Source: Candidatus Latescibacterota bacterium
Lineage (GTDB): Bacteria > Latescibacterota > UBA2968
Assembly (NCBI GenBank): GCA_965198115.1
Contig: OZ240241.1
Coordinates: forward strand, 1,504,001 to 1,568,000
Length of the DNA stretch: 64,000 nucleotides
Reading direction: 5' to 3'
Shown here piece after piece: positions 1-64,000 of this stretch (positions are counted from its first letter, which is position 1; the number at the start of each line of letters is the position of its first letter). A program made the translations under genes and the position numbers. The notes under the pieces were generated by a model that was not told the origin of the DNA, made no database searches, and saw only the letters and a list, made by a program, of their open reading frames with translations.

Positions 1-1653
1 ACTCAAGGGCGCGAAGCAACAGAACTCCACCGTCACTCCTGACGGCGCCACCGGCAAAATCAGCCTCAACTACCTTGCCCGAAATGCTTGCGAATGGTAA
101 CCGGATCTGACTAGGTTCTATCACGGTAGTTCCTTCCAAGTGTTGTTTTGATGTGTCAGCCCTAAATGTAGGGAAAAACAAACACTTGTACAAGGGGACT
201 ACCTTTTTTATGGCTATATCCGGATCTCTCAACGAGATGAAGTGGGTGAAGGTGCCGTGGTTCCTGGCATGGGGGCGCGGTTAGAGTGTGCGGAACCTCT
301 TCGGAATCTGCTCAGGGATGTTTATGTCTCCGACGGTAAGGAAGATCATATCGTTGAATGCGTCGAGTGTGCGGAATCCGCTGGCTCGGTTCTTGACGAT
401 TTGGACGATTCGGTTGAGGCCTTCGGCGATGGCGTTGGTAAGACGCGTGTTCACGAATGCGAGGACGCCGAAGAAGTGCTGTCGCAGGGTCCTGACGAAC
501 TTTCGCAGGGGTTCAAGTCGACTTCTGAGTGCGGACGTCGTCCAGCATTTCAGGAAGCGTTCGGCAGCCCAGGGCGCTTTGTATTCCCAGAACTGCTCGA
601 ACTCGTCCTTGAGTCTCCAGGCTCTATAGATTCGGTAGTTCGCCTTCTCCAGTGCTTTGAGTGTCCGAGTATCCCCTCTGGAGCGTGTCGCTGAGTGCCG
701 GTAGAGGAGCCATCGGAGGCCCTTCATGGCTTTGCGCTCATCCGGGGCAGCTTTACGCCACTGGTCCTTACGGACCTCGTCAACGGCGGCATTGAGAGCC
801 TTGACGATGTGAAAGCGATCGAGGACCAGCTTGGCATTCGGACAGTGTTCCTGGATGGCTCCGATGTAAGCTTCGCTCATGTCGCAGCAGGCCCACTCGA
901 TCTTGGATCTCTGGTAGGGACTGAGAGCCTCTGTGAAGAACCGATCGATCGTTTTACGCGCCCTGCCGCGGCCAACCCACACCACGCAGGAGCGGTCCAG
1001 ATCGTAAACGAGCGTGGCGTACCTGTGACGCTTGGCGTAGGAGATCTCGTCGATCCCGATGGTTTTGAGCCCTCGGATACGATGACCTTCACGAAGCCGC
1101 GTGATGGATCGGTGAAGGAGATCCGACAGCGTCGAGGCAGAGATGCGCAGCAACTCGGACGCCGCCTTCTGCGTCATGGTCTGGCAGTAGCGCAGCATGG
1201 CATACTCGAAGCGATACGTCACCCGAGAGAACCGCTCCGCCCACGGAATCTCCTCGACCACACGACCGTGGGTAGGACACCGAATCTCCCGAGGATGGTA
1301 GAGAAGCCAGACCCTCCACCCGCACACCGGAATGTCACGCCACCGACGCGGATGGGGCATTGTGCGGACGATTTTACCTCGACGGCCGCACTCCGGACAA
1401 CAACACAACCATTCTTATGTGGCTTTACGGCGATGACGAAACAGCTTCTCCCCTCAAACCACCAGCTGACAACACGGAACCCCTTGAATCTCAGCAGTTT
1501 CGATAGTAATCTGCTCCCGGTCATAGGTCGCACCCCCTTCGCTTTGATTGTCCTACACACACAACCAAGCGTAGGGAACGATCTATGACCTTGTCATTCT
1601 ATAGTTTCACCGTTGAGAAACCCGGATAGAGCCTTTTTTATGCATAATTCAGG
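1..1653 (-). mobile_element. IS1380-family element, left part (runs off window start), interrupted by ISL3
   Basis: 1-211 plus 1642-1653 are the reverse complement of the left end of the IS at 29526 (cctgaattatgcataaaaaagg...), including the start of its transposase. Confidence 0.9.
212..1633 (-). mobile_element. ISL3-family IS copy 1; transposase frameshifted by a 2-bp insertion near 1405
   Basis: 23-bp IRs ggctatatccggatctctcaacg / ggctctatccgggtttctcaacg; 8-bp TSD ttttttat (204-211, 1634-1641); CPECG Zn finger, IGIDE, CCDMS, LDRFH, AEGLN motifs; 1422 bp versus 1420 bp for the other copies. Confidence 0.95.
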
Positions 1654-2193
1654 CTAGTGGTGAACCGCGTCCCCACGACGGACAAAAGTGTGACACGCCG
1701 GATCCTGCTCGTCGTCTGGCTCTTCGGTGTGGTAGTCGGCATTGTAGCTGCACCGGGCTGAAGACAACATTCTGAGACTCACCCACCCACGTTCATCGGC
1801 ATAGGCCTGAACGCGGTCGATCGGCGCCTTGGCAACGACACCCAGGTTGATCCGTTGCGTCACGTGGCCGGCGCTTCCGTTCAGGCTGTCCAGAAAAGCC
1901 GTACACATCGGACACGGCTTCTCCCAGGTTGGACCGAACATGAAGCTGTAGAGAATCAGGGAGTCCTTGCCGTCTGCGAAGAGCTTCGAGATCGGTACCC
2001 GCTGCACCTCTCCGTGCACAATTTCATCGAACGCATAGTCTTCGCGAACCTCTCCACCCAGCGGAAGCGATCGCCGGACGTCGGCGACACGCTCGATCTG
2101 CGCGCGAAGTTCGATTTCCATATCCAGCAAGTCGTCGCGTGCTGCCCGATACGGGGAGGATTCGTTGGGATATCGAACGTCGTGAACCGACAC
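1654..2193 (-). CDS. DUF899 family (thioredoxin-like) protein, probably 3'-truncated at the IS1380 end
   Basis: AARDDLL..E.ELRAQIERVA..RRSLPLG, YSFMFGP..CPMCT motifs; AAGGAGG upstream of GTG at 2193; stop abuts the IS end. Confidence 0.8.
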   Translation of the reverse strand: MSVHDVRYPNESSPYRAARDDLLDMEIELRAQIERVADVRRSLPLGGEVREDYAFDEIVHGEVQRVPISKLFADGKDSLILYSFMFGPTWEKPCPMCTAFLDSLNGSAGHVTQRINLGVVAKAPIDRVQAYADERGWVSLRMLSSARCSYNADYHTEEPDDEQDPACHTFVRRGDAVHH

Positions 2194-2270
2194 GGCTGCC
2201 TCCTTGGCGCAGGTTTGTCGACATGAACCTCTCAAGAGTAAGACGATCCGACGCGCCCTTTCTGGACACG

Positions 2271-3068
2271 CTACACAGCAGCCTGGATGCCCCGCACGAA
2301 ACCGAGTGTGAACGCAAGATCACGGTCGACATCGTCGGGTTCTTTCGAGCCGACACACTCCACATACATCGGCCCGCTAAATCCACCCGCTCGCAAGTGC
2401 CCGATCACGAAAGGGAAGTCGACCCATCCTTCCCCGGGCGTAATCATGACATCGGGCTTCCCATCTTTCACGTGGCAGTCCTTGATGATCAGGGTCGATG
2501 TCATTGCAGCGACGGCGTCCACTTCCTGTTCGGGTCGAACCTCACCCACCGTGTAGTGAATGATGTTTCCCGGGTCGTAGGAAATGCTGAAGGCGGGGTG
2601 ATCCACCTGCCCGTGTAGGTCGGCCAACTCCTGGGCGGTTAGGCTGATCCCTCCGTGAGGCTTAAGAGAGATGCCCACGTTCGCTTCGGCCGCGTGAGGA
2701 GCGACACGCCTCATCACCTCGGGATAATCCTCGTAATACTCCTCCTGACTCGTTCCCAACTCCAGGAGCCACGAGGCCCCGAGGGCGGCGGCGTTGTCGA
2801 TCAGACGCCTGTAGTCATCGACCGTACCGTCGAGCCCGAGATCTAGATGGGTCCTGCCCAGCAGCATAGACGGCTTGAGGCCCGCGTTGGCTGCCGCCGA
2901 ACGCGCTGCGTCGACCTGTTCCCCCGTCGATGAAGAATCTACGGGCATCGTTCGATCGTGCGCGAAAACGGCGACATCGGTGTAGCCAGCCTTGGCGATT
3001 CGCTCGCAGGCTTCGGCGAAGGAGCATCCGCTATAGGGTCTCGTGGTGCTGCCAACTACTTCGTTCAT
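2271..3068 (-). CDS. sugar phosphate isomerase/epimerase (xylose isomerase-like TIM barrel)
   Basis: KPHGG, YDPGN, IKD, PGEGWVDF, F.GPMYVE motifs; start taken at MNEVVG. Confidence 0.8.
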   Translation of the reverse strand: MNEVVGSTTRPYSGCSFAEACERIAKAGYTDVAVFAHDRTMPVDSSSTGEQVDAARSAAANAGLKPSMLLGRTHLDLGLDGTVDDYRRLIDNAAALGASWLLELGTSQEEYYEDYPEVMRRVAPHAAEANVGISLKPHGGISLTAQELADLHGQVDHPAFSISYDPGNIIHYTVGEVRPEQEVDAVAAMTSTLIIKDCHVKDGKPDVMITPGEGWVDFPFVIGHLRAGGFSGPMYVECVGSKEPDDVDRDLAFTLGFVRGIQAAV

Positions 3069-3195
3069 GGGATTTATCCTCGTCGCCTTCCAAAGGGTTC
3101 GTAGCGTTTCCGCGCTCTGTGATCCGTGAGTACATTGGCCGGTCGTCCGAATATACATCCTCGCAGCTTTCCAACCATCATCACCCGAGGCCATT

Positions 3196-4875
3196 GTGGC
3201 CGACGTGCATTGGGGAGCCAGGGCCGCCATCGGGCTCTTTCTCGCGACTTTCCTCTGTGTTGTGCTCCCCGTCCAGGGCGACACATCAGGGTGGAGTCTG
3301 TTTCCCCCACTGTGTGCGATCTTCATCGGCGTACTCAGCGGACGCCTCGTCATCGGGTTGAGCGTGGCCGTTCTGGGCGCCGCCGTCATCGCGTCTACCG
3401 AGACCGGCTCTCTCGCCATCATCCAGGATGCCGTCCGTACCGCGTGTCTCGACTACCTCTGGGGCCAGGTCACGGGCGAGTTCTCGCTCTACATCCTGGG
3501 CTTCACGATCGCTCTCATCGGCATGGTCCGTGTGACCTCGCTTGCCGGCGGCAATGCAGGGATAGCCGATCTGCTCGCCCGCGGCGCCGGAGGCGCCCAT
3601 TCCGCCCGCAAAGCCACGGTGCTGCTCGGACTGGCCATCTTCTTCGACGATTATGCCAACACGATCGTGGCAGGTTCGACCATGCGTCCCATCACGGATC
3701 GCTTTCACGTGTCTCGCGAGAAACTGGCCTATCTCGTCGATTCGACGGCGGCTCCGATCGCCGGCCTCGCTCTCATCAGCACCTGGATCGGCTATGAAGT
3801 CGGGCTGTTCGAGGGTCTCATGGTTGACCTGGGCACGGGTCATTCCGGGTATGCCCTCTTCTTCATGGCCTTGCCGGCCAGGTTCTACTGCATACTCGCC
3901 CTCGTCTTCGTCGCCGTATCGACCTGGTCGGGGAGGGACTTCGGTCCCATGCTGACGGCTGAAAGACGGGCACAGGAAACCGGCAAGGTCCTGCGGGATG
4001 GCGCAAAACCCCTGACCGGCCGTGAGACAGGGGTCGCCATTGCACGGGACATCGAGCCGGCCTGGTGGGTCGCAGCGCTCCCCGTCATCGCGGTCGTGCT
4101 CGCCGTCGTCGCAGGGGTCGCTCTGGATGCGGCGGATAGCGACGCCGTCCTGGCCGCACGATCCGAGCACGGCGCACTGAGCTCACACTACTGGGCCGCG
4201 GCCTTTTCGAACGCGAATTCTGGACGCGTCCTGTTTGACGCCGCCCTCGTCGGTTCGGCACTCGCACTCGTGCTCGCGCTCTCGAGACGCGATTCAGGGC
4301 GTAAACGACCCATCACCCTCGCAGCAGCGTTGACGACCTACGCTCGGGGCGTGATCGGCATCCAGTACGCAATTGCGATCCTGGTTCTAGCGTGGGCCAT
4401 CAAAGAAGCCTGTACAGCCGTCGGAACGGCCGACTACCTGACAGCCATTCTCAGCCCCCTCATCTCACCCACGATCCTCCCGCTCCTGATTTTCCTCCTC
4501 GCAGCCACGGTGGCGTTCAGCATCGGCACATCGTGGGCGACCATGGCGATCCTCGTCCCCACGGTCGTTCCCCTTGCCCACAACCTCGGTGGCCTGCCAC
4601 TCACGATTCTGGCGGCCGCCGCCGTGTTGGATGGCGCCATCTTCGGCGACCACTGCTCGCCCATCAGCGACACCACGGTCATGTCGAGCATCGCTTCATC
4701 CAGCGACCACCTCGACCACGTGCGCACGCAGATTCCCTATGCCGTCGTGACGATGCTCTGCGCAGCCCTGTTCGGATACCTCGGAGCGGCCACGCTCTAT
4801 CCCGCCTGGTTTGGCGCAATCCTGGGGGCAGCGGCCATCACCGCCATTATCTTCTCTTTTGGAAAGCGGATCTGA
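3196..4875 (+). CDS. Na+/H+ antiporter NhaC family membrane protein
   Basis: IFFDDYANT, SREKLAYLVDSTAAP, GTSWATM, GAIFGDHCSPISDTT motifs; many TM segments. Confidence 0.9.
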   Translation: MADVHWGARAAIGLFLATFLCVVLPVQGDTSGWSLFPPLCAIFIGVLSGRLVIGLSVAVLGAAVIASTETGSLAIIQDAVRTACLDYLWGQVTGEFSLYILGFTIALIGMVRVTSLAGGNAGIADLLARGAGGAHSARKATVLLGLAIFFDDYANTIVAGSTMRPITDRFHVSREKLAYLVDSTAAPIAGLALISTWIGYEVGLFEGLMVDLGTGHSGYALFFMALPARFYCILALVFVAVSTWSGRDFGPMLTAERRAQETGKVLRDGAKPLTGRETGVAIARDIEPAWWVAALPVIAVVLAVVAGVALDAADSDAVLAARSEHGALSSHYWAAAFSNANSGRVLFDAALVGSALALVLALSRRDSGRKRPITLAAALTTYARGVIGIQYAIAILVLAWAIKEACTAVGTADYLTAILSPLISPTILPLLIFLLAATVAFSIGTSWATMAILVPTVVPLAHNLGGLPLTILAAAAVLDGAIFGDHCSPISDTTVMSSIASSSDHLDHVRTQIPYAVVTMLCAALFGYLGAATLYPAWFGAILGAAAITAIIFSFGKRI

Positions 4876-5022
4876 AGCCAGTGTCACTCGTCTGGACACT
4901 GACATTATGGCAGTAACGCCCTTCGTCCCCATCCCTGATGTATCCGATTTAGTATCAATCCTTTACATAAATTTCTCTTACGGCACGGCGGTTGCACCTC
5001 CAAGGGGGAAAGGAGGTTCACC

Positions 5023-5900
5023 GTGTATCGACTCCAATCCGTGCTCATCCTCACAGCCCTCATCGGACTTTTGCCTGGCTGGGCTTTGTGGTTCTCGGGC
5101 TCACCGGTGCGGTCTTCGTCCTGGGTGCCGGTCTGGTCCTCAATCTCGCGACTGCTCGATCGGCCGTTCGAATGATTCTTCGCTTCCACCGGGCGCGGCT
5201 GATGCAGCCGGGTGAGGCACCGGGTCTCGTGGCCTCGATCCAGGACCTGGCGTCGCGAGCCGGGATATCCGCACCCCATTTGGCATTCTACCCCTCTGAT
5301 GTTCCGAATGCGTTCGCCCTCGCCACACGAGGTGGGCCCGGGGTCGTGGCCATCAGCACGGCCCTGCCCCGTATCCTCGACGGCGGTGAGCTGAGGGGCG
5401 TACTGGCACACGAAATCGCACATCTGCGCAATCGGGACAGTCTCCTCAGTCTTTCCGGAGGGCTGTTCGTCCAATCCATCACGACCGTGTCGAACCTGTT
5501 CGGGCTGTTTTTGTTCCTCCTCGTTCTGGCCGGCTACGCACCACCGCAAGGCGCACTCCTCCTGGCGTTCCTCGTCATCGCCGCGCCCTATGCCGCGCGT
5601 GCGCTTCACGCAGGTCTGATGCGAACACGCGAGCGACTCGCCGACCAGGATGCGGCCCTCATGACGGGCGAACCGAAGGGATTGGCGTCGGCTCTCGTCA
5701 AACTCGAGCGCTACAACCGCTACCTGGCCGGACTCCTTCGGCGATTTCGATTCATCTACACGACCCAGCTCGAAGAGGGCCCACCGTGGCTCCGTACGCA
5801 CCCCTCCACATCCGACCGGGTGTCAGCCCTGCTCGACCTCAACAGCCGGGTTCGGTTTCTTCCCACATCGACCCGCACCCGGCAAATCCAGATCGGGTAA
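5023..5900 (+). CDS. htpX: M48 family zinc metalloprotease (HtpX-like); likely frameshift near 5070
   Basis: PNAFA, HEIAH (HExxH), RE..AD..AA, THP motifs; AGGAGG then GTG at 5023 reads MYRLQSVLILTALIGL and joins the main frame if one T is added to the T-run. Confidence 0.8.
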
Positions 5901-5958
5901 AAAAAGAAGCCGCCACCAGCGGTTGCTGGAGACGGCCACACACGCAATAGACCTCTGA

Positions 5959-7272
5959 TCAACCTGCCATGGCGGCAAGGAACGAGTCGGCCCCTTCGAG
6001 TTCCTCTTCTACTGCCTCGACCAGCAGCTGCAAACCCCGCTCTTGCATCGAAAACTGGTCGAGGGCGGCCGCCTCAACATCGGGCACCGTACTGTCTCCA
6101 CCCGACCCGAACTCGAGCTGGCGCGTGATCACATCCGCGAGGTGGACGAGGCATACCAACCGCTTGTATCGTGCGGAATCCTGCGGCTTGTGGTGGTAGA
6201 TGATCGTGTTCGTGTAATTGTTCGCAAATTTCCATTCTCCTGCAAGCACGCCACCTATTTCCGCGTGCGTCACGCCCATAATCTCTTGCTCTGCCGCGTA
6301 GATGGACGTGGAGCCGTCACCGACCATTCCGATGACTTCGCCATAGTACTCGCCGAAGTAGCGGTCGAGTACGATCTTCCCAACGTCGTGCAGCATGCCC
6401 GCTAGAAACGCAGACTCGCCCTCCTGCAGCACCTTCTTCGAAATGGCTCGAGAGGCGAAACCGACACCGACCGCGTGACGCCAGAACTCCTTACAGTCGA
6501 GTCCGGAACCGTCGTCATAATTCCCGAGCTTGTCGTAGACCTGCGCCGCCATCACGATGTTGGCGAGCTCCTCGAGTCCCAACAGAGTCACGGCCAGTTG
6601 CAAAGAGTCGACCTTCTTTCGGAACCCGTAGCCAGCCGAGTTCACGATCTTGAACACGGTCGCTAGCAGACCCGAATCGAGCTGCAGCTTATCTGCAACA
6701 TCTTCGCTCGACGAATCTTCGCTGTTGGCGAGCTTCAAAATCTCCGCGTGTGTAGCTGGAAACGAGGGCAATCCCTCGATCGACTTGACGCGATTCGTGA
6801 TGTCGCTAGAAAGTCCGGACTCGTCCTCCTCCTCGCCCGGCTTTGGTGCCTCGGCCGCTCCGTCAGCGTCGCCGTCACCCTCGGCGACTGGATCCGCCGC
6901 ACGAACCGTCGCGAGGCTGTCCAGACGTCCTTTCAGGTCACTCGGCTTAAACGGCTTGGCAAGAAAGGAGTCGGCCCCCGCGTTCTTGGCGCGGATGATC
7001 ATGTCGGGAGAGGGGTTGGCGGCGGTCAGAATGATCGGGACACTGCTGTATTTCGGGTTGATGCCCACAAGCTCCGTCAGCTTGATCCCGTTGCCCGGTA
7101 TGTCCACTTCGACAATGATGGCCTCGGGGAGTAATTCTCGAAGCTTTTGGACGGCCCCCAGCCCATCGTGGGCGACATCCGTCGAATAGTCGCTGCCGAT
7201 CATCTTGGCGATCAATCCCGACAGCTTTTCTCCATCCACGATCAGAACGGGTTTGGTTTCTTCTTCAGCCAT
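5959..7272 (-). CDS. receiver domain + HDOD domain signalling protein
   Basis: N-terminal receiver (LIVD, PIILTA, FLAKPF); HDOD LPSFP, NSA.YG, FWRH, AGMLHDVGK, HAEIG. Confidence 0.9.
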   Translation of the reverse strand: MAEEETKPVLIVDGEKLSGLIAKMIGSDYSTDVAHDGLGAVQKLRELLPEAIIVEVDIPGNGIKLTELVGINPKYSSVPIILTAANPSPDMIIRAKNAGADSFLAKPFKPSDLKGRLDSLATVRAADPVAEGDGDADGAAEAPKPGEEEDESGLSSDITNRVKSIEGLPSFPATHAEILKLANSEDSSSEDVADKLQLDSGLLATVFKIVNSAGYGFRKKVDSLQLAVTLLGLEELANIVMAAQVYDKLGNYDDGSGLDCKEFWRHAVGVGFASRAISKKVLQEGESAFLAGMLHDVGKIVLDRYFGEYYGEVIGMVGDGSTSIYAAEQEIMGVTHAEIGGVLAGEWKFANNYTNTIIYHHKPQDSARYKRLVCLVHLADVITRQLEFGSGGDSTVPDVEAAALDQFSMQERGLQLLVEAVEEELEGADSFLAAMAG

Positions 7273-7329
7273 GGCCTTACTGCGCACCTCGTTGCAAGTC
7301 GCATCCTGGGGGAATCAAAACGGCCATAA

Positions 7330-7976
7330 GTCATGACCTCCGGCAAAGCCGGAGGCTTGAAAACTTGTGAACCGCTCAAAGCGGTTGGAAACCAAGCGCC
7401 ACCTAAAGGTGGCGATTACCTGAAAATGTTGAGCTGGTCGAGACTCAGGTCCTCCCGCTCCTGGTTCTGGATATACTCCCGAACCGTCTGTTCATCCTTG
7501 CCAACGGTGGAGACCCAGTAGCCTCTTGCCCAGAAATGCTGCCCGGTGAAGTTCGACCTAACCTACGTCCCAGATAGTTCCGAGCAATGTGAATCGCACT
7601 CTTTCCTTTGATGAACCCTACCGTCTGAGCTACTGAGTGCTTCGGCGGGATCGAAATCAACGTGTGCACATGGTCGGATCGCAGGTGACCCTCTTCCACA
7701 CGGCATTCCTTCTGTGCGGCCAGATCCCGAATCACCTCGCCCAGATAGCGACGAATTTCACCATACAACACTTTTCTACGATACTTCCGAACCCAAACAA
7801 CGTCATACTTGCACTCCCATACCGTGTGACGTAGACTCCTTACGTTGTTCATTAGAGAGCCTTCCTTCCGTGTGCTTTGAGCGGTCCACGGCAAGGGAGG
7901 CCTCTTACATATTTCTGGAACTGTCAAACTCTGGGAGTCTCCCCGGCAGAGCCGGGGGCTTACCAAGGTTTAGTTA
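7330..7976 (-). mobile_element. tnpA: IS200/IS605-family element (tnpA only) copy 1, tnpA frameshifted near 7560
   Basis: near-identical to 23394-24034; subterminal hairpins cctccggcaaagccggagg and ccccggcagagccgggg; HUH motif DHVH; extra bases at 7556-7566. Confidence 0.9.
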
Positions 7977-8016
7977 ACAGATCAGTAGGAAATCTACAAA
8001 AAATGGGGCCGCTCTG

Positions 8017-9711
8017 TCAAAGGTAGGCTTCGGTGACGTATCGACGCATCATTCGGTGGGTATTGAAGTAGTAGGCATTCTTGCCAATAGCGCTCTTCAT
8101 GACCTGTATCCACCCTGCCCTGTCATCGTAGTAGGTTGGAATAATCACCTTCTCCAGCTTGCGATACAGCCCCTCCAGATCCTCCGCGTCGTCTCGCTCT
8201 CCAACGGAAACTTCGGTAGCCTCGGGGCCGATCGCCCAGCCCGTCACACCCTCGATATGCCCTTCTATCCACCAGCCGTCGAGCACGCTGAAATTCGGCA
8301 CACCGTTGTGGGCAGCCTTCATTCCGCTCGTTCCGGAGGCCTCCTGGGGGCGGATCGGGTTGTTGAGCCAGACGTCGACCCCCGGAATCAGGGTGTAGGC
8401 CAGATCCATATCATAGCCCGGTACAAAAACCCCTCGAATGTCGTCCCCGAGGGATTGTAGACCCGCAACCACACGCTGAATCAGCTCCTTCCCCATCGTA
8501 TCGGCCGGATGCGCCTTCCCCGCGAAAACGATCTGCAGCTTGCCTTTGCCGATACGACGAAGACGATCCAGGTCGGAGAAGATCAGGTCTGCCCGTTTGT
8601 AGGTCGCCGCGCGCCTGGCGAACCCCAGGGTCAGGACGTCCGGGTCCAGTTCCGTAGCCGTCCTCTCCCGCACGAGATCGACCAGACGCGATTTGGCCGT
8701 CTGATGCGCGGTCCAGATCGCTTCATCAGGAATGTGATCAACCCGGACGAACAACTCCGGCTCGTTCGCCCACCCGGGGATGTAACGATCGAACAGATCG
8801 CGAAACGGAGGAGACGTCCACGTGTAGGAGTGAATCCCGTTCGTGATCGCGTGAATCGCATATCCGTGGAACATGTTCTGGGACACTTCGCCGTGTTTTT
8901 TTGCGACCCCGTTCACATACTGGCTCAGGTTGAGAGCCAGAACGGTCATATTCAAGGCGTCTTGACCACCCAGTTCGCGAAGCAGATCGTAGTCGACCGT
9001 ATCACCCAGTACGCGAGACACTTCATCGTAGCTGAACCTGTCGTGACCGGCCTCGACGGGAGTGTGGGTCGTAAACACGCAGCGTGACCTCACTGCCTCA
9101 TCGTCCCACTGAAGACGCTCGTCCCAGACCTGCTGCAGGGGCCGCTTGCCCTGCCTCAGGAGCTCAACCGTGAGGAGGGCGGCGTGTCCTTCGTTCATGT
9201 GATACTTCTTGACCTCGATGCCCAGTTCGTCCAGCATCTGGACGCCCCCGATGCCCAGTACGACCTCCTGCTTCAGCCGATGGAGATGATCTCCTCCGTA
9301 GAGCTGGTCAGTCAACCGCCGATCGTTGTCGTCGTTGCCCTCCACATCGGTATCGAGAAAATAGACGGGGATGATCCCACCAGTTGGGCTCACGACATCG
9401 TATTTCCACGCCCGCACCTGGACGGTCCGCCCCTCGATCGTGATGCCAATCGTCGCATCTTTCAAAGACATCAGAGCAGCCGGATCCCAGGCTACCTCGC
9501 CTTCTTCCTGCCAGCCGTCCTCCCGCAGGGTCTGATCGAAGTATCCCTTACGGTGCAGCAATGTGACTACGACCATCGGCAGTCTCAGATCGGCCGCGGA
9601 CTTGATCGTATCACCAGCCAGCACGCCCAGTCCACCGCTGTAGGTCGGCAACTCGGGTGTCAGCCCGATTTCCATCGAAAAGTAGGCGATCCTCGGTTCG
9701 TCGATGTTCAC
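8017..9711 (-). CDS. glgP: alpha-glucan (glycogen/maltodextrin) phosphorylase
   Basis: YFSME.GL, YSGGLGVLAGD, HMNEGH, FARRAATYKR, EASGTSGMK (PLP lysine). Confidence 0.95.
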   Translation of the reverse strand: MNIDEPRIAYFSMEIGLTPELPTYSGGLGVLAGDTIKSAADLRLPMVVVTLLHRKGYFDQTLREDGWQEEGEVAWDPAALMSLKDATIGITIEGRTVQVRAWKYDVVSPTGGIIPVYFLDTDVEGNDDNDRRLTDQLYGGDHLHRLKQEVVLGIGGVQMLDELGIEVKKYHMNEGHAALLTVELLRQGKRPLQQVWDERLQWDDEAVRSRCVFTTHTPVEAGHDRFSYDEVSRVLGDTVDYDLLRELGGQDALNMTVLALNLSQYVNGVAKKHGEVSQNMFHGYAIHAITNGIHSYTWTSPPFRDLFDRYIPGWANEPELFVRVDHIPDEAIWTAHQTAKSRLVDLVRERTATELDPDVLTLGFARRAATYKRADLIFSDLDRLRRIGKGKLQIVFAGKAHPADTMGKELIQRVVAGLQSLGDDIRGVFVPGYDMDLAYTLIPGVDVWLNNPIRPQEASGTSGMKAAHNGVPNFSVLDGWWIEGHIEGVTGWAIGPEATEVSVGERDDAEDLEGLYRKLEKVIIPTYYDDRAGWIQVMKSAIGKNAYYFNTHRMMRRYVTEAYL

Positions 9712-9724
9712 CTGCCCTCACCCC

Positions 9725-10546
9725 CTAAAGACGGTCGATCACCCGTCGCAGTTGCCGAACCCCTTTGAGCATGAGTTCGGGCCCACCCCAGTGTTCGATG
9801 CTCGCAGCACCCCTGTATCCATCGTCTAAGAGCTGCCGCAAGAAGACATCGTAGGGCATGTCGCTCCCGGTGATCGGCTCGATCTCCTTGTCGGGATTGG
9901 GCTTCACGTGAAGGTGGGTAATCCTGCCCTTTATCTGCTCGTAGCCGTCGGGCATGTGCCGCTCCTCGCAACGAATCCCGTTGTTGACATCCCAGCAGAA
10001 ACTGAAGCCCTCGGTCCCGCCGCTCGACGCCTCCAGCGCATCGGCGACCTCACGCGCCTCTCGACACGATCCGACCATCGTCGAGTTCTCGTTCTCCAGG
10101 GAGAGCGTAACGCCGGCATCCCGTGCGCGCTCGACAATAGGCGTAAGGAAAGGCACGATCGTATCGAGGTTGCGCTGGATGCCGGGTCGTGTTCGGTGCT
10201 CTTCCCTACGATGCGGATTCCACAGAGCGAATCCTCGAATGATCGTCGTTTCGAACGCGTGCGCGAGCTCGATCATCCGATCGAACGTGCGTTGATGCTC
10301 AGCCTTCTCCCCATCATCATCGTGCACGCACTTGCCAACGGGTGAGCCAATGCACAGAATCTTCACATCGTGGTGCGCCACGATGTCCTGAACCCGTTTC
10401 ACCGTATCGTCATCGATCTCCTGAACACGCTGTCCCCAGATCCCGCCTCTGAGTTCGATGCCCGTCGCGCCCGCCTCGACACCCAGTCGTACGGCTTTGT
10501 CGAAATCCTCTTTCGATACTTCGTCCGCGAAAAACGCCAGTTCCAT
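9725..10546 (-). CDS. sugar phosphate isomerase/epimerase family protein
   Basis: FADEVS, GSPVGK, LENE, WDVNN, HLHVK, SIEH motifs. Confidence 0.85.
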   Translation of the reverse strand: MELAFFADEVSKEDFDKAVRLGVEAGATGIELRGGIWGQRVQEIDDDTVKRVQDIVAHHDVKILCIGSPVGKCVHDDDGEKAEHQRTFDRMIELAHAFETTIIRGFALWNPHRREEHRTRPGIQRNLDTIVPFLTPIVERARDAGVTLSLENENSTMVGSCREAREVADALEASSGGTEGFSFCWDVNNGIRCEERHMPDGYEQIKGRITHLHVKPNPDKEIEPITGSDMPYDVFLRQLLDDGYRGAASIEHWGGPELMLKGVRQLRRVIDRL

Positions 10547-10733
10547 CCACACTCCCTTGCTCGAACTTACAGCTGGCCCCGAATCGGAAGTAACAAGGTA
10601 TCGGGTCACCGCGACCTGTCAAGAAGTTAGGCTTGAATCACGGCCGCCTTGACAGGTCAGTCACCCGTTCTATACTGAGGCGATCGATGAGTCTCGTCCG
10701 AACGATCCTGTTGATCGAATCGAAAGGAACCTC

Positions 10734-11931
10734 ATGCCTCGAACGATCGATCTGGCCATCATCGGGTGCGGTGGCATCGCAGGCGCTCACCTTCGACGGT
10801 ATCGCGAACTGCGGGCAGCAGGAGAAACTCGATTCAGGATCGTCGCCACCGTCGACGAGGCCCTGCCTCGTGCACGTGCGTTCGCCGACGACATCGCGAC
10901 GGAAACAGGCTGGGAGGTCCGCGCCTACAGGTCAGTAGCAGATCTCCTCGATGCCGGACGCACGATCGATGGAGTCGACATCTGCGGTCCGCACGGTCTG
11001 CATCACGTCCTCGCGTGCGAACTCCTGAACGGCGGCGTCAACATCCTCTGCGAAAAGCCGATCGGTATTACCGTCAAAGCAACCAAGAAGATCATCGCGA
11101 CGGCAAGGAGGAAAGGACTGATCGCCGCCAACGCCGAGCAGTGCAGACGCAGCATCGGCCAGCGGACTATTCACTGGGCCTTCAATCGAAGCGGCCTTCT
11201 CGGTGAACCCAGACTCTGGCTCGCCGCCCGATATGGGTGGCAAGATCCCGCGGACATTCCAGCGTGGCATTGGCGGATTGATCGAAAGCTCGGCGGGTGC
11301 GGGATGGCCATGGACAGTGGGGCTCACTGGGTCGACACCATGCGCTACTGGTTCGGCGACGTCGAGTCGGTTTACGCTCGCGTCGAGCAGTTCGAGAAGC
11401 GGCCGCATCGCAAGGGAGCCCGCCTCGTGGCCGATTCGCGCGAGGCTCTGGACGAGCATCTTCAATTTCAAAAACGGCGTCATCGGCACGTGGTCGTGGA
11501 CGATCAGCGCATCAGGGCGCGCGTTCACGCAGCTTTCATTAACCGGTACGAAAGGCTCGATCGTTGCCGAAGACATCTTCCACCCTGCCGCCTCTGGACC
11601 CCGAGGAGAGGCCAATTTGATCGATGGCACTTCCTACAGCATCGAGAAGCTACAGCAGATGTTCATCGAGGATATCAGCGCCCGCGAACGAAACCGGCTG
11701 TTCCCCCACGGTCTCACCAATGGCATGGCCATCGAACTCTGGGACTTCGTCGACGCGCTCGCGAAGGGGCGAAACGTCGAGATCGACGCCGAGGAGGGGC
11801 TCAAAAGCAAAGCGATCAGCGAGGCCATCTACGAATCGGGCAAGTCCGGGAAAGTCGTAAAAGTCGCGGACGTGATCCGGGGTAAAGTGGACGCCTACCA
11901 GCGGGACGTGGATCGGTACTGGAAGCTGTAG
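10734..11931 (+). CDS. Gfo/Idh/MocA oxidoreductase, split by a frameshift near 11445
   Basis: IIGCGGIA, CEKPI, D.GAHWVD in the first frame; C-terminal half in ORF ending at 11931. Confidence 0.85.
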
Positions 11932-11973
11932 ATCGCACATATCACGAGACTTCGCCTTCTGAAACGAACACAG

Positions 11974-12008
11974 AAAGCCCCGACTGTCCGTGGACAATCG
12001 GGGCTCTT
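11974..12008. terminator. probable bidirectional terminator between convergent genes
   Basis: hairpin agccccgactgtcc-gt-ggacaatcggggct. Confidence 0.6.
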
Positions 12009-12022
12009 CCAATGGCGTCTCG

Positions 12023-13864
12023 TCAGGATCCGGGGTGGAGCAGCGGTTCGCCCGTGTGGGCAACCAGGATGCGTTCGATCTCCGACTGAAACTCTTCCAG
12101 GGATTCGGTGATCTGGTGACGGAACTCGTCCCGCACGGCGTCGCAGTACTCGTGCGCGGCGCGCACCAGGACATCCGCGTTCTGATGAATGGCCTTCTTT
12201 TTATCGGCCAGGTTCACGAACCGATGATTCACCGCGCCCATCAGTCTGCTCGCGTATCCTTCGACGTTACGAAGGGTTTCCCGCGAACCTCCAGCAAACC
12301 GTTCGAGCTCTGCGACGGCGACTTCGAAAAATGTCTTTACCTCGTCGACGTGAAGCGCCTGCTGAGTGGTCACGATCAAGTGATGGCCTTGAACGGCCAG
12401 CCGCACGGCATCGGGCATCCGTTCCGGGCGAGTCAGGAGCGTACGCGCCAGAAACTTCCAATATTGGCCCCGGTATGAGCCAACCACACCCTGTCGCCAG
12501 ATCGAAATGAACAGAGCCCTGAATTCGGTCCAGCTCAGCGGATTCTTCGACACGGCCTTTCGCTGCATGTGGTCGAACAGTGTGGAGCAACGCTCGAAGA
12601 AGATCTCCGGACTGTTGAGCGTCTCGACCGCCTTCCGATGCTGGCTGATCAGCACGTCGGGATCCATTTTGGGTACAAAACTCAGCTGACGACTGAAGAC
12701 CCCGGAATCGCCCGTGTATTTCGCCCCTTCCACCAACCTTCCCGCCCGGGAGAATCGCTTGTAGTCCGGCGTATCTCTCAAAACGCCGAGAATCCCCACC
12801 ATCGCAACCGGAATACCGGCTGCCTGGATGAACGCGATCATTCGATCGCCAATATCCTCGGGGTCGGTGTCCAATCCCATGATGAATCCGGCCTGGACTT
12901 CGAACCCGAAGGTCTGCAGCTTCACAACCTTGTCGAGCAGGGGCGTGTCGCCCTGAAGGTTTTTTCTGGCTCCCATGAACTTCAGACTCTCCTCGACCGG
13001 TGACTCGATACCGGCGAAGACCTTGTCGAAGCCCGCGGACCACATGGCCTCGAGCAGAGGTTCATCATCGCTCAGGCGAATGCTCGCTTGCGTGTGGAAC
13101 TGGAAGGGGTAGTCGCGTGCCCTCTGCCACGGACCTACTTCTTCTTCCAACGCAACGCGGATCGCATCGGCGTTGCCGACAAAATTATCGTCGACCGCCA
13201 TGACCGAACCTCGCCAACCCGAATCGTAAAGCGCTTCGAGCTCCTCTACCATCCGACTCTTCGCCTTAATGCGCGTCGTCTTACCGTAGAGCGAGGGGAT
13301 GTTGCAGAACGTACAGCTTTCGGGACAACCGCGCGTGATCTGCACGACCATCGCACTGTAGTCCTTATAGTCGATCAGATCCCATCGTGGAATCGGTGTC
13401 GTGGAGAGGTCCTGGAACTGACCGCGGCGGTCGATCGTCCCTCGTTCGACGGCTTCTGGATGTGCGACCATCCGATCGACGATGTCGACGAACCCGTTCT
13501 CCGCCTCTCCGAGGTAGAAAACGGCCTCGCCCTCGATCTCGTCGTAATACTGCGTGGGTAACGGACCTCCGTTCAGCACCGGCACACTCCGGGCGTTGCA
13601 TCGAGCGATGACCTCTTCCAGAGACGGCCAATGGATGATCATCGACGAGGTGATCACAACATCCGACCACGCCAGGTCTTCATCGGTCAAAGGGGTAACG
13701 TTCATGTCGAGCACACGCAGGTCATACCGGTCGGGCATCATCCCGGCAATCGTAAGCAGCCCGAGTGGTGGAAACGCGTTCTTCTTTCCGATCATCTTCA
13801 GCGCTTCATCGAAGCTCCAGAAGGTGATCGGATTCTTCGGGCTGACCAGCAATGCGTTCGGCAT
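12023..13864 (-). CDS. B12-binding domain radical SAM protein (DUF4070-type) with C-terminal extension
   Basis: PPLGLLT, GGP, RGCPESCTFC (CxxxCxxC), DDNF, GIES. Confidence 0.9.
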   Translation of the reverse strand: MPNALLVSPKNPITFWSFDEALKMIGKKNAFPPLGLLTIAGMMPDRYDLRVLDMNVTPLTDEDLAWSDVVITSSMIIHWPSLEEVIARCNARSVPVLNGGPLPTQYYDEIEGEAVFYLGEAENGFVDIVDRMVAHPEAVERGTIDRRGQFQDLSTTPIPRWDLIDYKDYSAMVVQITRGCPESCTFCNIPSLYGKTTRIKAKSRMVEELEALYDSGWRGSVMAVDDNFVGNADAIRVALEEEVGPWQRARDYPFQFHTQASIRLSDDEPLLEAMWSAGFDKVFAGIESPVEESLKFMGARKNLQGDTPLLDKVVKLQTFGFEVQAGFIMGLDTDPEDIGDRMIAFIQAAGIPVAMVGILGVLRDTPDYKRFSRAGRLVEGAKYTGDSGVFSRQLSFVPKMDPDVLISQHRKAVETLNSPEIFFERCSTLFDHMQRKAVSKNPLSWTEFRALFISIWRQGVVGSYRGQYWKFLARTLLTRPERMPDAVRLAVQGHHLIVTTQQALHVDEVKTFFEVAVAELERFAGGSRETLRNVEGYASRLMGAVNHRFVNLADKKKAIHQNADVLVRAAHEYCDAVRDEFRHQITESLEEFQSEIERILVAHTGEPLLHPGS

Positions 13865-13884
13865 GGCTTCCTCTTCGCCCTTCC

Positions 13885-14169
13885 CTATGCTCCGTAAACC
13901 TGGTGTCGGGGAGGACCGGCTAAAACCTGCTCCTTGCCCCAATTAGTTACCCGAGCAAACTGCTCGGACCCGATGAATGCATTGAACGCGGTCACGTCAT
14001 TCCATTCCGACACGATCAGATACGATCGGGTCTGGTTGACGTCTTCGTAAAGATGGGACACGAGATGCCCCTCGATATCCATCATAACTTCCAAAACGCT
14101 CTTGAACGCCCGTTCGAAAACCTCGCCCTTACCCTCCAAAACCTCATAATTCATGCCAATCGTCACCAT
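13885..14169 (-). CDS. antibiotic biosynthesis monooxygenase (ABM/IsdG-like) protein
   Basis: 94 aa; MNYEV.EGK...FE..F, YLIVSEW, F..F..S..F pattern. Confidence 0.8.
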   Translation of the reverse strand: MVTIGMNYEVLEGKGEVFERAFKSVLEVMMDIEGHLVSHLYEDVNQTRSYLIVSEWNDVTAFNAFIGSEQFARVTNWGKEQVLAGPPRHQVYGA

Positions 14170-14325
14170 CTGGTATCTGACCCCGGTCTGTCGTGCGCAA
14201 AGATTGAGGAATATAAGTGGATTATTCGTTCCGTTAAAGCGAATTGTTCGCTCAGAATCCCTTGACTTTGGATAGAGGAGGCGGCATCATCGCACCACTG
14301 TAAAGCCACCGTCAAAGGAAGCCTC

Positions 14326-16574
14326 GTGCAGTCAATCATGTTCACAAACACCTCGAAGGCCGAGACCCCGGCGGCATCATCGACGCGCTTAAATCGGTCG
14401 GTGTGGAGGGCGCCGATCTATGCGTCCGGGACGGATACCCCGTGAACCCGGCGAATATCGCGATCGCACTCCCCGATGCGGCCCGTCGTTTTGCCGATGA
14501 GGGCCTCTCCATTCCACTCGTGACCGCCCCCGGTGACTTCAACCGTCCCGACATCGACTATGCCGAAGCCTACTTCGCAGCGTGCGGGGAGGCGGGCGTG
14601 GGACACATCAAGCTCGGCTACTGGCACTGGTCCGCCGACAAACACTACTGGACCCACCTGGATGAAATCCGCGGCTTCGTCGAGGGATTCCAAAAGCTGT
14701 CTGCCGCAACAGGCGTCAAGACCGTCGTCCACAACCACTCCGGCAAGTTCATGGGGCTTCACTCCTGCGCGGCCATGAACGTCGTCAAGGATTTCGACCC
14801 GGTTCACGTGGGTGTCTTCGCCGACACCGGGCACCTGTCAGTGTGTGGAGAGCCGATCGAAATGGCACTCGATATCGTGCGGGACTACCTGAGCGTCATG
14901 GCATTCAAGGACCTCATCAGGCAGCGTCCACTCGGACGAAACGTGCAGGGCAATCCGTCGGGAGGGGTGATGCGACTCGGGCAGGGGTTCGTCGACTGGC
15001 CAGCGGCCATTCAAGCCATTCGGACGATCGGGTTCGACGGACCCGTCAGCTTCCACAGCGAATACTCTGGCGAAACGGTTGAAACAGTAATCGACCTCGC
15101 CCGCGCCGACGTGCGTTTTTATGGCTATATCCGGATCTCTCAACGAGATGAAGTGGGTGAAGGTGCCGTGGTTCCTGGCATGGGGGCGCGGTTAGCGTGT
15201 GCGGAACCTCTTCGGAATCTGCTCAGGGATGTTTATGTCTCCGACGGTAAGGAAGATCATATCGTTGAATGCGTCGAGTGTGCGGAATCCGCTGGCTCGG
15301 TTCTTGACGATTTGGACGATTCGGTTGAGGCCTTCGGCGATGGCGTTGGTAAGACGCGTGTTCACGAATGCGAGGACGCCGAAGAAGTGCTGTCGCAGGG
15401 TCCTGACGAACTTTCGCAGGGGTTCACGTCGACTTCTGAGTGCGGACGTCGTCCAGCATTTCAGGAAGCGTTCGGCAGCCCAGGGCGCTTTGTATTCCCA
15501 GAACTGCTCGAACTCGTCCTTGAGTCTCCAGGCTCTATAGATTCGGTAGTTCGCCTTCTCCAGTGCTTTGAGTGTCCGAGTATCCCCTCTGGAGCGTGTC
15601 GCTGAGTGCCGGTAGAGGAGCCATCGGAGGCCCTTCATGGCTTTGCGCTCATCCGGGGCAGCTTTACGCCACTGGTCCTTACGGACCTCGTCAACGGCGG
15701 CATTGAGAGCCTTGACGATGTGAAAGCGATCGAGGACCAGCTTGGCATTCGGACAGTGTTCCTGGATGGCTCCGATGTAAGCTTCGCTCATGTCGCAGCA
15801 GGCCCACTCGATCTTGGATCTCTGGTAGGGACTGAGAGCCTCTGTGAAGAACCGATCGATCGTTTTACGCGCCCTGCCGCGGCCAACCCACACCACGCAG
15901 GAGCGGTCCAGATCGTAAACGAGCGTGGCGTACCTGTGACGCTTGGCGTAGGAGATCTCGTCGATCCCGATGGTTTTGAGCCCTCGGATACGATGACCTT
16001 CACGAAGCCGCGTGATGGATCGGTGAAGGAGATCCGACAGCGTCGAGGCAGAGATGCGCAGTAACTCGGACGCCGCCTTCTGCGTCATGGTCTGGCAGTA
16101 GCGCAACATGGCATACTCGAAGCGATACGTCACCCGAGAGAACCGCTCCGCCCACGGAATCTCCTCGACCACACGACCGTGGGTAGGACACCGAATCTCC
16201 CGAGGATGGTAGAGAAGCCAGACCCTCCACCCGCACACCGGAATGTCACGCCACCGACGCGGATGGGGCATTGTGCGGACGATTTTACCTCGACGGCCGC
16301 ACTCCGGACAACAACAACCATTCTTATGTGGCTTTACGGCGATGACGAAACAGCTTCTCCCCTCAAACCACCAGCTGACAACACGGAACCCCTTGAATCT
16401 CAGCAGTTTCGATAGTAATCTGCTCCCGGTCATAGGTCGCACCCCCTTCGCTTTGATTGTCCTACACACACAACCAAGCGTAGGGAACGATCTATGACCT
16501 TGTCATTCTATAGTTTCACCGTTGAGAAACCCGGATAGAGCCGTTTTTTTACCGACCTCTGGAACGAAATCTGA
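14326..16574 (+). pseudogene. sugar phosphate isomerase/epimerase interrupted near its 3' end by ISL3 copy 2
   Basis: GADLCVRDG, HNHSG, DTGH, FKD, HSEY; removing the IS gives ...DVRFFTDLWNEI*; also a 1-nt A-run frameshift near 14347. Confidence 0.8.
15123..16542 (-). mobile_element. ISL3-family IS copy 2 (intact transposase ORF ending 15192)
   Basis: same IRs; flanks gtttttat / gttttttt (7/8 TSD). Confidence 0.95.
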
Positions 16575-16587
16575 CCACGGAGGAACC

Positions 16588-17619
16588 ATGGCCAAAGCGA
16601 AAAAAGCCAAGAAGACCAAGAAGGCCAAGAAGACCGCACCTGCCCCTGTCAGGAAACTACGCGTCGCCTTCATCGGGGCCGGTAACCGAGCTTTGAGCGC
16701 GCACTATCCGTCGATTCGCGAAATGCGAGACGCCGAGATCTGCGCCGTCGCCGAGCTCAACGAGGAACGGCTCGAACGCGTCACGAAGCAATATCGCATC
16801 AAGGGCGCCTACACCAATTACATCAGGATGATCGAACAGGAGCGCCCTGACGTCGTCTATGCGATCATGCCTGCCCATCATCTCTACGACACGGCTGCCA
16901 CAGCGATGGACATGGGATGTAATCTCATCGTCGAGAAGCCGCCATCGGTTACGGCAGAGCAGACGCGACAGATGGCCATCATCGCCCGCAGGCGCAAGGT
17001 CGTCACGGGCGTGACCACACAGCGTCGATTCGCGCCAGTCATTCGCACCGGCAAGGAAGCGTGTGAGGCCGTAGGACCCGTGCACACCGCCGAAGCGGCT
17101 TTCGTCAAGTACACGCCTCCAGGCGCCGGCGGGACCTATCGAGGAGCCGTCGACCTCCTCACTGTGGACGGCATCCACGCCGTCGACACGCTGCGCTACC
17201 TCTGCGGAGGCGAAGTCGTCAGTGTGGCCAGCGACGTCCGCCGTGTCGGGGCCGAGCACCAGACCCTCTTCCTCGCGTTGGTGCGTTTCAGCTCGGGTGC
17301 GACGGGGTTCCTCAAATTCGGCTACAAGATGGGACGCCGGATCTTCTCCGTCGAAGCGCACAGCGAAGGCATCTCCTTCTACGGGGATCCGGAAGAAGGG
17401 GGAAGATTGTTCACCGAAGGCAAAGTCGAACCGTCAAAACTCCTGGACGCCCACAAACTCAGCCGGAGCCAGAAATCGCATCGCGCCTACGGTGCTTTCG
17501 CGATGAACCGTCACTTCCTCGAGTGTGTCCGCGAGGGGCGACAGCCTGAAACCAGTTTCGAAGACGCGCTCAAGACGATGGAACTCGTCGAGGCCATTCT
17601 CCACCACGCGCAGATCTAG
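16588..17619 (+). CDS. Gfo/Idh/MocA oxidoreductase with Lys-rich N-terminal extension
   Basis: FIGAG, VEKPP, DGIHAVD; GGAGG before ATG 16588. Confidence 0.9.
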   Translation: MAKAKKAKKTKKAKKTAPAPVRKLRVAFIGAGNRALSAHYPSIREMRDAEICAVAELNEERLERVTKQYRIKGAYTNYIRMIEQERPDVVYAIMPAHHLYDTAATAMDMGCNLIVEKPPSVTAEQTRQMAIIARRRKVVTGVTTQRRFAPVIRTGKEACEAVGPVHTAEAAFVKYTPPGAGGTYRGAVDLLTVDGIHAVDTLRYLCGGEVVSVASDVRRVGAEHQTLFLALVRFSSGATGFLKFGYKMGRRIFSVEAHSEGISFYGDPEEGGRLFTEGKVEPSKLLDAHKLSRSQKSHRAYGAFAMNRHFLECVREGRQPETSFEDALKTMELVEAILHHAQI

Positions 17620-17622
17620 CCA

Positions 17623-17781
17623 GGGTAGGTGCGGCCGAGTCTGTACCAAGCGGAATCGCGGTGGAGCGGTCTCCCGACCGCGAACTGGGAGCAGGCGAGC
17701 AGACGTGGCTTTGGCATGCGGCCATCTTCTTAGGGTAGGAGCGGCCGGATCCTGTCCCGAGCGGAGTCGAGGGAGGCCGCG
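17623..17781. repeat. GTAG-type REP-like palindromic repeats
   Basis: agggtaggtgcggccg / agggtaggagcggccg repeated; gtggagcggtctcccgaccgcga hairpin. Confidence 0.45.
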
Positions 17782-17813
17782 AAAAAGGCACTTATCGTCA
17801 ACGGATAGAGCAA

Positions 17814-18677
17814 ATGCTAAGTTCTGACCTACGGGACGCGTTTCTCAACGACGGTTACTTGATCATCGACGAGGCGTTCCCGCCAGAGGACCTCAACGGC
17901 CTGATCGCGGAGTTCGACGCGACGGTCGAGACAAACGCACGGGACGCGGTAGCGGCTGGTCTGATCGAGGAGACATTCCCGGACAAAGCCTTCCCGACCC
18001 GGCTGGCGCGCATTGTCGAGGCGGCATCGGACCGAACGGCGGCAGACGAGATCGACGGTGTCCTCTTCCGCGCTTTGAGGGGCAAGCTCCGCTCCCCCGC
18101 TATGTTCGGCGTCCTCACCCACCCCGTACTGCTCGACATCGTCGAATCCATCATCGGTAGCGAGATTCTCGCCCATCCCCAATTCAACGTGCGCGCGAAG
18201 CTCCCTGCACAGGACAGGACCGTCGTCCCGTGGCACCAGGATCTGGGCTATCTGCAGGAGGACGCGGCCGACACGATGATGGTCAACATCTGGCTTCCGC
18301 TCGTCGACGCCACGCAAGAAAACGGCTGCCTCGAGGTCATCTCGGGCAGCCATCTTCAGCTGATCGACCATACACACGGTCTCGGCCCGGCCGGCAATTT
18401 CAAGGGCCTCACGGAAGAGGACCTCCCATCGGGCGAGCGAGTACCTTGCCCCGTGCCAAAAGGCGGCGTATTGCTCGTCCAGCATCGCACCATTCACCGC
18501 TCTCTCAACAACGTGTCCGACCACATCCGTTGGAGCCTCGACATCCGCTACAGCGATCCGGACATGCCCACGGGTCGCCACGGCGTGCCCGGGTTCATCG
18601 CCCGCAGCGCCAAGAATCCCGACCGGGTCGCCCGATCGCTCGCCGACTGGAACGCCCTGTTCGAAAAGGTCGGATAG
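17814..18677 (+). CDS. phytanoyl-CoA dioxygenase (PhyH) family Fe/2OG dioxygenase
   Basis: PWHQD, WLPL.DA..ENGCL..ISGSH, IHRS..N.SD..RWS.D.RY. Confidence 0.9.
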   Translation: MLSSDLRDAFLNDGYLIIDEAFPPEDLNGLIAEFDATVETNARDAVAAGLIEETFPDKAFPTRLARIVEAASDRTAADEIDGVLFRALRGKLRSPAMFGVLTHPVLLDIVESIIGSEILAHPQFNVRAKLPAQDRTVVPWHQDLGYLQEDAADTMMVNIWLPLVDATQENGCLEVISGSHLQLIDHTHGLGPAGNFKGLTEEDLPSGERVPCPVPKGGVLLVQHRTIHRSLNNVSDHIRWSLDIRYSDPDMPTGRHGVPGFIARSAKNPDRVARSLADWNALFEKVG

Positions 18678-18682
18678 CCAGC

Positions 18683-18780
18683 AGCGCCCCCGGGCTGAGC
18701 GCAGGGGCGAGCGAGCGCGTTTAACATTCCTATTAAAGATTATGTGTTGCGCTCGCCCCTGTGTTTAGCACAGGGACGCT
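18683..18780. repeat. inverted pair of 31-bp palindromic units (REP doublet) between convergent genes
   Basis: 18683-18713 versus reverse complement of 18750-18780: 25/31 identical; AT-rich spacer. Confidence 0.65.
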
Positions 18781-19779
18781 TTAGCTCCCCGACATCTCCC
18801 TCGCCAGCTCAAAGAACCCCTTCTTCGTCTTCGTATTCAGTCTCCACTCTACGGGCACGGACTGGTAGCCGTCTCGATAATTGTTCTCTCCCGGATCGAA
18901 GAACCCCCACGAAGCGTAGCGTGAGACTGCGGCCACGAAGTTGTTCCACGGACGATCGAAGTTGAAGTGATCGTCCTCGTTGAACATGATGGGCTTCGGT
19001 GTGTAGCCGGCCACGTGACGAGTCTTCTCCACCATTTCCAAAATGAAGTCCGGGTCCTTGACGCCGTTCCCGTGCAAGAGCAGGAAATCTCCCGATCGGA
19101 CGACGTTCTCCAACGGAATGAATCGCCCGCCGTAACTCGTCGACACCAACGACGTCCGCCGTGGGTCATGGCTTTCGCCCGATCGATCAACTCGTGCACG
19201 CGATCGGGCTTCAGGATCTCGTGATCGAACTTTTTCACGTTGCATTCGTTGTTCACTTCCAACATTACGTGACCCTAGCCCTGTCGAACACCCACCCCAC
19301 GGTATTCTCGACCGCCTTGATCTTCATCCTCTAGCCGTTCATCCTGGCCGAAGTAAAAGCACCCCAGGATGGCCACCATCCTCAGTTCGTCCATCCGGTC
19401 CAGGACTCGCTTCATCCGATCCGCGTAGCCGGTTTGATCTCCCCCTTCGGTGTGCAACCGCTGTTTTCCCACGGCTGCTCCTTGCTGTAGCCTTCGGGGC
19501 TTCCTCCCTGGAAGTTCATCGTCAGTCCCAACACGCCGTGATCCCGATAGGTCGGCAATGCCGCAATGAACTCACTCACATTTCGCTCGGCATCCCATTC
19601 GCCCGTGTCGGGATAGGCCCACCGATGGACAGTCTCGGGGTTGGTGTCGTCGAACGTGGCCTGGATCATCCGGCTGTTCAGGAGCAGCCCTCGATCGGGT
19701 GGTCCCGCCAGACCCGGCCTTTATAGGTCACCTCTCCGTCGATATAAACCTTGTCGTCCTGGATTGCGACTGTCGTCAC
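18781..19779 (-). pseudogene. conserved hypothetical (possibly glycoside-hydrolase-like barrel) with several frameshifts
   Basis: consecutive fragments in different frames: GLLLNSRMIQATFDD, NFQGGSPEGYS, FYFGQDERL, EVNNEC, LLHGNG, FNEDDH, SWGFFD. Confidence 0.6.
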
Positions 19780-21893
19780 GTGTCTGCTCCTGTCATCGCG
19801 GCCTTCACCCGGTCCGGCGTAAACGGAATCTCCCTCAGCCTCACTCCGACGGCATCGTAGACGGCGTTGGCGATCGCTGCCGGCGTCGGTCCCTGCGTCG
19901 CCTCGCCGCAGCCCAGACTCGCCTCTCCCGGCCGGTCGATCAACACCGTCTCGACTTCGGGTGCCTCCACGAACGAAAGCACAGGATACGTTTCCCAGTC
20001 CACGCTCGACACGCCCTCGCGACCGAATTCGACAGACTCCTTTAGCGTCCAGCTCGTTGCCTGAACCACACCCCCCTCGAGCTGATTGGCCAATCCGTCA
20101 GGATTGATGATCTGTCCGGCGTCACCCGCAATCGTCACGCGCTCGACGGTGATCACCCCTTCCGTGTCGACCTCCACATCGGCCACGACAGCGACATACG
20201 CCTTCTCATTCTTGTATCGCGCGAACGCGATGCCTCGCCCGCGACGACCTGGACGTGCGGAATCCCACCCGGATCGCTCGACGGCAGCCCGAATGACAGC
20301 GTGGCCCCGCTCGTCATCGAGATGGTCCAGCCTGAACGCCACGGGGTCCTTTCCCGCAGCTACCGACAACTCGTCCATGAACGATTCGATGGCGAACACA
20401 TTCGCGAAAGACCCGAGCCCTCTCAGGGCAGACACACGCATCGGACTGTCCTTCACGAAATGCTTCACGATCCGCTTCCTCGCGAAGGCGTAGTAGGGAT
20501 CGGCATTCCGATGGATACCTCCGTGGGAACCGCCGCCGGGTCTTGGATCCGGAGGCAATATCGGGTTCGGCAGGTGACGAGCGGCAAGCAGCGTGGAGTA
20601 GCCGGGCAAGCGCCGGGGCCGGCCGCTGTGCGTGTAGCTGTAGACATCGTGGTTCCAGTCGATGATGCGTCCATCCCCGTCCAGGCTACCCCGATTCTGG
20701 ACGACGGCGCAGGATCCATACGGCTCCCAACGATGCTCGTCTTCGCGCATCCACTTCACCATCACCGGACGACCCTGAGTGACACGGGCCAGGAGTGCGG
20801 CATCGAGCGCAACATCGTCTGCCCCGTTGTGACCGTAGCACCCCGATCCTTCGACGTGTGTGACCCGCACACGATCCTCCGACATCTCCAGCACGTCGGC
20901 CAACGCTCCTCTCAACGACCACGGCCCCTGACTGTGTGACCAGACACGCAGCCCGTCCTTATCCAGACACGCCACGGCTGCCGACGGCCCGAGAGACCCG
21001 TGCATCTGGTAGGGCCGGGTGTAGGTGGCCGTCAGCGTCGACTCGGCTTCCTCGGGATCCTCGACGAGAGGAACCGGATCATCCGTCGGCGTGCCGTCCA
21101 GGATCAGCAGGTCTGTCGAGGGTTGCTTGAGGAGGTGGTCGTAGATGTCCCGACTATCGAGCCTCGTCTCCCTCGTCCGCCACCGAACCTCGCTCCGTAG
21201 CACGTCGATTGCGGCGACCGCGTGCTCCTCGCGCTCGGCTACGAGGCCGATGAAACCGCCCTCCACCACGACGGACAGCACCCCGGGTAACCCGGCAGCC
21301 GCACCCCGATCGATGCCCTCGAGCGTCGCATCGCGGGTCGGTGGCCGCAGCACCCTGCCGTGAACCATATCCGGCAAGGACAAATCATGGACGAACGACG
21401 GCAAGCCGAAGACCTTGTCTCTGATGTCCCGGCGCCCGACCGGCTGACCGATCAACGAGTAGCGGTCGGTTGGTTTCGTCGCAACGCGATCCGGAATCTC
21501 ACCCTCCAGTGCCGCTTCGCCAGCCAGATCGCCATTCGCCAGCTCCTTTCGGCCCCGGTGGTCCCGAATGACGCCATCGACCACCTCCAGATCCGCAGGC
21601 ACCAGATTCCAGCGCTCCGCCGCCGCTTTCACCACGAGACGCCGCGACTCTGCCGCGGCCCTTCGCACCGTGTCCCCGAGACCCTGGATCGAATTGCTAC
21701 CCGCCGTCGTCGACCCGCTTCGTGTGCGGGCAGTATCAGCGGCCAGTACGTCGATGCTCTCTAACGGTACATCCAGCTCCTCAGCCGCGATCTGAGCGAT
21801 GGCCGTCGTCACGCCCTGGCCGATTTCTACCTTGCTCATGTAGAGATCGACACGTCCATCGTCCCTCAGTCTGATGACGGATTTCAACTTCAC
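19776..21893 (-). CDS. xanthine dehydrogenase family molybdopterin-binding subunit (isoquinoline/nicotinate oxidoreductase-like)
   Basis: KVEIGQG, TAGS.S, GSGCYGHNG, LRGLG..N.FA.ESF.DE, QLEGG, GEA motifs. Confidence 0.9.
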   Translation of the reverse strand: MKLKSVIRLRDDGRVDLYMSKVEIGQGVTTAIAQIAAEELDVPLESIDVLAADTARTRSGSTTAGSNSIQGLGDTVRRAAAESRRLVVKAAAERWNLVPADLEVVDGVIRDHRGRKELANGDLAGEAALEGEIPDRVATKPTDRYSLIGQPVGRRDIRDKVFGLPSFVHDLSLPDMVHGRVLRPPTRDATLEGIDRGAAAGLPGVLSVVVEGGFIGLVAEREEHAVAAIDVLRSEVRWRTRETRLDSRDIYDHLLKQPSTDLLILDGTPTDDPVPLVEDPEEAESTLTATYTRPYQMHGSLGPSAAVACLDKDGLRVWSHSQGPWSLRGALADVLEMSEDRVRVTHVEGSGCYGHNGADDVALDAALLARVTQGRPVMVKWMREDEHRWEPYGSCAVVQNRGSLDGDGRIIDWNHDVYSYTHSGRPRRLPGYSTLLAARHLPNPILPPDPRPGGGSHGGIHRNADPYYAFARKRIVKHFVKDSPMRVSALRGLGSFANVFAIESFMDELSVAAGKDPVAFRLDHLDDERGHAVIRAAVERSGWDSARPGRRGRGIAFARYKNEKAYVAVVADVEVDTEGVITVERVTIAGDAGQIINPDGLANQLEGGVVQATSWTLKESVEFGREGVSSVDWETYPVLSFVEAPEVETVLIDRPGEASLGCGEATQGPTPAAIANAVYDAVGVRLREIPFTPDRVKAAMTGADT

Positions 21894-22351
21894 GACGCGA
21901 GCTCCGCTGCTGCCCGACGAATCGCCCTGATAATCCGCCAATGGGCCCCGCACCGACAGACGTGCACCTCGAGCGCACGCCGGATCTGTGCATCGGTCGG
22001 ATCGGGTGTCGTGTCGAGCAGAGCCTTGGCCGCCACGATCAGGCCTGACGAACAGAAGCCACACTGGGCCGCCTGTTCTTCGATAAAAGCGGTCTGTAAC
22101 GGATGAGGGCTGTCAGGCTGACCGATACCTTCGATCGTGGTCACGTCGCGATCCCCGATTTCTCCGATCGTCAACCGGCACGATGGTACGTCCTCGCCAT
22201 CGATCAGAACCTTACAGGCGCCGCACTGCTCGAGGCCGCACCCGAAACGCGTACCGACAAGATCCAGATCATTCCGAAGTACATAGAGCAGCGGCGTATC
22301 GGGTGCCGCATCGACGCGCCGGACTTCACCGTTGATCCTCAATCCAACCAA
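21890..22351 (-). CDS. (2Fe-2S)-binding small subunit of Mo-hydroxylase
   Basis: FGCGLEQCGAC, QCGFC, CRCG. Confidence 0.95.
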   Translation of the reverse strand: MVGLRINGEVRRVDAAPDTPLLYVLRNDLDLVGTRFGCGLEQCGACKVLIDGEDVPSCRLTIGEIGDRDVTTIEGIGQPDSPHPLQTAFIEEQAAQCGFCSSGLIVAAKALLDTTPDPTDAQIRRALEVHVCRCGAHWRIIRAIRRAAAELAS

Positions 22352-23393
22352 GTTTCTGAATCCTCCATCCTGTTCAGCAAAATCCTTCTACAAACGGCGC
22401 GGACGCTACATATTCCTGACGAAATGGGCCACGAACCAGAACCCGAACCAAGAAATCCGCCAACAGCGAACGCATCGCCGCCTGAAGGAGGCACGGATGA
22501 TCGGATACGATCCCGACAGTCATTTCCCGCGCATCGGGGACACGACCCAGGTATTCCTGAACGATGATATGATCACGTGGGTGCAGAACGTCAAGCGGAC
22601 GTTTCACAAAGCAAGGCCCCACGAATCCAACCCAGTGATAGTCAAGGATCGACCGTGGGAAGAGATGCTCTACTTCACGACCTGCTATTCGATCATCAAG
22701 GACGACGATGGGTCTTTCAAGCTCTGGTATTCCGACTTTGTCGTGTCTCCACCCTGCGATCGACCTCTCCCGATCTACAGCCCGCCGGCGTGGTCGTCGC
22801 CCATGTGCTATGCCGTGTCCGAAGACGGTCTGCATTTCGACAAGACACCCCTCGGCCAGGTCACGATCGGCGGCGAAGACACCAACGTCATCGAATGGAA
22901 AGAGGACGTGGATGTCGGTGTGGCTTATTCGGTCATCAGGGACCCCACCGAAACCGACCCGGCTCGCCGTCTGAAGATGACGTACCTGCCCGTCAAGCTG
23001 AACGGGAACGATCGACCGTGGCCAACGCGGACGAGGTGGGACTGTCTCTGGCCCATTCCGGTGACGGAGTCAACTGGACGAGCCATTCCGACAACCCGGT
23101 CGAGCTCGTATGGGGCAGCGACGTCCAGATGCTGTCCTACAATCCGAAGGCCGAACGCTACGTCATCTACGGCCACAGCCACTACACCGCCGAGAGTGGC
23201 AACCCGAGAGTCGATCAGTGGTTTTCGCGATACTATCCAGATCAGCCTTACGGATGGGTCCCGAAGAGGGTCGTTTATCGCATCGAGAGCGAGGATCTCG
23301 TCCACTGGTCCGAGGCAAAGCGGGTTCTCGCCCCCGGGACGTTCCACAACCTCGACGATCAGTTCTACGGTCTACCCACGTTCGAGATGGGAA

Positions 23394-24034
23394 GTCATGA
23401 CCTCCGGCAAAGCCGGAGGCTTGAAAACTTGTGAACCGCTCAAAGCGGTTGGAAACCAAGCGCCACCTAAAGGTGGCGATTACCTGAAAATGTTGAGCTG
23501 GTCGAGACGCCGGTCCTCCCGCTCCTGGTTCTGGATATACTCCCGAACCGTCTGTTCATCCTTGCCAACGGTGGAGACCCAGTAGCCTCTTGCCCAGAAA
23601 TGCTGCCCGGTGAAGTTCGACCTGCGTCCCAGATAGTTCCGAGCAATGTGAATCGCACTCTTTCCTTTGATGAACCCTACCGTCTGAGCTACTGAGTGCT
23701 TCGGCGGGATCGAAATCAACGTGTGCACATGGTCGGATCGCAGGTGACCCTCTTCCACACGGCATTCCTTCTGTGCGGCCAGATCCCGAATCACCTCGCC
23801 CAGATAGCGACGAATTTCACCATACAACACTTTTCTACGATACTTCCGAACCCAAACAACGTCATACTTGCACTCCCATACCGTGTGACGTAGACTCCTT
23901 ACGTTGTTCATTAGAGAGCCTTCCTTCCGTGTGCTTTGAGCGGTCCACGGCAAGGGAGGCTCTTACATATTTCTGGAACTGTCAAACTCTGGGAGTCTCC
24001 CCGGCAGAGCCGGGGGCTTACCAAGGTTTAGTTA
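23394..24034 (-). mobile_element. tnpA: IS200/IS605-family element copy 2 with intact tnpA (23480-23911)
   Basis: Y1 transposase: KYRRKVLYG, DHVH, FWARGY.VSTVG, EYIQNQ; terminal hairpins; no TSD. Confidence 0.92.
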
Positions 24035-24421
24035 CACGTGTGGTCTGCTGCCGGTCCTGCACGGTGTCGACAACACAGTCGACTCCGAGCTCATCTACGG
24101 CAAGGACGGTGTGGAATGGAACCATTTCCCTCTGGCGGGTCCCCTGATCGAGCGAGGCAGCGAAGGCAGTTGGGACGAACACATGATCACGACCGCCGCG
24201 CCGCCGATTCGCGTCGGTGATGAGCTCTACATTTACTACAGCGGCTCGGCGTCCCATCACGACTGGTGGGCGTTCGGAAAGCAGGAACTCGACACACCGG
24301 AAGCCGAACCAGACTATCGAGCCCGCCACGGGCTGGGGTTGGCCACGATCCGAGCCGATGGATTCGTCTCGCTCGATGCCGGCATTCGGGAGGGCGCCAT
24401 CTGCACGAAGCCCTTCTTTTC

Positions 24422-25841
24422 GGCTATATCCGGATCTCTCAACGAGATGAAGTGGGTGAAGGTGCCGTGGTTCCTGGCATGGGGGCGCGGTTAGAGTGTG
24501 CGGAACCTCTTCGGAATCTGCTCAGGGATGTTTATGTCTCCGACGGTAAGGAAGATCATATCGTTGAATGCGTCGAGTGTGCGGAATCCGCTGGCTCGGT
24601 TCTTGACGATTTGGACGATTCGGTTGAGGCCTTCGGCGATGGCGTTGGTAAGACGCGTGTTCACGAATGCGAGGACGCCGAAGAAGTGCTGTCGCAGGGT
24701 CCTGACGAACTTTCGCAGGGGTTCAAGTCGACTTCTGAGTGCGGACGTCGTCCAGCATTTCAGGAAGCGTTCGGCAGCCCAGGGCGCTTTGTATTCCCAG
24801 AACTGCTCGAACTCGTCCTTGAGTCTCCAGGCTCTATAGATTCGGTAGTTCGCCTTCTCCAGTGCTTTGAGTGTCCGAGTATCCCCTCTGGAGCGTGTCG
24901 CTGAGTGCCGGTAGAGGAGCCATCGGAGGCCCTTCATGGCTTTGCGCTCATCCGGGGCAGCTTTACGCCACTGGTCCTTACGGACCTCGTCAACGGCGAC
25001 ATTGAGAGCCTTGACGATGTGAAAGCGATCGAGGACCAGCTTGGCATTCGGACAGTGTTCCTGGATGGCTCCGATGTAAGCTTCGCTCATGTCGCAGCAG
25101 GCCCACTCGATCTTGGATCTCCGGTAGGGACTGAGAGCCTCTGTGAAGAACCGATCGATCGTTTTACGCGCCCTGCCGCGGCCAACCCACACCACGCAGG
25201 AGCGGTCCAGATCGTAAACGAGCGTGGCGTACCTGTGACGCTTGGCGTAGGAGATCTCGTCGATCCCGATGGTTTTGAGCCCTCGGATACGATGACCTTC
25301 ACGAAGCCGCGTGATGGATCGGTGAAGGAGATCCGACAGCGTCGAGGCAGAGATGCGCAGTAACTCGGACGCCGCCTTCTGCGTCATGGTCTGGCAGTAG
25401 CGCAGCATGGCATACTCGAAGCGATACGTCACCCGAGAGAACCGCTCCGCCCACGGAATCTCCTCGACCACACGACCGTGGGTAGGACACCGAATCTCCC
25501 GAGGATGGTAGAGAAGCCAGACCCTCCACCCGCACACCGGAATGTCACGCCACCGACGCGGATGGGGCATTGTGCGGACGATTTTACCTCGACGGCCGCA
25601 CTCCGGACAACAACAACCATTCTTATGTGGCTTTACGGCGATGACGAAGCAGCTTCTCCCCTCAAACCACCAGCTGACAACACGGAACCCCTTGAATCTC
25701 AGCAGTTTCGATAGTAATCTGCTCCCGGTCATAGGTCGCACCCCCTTCGCTTTGATTGTCCTACACACACAACCAAGCGTAGGGAACGATCTATGACCTT
25801 GTCATTCTATAGTTTCACCGTTGAGAAACCCGGATAGAGCC
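24422..25841 (-). mobile_element. ISL3-family IS copy 3
   Basis: same IRs; perfect 8-bp TSD ttcttttc (24414-24421, 25842-25849). Confidence 0.95.
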
Positions 25842-26110
25842 TTCTTTTCACGTGGAGCGAAACTTCATATCAACGGCAGGTGCGATAAGAACGGGTACAT
25901 CCTGGCAGAGATCAGGGACATCTTCGATGAGCCCTGGGAGGGATTCGGCAGAGAAGATTGCGTCGCATTCGAGGGGGACGCCGTCGACCACGCGTTCGAG
26001 TGGCGAGGCAGCAACGACATCAACATGGTTCCCGGCTACACACGCATCTGCTTCCACCTGAAGAACGCCCAGCTGTTTTCGTTTCGCATTTCCGACGATT
26101 AAGCCCTCGT

Positions 26111-26899
26111 CTACCGACCATCGTAGGGTTCGAATCCCAACTCGCAAAGCCTGGAAACCATGTTCCGGAGTCTGGGTCGGTCGCTGTCGATGTAGGTCGG
26201 GGGCGGCATGAACGCCCGGTTGGTGGGCCGGTCGTAGAGACCTCTTACGAAAGACACCTGCTCGTCCGAAACGGGGTTGGCGGCGAAGTTGATGGCCAGC
26301 TGAGCACGCCCCGACCCGCCGTGAAAAGCAGCGTGGAAAATTTCCTCGGGGAAGACCACCACATCCCCCGGCCTCGACTCGATCACGTGACCGTAGAGCT
26401 CGGGACCCGTCAACCCGAACGGGCGATAACTTTGATCGAAATACTGTTTCTTGAGGGGTTTGAGCGTATCGACGAAGGGCGAGACGTGAGATCCCGGAAT
26501 GATCCGCAGACAACCGCTGTCCGCCGCCAGAGGTTCGAGATACAACGCGATTTTGATGTTCCGCAGAATACAGAACCGATCGTCTCCCCCGTGCCACTGC
26601 GTATCTTCCGCGAATAGGTGGCCCTCGGTGCCGTCGAGGATGTAGTCTTCTCCCAACAGGTCGGAGGCGATCCCGTGAATGCGGTCATCGTCCACCACAC
26701 TGTCCAGGAACGGTCGCCTCAGGAACAGATGCGTGACTGTCTGACGTTCGAGCCCCGTGAAGGGGCGGCCCTCCCTGTCTTCCAAGAAAACGTCATAGGC
26801 CTCCTGCTTCATCCGGCACATTTCCTCGTCATCGAAGAGTCGACGAAGAACGAGGAATCCGAAAACTTCGAAATGGCGCTTCTGTTCAGGACTCAGCAT
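26111..26899 (-). CDS. PhyH family Fe/2OG dioxygenase
   Basis: FEVFGFLVLR, QWHGGD, GCLRIIPGSH, PGDVVVF...FHA. Confidence 0.85.
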   Translation of the reverse strand: MLSPEQKRHFEVFGFLVLRRLFDDEEMCRMKQEAYDVFLEDREGRPFTGLERQTVTHLFLRRPFLDSVVDDDRIHGIASDLLGEDYILDGTEGHLFAEDTQWHGGDDRFCILRNIKIALYLEPLAADSGCLRIIPGSHVSPFVDTLKPLKKQYFDQSYRPFGLTGPELYGHVIESRPGDVVVFPEEIFHAAFHGGSGRAQLAINFAANPVSDEQVSFVRGLYDRPTNRAFMPPPTYIDSDRPRLRNMVSRLCELGFEPYDGR

Positions 26900-26915
26900 C
26901 CGCCCACCCTTCGCG

Positions 26916-29342
26916 TCAGGAGACCTCCACGGGCTGTCCCGACCGCGCCGATTCGTAAATCTTCTCGAGCAGGGCAACCGTCCGCCGACCTTCGTGACCG
27001 TCGACAGCGAGTGGTGTTCCTTCCGTCAGGGCACTCACCACGTCCTCGATGATACTGGCACGGGGAGTATCGAACCCGGCCAGCTTGGCTTCGATCCCTT
27101 CTCCGAACACGCGCATCTTCCCGTTCAGCACATCGTCGATCAGGACGCCGCCCGACGTACCGTGGACCTCCGCGCTGAAGTAGACGCTCTCGCTAAAGGT
27201 CGTCGTGCCCAGCACAGTGCCCTTCGCGCCGCCCTCGAAGTTCACGATGGCCAGACCGATGTCCTCGGTCTCGATGTCGTGGGCCACGATCGCGGCTTCT
27301 CCGTAGACCCGTACCGGATCGCCCATGAACCAGCTCAGGACGTCCAGCAGGTGGGCTCCCTGATTGGCCAAAGATCCTCCACCGTCCATGGCCCATGTTC
27401 CCCGCCACCCCGTGCCGTGCTCGAAATAGGATTGCGGTCGGTGCCATTTGAACCGAACCTCACCCAGTATCGGCTGGCCGAATACACCGGCCTTCAGGCC
27501 CTCGGCCACCTTCACGTTGGCGTCGACATACCGGCTCTGGTAGTCAACCGCGCACATTACGCCGGCGTCCTCACACGCTCTAATCAGGCTCTATCCGGGT
27601 TTCTCAACGGTGAAACTATAGAATGATAAGGTCATAGATCGTTCCCTACGCTTGGTTGTGTGTGTAGGACAATCAAAGCGAAGGGGGTGCGACCTATGAC
27701 CGGGAGCAGATTACTATCGAAACTGCTGAGATTCAAGGGGTTCCGTGTTGTCAGCTGGTGGTTTGAGGGGAGAAGCTGTTTCGTCATCGCCGTAAAGCCA
27801 CATAAGAATGGTTGTTGTTGTCCGGAGTGCGGCCGTCGAGGTAAAATCGTCCGCACAATGCCCCATCCGCGTCGGTGGCGTGACATTCCGGTGTGCGGGT
27901 GGAGGGTCTGGCTTCTCTACCATCCTCGGGAGATTCGGTGTCCTACCCACGGTCGTGTGGTCGAGGAGATTCCGTGGGCGGAGCGGTTCTCTCGGGTGAC
28001 GTATCGCTTCGAGTATGCCATGCTGCGCTACTGCCAGACCATGACGCAGAAGGCGGCGTCCGAGTTACTGCGCATCTCTGCCTCGACGCTGTCGGATCTC
28101 CTTCACCGATCCATCACGCGGCTTCGTGAAGGTCATCGTATCCGAGGGCTCAAAACCATCGGGATCGACGAGATCTCCTACGCCAAGCGTCACAGGTACG
28201 CCACGCTCGTTTACGATCTGGACCGCTTCTGCGTGGTGTGGGTTGGCCGCGGCAGGGCGCGTAAAACGATCGATCGGTTCTTCACAGAGGCTCTCAGTCC
28301 CTACCGGAGATCCAAGATCGAGTGGGCCTGCTGCGACATGAGCGAAGCTTACATCGGAGCCATCCAGGAACACTGTCCGAATGCCAAGCTGGTCCTCGAT
28401 CGCTTTCACATCGTCAAGGCTCTCAATGCCGCCGTTGACGAGGTCCGTAAGGACCAGTGGCGTAAAGCTGCCCCGGATGAGCGCAAAGCCATGAAGGGCC
28501 TCCGATGGCTCCTCTACCGGCACTCAGCGACACGCTCCAGAGGGGATACTCGGACACTCAAAGCACTGGAGAAGGCGAACTACCGAATCTATAGAGCCTG
28601 GAGACTCAAGGACGAGTTCGAGCAGTTCTGGGAATACAAAGCGCCCTGGGCTGCCGAACGCTTCCTGAAATGCTGGACGACGTCCGCACTCAGAAGTCGA
28701 CGTGAACCCCTGCGAAAGTTCGTCAGGACCCTGCGACAGCACTTCTTCGGCGTCCTCGCATTCGTGAACACGCGTCTTACCAACGCCATCGCCGAAGGCC
28801 TCAACCGAATCGTCCAAATCGTCAAGAACCGAGCCAGCGGATTCCGCACACTCGACGCATTCAACGATATGATCTTCCTTACCGTCGGAGACCTAAACAT
28901 CCCTGAGCAGATTCCGAAGAGGTTCCGCACACTCTAACCGCGCCCCCATGCCAGGAACCACGGCACCTTCACCCACTTCATCTCGTTGAGAGATCCGGAT
29001 ATAGCCTCTAATCAGGCGATCGCACGCCTCGGTTGATACATCCATCGGTTTCGTCGTGACGACGTGCTTGCCCGCGGCGGCCACGCGACATCCCACGTCG
29101 GCGTGCGAACCACTCGGTGTCATCACCATGATCACATCGACGTCGTCGCGGGCGAGTACGTGGTCGATGTTCGTGAGCCACTCCGTTTCCATCTCCGTCC
29201 CGACCGATTCCGCCAGCGATGCGTCCAGATCCACGACGGCGCGAAGCTCCGCACCCTCCGTGTCGATGATCGTACGGGCTCGGTTCTTTCCCATGCCCAG
29301 CCCGACGACTGCGAATCCTATCACTCTATCCTCCTTGGCCAT
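26916..29342 (-). pseudogene. Gfo/Idh/MocA oxidoreductase interrupted by ISL3 copy 4
   Basis: VVGLGMG, TTKPM upstream; WRGTWAMDGGGSLANQGAH downstream. Confidence 0.9.
27587..29006 (+). mobile_element. ISL3-family IS copy 4 (transposase ~27696-28937)
   Basis: same IRs; perfect 8-bp TSD tctaatca (27579-27586, 29007-29014). Confidence 0.95.
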
Positions 29343-29354
29343 TTCGGGAACCGC

Positions 29355-29525
29355 CTATGAAGCCGGCACGGCCTCTGCGAGACGTTCCGCGTCGCCCTGT
29401 TCTCGTTTCAACATCCCTTCGGGGTCGACCCACTGGCTGACGACCAGCGAGACGACGGCGAGCGCCGCCCCCGCGAAGAAGATGACCTGATATCCAAAGA
29501 AGTGCCACGCGTAGCCTCCGATTAG
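29355..29525 (-). pseudogene. C-terminal fragment of an MFS-type transporter, cut off by IS1380
   Basis: manual translation LIGGYAWHFFGYQVIFFAGAALAVVSLVVSQW...*, typical MFS TM11-12. Confidence 0.65.
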
Positions 29526-31154
29526 CCTGAATTATGCATAAAAAAGGTAGTCTCCTTGTACAAGTGTTTGTTTTTCCCTACATTAGGGCTGACACATCAA
29601 AACAACACTTGGAAGGAACTACCGTGATAGAACCTAGTCAGATCCGGTTACCATTCGCAAGCATTTCGGGCAAGGTAGTTGAGGCTGATTTTGCCGGTGG
29701 CGCCGTCAGGAGTGACGGTGGAGTTCTGTTGCTTCGCGCCCTTGAGTCTCAGATGGGATTGATCGCCAGAATGGTAGATGCTTTGCGAGATCGTCGTCAC
29801 CCAAGCTATATCGATCACACGCTTTTGGATCTTGTGAAGCAGCGTGTTTTTCAGATCGCTTGCGGCTATGAAGATGCCGTCGATTGTGATGATTTGCGCC
29901 ACGATCCGGGCGTCAAGGCTGCCTGCGATCGGCTTCCTCTTTCCGGTCCTGATCTCGGGAGCCAATCAACGATGACACGACTTGAGAATGATGTGCGACG
30001 CTCGGATTTGTATCGGCTCGCACGGGCTTTTGTAGACGGGTTCATCGCATCGTATGACCAGGCACCCCCAAGCATCATTCTCGATATCGACGACACGGAT
30101 GACCCAACGCACGGTGCGCAACAATTTTCACTCTTCAACGCGTATTACAATGAACACTGCTATATGCCGCTACATATCTATGAAGGCCAAAGCGGCAAGC
30201 TCATTACGACGATCTTGAGACCCGGGCATCCGACGAACGGTAAACAGGTCGTTTCTATTCTCAAGCGCTTGGTGGAACACCTACGCGGATCTTGGCCAAA
30301 CGTGGAGATCATCGTTCGCGCAGACTCAAAGTTCAGCTCACCAGAGATGCACGATTTCTGCGAAGACAACGGTATCTACTACGTTCTGGGCCAGGGCGCC
30401 AACTCCAAGCTCAAAGCGGCTGGACAAAACCTGATGGACCAAGCGCTACGTCTGAGCGAGCATAAGGAGACGATTCGCTTGTTCTCATCCTTCTCATATC
30501 AGGCTGGCACCTACCGGCAGCCTCGCCGGATCATTCACAAGGCTGAAGTCACAAACGGCGAAGCAAATCCAAGATACCGCGTGACCAATTTACAGAGTAA
30601 TCGAGACGGCTTTATCTATGATCGTATCTACTGCGCAAGGGGACGCACGGAAGGCTTCATCAAGGACCACAAAACATTCCTTCACTCCGATCGAACATCG
30701 TGCCACAAGTTTGAAGCCAACCAGTTCCGACTCTTTCTACACAGTGCTGCATACGCCTTGCTTCACGCACTCCGATCACAGGGACTCAAGGGCACCGCGT
30801 GGACCAAACCTCAGGTCAACACGATACAGAACCGTTTCCTCAAAATCGGCGCGAGAGTCATTGAAAGCGCACGAAGAATCCGATTCCATTTTCCAACATC
30901 GTATCCACTCAAAAACGTCTTGGTGTCAATCATCACCAGGCTCGAAACGAACACGCAGTAACAACGCCGATCTATACCGGGGACAGCTATGTACACGTCG
31001 CAAAACAACACCTGTTCCGGACGAAAATCGTGACTCTTGCGACTCGTAGAGACCGCTTACGGGACCTTGGACATCCGAAGAAGCCGAGAACAAATCCTGT
31101 GCGTGATCACATCACTCCAAAACAACCTAAACTCAAATTCATGCATGATTCAGG
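29526..31154 (+). mobile_element. IS1380-family IS (transposase ~29624-30961)
   Basis: IRs cctgaattatgcat / atgcatgattcagg; SDGG.LL, GYED..D, LDID.TDD..HG.Q, VRADS.F, Y..RG..E..IK. Confidence 0.95.
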
Positions 31155-31163
31155 CTAAGACGA

Positions 31164-31206
31164 TTAACACGGATTTAACTTGGATTTAACTTGTAACATC
31201 TAATAC
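31164..31206 (+). promoter_or_regulatory. putative nitrogen-regulator binding site upstream of glnK-amtB
   Basis: TTAAC x3 with 11-bp period (31164, 31175, 31186), then GTA-N8-TAC at 31193-31206. Confidence 0.45.
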
Positions 31207-31251
31207 GAGCGGCCTATTTTCTGGCCCAATCAGAAGTCACACGGGATGTAA

Positions 31252-31626
<375 letters not shown>

Positions 31627-31659
31627 CCCACACGCATACCGACAGAGAAAGGATTTGCC

Positions 31660-32973
31660 ATGAAGTCCCTGTTCTCCCGGCTCGCTGTAATCAGCCTGAT
31701 CTTTCTACCGACCCGCGCTTTCGCCGACGAGCTGAACTCGGGCGATACAGCGTGGATGCTCACATCGACCGCGCTCGTCCTGTTCATGACTATTCCTGGA
31801 CTGGCCCTCTTCTATGGCGGCCTCGTCCGCGTAAAGAACGTCCTGTCCGTGCTGATGCAATGCTTCGCACTCACGGCTCTGATGACGATTGTATGGATCG
31901 TCGTCGGCTACAGCATCGCCTTCGATACGACAGGAATGGAAGCGGGTGTCATGAACTTCGCTTCATTCGCCGGAAGTTTGAACACAGCTTTTCTGTCCGG
32001 CGTCACACGCGACAGCCTTTCGGGGACGATTCCCGAAACCGTGTTCATCACGTTTCAGATGACCTTCGCGATCATCACCCCGGCTCTCATCGCCGGCGCG
32101 TTCGCGGAGCGAATGAAGTTTTCCGCGATGCTGCTCTTTATGGCCCTGTGGTCGATCGTCGTCTACGCACCCATCTGCCACATGGCTTGGTCAGGCGACG
32201 GATCCTACTTCGGTGACCATCTGGCGGTACTCGATTTTGCCGGCGGCACGGTCGTCCACATCAACGCCGGCATCGCTGCCCTCGTCGCCGCCATCCTGAT
32301 CGGCAAGCGGCAAGGTTTCCCACAGACCCCCATGCCTCCCCACAGCCTCACGCTGACCGTCGTGGGCGCCTCTATGCTCTGGGTCGGCTGGTTCGGCTTC
32401 AATGCAGGTAGCGCCGTCGCCGCCGACGGCAACGCCGGTATGGCCATGCTGGTGACGCAGATCTCCACCGCCGCGGCCACCCTCGCCTGGATGCTGGTCG
32501 AATGGGGCAAACACGGCAAGCCAAGCATACTGGGTGCGGCGACGGGTGCGGTCGCGGGCCTCGTGGCCATCACACCGGCATCAGGATCAGCCGGACCCAT
32601 AGGCGCTTTGATCATCGGCATCGCCTCCGGCGTGATCTGCTTCTGGGGGGCGACGTCGCTCAAGCAGAAACTCGGCTACGATGACTCTCTCGATGCCTTC
32701 GGTGTTCACGGAATCGGCGGGATCGTCGGAGCCTTCCTGACCGGCATCTGCGCCTCCGAAAGCCTGGGAGGGGCTGGCTTTGCGGCCGCCTCGATGGGCG
32801 CGCAGCTGAAGGGTCAGGTCATCAGTATTGTCTTCACCGTCGTCTACAGCGGTATTCTCTCACTCATCCTGCTCAAGATCGTGGACGCCATCGTCGGCTT
32901 GCGCGTTTCACAGGATGAAGAGGTCGGCGGCCTCGACATTGCCCTGCACGACGAACGCGGCTACAACATGTAA
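31660..32973 (+). CDS. amtB: ammonium transporter
   Basis: PGLALFYGG, FQMTFAIIT, DFAGGTVVH, LWVGWFGFNAGS, DDSLDAFGVHG. Confidence 0.97.
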   Translation: MKSLFSRLAVISLIFLPTRAFADELNSGDTAWMLTSTALVLFMTIPGLALFYGGLVRVKNVLSVLMQCFALTALMTIVWIVVGYSIAFDTTGMEAGVMNFASFAGSLNTAFLSGVTRDSLSGTIPETVFITFQMTFAIITPALIAGAFAERMKFSAMLLFMALWSIVVYAPICHMAWSGDGSYFGDHLAVLDFAGGTVVHINAGIAALVAAILIGKRQGFPQTPMPPHSLTLTVVGASMLWVGWFGFNAGSAVAADGNAGMAMLVTQISTAAATLAWMLVEWGKHGKPSILGAATGAVAGLVAITPASGSAGPIGALIIGIASGVICFWGATSLKQKLGYDDSLDAFGVHGIGGIVGAFLTGICASESLGGAGFAAASMGAQLKGQVISIVFTVVYSGILSLILLKIVDAIVGLRVSQDEEVGGLDIALHDERGYNM

Positions 32974-33002
32974 GATCAGACGATATCCCAGCCCCAGAAG
33001 AC

Positions 33003-33044
33003 GAGACGGGAGATCGAACAACGGTTCGGTCTCCCGTTTCTTTC
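33003..33044 (+). terminator. rho-independent terminator after amtB
   Basis: gagacgggagatcgaac...gttcggtctcccgtttc stem followed by a T-rich tail. Confidence 0.65.
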
Positions 33045-33476
33045 ATGCCCACTTCTCGCTTGCTCGGACCATCATGGTCGATTACCTAACAGCCGCGCGA
33101 ATCAGACTTCCTCTGCAGGCTAATTCGAAGGGCGAGAGGTGGCCAATACAACCAATCGGGACGCTTCGACTTCCGGCCTCTCGTCTTTAACCTGGCGCGG
33201 GGTCGATGTTTTCATTCTCGTCGCCTACCTGTTCATGACCCTCCTCTTCAGCCAACTCGGGTATCTGGATCGTCCTGGCGACCGTATCCGTGGTGGTGAC
33301 AGCGATCATTACTTCGTCTACCTCCCCGCCCTTCTCCTGAATGGCGATCTTGACTTTTCACACCTCATCAGGGATCTCGGCGGCGACAACGCGTACCTCT
33401 TTCCCTCGGACACCGACAGAGCTGGCAACCCTTACTCAATAGGCCCTGCCGTACTGTGGGCTCCGTTTTTCCTGAT

Positions 33477-34850
33477 GAGCTATAATCAAAAGGTGTGGAA
33501 AAAGAGAAAGGGCGACCCTACCCTTCCCGTGAGATAGTTGATTCACACAAAACCGGGTGAGAGGCCCGGTTGGGAAGGAGGATCGCCGTGAAGGAACATA
33601 CGCATAGAGCCCCATTGAAGTCCATGCCGACGTGGGAGACGGTTGACGATTGGATCCGTGAAGAGATCCAGGGCCGGTTCCAGTCCATTCTGGAGGAGGA
33701 GGCGACCGCGTTCTTGGGCCGGTCGTGGTATGAGCGCCGAGCCGAGGTCGATAGCTCCAGGGGCTACAGGAACGGCTACGGCAAGCCCCGGCGTCTCTCG
33801 ACGAGCTGCGGAACGATCAAGGTCCGGCGTCCCCGGGTTCGTGGTCTGGAAGAGCGGTTTGAAAGCCGCATCCTCCCCCTGTTCGCCCGGAGAACCAGGG
33901 CCATTGGAGATCTGCTTCCCGACCTTTATCTCCACGGTCTCTCCCAGGGCGACTTCGAGTTGTCTTTGCGTGCGCTGCTCGGTGATGGCGCGCCGCTTTC
34001 GCCGACCTCGATCGCTCGTCTTCGAGGGAAGTGGGAGGTCGACTTCCAGGACTGGAAAGAAAGGCGTCTGGATAATCGCGAACTGGTCTACGCCTGGGCT
34101 GATGGCATCTACGTCAAAGCCGGGCTCGAGCGCGAGAAGGCGTGTCTGCTGGTCGTGATCGGCGCGATGAGCGACGGCAGCAAGGAGATCCTGGCGATAG
34201 AACCCGGTTATCGAGAGTCTACAGAATCCTGGCTCACGGTGCTCCGGGATCTCCGGGATCGCGGGCTCGAACATCCTGTCCTGATCGCCGCGGACGGGAA
34301 TATGGGCATCTGGGCGGCCGTTGATCAGGTCTGGCCAGAGAGCCGGCAACAACGGTGCTGGAACCACAAGATCCTCAACGTGCTCGACAAGGTCGCCAAG
34401 CGTGCACAGGCTGAAGCCCGCGCACTGCTCGTCCAGATCCCCTATGCCGGCACGAAAAAGGAGGCCGAGAAGCTCCGGAAACGCTTTGCCGCACGGTATC
34501 GCTCACAGTTCCCTGCCGCCGTGGAGACGCTCGAAAGAGACTGGGATCGGATGGTCACGTTCTACGACTTCCCGAAGGAACACTGGAAACACCTGAGAAC
34601 CACGAACGTCGTCGAGAGCCCCTTTGCTTCCGTTCGGCTTCGCACAAACGCCGCCAGGCGATTCAAGAAAGTCAGGAACGCCACGACTCTCATCTGGCGT
34701 ACGCTCAAGGTCGCAGAGAGCCGATTCAGGAAACTCACCGCGCCACACTTGCTACAACAAGTCTACGATCAGAAACACTCAACCGGACCGCAGGTCGAAG
34801 CCGGGAAGATGGCCGCCTGATTTCTTTTACACACCTATTGACCTGAGCTC
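33477..34850 (+). mobile_element. IS256-family IS copy 1
   Basis: YRNGY, WADGIY, ES..SW, ADG, QRCWNH, LRTTNVVES; IRs gagctataatcaaaaggtgtg / cacacctattgacctgagctc; 9-bp TSD tttcctgat. Confidence 0.95.
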
Positions 34851-35533
34851 TTTCCTGATCGGCCATCTTGTCTGTCTCCTCACGGATTGATACACGACGG
34901 ATGGTCTTTCATCACCCTACCGGATGGCGGTCTACATCGGGAACAGTCTGACCACCGCATTCGGCCTGTTCCTGACCACTCGATTTCTACGAAATACGGG
35001 GTGTTCGAAAGTTGGATCGCTCGTCGCCATCTTGTCCATCATCTTCGCCACTCAGTTGACCTACTACCTCTGGCCAAAATCGGCAACATCTCACGGAACA
35101 TCCTTCGCTACTGTCGCCCTCTTTGCCTGGTCAGCTACGCGGTATGGCATCTCGTGGCAGTCAGGACTCACCGGAGGACTTGCAGCCCTGATGCGGTGGC
35201 AGAATGCGCTGATCGTCTGCCCGATCTCGATTGCACTACACGTAAAGCAGCGCGGAAGGATCTTCGACGCGTCTGATGCTCGAAAATGGGCAGCCTTCCT
35301 TGCAACCGCCCTGCTTGCCCTATCACCTCAAATACTGGTCTGGTGGTCCCTCTATGGTTCTCCCTTCGTAGTACCGCAGGGCGGGAGCTATGTGGATTTC
35401 TCCGATCTTCCGCTAGTGAGGATCCTGTTCAGCCCTCGTCACGGACTCCTCCTGTGGCATCCCATCCTCATCGCAGGACTCGGTGGCTTGGCGCTGGGCT
35501 ACCAAGGGGATAGGCATTGGATCACGGCAATCG

Positions 35534-36354
35534 TGTTACGGCTTACGATAAATTCCCGCCCAGACAACGCTATTCGCATTCTCACGCACCAAGAACTGAC
35601 GACCGGAGATAAGGGAGGATGAACTCTCTGGGCGTCCCGATGTAGACCGCGCCCTTTTCATTTTCCCACACGCGCGAGAAGTAGGCTCTCGAACCGCGAA
35701 AATAGCGCGTTTCGACCGGTTAGGCTCAAGACGTGGCCAGGCCAGGTCCCAGCGGGCATAGGGGGTGCGCGGTGTTGGCCCTGGGCGCGTCGCTGGCCCG
35801 AGGCCCGCACCAGGGGGGTAGGGGGGGTGGAAACGGTCAGCTCTCTTTTTTGGACACCGGTAGTGGACCGTTTCTTCTACTAAAACGTCCTAATTTTCGT
35901 TCCGGGGGGCGCATCGCGGCCGTTGTCGACGAAAGAGGGGTTTTCAGGTGTCGGAAACACTTAAACCAGTGCAAAAACAAGAGCTTGCGTCTGTCGACAA
36001 GGCGGCTTTGAAGGTGCTTCCCGAAAATGGCGAAGCGGGGTAGAAAATCGGCCGTCTCCCTGGCGGTGCTGCCGATGGCGGACCCGTCGGAGGTCGAGAG
36101 CGTTTCGCGTCCCGATCCCCCGGAATGTGCCAAACGCGTTCGCGTAAAGAAAGGGACATCAGGCGTAGGTCCGACAACCGCTTTTGGCCGTTGCGCCTTG
36201 TAAGTACTCCTATGGCACTATGTCGCATGGCCGCCAGATCTTAGGTGACCCTCAACTCATTAGGGAACGGTCTCCACTGTTAACCGTATTGAAACGATTC
36301 TGCCTATTCTGCGAATAGCTTAAGCCGGGCGGAGAATTATCGCAAGGCGTCACA
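35534..36354. mobile_element. non-autonomous 821-bp TG...CA element (MITE-like, IS21/IS481-type ends) with phage-like cargo
   Basis: 28-bp IRs (22/28) tgttacggcttacgataaattcccgccc / gggcggagaattatcgcaaggcgtcaca; 7-bp TSD gcaatcg; no transposase ORF. Confidence 0.88.
36027..36203 (+). CDS. 58-aa ORF resembling the N-terminus of a phage small terminase (truncated)
   Basis: manual translation MAKRGRKSAVSLAVLPMADPSEVESVSRPDPPECAKRVRVKKGTSGVGPTTAFGRCAL*. Confidence 0.45.
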   Translation: MAKRGRKSAVSLAVLPMADPSEVESVSRPDPPECAKRVRVKKGTSGVGPTTAFGRCAL

Positions 36355-37161
36355 GCAATCGGCATCGCTATCGTGCTTCAATGGGTCATGAACGCCGCCA
36401 TAATGGACTGGTGGGGAACGTGGTCTTTCGGCCATCGGCGGTTCGTCAACCTGTTGCCATTCTTGGCCTGGGGTATTGCGCTCCTCTACGATCGGCTGGC
36501 GGCTCGCCGACGTCTTTTCCTCGTGACCATCGGTTTGCTAGCGGTCTGGAACCAGCTGTTCCTCTATCAATATCAGAACGGGCTGATTCCCCGAAGCAAA
36601 AGCCCCACATTCACGGAGTTTGTGACCGATAAGTTTGGCCTGTCCCGCGTGTGGGAGGCCCAACTCCACGTCAACACGGCGATCACTGCCTTCAGACGAA
36701 ACGACTTCCCTAATTTCCTCAATCAGGCAAACACAGCCTATCGTACGTATCCTGAATACCGCAACAGCCGACTCGTGTATTCCGTGGCCGGTACGGCATT
36801 GCAGGACGGGGAGACGGCTGAATCACTCTTCGCCGCGTGGCATCAAGAAGAGCCGACCAACCTCGTGGCAACGTGGGGTCTGGCAGACGCGTGGATCAGA
36901 GCGAACAGACGCGATGAGGCGGCACGACTTTTTGAACCGAACCTTTGGGGGAAAACCGGCAGGGAAGTAGTCGACTTGATTCGTACGGGTAACGAACCCC
37001 TGATGGATCAGACGTTTTTCAATTTTTACAGGGCAGAGCTCGACTCCGTCTATATTCACTAAGCAGCATCCGTCTCACGCGTCACACTTGACCAGAGATT
37101 GGAAAAGGGGCTTATTCAGACCTCCATCGAGCAATCGTAATCACGAACAACGAGGCGAGCT

Positions 37162-37773
37162 GTGACACAAGTAAAAGCAACGAATGTCGTCTGGCACGAA
37201 GGGCACGTGGGAAGGAACCAGAGGGCGCAGCTTCTCAAACAAAAGGGCGTACTGATCTGGCTGACTGGGCTACCCAGCTCGGGAAAGAGCACCATCGCCT
37301 TCACGACCGAACACATTCTGGTCGAGAAACACAACCGGCTGGCCTACGTGCTGGACGGAGACAACATCCGCCACGGTCTGAACAAGAATCTCGGATTCAG
37401 TGCGGAAGACCGGGCAGAGAACATCCGCCGGATTGGCGAGGTGGGAAAACTGTTCGCCGACGCTGGCTTAGTCACCCTCAGCAGTTTCGTTTCACCCTAT
37501 CGCCAGGACCGCGATGCCGTCCGAGAGCTCTTGGATGATGGAGATTTCATCGAAGTCTTCATCGACACACCGCTCGAGCTCTGTGAAGAACGCGACCCGA
37601 AGGGGCTCTATGCGAAGGCCCGATCCGGTGAGATCCCTAATTTCACTGGCATATCGGATCCGTACGAGGCCCCCGAGAATGCGGAGATAGTCATCGAAAC
37701 GGCAAACACTTCGCCCGAAAATGCCGCCAATCAGATCATCGACGAATTGGAGAAGCGTGGAAAGCTGAGCTGA
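37162..37773 (+). CDS. cysC: adenylyl-sulfate kinase
   Basis: WLTGLPSSGKST, LDGDNIRHGL, RDPKGLY, FTGISDPYE. Confidence 0.97.
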   Translation: MTQVKATNVVWHEGHVGRNQRAQLLKQKGVLIWLTGLPSSGKSTIAFTTEHILVEKHNRLAYVLDGDNIRHGLNKNLGFSAEDRAENIRRIGEVGKLFADAGLVTLSSFVSPYRQDRDAVRELLDDGDFIEVFIDTPLELCEERDPKGLYAKARSGEIPNFTGISDPYEAPENAEIVIETANTSPENAANQIIDELEKRGKLS

Positions 37774-37809
37774 GACAGCGGCTTGTCGGGGAATAAAGTG
37801 TTCGGTGGT

Positions 37810-38493
37810 TCAGTGTTCAGGGGCACCGAGCCTTCGCCCCGCTGGATATCCTGAAGTGGTTCCACAGGAAAAGACGTACGGCAGTTGTCGTACGTCTTTT
37901 GGTTGTACACACTGAATGCGATTCTGCTTCTTCCCGAGAACCCAATCCACCGCCTCTTGCAGATCTTTAGCCACGTGATCCACTCGACGCCGTTGACCGT
38001 CATCCAGTTTCTCAAACTCGTGCGTGCCGTGTCCAGTCAGCAACATGACGCTGCGGCATCCCGCCGCGATTCCAGCCACGACGTCCGAATAGTGATCGCC
38101 AACCATGAAGGAGGATGACAGGTCGAGGTCATGCTCTTCTGCTGCGCTCACCAACTGACCCGGTTCCGGCTTACGACATTCGCATTCCTGTTTGTAGAAA
38201 CCGATTCCCTCATCGGGATGGTGAGGACAATACCGAATCGCATCCAGCCGAACTCCTTCGTCTTCCAGCAGATCTTCGAAAGCCTGCAGCACCCGACGTA
38301 GCTGCGGCTCCGTCATCAAGCCCCTCGCCACACCGGCCTGGTTAGTAACCAGTACAAGAAAATAGCCGGCCTCCTTCAGCTGGCGAATGGCGTTCACTGC
38401 ACCCGGAATCAGCTCGAACTGCGCCGGATCCGTGATGTGACCGACGTCCTCATTGATAGTGCCGTCGCGGTCGAGGAATACTGCTTTCTTCAC
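37810..38493 (-). CDS. gmhB: D,D-heptose 1,7-bisphosphate phosphatase (HAD IIIA)
   Basis: FLDRDGTIN, TNQAG, CPHHP, C.CRKP, MVGD..SD. Confidence 0.9.
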   Translation of the reverse strand: MKKAVFLDRDGTINEDVGHITDPAQFELIPGAVNAIRQLKEAGYFLVLVTNQAGVARGLMTEPQLRRVLQAFEDLLEDEGVRLDAIRYCPHHPDEGIGFYKQECECRKPEPGQLVSAAEEHDLDLSSSFMVGDHYSDVVAGIAAGCRSVMLLTGHGTHEFEKLDDGQRRRVDHVAKDLQEAVDWVLGKKQNRIQCVQPKDVRQLPYVFSCGTTSGYPAGRRLGAPEH

Positions 38494-38527
38494 GACCTCC
38501 CTCCACGAAGGCTACTCATGGAGTATC

Positions 38528-39613
38528 CTATTCCTTCTTCCACATTTCCGAAGGTGTGTAATCAGGAATCATCTCCTTCAGCTTAGCGACGATCCCCGCC
38601 CGATCTGGGACCTTCGCCAGAACTGCGAGCTCATCGATCACCTGATTGAGGGCGTCACAATCCACCTTGTCCGGCTGTGCGATGAAGATCTTACGATGCT
38701 TCGTCGATCGTACACCCTCGTTATGGGTCAATAGCTCCTCGTGGAGCTTGTCACCGGGTCGAAGCCCAATCGGCTTCAGCTCGATGTCGATACCCGGTTC
38801 TTTGCCTGCGAGGCGGATCATTTCCGTGGCCAGATCGAGAATGCGAACCGGCTCTCCCATATCCAGAATGAAGATTTCGCCGTCTTTTCCCATTGATCCG
38901 CTCTGGATCACAAGACGAGCCGCCTCTGGAATCGTCATGAAATAGCGTGTCGCTTCTGGATGAACCGTTACCGGCCCTCCCTCGGCAATCTGCTGCTGCA
39001 GTAACGGGATGACTGATCCACGCGACCCCAGAACGTTTCCGAAACGAACAGTCACAAAGACGATCTTGGGCTGCCGCGCAAGGCTCTCGATCTGGAATTC
39101 GGAAACGCGCTTCCCCGCCCCATACACGCACGCTGGACGAACTGCTTTGTCCGTCGAGATCATCACGAAGTGGTGTGATTCGAATTCGTGCGCCAACTCG
39201 CTGACAATCCGGGTCCCGACGATGTTGTTCTTCACGACCTCTTCGGGAAACGTCTCGATCAGATCGACGTGCTTGTGGGCGGCCGTATGGAAAACAACGC
39301 GTGGACGATGCTCAGCGAAAACCGCTTTCATCCTGTCCGGATCGCGAATGTCAGCAATGACCGGCGTCGCCTTGAGATCTGGGAACCGCTTTCTCATCTC
39401 GACATCGACCTCCCAGATGCTCTGCTCACCACGACCGAGCAGCAGGAGGTCGGACGGCTGGAACCGGCCGATTTGTCGGCAGAGCTCTGAACCGATGGAT
39501 CCACCCGCTCCTGTCACAAGGACAGTCTGTCCCTTCAGATAGGCAGCGATTTCTTCGAGGTCCCATTCGATCTCGTCGCGGCCGAGGAGTTTATGAAGTT
39601 GTGAGTCGATCAT
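38528..39613 (-). CDS. polysaccharide biosynthesis protein, UDP-GlcNAc 4,6-dehydratase (CapD/PglF-like)
   Basis: TGAGGSIGSELC, H.AAHKHV, ISTDKAV, VRFGNVLGSRGSV, GLRPG.KL.EE. Confidence 0.92.
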   Translation of the reverse strand: MIDSQLHKLLGRDEIEWDLEEIAAYLKGQTVLVTGAGGSIGSELCRQIGRFQPSDLLLLGRGEQSIWEVDVEMRKRFPDLKATPVIADIRDPDRMKAVFAEHRPRVVFHTAAHKHVDLIETFPEEVVKNNIVGTRIVSELAHEFESHHFVMISTDKAVRPACVYGAGKRVSEFQIESLARQPKIVFVTVRFGNVLGSRGSVIPLLQQQIAEGGPVTVHPEATRYFMTIPEAARLVIQSGSMGKDGEIFILDMGEPVRILDLATEMIRLAGKEPGIDIELKPIGLRPGDKLHEELLTHNEGVRSTKHRKIFIAQPDKVDCDALNQVIDELAVLAKVPDRAGIVAKLKEMIPDYTPSEMWKKE

Positions 39614-39740
39614 ACAATAACGATAGGGTTGAGCGCTGTTCGAGACAATGGGACTAACTATGTCAGCCTTGCAGCCCCTTACAGGGCGAGGCAGAAGAGC
39701 AGGCGTGGCAATTTGTTGTGCTTTGGGTCCTCTTTGAACG

Positions 39741-41213
39741 TCACTCTTGTCCTGCTCCCGTTCTCTCTTCCCCCGTTCTCCCGCTCAGCCGTTCCACGGC
39801 CAACTTCCCCTCCAGGTGGTTCGGTAGTAGAGCAATCGTCTCCTTGTATTTCGCAAGTGCACCAGTTGTATCCCCCCCTGCCTGCAGGCAAAGCCCGATC
39901 CGATAGTGGGCGTCGGCAAAGTCCGGTTCCAACTCGGTCGCACGCCGATACTGTATCGCTGCCTGAAGGACCTGTCCCTGCTCAAACAGGGCGCGACCGA
40001 CCTTGTATTCGGCATAGGCATCATCAGGTTGCAGATCGGCTGCTTTTCGATAGTGTTCGAGTGCGCTGCCGAATTGGTCTCGATAGAACTGGATGTTACC
40101 CAGAAAAATCCATTCATCGAAAGTTTTCGCCTCGATGTTCGGTAGATAGGCAAACCGGTTAGCGAGTTCCAGGAAGTTCCGCGAATCGCCTAATCGCCAG
40201 TACGCAACCCCCAGTGCGTCCTGGACATTTCGGTTGCGCCCCTTTTCGAGCACGCGCTCGTAGGACCGCGCGGCGTTCGCCCACCTCTCAGCCGCCAGGT
40301 ACACATCGCCCGACTTTCGTTCCGCGTCCGTGCGGTCGAGTGTCGCACGCGTAAGGCGGCCCAGGAGACTTTGGGCCTCCTTGTCGTGTCCGAGCCGAAA
40401 CTGGAGAACGGCCAGGTCGCTCAGGTAGCGGTCTCGCGCGTAACCAAGGTCGACGGTTTCGTTCAGGCGGTCGGCCGCCTCATAATGTCTTCTTGCCTCG
40501 TCCCAGGCATCCCTTTCGTAGGCCGCCTGCCCATCTGCGAGATGAGTCATCACGCCGACAGTGCGGTAGCCTCCGTAGACGATCGTAGGAAGCCAGAGAA
40601 CAGCCAGAGCAAGGGCGGGACCCACCCAACGACCGAGCCACACGGGCAACGATGGACGCCAAGCATCGTCTCCGTAAACACGAGTGATCGCCACCCACCA
40701 GCCGGCGTAGGAAAGCACTTTGACAACTGCAAGATATGTATCCCATCCCGTTGGGACGCCTACCGCGGCCCTCGACAACAATGCGAGGATCGCTGCCCCG
40801 ATAACGGTAACGAGGACTATCCGATCGAGCGTCGTCAACCGCGCCCAGATCAGGCTCTCCCGGTAGGCCACGGCAGCAATCAGGCCACTCAGGAGACCCG
40901 CCAACGTCGACACCTCATACAGGGGATTAAGACGAGACTGCGGTACCCGGTAATGGATTCCCGCCGTTGACGCGTCAAACTGTGTGACGATGAAGGCAAC
41001 TGTGATCGCCAGGATCACACTCGCACTCGGCGTCAGCGTCCCGTTGGTCACGACCCCTGCCCAGTGCCGTTTAACGAGAACCCCGAGTGCCACCGACACG
41101 AGAAGAAGCCTGAGGCATTCCGTCCAGGACAGGAGGTCAATAGACACCAAACTGATCAGGATTGTCACGAGGACGGATAGGTGCGTAAACCACTGGGTCG
41201 TAGGCTTAGACAC
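39741..41213 (-). CDS. membrane protein with C-terminal TPR repeats
   Basis: N-terminal TM helices; AIQYRRATELEPDFADAHYRIG-type TPRs. Confidence 0.8.
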   Translation of the reverse strand: MSKPTTQWFTHLSVLVTILISLVSIDLLSWTECLRLLLVSVALGVLVKRHWAGVVTNGTLTPSASVILAITVAFIVTQFDASTAGIHYRVPQSRLNPLYEVSTLAGLLSGLIAAVAYRESLIWARLTTLDRIVLVTVIGAAILALLSRAAVGVPTGWDTYLAVVKVLSYAGWWVAITRVYGDDAWRPSLPVWLGRWVGPALALAVLWLPTIVYGGYRTVGVMTHLADGQAAYERDAWDEARRHYEAADRLNETVDLGYARDRYLSDLAVLQFRLGHDKEAQSLLGRLTRATLDRTDAERKSGDVYLAAERWANAARSYERVLEKGRNRNVQDALGVAYWRLGDSRNFLELANRFAYLPNIEAKTFDEWIFLGNIQFYRDQFGSALEHYRKAADLQPDDAYAEYKVGRALFEQGQVLQAAIQYRRATELEPDFADAHYRIGLCLQAGGDTTGALAKYKETIALLPNHLEGKLAVERLSGRTGEERTGAGQE

Positions 41214-42507
41214 GTAGTACCTCTGGGGCCGTTTGGTCTTCTCCCTCTCTCGAAGCCAGTTGCCACAGAGACAGGCCACAGCCGACGATGATCCAGAACG
41301 TGATTCGGGTGAGCGGGAAATAGAGTGCGTCACAGGTCAGCATATCGACGAGGAAACCGACAACAGAAGCCGTAATCGCACGCGCCAGATCTCGATCTCG
41401 CGGATCCGGCAATCGGCGTTCAGCCTGTCGCAAGTGCACCAGCACGGAAACCATCAGAAGCACGAAAGCCGCATAGCCGGCAAGTCCCGTCTCGGCAAGC
41501 AGACGGAGGTGCATGTTATCGGGTGTGTCGTTGTAATCACGGTGGCGATCGGCTAAATAGCGGTAATGTCCTGTGCCTATCCCCAGAAGCGGCGCTTCGA
41601 GCAAGAGTCCGCTCGATTGCCAGTAAGCGACACCCCGCTGATCTGTCCTAAAACGCTGTAACTGGGCAATCGTGTCTCGGCCGGCCAGCGTCTCCCAAAC
41701 ACGATTCGAACTCAGCGCAATGACCGCAATTGCACCGGTCACCGCCGCAACCTTCAATCCCCGTCGTACCCCACGTCTCGCCAAATAATAGATCGCTGCA
41801 GTGAAAGCAGCCGCATAGGCGCCTCGCGTAAACGTAAGCAACAAACCGCCAAGCAGGAGACCACTGCCGATCGCAGCCGCCAAACGTCGCTGACCGTCGG
41901 AAGTCAGTGTGAAGTGTAGCGCGATCGGGAACAGCGTGGCGAAATAGGTACCCAGATAAACCGGATGACCGACGGTAGCCAGGATCCGCCGGCCGAAAGC
42001 GTCTGTGGCAAACCGTGCATAGCGTGGATTTAATAAACTGAACGCGTCTTCATACCACGGATTGGTGCCTGATACAAATTCGTAGATACCGTAGACTCCG
42101 ACACCCGCAGAAGCAGCTACACCCGTCACCAGAATCCAACGATATACACTATCGTGCGACCTAAGCGACACCAAGGCCCACGAGAGTAGCAAGCCGGTTG
42201 CCGCGTAGTATCCTGTCGCCAGCAGTCCGAGCCTTGGTACCTCGCTGCCAAGTGAACCGAGCATCATCGCGACCAGCCACGCGGTGGCAGGCCAAAAGGT
42301 GGGGATAACCCTGAACCGGGCTCCACTGGTCCTGACGAGTGCGACAAGCACCAACGAAAGGCCGGCGGGAAACCACGCTAAAGCCTGTTCGAGCCCTGCA
42401 GCATCCGCACCAAGTTTCAGGTAACGATGAGGCAGGACCGCAACAAACAAAAAAAGGAGGGCAAACCCTCCAGTGGTCGCTCTCGTCGCCCACAACAGTA
42501 TCATCAT
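41206..42507 (-). CDS. O-antigen ligase/polymerase family protein
   Basis: R..ATVGHPVYLG, LLLTFTRGA, PLLGIG.G, DN.HL.LLAETGL.G. Confidence 0.85.
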   Translation of the reverse strand: MMILLWATRATTGGFALLFLFVAVLPHRYLKLGADAAGLEQALAWFPAGLSLVLVALVRTSGARFRVIPTFWPATAWLVAMMLGSLGSEVPRLGLLATGYYAATGLLLSWALVSLRSHDSVYRWILVTGVAASAGVGVYGIYEFVSGTNPWYEDAFSLLNPRYARFATDAFGRRILATVGHPVYLGTYFATLFPIALHFTLTSDGQRRLAAAIGSGLLLGGLLLTFTRGAYAAAFTAAIYYLARRGVRRGLKVAAVTGAIAVIALSSNRVWETLAGRDTIAQLQRFRTDQRGVAYWQSSGLLLEAPLLGIGTGHYRYLADRHRDYNDTPDNMHLRLLAETGLAGYAAFVLLMVSVLVHLRQAERRLPDPRDRDLARAITASVVGFLVDMLTCDALYFPLTRITFWIIVGCGLSLWQLASREGEDQTAPEVLRV

Positions 42508-43166
42508 TCAGGCTCTGATGGATACCGATATGGCTCCCAGACGTAGGGCCGTTCGAAAAATCCTGGGGGACAAGTCAAATCGTCGATACTGCCGATTTCG
42601 CGGCTTGGATTTCCCACGACCACCGACCGCTCACGAACTTCGCGAACGACCACGGTACCAGCCCCAACCATGGCGTGTGCCCCGATCTTCACAGCTGGAA
42701 GGATTGTGCTGTTGGCACCGATTTTGGCGTAATCACCGACCGTCGAGCCTCCGGCACACTCTAGATAATGAGGACATTTCATCGGGTGGGGATCATCCGT
42801 AAAGGTCACGTTCGGTCCCACGAAGACGTGCACCCCAAGCTTCACATCCTCCAGAAAGCATCCCGTGTGGATTCGCGATCCACTGCCTACCCGGTTCCCG
42901 AATTCAAGGACTGCGTGCGTCCCCACACTTACATCATCTCCAATCTCGTTGTCCTCACGGATCGACGCTCCCTGCCCAGTCTCGAAATTTCGACCGATCC
43001 GCACGCCGGAGTAGATCGTCGTGAACGGCCGGATTACGGCTCCGTCGCCAATGACTGTCGCCAGTTCTCCATCCCCCTTATCTCGTGGAGGAAAACCAAT
43101 GATGCACGGGGGATGAATAACGACGTTTTCCCCCAAAGTGACGTTCTCGAATATCTGGTTGTCCAT
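42504..43166 (-). CDS. hexapeptide-repeat acyltransferase (nucleotide-sugar N-acetyltransferase)
   Basis: LbH repeats, VFVGPNVTFTDD, IGANSTILP, VVGNP. Confidence 0.88.
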   Translation of the reverse strand: MDNQIFENVTLGENVVIHPPCIIGFPPRDKGDGELATVIGDGAVIRPFTTIYSGVRIGRNFETGQGASIREDNEIGDDVSVGTHAVLEFGNRVGSGSRIHTGCFLEDVKLGVHVFVGPNVTFTDDPHPMKCPHYLECAGGSTVGDYAKIGANSTILPAVKIGAHAMVGAGTVVVREVRERSVVVGNPSREIGSIDDLTCPPGFFERPYVWEPYRYPSEPE

Positions 43167-43245
43167 CAGGGACCTTCAGGCAGAATCTGGTTTACCAAGA
43201 ACAAAACGCCGATCTTCGTCCATCGTCCACTGTTCACCGTCTACA

Positions 43246-44263
43246 TCACTTTATCTTTTCCCTACCCCCACCGTTCCTGAGCGACCGATTCGCGGCCTCC
43301 AGGATCTGGACAACCTCTAGACCCTCCTGGCCCCCACTGAGTGGGTCACTCTTGCCAGAAATGCAGTCAAGAAAATGTCGGCATTCGACCTGTAAGGGTT
43401 CGGTACTCGCGAGAAACGGCGTGTAGATGTCCCCGTAACGATAAGAGAACTGGAAATCTCCGAACGTGTCGTAGTGGGCGGGACCGTCGACCCCCTTGTC
43501 GTAAATCTTGATCTTTTTCCAGTGGCTCGACGTCATCATAGATGAGCATCTTCTTGCTGCCTACAAACGTCGACTTCCGGACCTTGCTTGGATCTAGCCA
43601 ACTCACGTGCACGTAGGCGATCACGTTGTCGGGGAAATAGAGTGAAAGCATCGCGACGTCTTCGACGCCGGACAGGATATTCGAATTGCCCTGGGCTGAA
43701 ACAGCTTCAGGTTGGGAACCTAGCACGTAGGTCAGGATCGACACATCGTGCGGCGCCAGATCCCAGATCACGTTGATGTCCTTCTGGAACAGGCCAAGGT
43801 TCAGGCGACTCATACTGACATAGTAGATGTCGCCCAGATCGCCACTCGCCACGATGTCGCGCACGTGATTCACCGCAGGCGAATAGACAAACGTATGGTC
43901 TGCGAGCAGCACCAGGCCCCTACCTTCTGCAAGCGTGACGAGATCACGGGCCTCACTGACATCGGCTGTCAGTGGTTTTTCCACCAATACGTGTTTCCCG
44001 TTTTCCAGAGCCCCTCTCGACATTTCGTAGTGGCAGGGGACAGGAGTTGCCACGCAGACCGCATCGACGTCGCTAGCCACCGCAACTCGCCAGTCCCTCG
44101 TCGTTTCCACAGCAGGAAACAGGGTGACGACGTGATCCAGCCGCCTCGGGTCGACGTCACACACAAGGGTCACTTCGGCGTCGGGCAGGTGGCTGAAGTT
44201 CCGGATGAGGTTGGGACCCCAGTAACCCGCACCTATGACTGCAATTTTCGTTTCTCGAGCCAT
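43246..44263 (-). CDS. Gfo/Idh/MocA oxidoreductase (nucleotide-sugar dehydrogenase), frameshift at the A-run near 43515
   Basis: GAGYWGPNL, VEKPL, WDLAPHD; C-terminus KIKIYDKG...YRYGDI in a second frame. Confidence 0.88.
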
Positions 44264-44268
44264 TGCGT

Positions 44269-45774
44269 CTATCTACCCCCACCAGACAACACAACGGGGA
44301 TGGTCTTGAGCAGAATCTTGAAGTCCAGCCACAAAGACCAGTTCTTGAGATAGTAGATGTCGAGCTTCACCATCTCTTCGAACGAGAGATCTGGCCCACC
44401 ACTGACCTGCCAAAGGCCGGTGATACCCGGTGTTCCCTTGAGTCGCTCGAGATGCCACGAACTGTAGTTTTCGGTCTCATAGGGGATCGGTGGTCGCGGC
44501 CCCACAAGACTCATCTCTCCTCGCAACACATTGAGGATCTGCGGCAGTTCGTCGAGACGATATTTCCGCAGTACTGACCCGATCCAGGTCACGCGGTTCT
44601 GGTTGACGATCTTTCCCGTCGGCTCCTGCCCTTCGATCAACTCCGCGTACGCAGCCTGCCGTTCCTTCTTCTGTTGTTCTTCACTCACGACCTGCATCGT
44701 TCTGAACTTCCAGAAATTGAAGGCTTTGCCGTGTTCTCCAACACGCGGTTGGGTAAACAACACCGGGCCCCTAGATCCCGCCTTGATGAGCGAAGAAATG
44801 AGGGTCCACAAGGGCAGAAGAACGATTCCTCCCACAAGGACGGCCGATACATCGAGCCCTCTCTTGAGCAGCCGGTCCCAGCTTCCCAGGTAGTGATCGT
44901 CCAGATCCAAAACAGGCACGCCATCGATCGCGCCGACCTTGACGTCCCCGCTGATCACTTCGAAAAGATCAGGCAGAATGTGGAACTTCAGGTTCTCGCT
45001 CTGGCATCGTCCCACGATATCCCGGATCGACTTGTGCGACGAGTTGGGCAACGCTACGATTACCTCGTTTGTCCCCTGAGATTGCGCGACGTCTGGGAGC
45101 ACATCGGTTCCTCCCATCACGCTAAGGCCCTGGACCGTCGCCCCGTGCGTAGCCGGATTGTCGTCGACAAAAGCGACCGGCTCGTACGCCAACCAGTAGT
45201 GTTTCCGCAGACGTTCAACAATACGCTGTCCAACAGGACCCGCCCCGACGACGACAACCTTCCGAATCCCGTAGCCACGCTTCAGAAACGACGAGTGAAT
45301 CGCGTCCACAATGACACGATTTCCGGTGAGAAGGACCGTCGCGAACGTTGCTCCTAAGATCACAACAAGCCTTGAAAACTCGAATCCCCAATACGTGGCT
45401 TCCTGATAACCGCGATACAGAAACAAGATCACAATGACCCCGACCGTGGCCAGCCCAACGGCCTTCAGAGCCAGGAAGAAATCGTCCACCAACTCGAGGG
45501 ACCGCGTGATACGGTAGGCGCCTGCAACGATCAGCCCGACCAAAGCGGCTGCGTTCCAGAAGTACAGCAAATACCAGTATGGCCTTGTGGGAACGTAAAT
45601 CTCGGGAGCGGACAAAAGAGCGGTGAATAGCTCGTTCGCCCCGCCGCTCTGCACTTCGAAGACGGCCGTCCGGCAGCGAAGCCAGAAAGCGGCAACGCCG
45701 GACAGGTTGACCATGATCAGGTCGAGTGCCAGCAGGAGAAAGAGCAGAGTAATGTGCAGCGTGCGGTAAGTCAA
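44269..45774 (-). CDS. undecaprenyl-phosphate sugar phosphotransferase (WcaJ-like)
   Basis: KRGLD, KFRTM, LDELPQ..NVLRGEMSLVGPRP, PGITGLWQV, YLKNWSLWLD. Confidence 0.93.
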   Translation of the reverse strand: MTYRTLHITLLFLLLALDLIMVNLSGVAAFWLRCRTAVFEVQSGGANELFTALLSAPEIYVPTRPYWYLLYFWNAAALVGLIVAGAYRITRSLELVDDFFLALKAVGLATVGVIVILFLYRGYQEATYWGFEFSRLVVILGATFATVLLTGNRVIVDAIHSSFLKRGYGIRKVVVVGAGPVGQRIVERLRKHYWLAYEPVAFVDDNPATHGATVQGLSVMGGTDVLPDVAQSQGTNEVIVALPNSSHKSIRDIVGRCQSENLKFHILPDLFEVISGDVKVGAIDGVPVLDLDDHYLGSWDRLLKRGLDVSAVLVGGIVLLPLWTLISSLIKAGSRGPVLFTQPRVGEHGKAFNFWKFRTMQVVSEEQQKKERQAAYAELIEGQEPTGKIVNQNRVTWIGSVLRKYRLDELPQILNVLRGEMSLVGPRPPIPYETENYSSWHLERLKGTPGITGLWQVSGGPDLSFEEMVKLDIYYLKNWSLWLDFKILLKTIPVVLSGGGR

Positions 45775-45852
45775 AGGAAGGAAGGCCCGACTTGTGATGT
45801 AAGAAACGGTGTGAAGCCCTGGACCTCCGGCGTTCAGCTCGCCAAGACGGCC

Positions 45853-46440
45853 TCAGGCGAATTCAAGTATGGAATCGATGATCGTCGTGATCAGCGTCTG
45901 GCTTCGATTTCTGAGCTGATCGAGTTGCCCCACAATATCGGCGCGTTCCCTGCGGCCGAACTTGATCGCCGTCACATCTTCGGCCTGACGGACAAGGACG
46001 AGCTCCCCCTCCTCGGCGAGTCGCTGATCGATCGAGCCGACGGGCCCCGAAAAGATGCTGTAGACGGGCACGCCGAGGAGTGCGGCTTCCCGGTTCATCG
46101 TTCCGCCGCCGACCACGAGGTCGGCGCGAAGGATCAGATCCAGGCCGTTGACCGGTTGCTCTAAGCTATGAAAATTCAACGAGTTCTCCAAAATTTTGCC
46201 GATTTCTGCCCGCTGGGCCTGCGTCCACGGGGCAATCAGCCCAAACAGATCGTCCGCCTCGGGACTCCGGCTCAGAACTGCCTGAAACAGGGCCTCGTTG
46301 CGCGTGTCGTGGTAGTGGGCCGTCGTGGCCGGGGGCATGATCAGGGCGACGATACGGTCTGGGGATGGGTAAGCCCGCCAAGCTGACCGGATCCGGCTCG
46401 GAATTCCCGAGCTACACCTCCTCTTTGTGGCCCGAACGCG
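45853..46440 (-). pseudogene. DUF354-like protein, C-terminal remnant
   Basis: G.KEEV*L, PPAT.AHYH, ADLVVGGGTMNREAALLGVP.YS.F.G; internal TAG and frameshift. Confidence 0.65.
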
Positions 46441-46727
46441 ATCGCCAGAAAGAACGGACTCTAAGCGCATCCGGCAGAAGAAACAAATGGGGGACGCTCG
46501 TAGTCGTAGAGAATCTGCCCACCGGAAAGAAGACCGCCAAGCGCCAGAACACACGGATACACTGGCGTCCAAATGCCAATATCCTCTGCCCGAACATCCC
46601 CCCTCAACACGCCTTCGGCAAAAGAGGTATAGGAATGCGTATCGCTAGCGCTTGCCGGAGGCACGAACCCAAGCCAGAGTAACTTCCACAGCGCTGCAAA
46701 AACGAGGAGCCACTTGAGTTCACCCAC
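46441..46727 (-). pseudogene. N-terminal remnant of a GT-C/ArnT-like membrane glycosyltransferase
   Basis: TM helix then SDTHSY..FA, WTPVYP..LA. Confidence 0.45.
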
Positions 46728-46789
46728 TTCCCGAAGTTTAGCAAGTATCCTTACGATGGCAGAATCACCTCAGGTAGAGACAGTGCCCT

Positions 46790-47079
46790 CATACATCCCA
46801 GGGGGCTCAGCTCGTCCAGCCTGTCCATCACCTTGCGGCCCGTCGGGCCGACGCCCTGTTCACGAGCAGTCTGAACCACTTGACGCACCCCAGATCGGGC
46901 CTGGCTCTCGCCTCACCTACAATACGCTTGTCCGCCGTTTCCACCGTTGCCCTTTCGGTGCCGGGACTGATGACGGAGAACCGCGACTTCACGAGCAGGC
47001 ATCCCGAGGTCAGCGCAGCTGCGGGCACCGCCAGGACCGAGAGTTCACCCGTGCCCGTGTGCTGGAAAACCTGCTTCAT
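46790..47079 (-). pseudogene. N-terminal remnant of a bi-domain (Zn-ADH/Gfo) polysaccharide oxidoreductase
   Basis: MKQVFQ..GTGELSV..VP...S.ISPGTER...ARPDL, then frameshifted QVVQTAREQG...MDRLDELSPLG. Confidence 0.65.
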
Positions 47080-48691
47080 TCGGGTGCCTCCCAGCGGAGC
47101 ATCGCGAGACCCGCCAGCGTGGTCCCTTCCCTGCCCGCCTTCGTGGCCAGGGCCCTGAAACGCACTTCTATCGTATCCGCTCTGCTCTTCAGCGCCATGC
47201 GGAAGGGAAACCACATACCCATCTTGATTGCTTCTTGCTCCCAAACAACCCTGTTGTTCAGCAGGATCTGGTATGTGACCTCCCCCCCAGAGGCGCCCGG
47301 CCTGAAAAGGTTCAACACACGTCCTGCCAGAACACGATGACGGTCGGGCAGGTCTGTTCGAAAGCGGATACTACCGAAGTTGTCCACGTCGTAACTTCGC
47401 CGACCAAGGGAGAACATGCAGGCTCCACCCATATGGGTGTAGCCCGCCACGCCACGATCACCATTCGTCGTGAAATCGACAGTCACCTTGGAAAGCAGCC
47501 CCTCGTACCGGCCAGGTTGGCGTTTCAACTCCCCGCTGACTACAGACGCTCCCACCCAGTCGGCAATGGCCTCCGCAATAGGCGATGGCCACTGGACCGC
47601 CAATGGCCGTTGTGCTCCCATTTGTGGGGGCTCCCGCCGGCCTCGTGATCTCTTTTGAAAGCAGGTGTCGAGTCGATATAGCGCCAATCCTGAAACACGG
47701 CCTTTCTGACCGCGGCTCGGTCCAGACCAAAAGGTGTGAGGGCCGATGTATACAGCGTCTTCCGGTATTCGAAAGGGAGAGGGAAATACGCTGGGATGAA
47801 CGCTGCACCATCATCTTCGACCATAGGCCGAAGCGCGTCGAGCTGAGCCCTCGTTACGCTGATCGATCGGACGACGAGCGAGTCCGCGGGCAGGTCAGTG
47901 CAAAACGCACGATGAACTGGGGAGAGATAATCCGACGGTTTCCCACCGAAAGCGTGAAAATAGAAGAATCTGACGTCGGCGATTCTGGCCGCAAGCAATC
48001 TGTTGAGACGGGATCCCTCAACAAGGACAAGGCGATCTTCGAGGGACTTCCTTTTGCGTACCTCGTATGCTCGGAAGGCGTTCTGCGATGTGCCGAGTGG
48101 CTGATAATTTCTACCCAAGTAGTAGGGAAAGAAGGTCGAGATGACAAGGTCCGGACTAAAGAATCGACCGTACGTCCGATACGCGTGGATTTGGAAGGGA
48201 AGCCCCTAGCCCGAGAGACCAAAAGCGATTACCTCGAAACGCGGGTCTCCTCCGTATCTCTCGTTCAGGAGTGATTCCAGGACTCGATGGTATGCCGCGC
48301 CGAGCGGTACCTGCCAGGCCTCCGTGTAGGAATCGCCTAGCACCAGCACTCTTATGACGTCTCGGGGTTTCGAGATCGTATGGTTCTCGTCATTAAAACC
48401 CAGATAATTCAGCTGATGCGTAACATCGAACTCCTTGATGACTCCCGTACTCCCCTGATAACGAAACTTCCCTCCGGGGACATTGATGACTCCACTCCCC
48501 TGATAACGAAACGTCCCCCCGGGGACATTGAACGAGTGGTATCGGACTCGTACAGTTTCCTGGGGATATATGAGCGCATAGCACTTTAGAGCGACCTCGA
48601 GCACAATCGTCGCCACGAGGATGCCAGCCAAGGGCAGAAGCAAGCGTGTCTCGGTTCCAGCAAGTTGGCGACGTGAGATCATCATCGGCAA
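47076..48691 (-). pseudogene. SGNH/GDSL-like acyltransferase, fragmented
   Basis: N.LGF.D, RVLVLGDSYTEA.QV, EVI.FGLSG; later HKWEHNGHW...GHR (DxHW-type) in other frames. Confidence 0.6.
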
Positions 48692-49015
48692 ACCGGCGGT
48701 CGGCGTCCACGACCTTCTACGCCGTTGTAGCCGCGCACCACTTCGATGTCCTCCAGACCGGTCTCCTCATACCAGGAGCGAAAAGTTCTCACCGTCTGCG
48801 GAAGGTCGTAGGCCGGGGACAGCATATCGAACGTATCGAGATAGGCCCACTCCCTCAGAACATCATCGGATGCCTCTGGGAGCGGCCTCGAGTAGTCTGC
48901 CACCATCAAGCGCCAGTTGATGGCCAATCCCACGAAGGGAATCTGTCGTATATACCGTGCAAGCGGCCACACCGCGTCGATATATCGCTTGATCCGCCCA
49001 TACAGTCGTCGAGGG
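48682..49015 (-). pseudogene. C-terminal remnant of a SAM-dependent methyltransferase
   Basis: REWAYLDTFDMLSPAYD.PQT....SW.E..GL. Confidence 0.55.
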
Positions 49016-49185
49016 TAAAGGCGAGAGTGTCGTCGTCGATCGCCTGGAGCTTGCCCGTGGCCAGCGGAGGCCGGATCACGTATGGCACAACCGTTCCAGC
49101 CGGTCGCGCTCGCCGGCCTCGATGCGCGTGGCGGCTGAATCCTCGCGCGGAGAAGCACAGCGGCCCGCTCCGAATGCCTTGGACC
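49010..49185 (-). mobile_element. IS91-family (Y2 rolling-circle) transposase remnant
   Basis: LCFSARGFSRHA...YVIRPPLA..KL......FTL resembles the GFSLHA and YITRP motifs. Confidence 0.5.
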
Positions 49186-49210
49186 GGTTCGAGTCCCGTC
49201 CGCTCCGCCA
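49186..49210 (+). other. tRNA-Asp-like 3' fragment (att-site relic)
   Basis: ggttcgagtcccgtccgctccgcca = T-loop, acceptor strand and CCA; no 5' half upstream. Confidence 0.75.
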
Positions 49211-49640
49211 AACACAAAGGGTCCGTACCGGGGACATGGTTTACACTTTTTCCGATATAAAAAGGATTGGGGCGCAAGTGTGGAGAGCTGCTTAAAAGCT
49301 CCGATAGGGCTGAAGGGAAGAGAACAGACCTCAGAGAGAACAGGGTCGATTCTGACGACCAAGGTAAAACCATTTGCTGTCGCCCATGAATCTTGAAGAG
49401 TCCTTCCGCTGGCAACTTAAGCCTGACGCAGCACTCGTTCATGTGATACGCGACCAGTTGATTCGGCGTGACTTGGTTGTTCGAGTTCGTCGGTCAGCCG
49501 TATCTTTCAGGCTGTTTTGAATAGTCTCACCAATTCAGTTGGTGTAGTCGGGGGTAAGCCTGAGAATCTCATCGCTATCATGCGCGGTGCCGGGTCCACA
49601 GACGCAGGCTGCGAACAATGGTGTGCCAGGCGCCCTACGA

Positions 49641-50149
49641 TCAAGACGGTCGCGGATAGCGCAGATCGTAGATCCCACCATCGATAATTGGATAGATCTG
49701 ACCACAAGAAGTGCAATCTAGTGATCTCGGCGACTCGACGAACTCACCACGGCAACGTGGACATTGAACAAGTGCAGATAGGTCTCGCTCATTGTATTGG
49801 CAAAGCGGTTTGCCCGGGGGGGTAACCCGAACAAAAGTATTGGGAGCAAGTCCCATTCCACCGAGCGGGCGTTGGAGCAACCGGTCAACTGCCGCGAGTC
49901 CGCCGAGAATCTTGACAATATGACGATTCCGAAATAGACCAGTGCCAAGGACCTTCTCAATCGTGAAGCCAGCGTCAGTAAGAGTCTGTGCCACGTACGC
50001 GGGATGAAGGTGTGACAGATAATCACCTTCTTCAATTTCATAGGGATGTATGTCGAAGGGCCTAAAGTGCCTTCGGCCAAGAGCCATCTTTACAATCTGT
50101 GGGGCGGAACGCTTGTTTGAGTAATTCAAGACTAGCTTTGATTCACCGG
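49641..50149 (-). pseudogene. methyltransferase C-terminal part with Trm112-like Zn ribbon, truncated by IS256
   Basis: Y.NKR, HP.YV..L..AGF.IE, CPRCRG...C..CG..YPI..GIYD.R. Confidence 0.6.
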
Positions 50150-51523
50150 GAGCTCAGGTCAATAGGTGTGTAAAAGAAATCAGGCGGCCATCTTCCCGGC
50201 TTCGACCTGCGGTCCGGTTGAGTGTTTCTGATCGTAGACTTGTTGTAGCAAGTGTGGCGCGGTGAGTTTCCTGAATCGGCTCTCTGCGACCTTGAGCGTA
50301 CGCCAGATGAGAGTCGTGGCGTTCCTGACTTTCTTGAATCGCCTGGCGGCGTTTGTGCGAAGCCGAACGGAAGCAAAGGGGCTCTCGACGACGTTCGTGG
50401 TTCTCAGGTGTTTCCAGTGTTCCTTCGGGAAGTCGTAGAACGTGACCATCCGATCCCAGTCTCTTTCGAGCGTCTCCACGGCGGCAGGGAACTGTGAGCG
50501 ATACCGTGCGGCAAAGCGTTTCCGGAGCTTCTCGGCCTCCTTTTTCGTGCCGGCATAGGGGATCTGGACGAGCAGTGCGCGGGCTTCAGCCTGTGCACGC
50601 TTGGCGACCTTGTCGAGCACGTTGAGGATCTTGTGGTTCCAGCACCGTTGTTGCCGGCTCTCTGGCCAGACCTGATCAACGGCCGCCCAGATGCCCATAT
50701 TCCCGTCCGCGGCGATCAGGACAGGATGTTCGAGCCCGCGATCCCGGAGATCCCGGAGCACCGTGAGCCAGGATTCTGTAGACTCTCGATAACCGGGTTC
50801 TATCGCCAGGATCTCCTTGCTGCCGTCGCTCATCGCGCCGATCACGACCAGCAGACACGCCTTCTCGCGCTCGAGCCCGGCTTTGACGTAGATGCCATCA
50901 GCCCAGGCGTAGACCAGTTCGCGATTATCCAGACGCCTTTCTTTCCAGTCCTGGAAGTCGACCTCCCACTTCCCTCGAAGACGAGCGATCGAGGTCGGCG
51001 AAAGCGGCGCGCCATCACCGAGCAGCGCACGCAAAGACAACTCGAAGTCGCCCTGGGAGAGACCGTGGAGATAAAGGTCGGGAAGCAGATCTCCAATGGC
51101 CCTGGTTCTCCAGGCGAACAGGGGGAGGATGCGGCTTTCAAACCGCTCTTCCAGACCACGAACCCGGGGACGCCGGACCTTGATCGTTCCGCAGCTCGTC
51201 GAGAGACGCCGGGGCTTGCCGTAGCCGTTCCTGTAGCCCGTGGAGCTATCAACCTCGGCTCGGCGCTCATACCACGACCGGCCCAAGAACGCGGTCGCCT
51301 CCTCCTCCAGAATGGACTGGAACCGGCCCTGGATCTCTTCACGGATCCAATCGTCAACCGTCTCCCACGTCGGCATGGACTTCAATGGGGTTCTATGCGT
51401 ATGTTCCTTCACGGCGATCCTCCTTCCCAACCGGGCCTCTCACCCGGTTTTGTGTGAATCAACTATCTCACGGGAAGGGTAGGGTCGCCCTTTCTCTTTT
51501 TCCACACCTTTTGATTATAGCTC
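50150..51523 (-). mobile_element. IS256-family IS copy 2 (no TSD)
   Basis: 1374 bp, near-identical to 33477-34850; flanks attcaccgg / ttggtcggt do not match. Confidence 0.95.
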
Positions 51524-51649
51524 TTGGTCGGTGAAGCGCAGGTCACTTCGAGCGGAGTCGAGAAGTCCCTGTTCGCTATTCTCGATGGGCGTGTTCTCCA
51601 CTACGCTCCACCGTGGGATGACAGCAGGCTGCGCCCGCGAACAGGTCAT

Positions 51650-52141
51650 TTAATCCCGCATGTTGACGAATTGGAGAGGAATCTCGTAATCATTGGATTT
51701 CAGCAGCCGAATGACGGCCTGCAGGTCGTAGCGCTTTTTTCCAGAAACGCGAAGTTCATCGCCCTGGATCTGAATCTGCACCTTGATCTTGGTGTCCTTC
51801 ACATCCTTCACGATCCTCTTTCCGATGTCCTGATCGATGCCTTGTTTGATCATAACTTCTCGCCGCAGGGTTTTTCCACCCGCAGCCTCGACATCCTTGA
51901 AATCGAGACATCCCGCATCGACCTTCCTCCGCACGGCGTGTGTGATCAGGATGTCCCGAACCGCATCCATCTTCATCTCGTCCTCTGTTCGAACGACGAT
52001 GAGGCCGACCTTGTTGTCCCATTCGATCTGTGTATTCGATCCGCGGAAGTCGTAACGCTGCACGATCTCCTTGCTCGCGTTGTTCACCGTGTTCGAGACC
52101 TCCTGCAGGTCGACCTTGTTGACCACATCGAATGATGGCAT
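51650..52141 (-). CDS. yajQ: YajQ family nucleotide/c-di-GMP-binding protein
   Basis: MPSFDVV, RYDF.G, IQGDELRV.GKK, LQFVN.RD. Confidence 0.95.
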   Translation of the reverse strand: MPSFDVVNKVDLQEVSNTVNNASKEIVQRYDFRGSNTQIEWDNKVGLIVVRTEDEMKMDAVRDILITHAVRRKVDAGCLDFKDVEAAGGKTLRREVMIKQGIDQDIGKRIVKDVKDTKIKVQIQIQGDELRVSGKKRYDLQAVIRLLKSNDYEIPLQFVNMRD

Positions 52142-52165
52142 CGTTTCTCCTGTCTATTACGTTGT

Positions 52166-53116
52166 CTAGCTCGCTGAAGCCTTGTCATCGCCCCCGAGAA
52201 TCTGATCGATCTCTTCCATATCCTCATCCGAAAGCTGCCACTCGACAGTCTTGGCATTCGCTGAGACCTGCTCGGACTTCGTAGCGCCGGCAATAACAGA
52301 TGTCACGGCCGGATTCGCCAACAGCCAAGCGAATGCGAGATCGAGCACGGTACGGTCCCTTTTCGTTGCGAACCTTTCCAAAGACTCGAGAGTATCGAAA
52401 TTGCTATCCGTAAACAGCCCGCGATCCCCACCGGCCAGCCGTGTGCCTTCGGGGGCGGGCTCCCCTCGACGGTACTTCCCTGTCAGGAAGCCATTCGCGA
52501 GGGGAAAATAGGGCAGGATGCCGATCCCGTAGGTTTTGCAGAATGGGACGAGTTCTGATTCGACCTTCCGATCCAACATGCTGTAGCGTGGCTGAACGGT
52601 CGAGAACGAAACGAGGTTGTTCATCCGCGAAGCCCACACGGCCTCACATACCTCCCACGACGCATAATTCGAGCATCCGACGTAGCGCACCTTGCCCTGC
52701 GTGACCAACTGGTCCAGCGCGTGGAGCGTCTCCTCGATTGGCGTATTCGGGTCCGCGCGATGGATCTGGTAGAGATCCACGTAGTCCGTTCGCAGACGCT
52801 TCAGGCTTTTCTCGATCTCCGCGAACAGATGGTGGCGTGAGGCGCCGACCTCGTTGGGGCCGTCGCCGACCTTCATCGCTGCCTTCGTCGCGAGGATAAA
52901 CTGATCACGCTTCCCAAGGATTGCTTTACCGATAAACGTCTCGGATTGCCCGCCACTGTAGATGTTCGCCGTATCGATGAACGTCACGTCTTCGTCCAGC
53001 GCCCGATCGAGTACACGGACGGTTCCGGCCGCGTCTACTCGGCGACCAAAATTGTTCGTCCCCAGACCAATGGCCGAAACCTCGAGACCGGAAGGGCCCA
53101 GTTTGCGGTATTCCAA
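52166..53116 (-). CDS. aldo/keto reductase
   Basis: IGLGTNNFG, DTANIY, SLKRLRTDYVDLYQIH, PYFPLA.GFLTGKY. Confidence 0.93.
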   Translation of the reverse strand: MEYRKLGPSGLEVSAIGLGTNNFGRRVDAAGTVRVLDRALDEDVTFIDTANIYSGGQSETFIGKAILGKRDQFILATKAAMKVGDGPNEVGASRHHLFAEIEKSLKRLRTDYVDLYQIHRADPNTPIEETLHALDQLVTQGKVRYVGCSNYASWEVCEAVWASRMNNLVSFSTVQPRYSMLDRKVESELVPFCKTYGIGILPYFPLANGFLTGKYRRGEPAPEGTRLAGGDRGLFTDSNFDTLESLERFATKRDRTVLDLAFAWLLANPAVTSVIAGATKSEQVSANAKTVEWQLSDEDMEEIDQILGGDDKASAS

Positions 53117-53188
53117 GATTGCTCCTGCGACGGTTGACAGTGTGCGTGGCTAAACCTCTGAAGAGACGAACTCAGATCGCAGAACGTC

Positions 53189-53281
53189 GAACGCCGAATG
53201 TCGAAAGGGCGATTCTAAATCCATCGAGCTTGTCGGGTTACCCTTCGACATTCGAAATTGGGAGTTCGACATTCGGCGTTC
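53189..53281. repeat. intergenic inverted repeat built from heptamer-like units
   Basis: gaacgccgaatgtcgaa ... ttcgacattcggcgttc (17-bp perfect IR). Confidence 0.6.
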
Positions 53282-53287
53282 AGTTTC

Positions 53288-54298
53288 CTACCACTCGAAA
53301 ACGACCTTGCCGGTATCTCCCGCGTCAAATGTGTTAAATGCCTCCACGGCGTCCTCGACTCTGAACCGATGTGTGACGATGTCGTCGAGCGGCACGTCGT
53401 GGGTCTGCAGAAAGTCAATGGCAGCGTAGTAATCTGAGTAGGAATAAACCGAGTTTCCCTTCACCGTAAGATCCTTGCCCAGCAGACTCCCGAAGTTCAG
53501 ACTGAACTCCGGCTGGCCGATCCCCACGTAGACCAGGGTCGCTCCACGTCCAGCCACGACACCTGCCTGGGACCGAGCCGCGTCGCTTCCCGAACACTCC
53601 ACGACGCCACGCACACCCTTGCCGTTCGTCAGATCACTCACGACAGCCGTCGGGTCGTCGGTTGATGCATCGACGACGGTTCCTTTCCCGATCCGTCTGG
53701 CCAGGTCGATCCGGTAAGGATGGATGTCCACGCCAATCGCGTCGTAGCCCATCCCGATCGCGTAGAGATACGCCGTCAGACCGACCGGTCCGAGCCCGAA
53801 AACGACGACGGGTTCGCCCGCGTGTGCGGTGACCTTGCTAACGGCCGAGAAGGACGTACCCGCGGTGCACGCCAGCTGCGTACCGACTTCAAAGGAAATC
53901 GAATCTGAAAGGGGAAGACAGTAGCGGGCTTCGGTCAGCATGTAGTCCGCGTGGGAGCCGTCCTGGGTCCGACCAAAGGCGCCTCCCGCAATCTGGCAGG
54001 ATGCGGGCATACCGGACGTGCAGTCGACGCAGTAGCCACACCCTGTTCGGTGGTAAACGGTCACCCGGTCTCCCACCCTGACGTTCGTCACGCCGGGGCC
54101 GAGCTCCGCGACGAGGCCTGTCGGTTCGTGCCCGGACCGCTCCTTCGCCCAGGCACGATTGCTGTGATACTTGTGCAGGTCACTACCGCAGAGACCGCCG
54201 ATCTTGCTTTCGATCACCACCTGACCGGCTCCGGGCTGAGGCTGATCGAATTCCCTGACCTCCACTTCACTTTCTCCGAGATAAACGACGCCCTTCAT
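53288..54298 (-). CDS. zinc-binding alcohol dehydrogenase
   Basis: LCGSDLH, GHE..G, CGYCVDC..G....C, GLGPVG. Confidence 0.92.
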   Translation of the reverse strand: MKGVVYLGESEVEVREFDQPQPGAGQVVIESKIGGLCGSDLHKYHSNRAWAKERSGHEPTGLVAELGPGVTNVRVGDRVTVYHRTGCGYCVDCTSGMPASCQIAGGAFGRTQDGSHADYMLTEARYCLPLSDSISFEVGTQLACTAGTSFSAVSKVTAHAGEPVVVFGLGPVGLTAYLYAIGMGYDAIGVDIHPYRIDLARRIGKGTVVDASTDDPTAVVSDLTNGKGVRGVVECSGSDAARSQAGVVAGRGATLVYVGIGQPEFSLNFGSLLGKDLTVKGNSVYSYSDYYAAIDFLQTHDVPLDDIVTHRFRVEDAVEAFNTFDAGDTGKVVFEW

Positions 54299-54319
54299 AT
54301 CGCTCTCCCCTCTTCGGGT

Positions 54320-55282
54320 CTATCGAGATCGGGACAGGTGCACCGCCACGACGGATCGATCACCCAGGTCGAATGTTTCCTCTGTTCCTCCCACAATACC
54401 GAATCCCACCGCTTCGAACCGTGCCCGCTTTCGTTCATCCTCGATCGACACAGCCGCGTTCACGGCTCCGGCTCCGTGCGATTGCCCCCAGTCTATCGCC
54501 GCCTCTATCAAAGCTTCCCAAGAACCATCGAATCGGTGGTGTGTAAAACCATCAACCCGACACGCGCCCTTATCATTCAACCTCGCAGACGAAAGTCCCA
54601 CGACCCTGCCATCGCCCGTCCTGGCCGCGAACCACGCGCCGCATCCTTCCAGCGACCGCGTGAACCTCGGGTAGAGCCCCATGCACGAATGTTGGATGAC
54701 ATAGCGGCGACCAAAGAGACCCACGTTCGCGTCCAGCACCTGACTGTCGTGAGGCGTCCAGATGAGCGGGATCATCGGAATCCGCACATCTGGCGCCGCT
54801 GGACCGACGGTGACATCACCCTGGTGACGGAAGAAATCGACCAGGAACTCCTCCGGTGAATCCTCCCCCGTGATGTTGGTCATCACGTTCGCCCCGGCCA
54901 TCCTTCGCCACCCCAATCTGTCATAGATTCGCGCTGCCCCGGGATTCCCGGTCCCGAGGAAAAAGGCCTCTCCCCCTGCAGCCTGGAAGTCCTCGACCGC
55001 ACATCGACAAAGCTCTGACGCCAGCCCTCTTCCACGATACGCTGGATCGGTCGCCACCTCTGCGAACCCCGCCACAGCCGGTAGACCTTTGGAACGAACC
55101 GTCAGACACGTCGCGACGGGACGTCCCCCGTCCTCTTCAATATAAAGGATGGTATCGTGCCAATCCGTCTCTTCACCCAGGAAGAGCGTTCGGTCGAGAT
55201 CGCCGCCTTCCCCAAAAATCGACGCCCAGAATGGCATTAGCCGATCGACGAGATCTTCGGCAATGGGAATGTCGTATTTCAT
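54320..55282 (-). CDS. GNAT family N-acetyltransferase (tandem domain)
   Basis: VATDPAYRGRGLA, AARIYDRLGW. Confidence 0.8.
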   Translation of the reverse strand: MKYDIPIAEDLVDRLMPFWASIFGEGGDLDRTLFLGEETDWHDTILYIEEDGGRPVATCLTVRSKGLPAVAGFAEVATDPAYRGRGLASELCRCAVEDFQAAGGEAFFLGTGNPGAARIYDRLGWRRMAGANVMTNITGEDSPEEFLVDFFRHQGDVTVGPAAPDVRIPMIPLIWTPHDSQVLDANVGLFGRRYVIQHSCMGLYPRFTRSLEGCGAWFAARTGDGRVVGLSSARLNDKGACRVDGFTHHRFDGSWEALIEAAIDWGQSHGAGAVNAAVSIEDERKRARFEAVGFGIVGGTEETFDLGDRSVVAVHLSRSR

Positions 55283-55307
55283 CGATTCATTGTGCTACCG
55301 TCCACCG

Positions 55308-56537
55308 TCAAGAATTGCCAGGTAGAATCGGTTGAGTCCACGCCCTCTGGACATCGTCTGGGACCGTGGGGTTAGGGTGAGGAACGTCTGAAACAACCAC
55401 AGCTCTCACGTAGAGTTCGTCCCCACGGAACGTGTAGCCTACTTCGGTTCCAGACGCGACGTGCACGATTTTACCTATCTCCTCGGAATAGGTCCGGGTT
55501 GTCCGGATCTCCTGACCTGTCTGATCGAGAACAGGCTCGCCCGTCATTTCCACACCGCGTGGTGATCCGATGAATTTAGTCGTGTAGTGAACGCCTTCCA
55601 CCCCCACGATATTCAAACTCATCCCGTCTTCCCGAACATCAATCTCATCCAGTTCCACGCCAGAGCTACAATAGAACGCGCCACGGTTGACGGCCCCGAG
55701 TATGTGATCGGGTGTCAGCCACTCTGCATCGACGCATATCCACGCCCGTCCCGGCATAGCCGTATTCCCGAGCCGCCAGTGGTTTGTGTAGGCGTGGCAA
55801 TCGTCTGTCGCCAGACCGTAAATCAGCGGGCCCCCCGCACTCAGTCGTAGCGTCAGGGCGATGTCCCACATCCGCTCGACCGGGCAGTGCACGTCGTCGC
55901 CAAAAGTGTTGCAGCTGTTGAGCGCGGTGTAGATCTCCATGTGCCGCAGGTCCGGCACATTCGCGATGTCCTCCGCCGTCGCATTCCAACAGAAGTTAGG
56001 GTGGTTCAGATACACGAGCACTTCCGCTCCGGACGTTCGACTCACTTCACGCGCAACGCCCAACGTCGCCGACATCGCACCACGACTGGTATCGGGATCG
56101 TGCTGTGGACCCAGGGCTTCCGGCGTATTGAACACATTGATCCAGTGCTTCCGGTCTCTGTCTGGTATGTCGCCCCACGTCGTGCTCACTTCCTCACCCA
56201 TCATCATCAGAAAGCTGCCGAACTCTTCTACCAGATGCCGGTACTCCGACAGTGGCTTGACACGAACCTGTGGCTCTCCCTCATCCCGCGTTTCGACCCA
56301 CGGTCGTCCGTACCGATCGATGTACTTCTGCAACAGATCACCGTCGGACATCGTCCGGCCGGTGCTGGAAGATGACTCACAGCTCACCCATTTGATACCC
56401 GTCTGATGCTGGTCGTGCTCTGTGAAAGCGATGAAGTCGTATCCCGCACACTTGAACCAGTCCGCCACCATCTCGGGAAAGTCGTGGCCATCCGACCAAT
56501 AGGAGTGCATGTGCAGGTTACCGCGGTACCACGCCAT
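55308..56537 (-). CDS. PHP-domain metallohydrolase
   Basis: GNLHMHSYWSDG, FTEH, NHPNF, ATDDCH. Confidence 0.85.
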   Translation of the reverse strand: MAWYRGNLHMHSYWSDGHDFPEMVADWFKCAGYDFIAFTEHDQHQTGIKWVSCESSSSTGRTMSDGDLLQKYIDRYGRPWVETRDEGEPQVRVKPLSEYRHLVEEFGSFLMMMGEEVSTTWGDIPDRDRKHWINVFNTPEALGPQHDPDTSRGAMSATLGVAREVSRTSGAEVLVYLNHPNFCWNATAEDIANVPDLRHMEIYTALNSCNTFGDDVHCPVERMWDIALTLRLSAGGPLIYGLATDDCHAYTNHWRLGNTAMPGRAWICVDAEWLTPDHILGAVNRGAFYCSSGVELDEIDVREDGMSLNIVGVEGVHYTTKFIGSPRGVEMTGEPVLDQTGQEIRTTRTYSEEIGKIVHVASGTEVGYTFRGDELYVRAVVVSDVPHPNPTVPDDVQRAWTQPILPGNS

Positions 56538-56554
56538 TTCTCGGTTCTCGATCG

Positions 56555-57238
56555 TCAGAATGCGAAGCCCACGGCTTTCGTCAGGAACTTCATAAACGGT
56601 GTCGCCGAACGACAGGTCCTGGCGAAGGATTGCATGAAGTCCGTCGCGCAAAGTTCCCTGCGCGTCACGTCCGCCACACCGATGAAGTCTTTGCGTTTCA
56701 GATCATCGATCAAAGGGTGATCCGCATCGACACCGGCCGGGGGACGCTTCAGCGAGTCGCCTTGCAGTTCCCACGCCCTCCGAAAACGTGCTCCGGTCGC
56801 CCGATTCCACGCTTCAGGCTCGTCCAGAATAGCCTGACGGATCCGTTTCGCCGTCGCAGTGTCCGGATGCCAGATCCCCACACCGATGAACGACTCCTTA
56901 GGATCCAGATGAAGGTAGTAGCCGGGCGTGTGGGCATCCTTTGCCCGTTCGTGGCGAAAGTGAACGCCTGCATTGGTTTTGTAGGGAGATTTATCCTTCG
57001 AGAAACGCACATCCCTGAAGATTCTGAAGAGAGATCCGCCGACCTTTCGGGGATTCGCCTCGAAGTGCGGACTCAGCTTCTCGAGATGTTCCGAAAAGTC
57101 CTCGATAAACCCGAGCAATGGTTCCCGCAGGTCGTTCTCGAACCGGTCTTTGTTCTGCTCGAACCAATCTCGGTCGTTATTCTTGGCGAGGTCAGTCAGA
57201 AACCGGAAAAGCTTCGGTGTGATGTAGGGATTCGGCAC
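56555..57238 (-). CDS. DUF2461 (TIGR02453) family protein
   Basis: NNDRDWF..NK, FRIFRDVRFSKDKSPYK, GYYLH, LKRPP. Confidence 0.9.
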   Translation of the reverse strand: MPNPYITPKLFRFLTDLAKNNDRDWFEQNKDRFENDLREPLLGFIEDFSEHLEKLSPHFEANPRKVGGSLFRIFRDVRFSKDKSPYKTNAGVHFRHERAKDAHTPGYYLHLDPKESFIGVGIWHPDTATAKRIRQAILDEPEAWNRATGARFRRAWELQGDSLKRPPAGVDADHPLIDDLKRKDFIGVADVTRRELCATDFMQSFARTCRSATPFMKFLTKAVGFAF

Positions 57239-57267
57239 GAATGAAGTCTCCTTGGTGAACAGTTGGT

Positions 57268-58350
57268 TCAATCACGCCGTGCGTATAGCTTCGCGACCCG
57301 CTGGACGTCTTCGATCGGAATCGCCGTCAGCTCCGAACCATCGGGCCGTTGGGTCGTCTCGGCCTTGAGAAGCGCATTGATGATGGCCTCTTCCGTCGCC
57401 TCGATCGTCATCTTGAAGAGTGTCGACAGGTCACCGTCTGCGAAGAGACGATCGAACCCGCGACCCGGCGTCCCGTTGGCGTCGAAACGCGTCCCGTTCG
57501 AGAACGCAATGACGAAATCACCACTCCCGTGTTCCGCCTTTGCGCCCGTGCGCGCCAGACCGAACGTCGCCCGCCTGGCGATCCGCGTCAGCTGCCGGGC
57601 CGTGACGGGCGCATCCGTTCCGATCACCATCATGATCGACCCCGCACCGTCGTCCCCAGCCGCCTTCCGGACGTAGTCGGGCACGACTTCCTTTCCGAAC
57701 GGCACCTCATCGATCCGCAGCTCGGACGATTGTCCCGTATTCGTCAACACCATCGCGCCCACTGTGACTTCACCCTTTTCCGAGTCAGTCACACGCGAGG
57801 CCGTGCCGATTCCGCCTTTCCACCCGAATCCGTGCATCCCGGACCCGGCACCCACGCACCCTTCGTCGATGTTTTCGGTCGTGGCGCCATCGAGTGCTGC
57901 CCGCACGTGCTCCCGCTTCACGTGGCGACCGACGATGTCGTTCGTGTGGCCGTCATTGCACTCTCCCACAACGGGGTTGAACGTGCGCGCATCCGGGTTG
58001 CGGTCGACCATGTAGTCGATCACCGCGTCGGCCACAGACCAGACATTCAAGGTATTGGTCAACACGATCGGCGTCTCGATCGTACCCAGTTCCTCGATCT
58101 GGGGAAAGCCCGTCGACTTGCCGTGCCCGTTGATCACGTGGACGGCGCCGCAGACTTTATCCGTGTAGAGGTTGCCCCCGTGGGGTAGAATCGCCGTCAC
58201 ACCCGTGTGTATGGCGTTGTCTTCCGAATTCAGCGTTGTGTGACCCACGCGGACCTCGGGCACGTCCGTAATCGCATTCCGTCTGCCCGGGCGGAAGGAC
58301 CCGATCTCGATACCAATCTCTCTGGCCCTGCGTCGCTGAGTCTCAGGCAT
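57268..58350 (-). CDS. P1 family peptidase (DmpA-like L-aminopeptidase)
   Basis: NAITDV..V.VGH, PVVGECND, GWKGGIGTASR, GSIMMVIGTDAP, SGDF.IAFS. Confidence 0.92.
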   Translation of the reverse strand: MPETQRRRAREIGIEIGSFRPGRRNAITDVPEVRVGHTTLNSEDNAIHTGVTAILPHGGNLYTDKVCGAVHVINGHGKSTGFPQIEELGTIETPIVLTNTLNVWSVADAVIDYMVDRNPDARTFNPVVGECNDGHTNDIVGRHVKREHVRAALDGATTENIDEGCVGAGSGMHGFGWKGGIGTASRVTDSEKGEVTVGAMVLTNTGQSSELRIDEVPFGKEVVPDYVRKAAGDDGAGSIMMVIGTDAPVTARQLTRIARRATFGLARTGAKAEHGSGDFVIAFSNGTRFDANGTPGRGFDRLFADGDLSTLFKMTIEATEEAIINALLKAETTQRPDGSELTAIPIEDVQRVAKLYARRD

Positions 58351-59506
58351 CGATAAAGCCCTCGTTCTGTTCGTAGGCGATCGCCCCCCGACAGATCGTG
58401 GCCAGGACCTCCAGCGAGTCGTCCAACACCACGAAGTCGGCGTCAAGACCCTCGCGAATCTCGCCCTTCTGTTTCGACGCGCAGACGGTCCGCGCTGGCA
58501 CCGATGAGGCCATCTTCAACGCATCCTCGGCTGACACACCCGCAGCCACGACATTGCGAACTCCGCGATCCATCGTTAAGACGCTGCCGGCGTGTCTCTT
58601 CCGGTCCTCGCGATAGGCCACTTCCTCCGTCACCCACGCCTTCTGGCCCATCACGACGTATTCACCGGGCCCTTTTCCCGTCGCCTGCATCGCGTCGGTC
58701 GTGATACAGATCAGATGGTGTGGCTTTACCTTCACGATCAGCTCCAGCATGCGCGGCGTCAGATGGTGCCCGTCTGGAATGATCTCGGTCGTCAGCGTGT
58801 CACGCAGCAGCCCCATCTCCGCCACACCCAGATGTTTCCCTTCGGCTGTCCGCGTGTAGATCGACGACGCGTTGTAGAGATGGCTGACGAGAGTCGCACC
58901 CGCCTCGATCGCGGCGTCCACTTCCTCATCCGTCGCCATGGTATGCGCGATTGCTGAAACGACATTGCTTTCGGCAAAATACCGCGTCATCTCAAGTGCA
59001 CCGGACAACTCGGGCGCGCTCGCCACGACTTTCACCAACGAGCCGAATTTTTCTACCCAGCGTGAATACTCTTTGCGGTCGGGTTCCCGAATCCATTCCT
59101 CTCGATGTGCCACACGTTGTTCCGCATTGTAGTAGGGGCCTTCGAGGTAGGCCCCCAAAAACGCTGGACAGGCCGACGGCTGTTCGAACGCGGTCATTCG
59201 CTCCAGGGTTTCGACCCGCGCTGCAGCCGGCGCTGAATTGATCGCCCCGACCACGGCCGTCGTTCCGAAACGCGCGAACGTGTTCAGAATCGTCTCGATA
59301 CCCCCCTGCCCCGCCTCTTCGAACGTCTCTCCCCCACCACCATTGCAGTGAATGTCGATGAATCCAGACGCCAAAAGGGCATTACCCAGATCCCTCGCCT
59401 CCTCGGTAGAGCCCTCCCTCACACCAACGATCTTCTCCCCCGCCACCTCGACCACCGCCGGCCGGATCCCCTCGGGCAATGCCACCCGTCTGGACTTCAG
59501 TTTCAT
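58343..59506 (-). CDS. nagA: N-acetylglucosamine-6-phosphate deacetylase
   Basis: GFIDIH, LEGPY, APE, HLYNA, DGHH, TDAM, AGS.LTMD. Confidence 0.85.
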   Translation of the reverse strand: MKLKSRRVALPEGIRPAVVEVAGEKIVGVREGSTEEARDLGNALLASGFIDIHCNGGGGETFEEAGQGGIETILNTFARFGTTAVVGAINSAPAAARVETLERMTAFEQPSACPAFLGAYLEGPYYNAEQRVAHREEWIREPDRKEYSRWVEKFGSLVKVVASAPELSGALEMTRYFAESNVVSAIAHTMATDEEVDAAIEAGATLVSHLYNASSIYTRTAEGKHLGVAEMGLLRDTLTTEIIPDGHHLTPRMLELIVKVKPHHLICITTDAMQATGKGPGEYVVMGQKAWVTEEVAYREDRKRHAGSVLTMDRGVRNVVAAGVSAEDALKMASSVPARTVCASKQKGEIREGLDADFVVLDDSLEVLATICRGAIAYEQNEGFIDA

Positions 59507-59662
59507 AGGTCGTATCTGTTCGTGTTTCGTGTGTGTGCCTGCCTCGCACGAACGTGAGAAGTTCGTTTTTGGCCTTCCGTTCGTGTCTTTCGTGTATTTC
59601 GTGGTTCGCTTTTGGTTTTCAGTCTGTGTTTTCCGTGACTTCCGTGGTTATCTTGTCTTTCA

Positions 59663-60658
59663 ATGCCAGAGACGAGAACCATCACCAAGGACGACCTAGA
59701 AGCTCTCTGCGTCTCAATCCTCACGAGACGCGGCGTGACGGAAGGGGACGCTCAGACGACCGCACGCACGCAGGTCCACGCAGATCTGCGCGGTGTCCAC
59801 TCGCACGGGGCTCGTGGCATCGTTGGCTATGTCCAGCAACTCGAATCCGGGACGATTAACCCCACACCCGACATTCAGGTCATTGCCGAGGGAGCCGCCT
59901 TCGTGCACCTCGACGGCGACTGTGGACTCGGACAGGTCACATCCAATAACGCAATGACGTGGGCAATCGAGAAGGCTAAACAGAGCGGCATCGGCTTCGC
60001 CCTCGTCCGGAACAGCAACCACTATGGGGCCGCCGCCTACTACGCGATCAGGGCGGCGGAGGCCGACACGGTCGGGTTCAACTGTACGGGCGGACGAAGA
60101 CTGAGCGGGAATATGGCAGCGTTTGGCAGCATCGAGCCCGTCATCGGGAACTATCCCCTCGCCTACGGCATCCCGGCGGGCAATGAACGCCCCGTTGTGC
60201 TCGACATGGCGACCGGCGTCGTCGCCGCGGGCAAGGTCGGAATGGCGCTCGCGCGCGGGGAATCCATCCCTGAAGGATGGGCGCTCACCAGCGAGGGTCT
60301 GCCCACCACAGATCCTGCGGAAGCCAGCATCATCGTCCCGCTGGGCCCGAAGGGGTCGGGTCTCTCCATCGTGATGAACATGATCGGCGGGATTCTCGGA
60401 GGCGCGGGATTCCCCGACCGGGACCGCTTCGGCCACTTCTTCATCGCGATCGACGTCGCCGCATTCGGCGACTCCGAAGCTTTCAAGGCCGAGATCGATG
60501 AACGGATTGCATCGATCCGCGGGGCAAAGCCCGCTCCCGGGGTCGACCGAGTCTACTACCCTGGCGAGCCCGAGTGGCTCACCTACGAGTCCTACCTGAC
60601 CGACGGCATTCCGATGCTCGCTACCCACCTTGCCGACCTCGAAGCGCTCGTCGTGTGA
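59663..60658 (+). CDS. Ldh_2 family (malate/L-sulfolactate-type) oxidoreductase
   Basis: DLRGVHSHG, RNSNHYGAA, VLDMAT, GPKGSGL, YYPGE. Confidence 0.9.
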   Translation: MPETRTITKDDLEALCVSILTRRGVTEGDAQTTARTQVHADLRGVHSHGARGIVGYVQQLESGTINPTPDIQVIAEGAAFVHLDGDCGLGQVTSNNAMTWAIEKAKQSGIGFALVRNSNHYGAAAYYAIRAAEADTVGFNCTGGRRLSGNMAAFGSIEPVIGNYPLAYGIPAGNERPVVLDMATGVVAAGKVGMALARGESIPEGWALTSEGLPTTDPAEASIIVPLGPKGSGLSIVMNMIGGILGGAGFPDRDRFGHFFIAIDVAAFGDSEAFKAEIDERIASIRGAKPAPGVDRVYYPGEPEWLTYESYLTDGIPMLATHLADLEALVV

Positions 60659-61383
60659 AAAGGATTCTGATCCTCACAGCGACCGGGGGCGAGCAGGGCA
60701 CTTTGCGTGATGCCCTCGGGGGACTCGAGCACACCGTTCGGACCCATCGCAACCACTACCACGGCAAGACGTTCGGCCACGATGTCACACTCGTCGAGAC
60801 CAGTATCGGCGCAGTCAACACCGCCCAAGCCCTGTCGGCCGTGCTCGAGTCGCAAACCACCGACTACGTCATCCAGTGCGGCATCGCCGGAGCCTACCCA
60901 AGCACCGGATTGACCGTCGGGGACATCGCCGTCGCAGACGAGGAGATTTATGGCGACCTCGGCATCGCGCTGCCCGACCGCTACGCGCTTGCGGACGAAA
61001 TCGGTATCCCCGTCGTCGACGGCGATCCGCCTCGCTACAATCGAATGCCCCTCGACAAGGATCTGACCGAACGAGCTTTTGCCGCCGCCGGAACCTGTGC
61101 GGACGCCCTCGGATGCGCCGCCCATCGTGGTCTCTTCGTCACCGTACAGCAGTGCACCGGCTGCTCGGCCCTGGCCGGGGAGATGGAATCGCGCTTCGGA
61201 GGATTGTGTGAAAACATGGAAGGGGCCGCTGCCGCTCACGTCTGCGATCTCTACGGCCTGCCGTTCGTCGAGATTCGTGGCATCAGCAACATCGTCGAGG
61301 ATCGTGACCTGTCGAAGTGGGACATCCCCCTCGCTTCATCGCGCGCCCAATCCGTCGTCCTCGCCCTGATCGAAAATCTGTAA
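60655..61383 (+). CDS. mqnB: futalosine hydrolase
   Basis: G.VNTA, GIAGAY, EIYGDLG, ENMEGAAAAHVC, EIRGISN.V.DRD...W; next to mqnD. Confidence 0.9.
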   Translation: MKRILILTATGGEQGTLRDALGGLEHTVRTHRNHYHGKTFGHDVTLVETSIGAVNTAQALSAVLESQTTDYVIQCGIAGAYPSTGLTVGDIAVADEEIYGDLGIALPDRYALADEIGIPVVDGDPPRYNRMPLDKDLTERAFAAAGTCADALGCAAHRGLFVTVQQCTGCSALAGEMESRFGGLCENMEGAAAAHVCDLYGLPFVEIRGISNIVEDRDLSKWDIPLASSRAQSVVLALIENL

Positions 61384-61394
61384 CACCCACACGA

Positions 61395-61443
61395 TTTCCC
61401 AATTCCCTAACTCCCCAATTTCCCAATTTCCCAATTTCCCAAT
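61395..61443 (+). repeat. 8-bp tandem repeat (TTTCCCAA)n, ~6 degenerate units
   Basis: tttcccaa ttccctaa ctccccaa tttcccaa tttcccaa tttcccaa running into the mqnD ATG. Confidence 0.8.
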
Positions 61444-62266
61444 GTTAACCCTCGGCTACAGCCCCTGTCCCAACGACACCTTCATCTTCTACGGTCTCGT
61501 CCACGCCCGCATCGAAGGCGCTCCCGAATTCAAGGAGGTGCTCGAGGACATCGAAACCCTCAATCGTCTCGCCATGGATGCGAAGCTGGATATGACGAAG
61601 ATCTCGTTTCACGCATTCGCCCATATGCGAGAGACCTATTGCATGCTTCGATCTGGCGGCGCCTTGGGTCGTGGATGCGGTCCACTCGTTATCGCGCGTG
61701 AGGCCTTCGCCGCCGACGATCTGGCCGGCAAGCGAGTCGCAATCCCGGGCGAACTGACGACCGCCGCCCTGTTGCTTCGCCTCCATTCTCCCGGTTTGAC
61801 CGACCTCGCCGTCCTCCCTTTCCACGAAATCATGTCCGCAACACAAAGCGGCGACGTCGACGCCGGCGTCATCATCCACGAAAGTCGGTTCACCTATCCC
61901 GACTACGGCCTGCAAAAGATCGTCGATCTCGGCGAGTGGTGGGAATCCGCTACGGGTCATCCTATCCCGCTCGGCGGCATCCTGGTTCGGCGCGCGCTGG
62001 GCGAAGAGACCATCCGTCTGGTCGACGACGCACTCAAGGCCAGTGTCGAATACGCCTACGCGCATCCCGACGAAGTCAAACCCTACATCCGCGCGCACGC
62101 CCAGGAAATGGACGAGGCCGTGATGCAGCAGCACATCGACCTCTACGTCAACGAATACAGCGTAGATTACGGAGCTGACGGGGAAGCAGCGATCACGGAT
62201 CTGTTGGGAAGAGCTGAAGCGGAAGGGATTGTGCCCGGGTCGGAAGCGCCGGTTTTTCTGTCGTAA
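61442..62266 (+). CDS. mqnD: 1,4-dihydroxy-6-naphthoate synthase
   Basis: SPCPNDTFIF, GGALGRGCGP, IIHESRFTY, DLGEWWE, HIDLYVN. Confidence 0.95.
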   Translation: MLTLGYSPCPNDTFIFYGLVHARIEGAPEFKEVLEDIETLNRLAMDAKLDMTKISFHAFAHMRETYCMLRSGGALGRGCGPLVIAREAFAADDLAGKRVAIPGELTTAALLLRLHSPGLTDLAVLPFHEIMSATQSGDVDAGVIIHESRFTYPDYGLQKIVDLGEWWESATGHPIPLGGILVRRALGEETIRLVDDALKASVEYAYAHPDEVKPYIRAHAQEMDEAVMQQHIDLYVNEYSVDYGADGEAAITDLLGRAEAEGIVPGSEAPVFLS

Positions 62267-62294
62267 CCCAGCTTCAGTGACCGTTGACCATTGC

Positions 62295-62762
62295 CTACGG
62301 GCGACTCTTCTTCGCATACGACTCGATCTGATCGTTCGCCCCTTCGATCCGATCGCACAGAATACCCACCATATTCTCCAGGATCTTGATCCGCAGCGAC
62401 TCGCTGGACTTCATCAGGCGGTCGAGATCGTCTCGCTGGATTTTGAACCCTGCCGACTTTTCCAGAGCGACCACCGTAGCCGCGCGATGGCGCCCGGTCA
62501 GGGCACCCATCTCCCCCGTCGTCCCACCCGGATGGATATCTCCGAGCACGTCACCCGACTCGTTGATCGCCCGCAGTTTTCCCTGGAGCAGGATAAACAT
62601 TCCGTCGCTCGTGTCGCCTTTCTTGTAGACCATCTCGTTGGGTCGATAGCCTGCGGGCTGACATAGCTTCAGAATCTGTCCCGCCTCACCGATCGTCAGA
62701 TACCGGAATGCGCCGACCTGATCGATGATCGACTTGATGCGCTCAGCCTGATCTCTCTCCAC
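62295..62762 (-). CDS. cyclic nucleotide-binding domain protein
   Basis: KGD.SDGMFILLQG, GEMGAL...R.ATV.A. Confidence 0.85.
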   Translation of the reverse strand: MERDQAERIKSIIDQVGAFRYLTIGEAGQILKLCQPAGYRPNEMVYKKGDTSDGMFILLQGKLRAINESGDVLGDIHPGGTTGEMGALTGRHRAATVVALEKSAGFKIQRDDLDRLMKSSESLRIKILENMVGILCDRIEGANDQIESYAKKSRP

Positions 62763-62842
62763 ATGGCCCCCTGGAGACCCAAACTGTAGGACACCCCAAT
62801 ACAGCAATAGGGCACGCTCGCGATTGGGTCACGAAACGTCCG

Positions 62843-63208
62843 TCAATGGTGAGGATGCCTGTGCCCTTCGTGATCGTGGTCGTGCTCCCTCGCCACGACA
62901 TCCAGCTTGCTTTCCAACTCGGATTCAGACAGCAGCCCCTTCTCCATCGCAACAGCTTCAAGCGCCCTCAGCCACTGCTCGTAGTACTCCGCCGGATCGT
63001 CCGATCTCTCGCCCTCTGCGATGACTTCAGACAGTCGCGCGCTGAAATCCACCCACGGATACGCACCGCCCTCGTTCAGCGCAACTGCCAACCCGAACGC
63101 GCGGGCCTGCCAGGGTGCATCGAACTGTAACTCCCCGTTCTTTCGTGGGGCTGCGATCGCGTCGTCAATGTTCGAAACGTTGCGATCGATGACCTTGCGC
63201 TTACTCAT
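62843..63208 (-). CDS. nitrile hydratase accessory protein (P14K/NhhG-like)
   Basis: PRKNGELQFDAPWQARAF, YYEQWL.ALE, His-rich tail. Confidence 0.92.
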   Translation of the reverse strand: MSKRKVIDRNVSNIDDAIAAPRKNGELQFDAPWQARAFGLAVALNEGGAYPWVDFSARLSEVIAEGERSDDPAEYYEQWLRALEAVAMEKGLLSESELESKLDVVAREHDHDHEGHRHPHH

Positions 63209-63223
63209 CTCACGACCTGATGA

Positions 63224-63811
63224 TCAAAACCTGGTCACGCCAATCATCGAATCCCGCGTGATGAGGTCCACCAACGCCGATTCATCGAGCCCATCCGTTC
63301 CCTCGGGTCGCTCGGGAAGAACCATATACCGAATGTCCGAGTTGCTGTCCCAGACGCGAACCTCCACAGCCTCGGGCAATTCGAGACCGAACTCCCTGAG
63401 AACGGCACGCGGCTCCCTCACAGCGCGTGACCGATATGAATAGGACTTGTACCACGTCGGCGGAAGCCCGAGGACCGCCCACGGATAGCACGAACACAGC
63501 GTACAGACCACGACGTTGTGGACCTCCGATGTATTCTCGACGACGACCAGCTCGGCGCCCTGGCGTTCGATGAAACCCATCTCTGCGATCGCTGATCGCC
63601 CATCTTCAAGCAGCCGTTGCTTGAAATCCGGATCGGTCCAGGCCTTGGCGACCACCTGTGCGCCACGCAGCGGGCCAATGTCTTCTTCGTAGTCCTTCAC
63701 GACCTTGTCGATCGCTTCGGACGACACCAGTCCTTTCTCGACCAGGAGTGCCTCCAACGCCTTCGTCCTCAGGGCAGCGTCTGCGTTCACGTTTGCTTCA
63801 CTCATTGCCAT
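63224..63811 (-). CDS. nthA: cobalt-type nitrile hydratase alpha subunit
   Basis: [10 protein letters not shown] metal motif (Thr = Co type), PPTWYK...YRSR, VWDS. Confidence 0.95.
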
Positions 63812-64000
63812 TCCCCCGCGTATCGAGAATCGAATATTGAAGACGGTGCGTCGCTTCTCAATACTCGATCCTCCATTCTCGATCCTCGATCAATATTCAA
63901 TGTTCCATTCCAAATGTTCAATCATCATGCAGAATCCCATCGATTTCCGCCCGCAGATCATCGATGTGATACCTCACCACGACATCCGTCGTGCGCTCGG

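Follow-up and report, generated by a model that had tools for sequence, protein, structure and literature searches.

What an 821-bp insert in a bacterial membrane protein gene is, what moved it there, and why it should carry DNA resembling a phage packaging origin are the questions raised by this locus. The insert lies within a 64,000-nt stretch of a Candidatus Latescibacterota genome (contig OZ240241.1, positions 1,504,001 to 1,568,000, forward strand), referred to here as the window; coordinates are those of the window unless genome coordinates (G000) are given. An earlier note, made from the letters of the window, had described a transposase-less mini-element with a captured phage packaging origin, and its claims are taken up below where the results bear on them.

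The element, its copies and its movement

The element occupies exactly 35534-36354 (plus strand, 821 bp), has TG as its first and CA as its last letters, and is bordered on both sides by the 7-bp target duplication GCAATCG (35527-35533 and 36355-36361, plus strand), in agreement with the earlier note; removal of the insert and one duplicate restores the host frame (...WITAI-GIAIVLQW), as had been claimed. The host membrane gene is present as three plus-strand pieces, the 5' piece at 33139-33476, the middle piece at 34860-35533, with a GT-C/PMT_2-like lead, and the 3' piece at 36362-37062; the first two are separated by an IS256-family element (33477-34850, plus strand) with a 9-bp duplication, which represents a separate event. 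The host had been called a glycosyltransferase; no Pfam glycosyltransferase match was obtained, and its ESM Atlas neighbours are PMT_2/GT-C-like, which provides a lead only. An IS1380 is also present in the window at 29534-30961.

The left inverted end (35534-35578, plus strand) starts with TGT and contains two sub-repeats at a 22-bp period, which are predicted to be transposase sites; the right inverted end (36310-36354, minus strand) is identical to it at 34 of 45 positions, and the 22/28 match given previously is reproduced within the shorter count. The inner inverted motif that had been listed as a separate feature is present, but is explained by the internal 22-bp period of each end, which is weak (8/22 and 9/22 identities). 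An ORF listing gives no long ORF, and the insert therefore has no transposase; no sigma-70 promoter or terminator was found in the element, and an Rfam scan of it returned a single chance match. The right-hand interior (36204-36309, plus strand) is nearly invariant in the alignment of copies.

The genome, a single contig of 8.43 Mb, was searched with BLASTN and with a scan for the element ends; 18 copies with both ends were found, together with 3 partial copies, and because of these the window insert is not a chance occurrence. The complete copies measure 751-823 bp in 17 cases, and one of 3598 bp is split by two IS insertions. Exact 7-bp duplications, each of a different sequence, flank 12 of the 18; one copy has a 6/7 duplication, three have none, and two share a single duplication at their outer ends, as a composite. 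The target sites (14 in the comparison) yield a loose palindrome, N-S-W-W-W-S-N; insertions are scattered among unrelated genes, several interrupt long frames, and several copies are seen to sit in, or abut, IS256 ends. Median identity among copies is 94.7%; the copies are young, and the retention of their cargo accordingly shows little. Inverted repeats, a fixed-length duplication at different sites, short length, multiple copies and the lack of a transposase are all found, and the element is a real, recently active MITE with an unusual, well-identified cargo. The count of copies and duplications proposed in the earlier note thus favours its description of a non-autonomous transposable element; a single copy and a cargo unlike phage terminase or cos regions, which it had named as grounds against its reading, are not what was found, the element being multi-copy and its cargo terminase/cos-like.

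There is good support for movement of the element by transposition in trans. An 11.3-kb unit (G000 1426120-1437467) has an identical direct copy at each end and is inserted in an IS256, a single 7-bp duplication being shared by the two copies; an intact IS256 copy represents the empty site, and 80 of 90 matches run across the junction. Encoded in the unit are a Mu-like transposase, a DUF3102 protein, a sigma-factor-like protein and an RNA-polymerase-beta-like protein of 1069 aa; the unit entered IS256 in one piece, and since it was moved by two copies, the element can move foreign DNA.

The ends have an IS21-like build, with TG...CA termini and two weak sub-repeats per end at a 22-bp period; duplications made by the IS21 family are 4-8 bp in length. 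Members of this family, including IS5376, likewise have a terminal CA, two sub-repeats per end spaced at ~22-23 bp (23 bp in IS5376) and little target specificity, whereas the duplications of IS5376 are 5 bp and those of the element 7 bp; the ends of Mu and Tn7 are built alike (excerpt of PMC10122671). The mobiliser is predicted to be IS21-like. A parent IS21/IS481 element with the same ends, as the earlier note had envisaged, was not found: the genome contains 22 IstB-model and 25 IstA-model matches, most of them broken, and the 17 IstA/IstB regions checked lack these ends. The element is not filed as an IS21 family member, as no IstA/IstB element with its ends was found; no parent transposase with these ends was present among the genome's IS21, IS3, Mu-like and ISNCY-like transposases. 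A tandem-site scan of the genome gave no other end (best score 18.7, versus about 35-38 for the element), and a right end at genome position 25523 near an IstB fragment was rejected as a candidate, as other repeat DNA separates the two. No autonomous partner was found in the assembled contig or in 167 genomes of the phylum, and plasmids or unassembled DNA could hold one. In one of the other genomes (G077), two identical regions agree with the left end at 20 of 21 positions; the match lies 170 bp past an IS3-type remnant, and no partner end was found. The parent of the element is lost, extrachromosomal or distant.

Phage packaging DNA within the element

The main packaging site, cos2 (35813-35897, plus strand), features a G-tract at 35813-35827, ACC at 35856-35858, a predicted 10-nt 3' sticky end at 35859-35868 (plus or minus 1), which is placed by geometry and is the most variable block among copies, and a predicted small-terminase box at 35880-35897, placed by geometry and phage comparison. 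G-tract, ACC, core and box are thus found at HK97/PAJU2-type spacing, and terminase would be expected to cleave at 35859-35868. A leftover G-tract (35754-35769, plus strand) is equivalent to the cos2 upstream arm of short-type copies; in the window copy it is followed by ~60 bp that include a second G-tract.

A training set for cos2 was obtained from a terminase-alignment scan of viral contigs, which found 310 loci, of which 80 were kept (45 with long upstream DNA, 25 starting 36-90 nt before the gene, and 10 unused); after 8 duplicates and 6 loci without a G-tract were dropped from the 45, a three-block matrix was made from 31 outside phage sites, its block layout having been chosen after the element had been viewed. 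Of the top 23 scores across both strands (16.8 million positions), 18 come from element copies and 3 from related sites at 8.397-8.403 Mb, 21 in all. With 20.5 bits, the window copy is exceeded by one background position and lies below 29 of the 31 leave-one-out scores of the training sites (median 34.7); the best copies reach 33.0 and one copy has 11.8, and 17 of the 18 complete copies reach at least 19 bits, exceeding all but 2 background positions. The proposal of a captured packaging origin in the G-tract region is strengthened by this ranking, and the G-tract and the ORF starting MAKRGRKS are both present as described. The BLASTN comparison that had also been suggested was unproductive: the element, its cargo included, gave just two chance matches of 50 bp (E 0.8) against phage records and none against plasmid records. 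Exact degenerate patterns retrieved nothing from viral contigs beyond one chance match within a gene.

Comparison with phages places the parts of cos2 more closely. At PHROG 12559 terminase loci, 16 of 25 short viral contigs have their start exactly 11 nt ahead of a [CAT]TAA box, which is the pattern expected of a physical left end. HK97 has a 10-nt 3' overhang and a small-terminase site at +15 to +29 from the cut (excerpt of PMC11331095); in this interval the HK97 record begins CTAACCCG, the window element has CTAAAACG and most copies have CTAATCCG, and the cos2 box resembles the HK97 site. The cos regions and small terminases of HK97, PAJU2 and D3 share with the element an order of G-tract, ACC, ~10 variable nt, 11-14 nt, a CTAA-type box with an A/T tract, and a terminase start with a basic arm (for HK97, excerpt of PMC11331095); in contrast to these phages, the element is without a preceding HNH gene, a complete terS and terL, and has a longer spacer and a second cos upstream. 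The spacer (35898-36026, plus strand), which is common to two non-MITE sites at 8.397 and 8.403 Mb, results in a distance of 171 nt from ACC to ATG in the window copy, versus roughly 50-100 nt in phages; a copy from another study has a shorter spacer in its place, with a third downstream arm and 78 nt from ACC to ATG, near the phage spacing.

The ORF directly downstream encodes 58 aa (36027-36203, plus strand); residues 1-35 (36027-36131) represent the N-terminus of a PHROG 12559 small terminase, and the remainder is unrelated. A phmmer search of 1.84 billion proteins returned 9 matches, to six of which residues 1-35 are 66-71% identical; five of those six proteins match PHROG 12559 (terminase small subunit) with E values of 2e-5 to 3e-17. 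The full-length relatives P0017, P0019-P0022 and P0025 match the same family (E 5e-29 to 3e-42), and over 33-35 residues the stub has 70-77% identity with P0019, P0020 and P0021. PHROG 12559 includes the small terminase of Pseudomonas phage PAJU2, the record of which starts 50 nt before the gene. With the stub as query no match was obtained in PHROGs, by tblastn against phages, or in a search for longer proteins, and it was not found in the 167 phylum genomes, where one weak match to a terminase core was seen in G130. The small-terminase assignment made from the first letters of the ORF therefore stands for its PAJU2-like residues 1-35, but not for the rest, and the family is corrected to PHROG 12559. 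The stub lacks the oligomer core and is frameshifted or stopped in some copies; as the N-terminal arm of HK97 reads DNA only within a nonamer (excerpt of PMC11331095) and the core is missing, the 58-aa peptide is most likely a non-functional, truncated passenger. The stub and cos2 belong to the same phage family, and judged by its sequence the cargo is phage packaging DNA, with a cos region ahead of the beginning of a small-terminase gene.

Truncated terminases are also seen outside this genome: among the outside proteins P0003-P0018 and P0024, many PHROG 12559 terminases are truncated at ~residue 83 by one and the same foreign sequence, of which this genome has a single occurrence (5957585). 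Modules of cos and truncated terS may be common in these communities. A different small terminase, of the HGGxSTG type (PHROG 1889, E 2e-11), lies at G000 5977504-5978073, 1.4 kb from a left-end-only copy of the element, on the other strand and near an integrase fragment.

A second cos-like site, cos1, probably lies upstream (35610-35682, plus strand) and is of the HK97/D3 type, with a G run at 35613-35618, ACC at 35646-35648, a T-rich arm and a CGCG-A box at 35670-35680; neither this site nor the allele variation among copies was reported in the earlier note. It displays the same order of elements as cos2 with a shorter G run, and its ACC is followed by GCGCCC, as at the ends of D3, PAJU2 and KpF5. 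It does not fit the 31-site matrix made for cos2; on a matrix from 17 outside HK97-type regions (15 viral loci, HK97 and D3), in which some rows are anchored one base off, it scores 17.2 bits, with 61 background positions of ~16.8 million higher and a range of 9.0-17.2 among copies, and the cos of the resident prophage scores 23.2. The sole outside-element match to the cos1 19-mer (majority allele, from which the window copy differs at one further base) at ≤2 mismatches is the resident prophage cos, which is also found by a profile of the element cassette at E 0.0058. A profile HMM built from the 17 outside regions is weak, as all its matches have E>1; the 11 listed include the prophage cos and three island sites, and no element copies. 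From these matches cos1 is considered to be derived from a relative of the resident prophage, because the core and box of the prophage itself differ from those of cos1. In the 3598-bp copy (G000 1815541-1819138), which has two IS256-type insertions, cos1 is broken by one of them, placed exactly in it (8-bp duplication), and in another copy the G run is missing.

The resident prophage is HK97-like and apparently whole (G000 about 642600-683000), with a hicAB-like pair inverted between the HNH gene and cos. It is the one terminase-bearing prophage of the genome and has the sole large terminase found; its gene order over ~40 kb is HNH, PHROG 83 small terminase, portal, protease, capsid, tail and integrase, the names being read from the sequences except where a family match is cited (PHROG 83). 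Its terminase pair is of another type than PHROG 12559; no full-length small terminase of the cos2 family was found in the genome, in which the family model finds 19 stubs only.

Variation among copies and occurrence elsewhere

Among 17 copies, diversity is highest at element positions 281-400 (0.21, 0.15 and 0.09, versus 0-0.09 elsewhere), and the copies differ most at the predicted cos2 sticky end. The cos2 alleles comprise 2 upstream arms, 3 core types and several box alleles, which occur in most combinations, and the swapped arms and cores keep the order of G-tract, ACC, core and box. Assignment of an allele to a particular copy could be blurred by polishing; further cos2 alleles are present as separate contigs in runs X1, X3, X4, X6, X7 and X8, so the allele pool is real. 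Each of the 16 other copies examined has 15-mers in common with the 8.40-Mb island sites that are absent from the window copy, in the spacer and stub as well, and conversion from such donors therefore explains the diversity peak without cleavage. A recombination hotspot at the predicted cut was considered, as two of the shortest incompatible intervals flank it (322-330 and 331-337); it is not claimed, because informative sites are densest at the cut and four-gamete conflicts occur along the whole element.

The region at G000 8392000-8404000 is a patchwork with a ParA gene and three cos2-type sites with different cores and no element ends; one of these sites is followed by a terminase stub after a 220-bp insert, a form that also occurs in run X4. 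The presence of cos2-type sites beside a ParA gene hints at integrated plasmid-like DNA. A 550-bp repeat unit that includes an ORF occurs at about five sites.

In the best-matching run, X1, both junctions of the window insert are found at a depth of 11-12 and the element at 124-409; this run checks the assembly and is not independent, as it may be the source sample. Run X6, from an independent study, contains a whole copy at another site, and pieces of the element are found in X4, X7, X8 and X13; 7 of the 23 listed runs were examined, as contigs, and the one RNA run among the 23 has 0.05 of the words. No empty-site contig was seen in the runs examined, in which the host gene is barely covered outside X1. 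The element was not found in 40 relatives or on plasmid or phage records; its ends gave no matches or chance matches against plasmids, and a metagenome scan returned one unrelated locus.

Possible roles of the cargo

The reading that is tentatively preferred, at somewhat short of an even chance, is that the element is a portable packaging tag, which is spread by a foreign transposase and cut at cos2 by a cos phage that packages the host replicon. A transposase supplied from elsewhere, predicted to be IS21-like, would copy the element round the genome; an infecting cos phage would then cut at cos2 and package the replicon that bears it. A workable substrate would be a circular replicon (plasmid or island) or a pair of direct copies; plasmids become phage-transferable when a cos site is cloned into them, one site being enough on a circular replicon (excerpt of PMC6739421). 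DNA packaged from cos to cos would reclose on entry, as a cosmid does, and reclosure would restore a complete element by joining the right part of one copy to the left part of the following copy. With two cos types and several sticky-end alleles, a wider range of helpers would be usable, and the cos cargo would in this way benefit the element. A single chromosomal copy could not travel whole, because cleavage at cos would divide the element; for cos terminases a second cos is required at a distance of about one headful (excerpt of PMC6687093), and the chromosome would be a poor substrate because 17 of the 20 same-strand gaps between neighbouring cos2-type sites are >100 kb and three are <60 kb (6.4, 10.6 and 31.2 kb). 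A more ambitious form of the packaging-tag reading is rather doubtful: a minimal phage parasite, i.e. a gene-less 0.8-kb transposon, that would hijack a DDE transposase inside the cell and a phage terminase between cells, collect the cos sites of several phages, renew its sticky-end allele by recombination at the cut, and turn plasmids and islands into natural cosmids.

Close behind the packaging tag, and nearly as likely, is neutral capture, in which two IS ends enclosed the debris of prophages or of a satellite multi-cos cassette, the element spread by transposition alone, and gene conversion with cos debris made the alleles. This is consistent with an IS-rich genome, of which ~1.17 Mb of 8.43 Mb (~14%) is repeated DNA, with the cos2-spacer-stub module that also occurs without element ends at 8.39-8.40 Mb and has alleles in common with the copies, with the frameshifted or stopped stubs, with the recurrence of truncated PHROG 12559 terminases in outside assemblies, and with the lack of a cognate helper terminase in the genome. 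It accounts less readily for two cos types within 250 bp, which make up most of the left half of the element, for arm swaps that rebuild a correctly ordered cos in a population where 17 of 18 complete copies hold at least 19 bits, and for the cargo being kept in other studies (whole in 1, in pieces in 4 more runs). An anti-phage decoy is improbable: some 20-40 chromosomal cos copies would titrate the small terminase or draw the motor to host DNA, fragmenting the chromosome, filling heads uselessly and lowering yield, with alleles that cover several phages. The high copy number, the several alleles and the two cos types would suit a decoy, but the copies are scattered, many inside genes, as selfish insertions are, and replicating phage DNA would outnumber 20 cos sites. 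A head filled from a single cos needs a further cos for its completion (excerpt of PMC6687093), which is in favour of the decoy; the same need for an end cut counts against the version in the earlier note, in which chromosomal copies start the packaging of neighbouring host DNA over about one headful to the right. That version is considered very improbable. In its favour, most copies have a cos2 of undamaged anatomy that is directed towards the flank, and two same-strand pairs have their members separated by 31.2 and 10.6 kb. Against it, the remaining distances are mostly too long (17/20 as above), the cores of the 31-kb pair are not the same, 18 copies would by a rough estimate give about one pair this close by chance, and the element itself would not spread in this manner. 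Cos phages are held not to transduce host DNA, as two cos sites are rarely a headful apart (excerpt of PMC6687093).

Several known systems resemble the element in part. Cosmids, Mud-P22 and Tn5cos, of which the latter two are engineered transposons carrying a packaging site, are alike in being mobile cassettes that bring a packaging start to new DNA; these are laboratory constructs, whereas the element is natural and gene-less and has variable cos alleles. MIC, IMU and TIME elements are non-autonomous IS derivatives. Prokaryotic MITEs and passenger-carrying IS derivatives are likewise short and multi-copy, with terminal inverted repeats and a duplication and without a transposase, and paired copies move the DNA between them (excerpt of PMC9330008); the cargo of the element, in contrast, is not a gene or promoter, but a cis-acting phage packaging signal of two types with a terminase stub. 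The cos PICI EcCICFT073 (cos1, cos2, RppA) is also a non-phage element with two cos sites, and, as the element would, depends on a helper terminase (excerpts of PMC6739421 and PMC9026076). PICIs are 10-15 kb in length, with an integrase, att site, replication and redirection genes, whereas the element is 0.8 kb, inserts at many sites with a 7-bp duplication, and has cos sites of the 3'-overhang HK97/PAJU2 type, not of the lambda type; no integrase ORF or att site and no rep/primase, AlpA or Rpp gene was found in it, and of the PICI features a helper-used cos is represented by the candidate cos sites. No MITE or IS carrying a cos site, and no natural counterpart of the engineered cos transposons, was found in the literature searched, which included few subscription journals.

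Known terminase-borrowing satellites are multi-gene islands with one att site, and a transposable cos would break both this rule and that on host-DNA transduction by cos phages; if true, plasmids and composite transposons would become packageable, and pairs of cos sites could be placed at will. Even if the cargo is neutral, the comparison provides a simple, tested layout for the cos ends of the PAJU2-type terminase family, in which the contig end lies 11 nt before the box (16/25).
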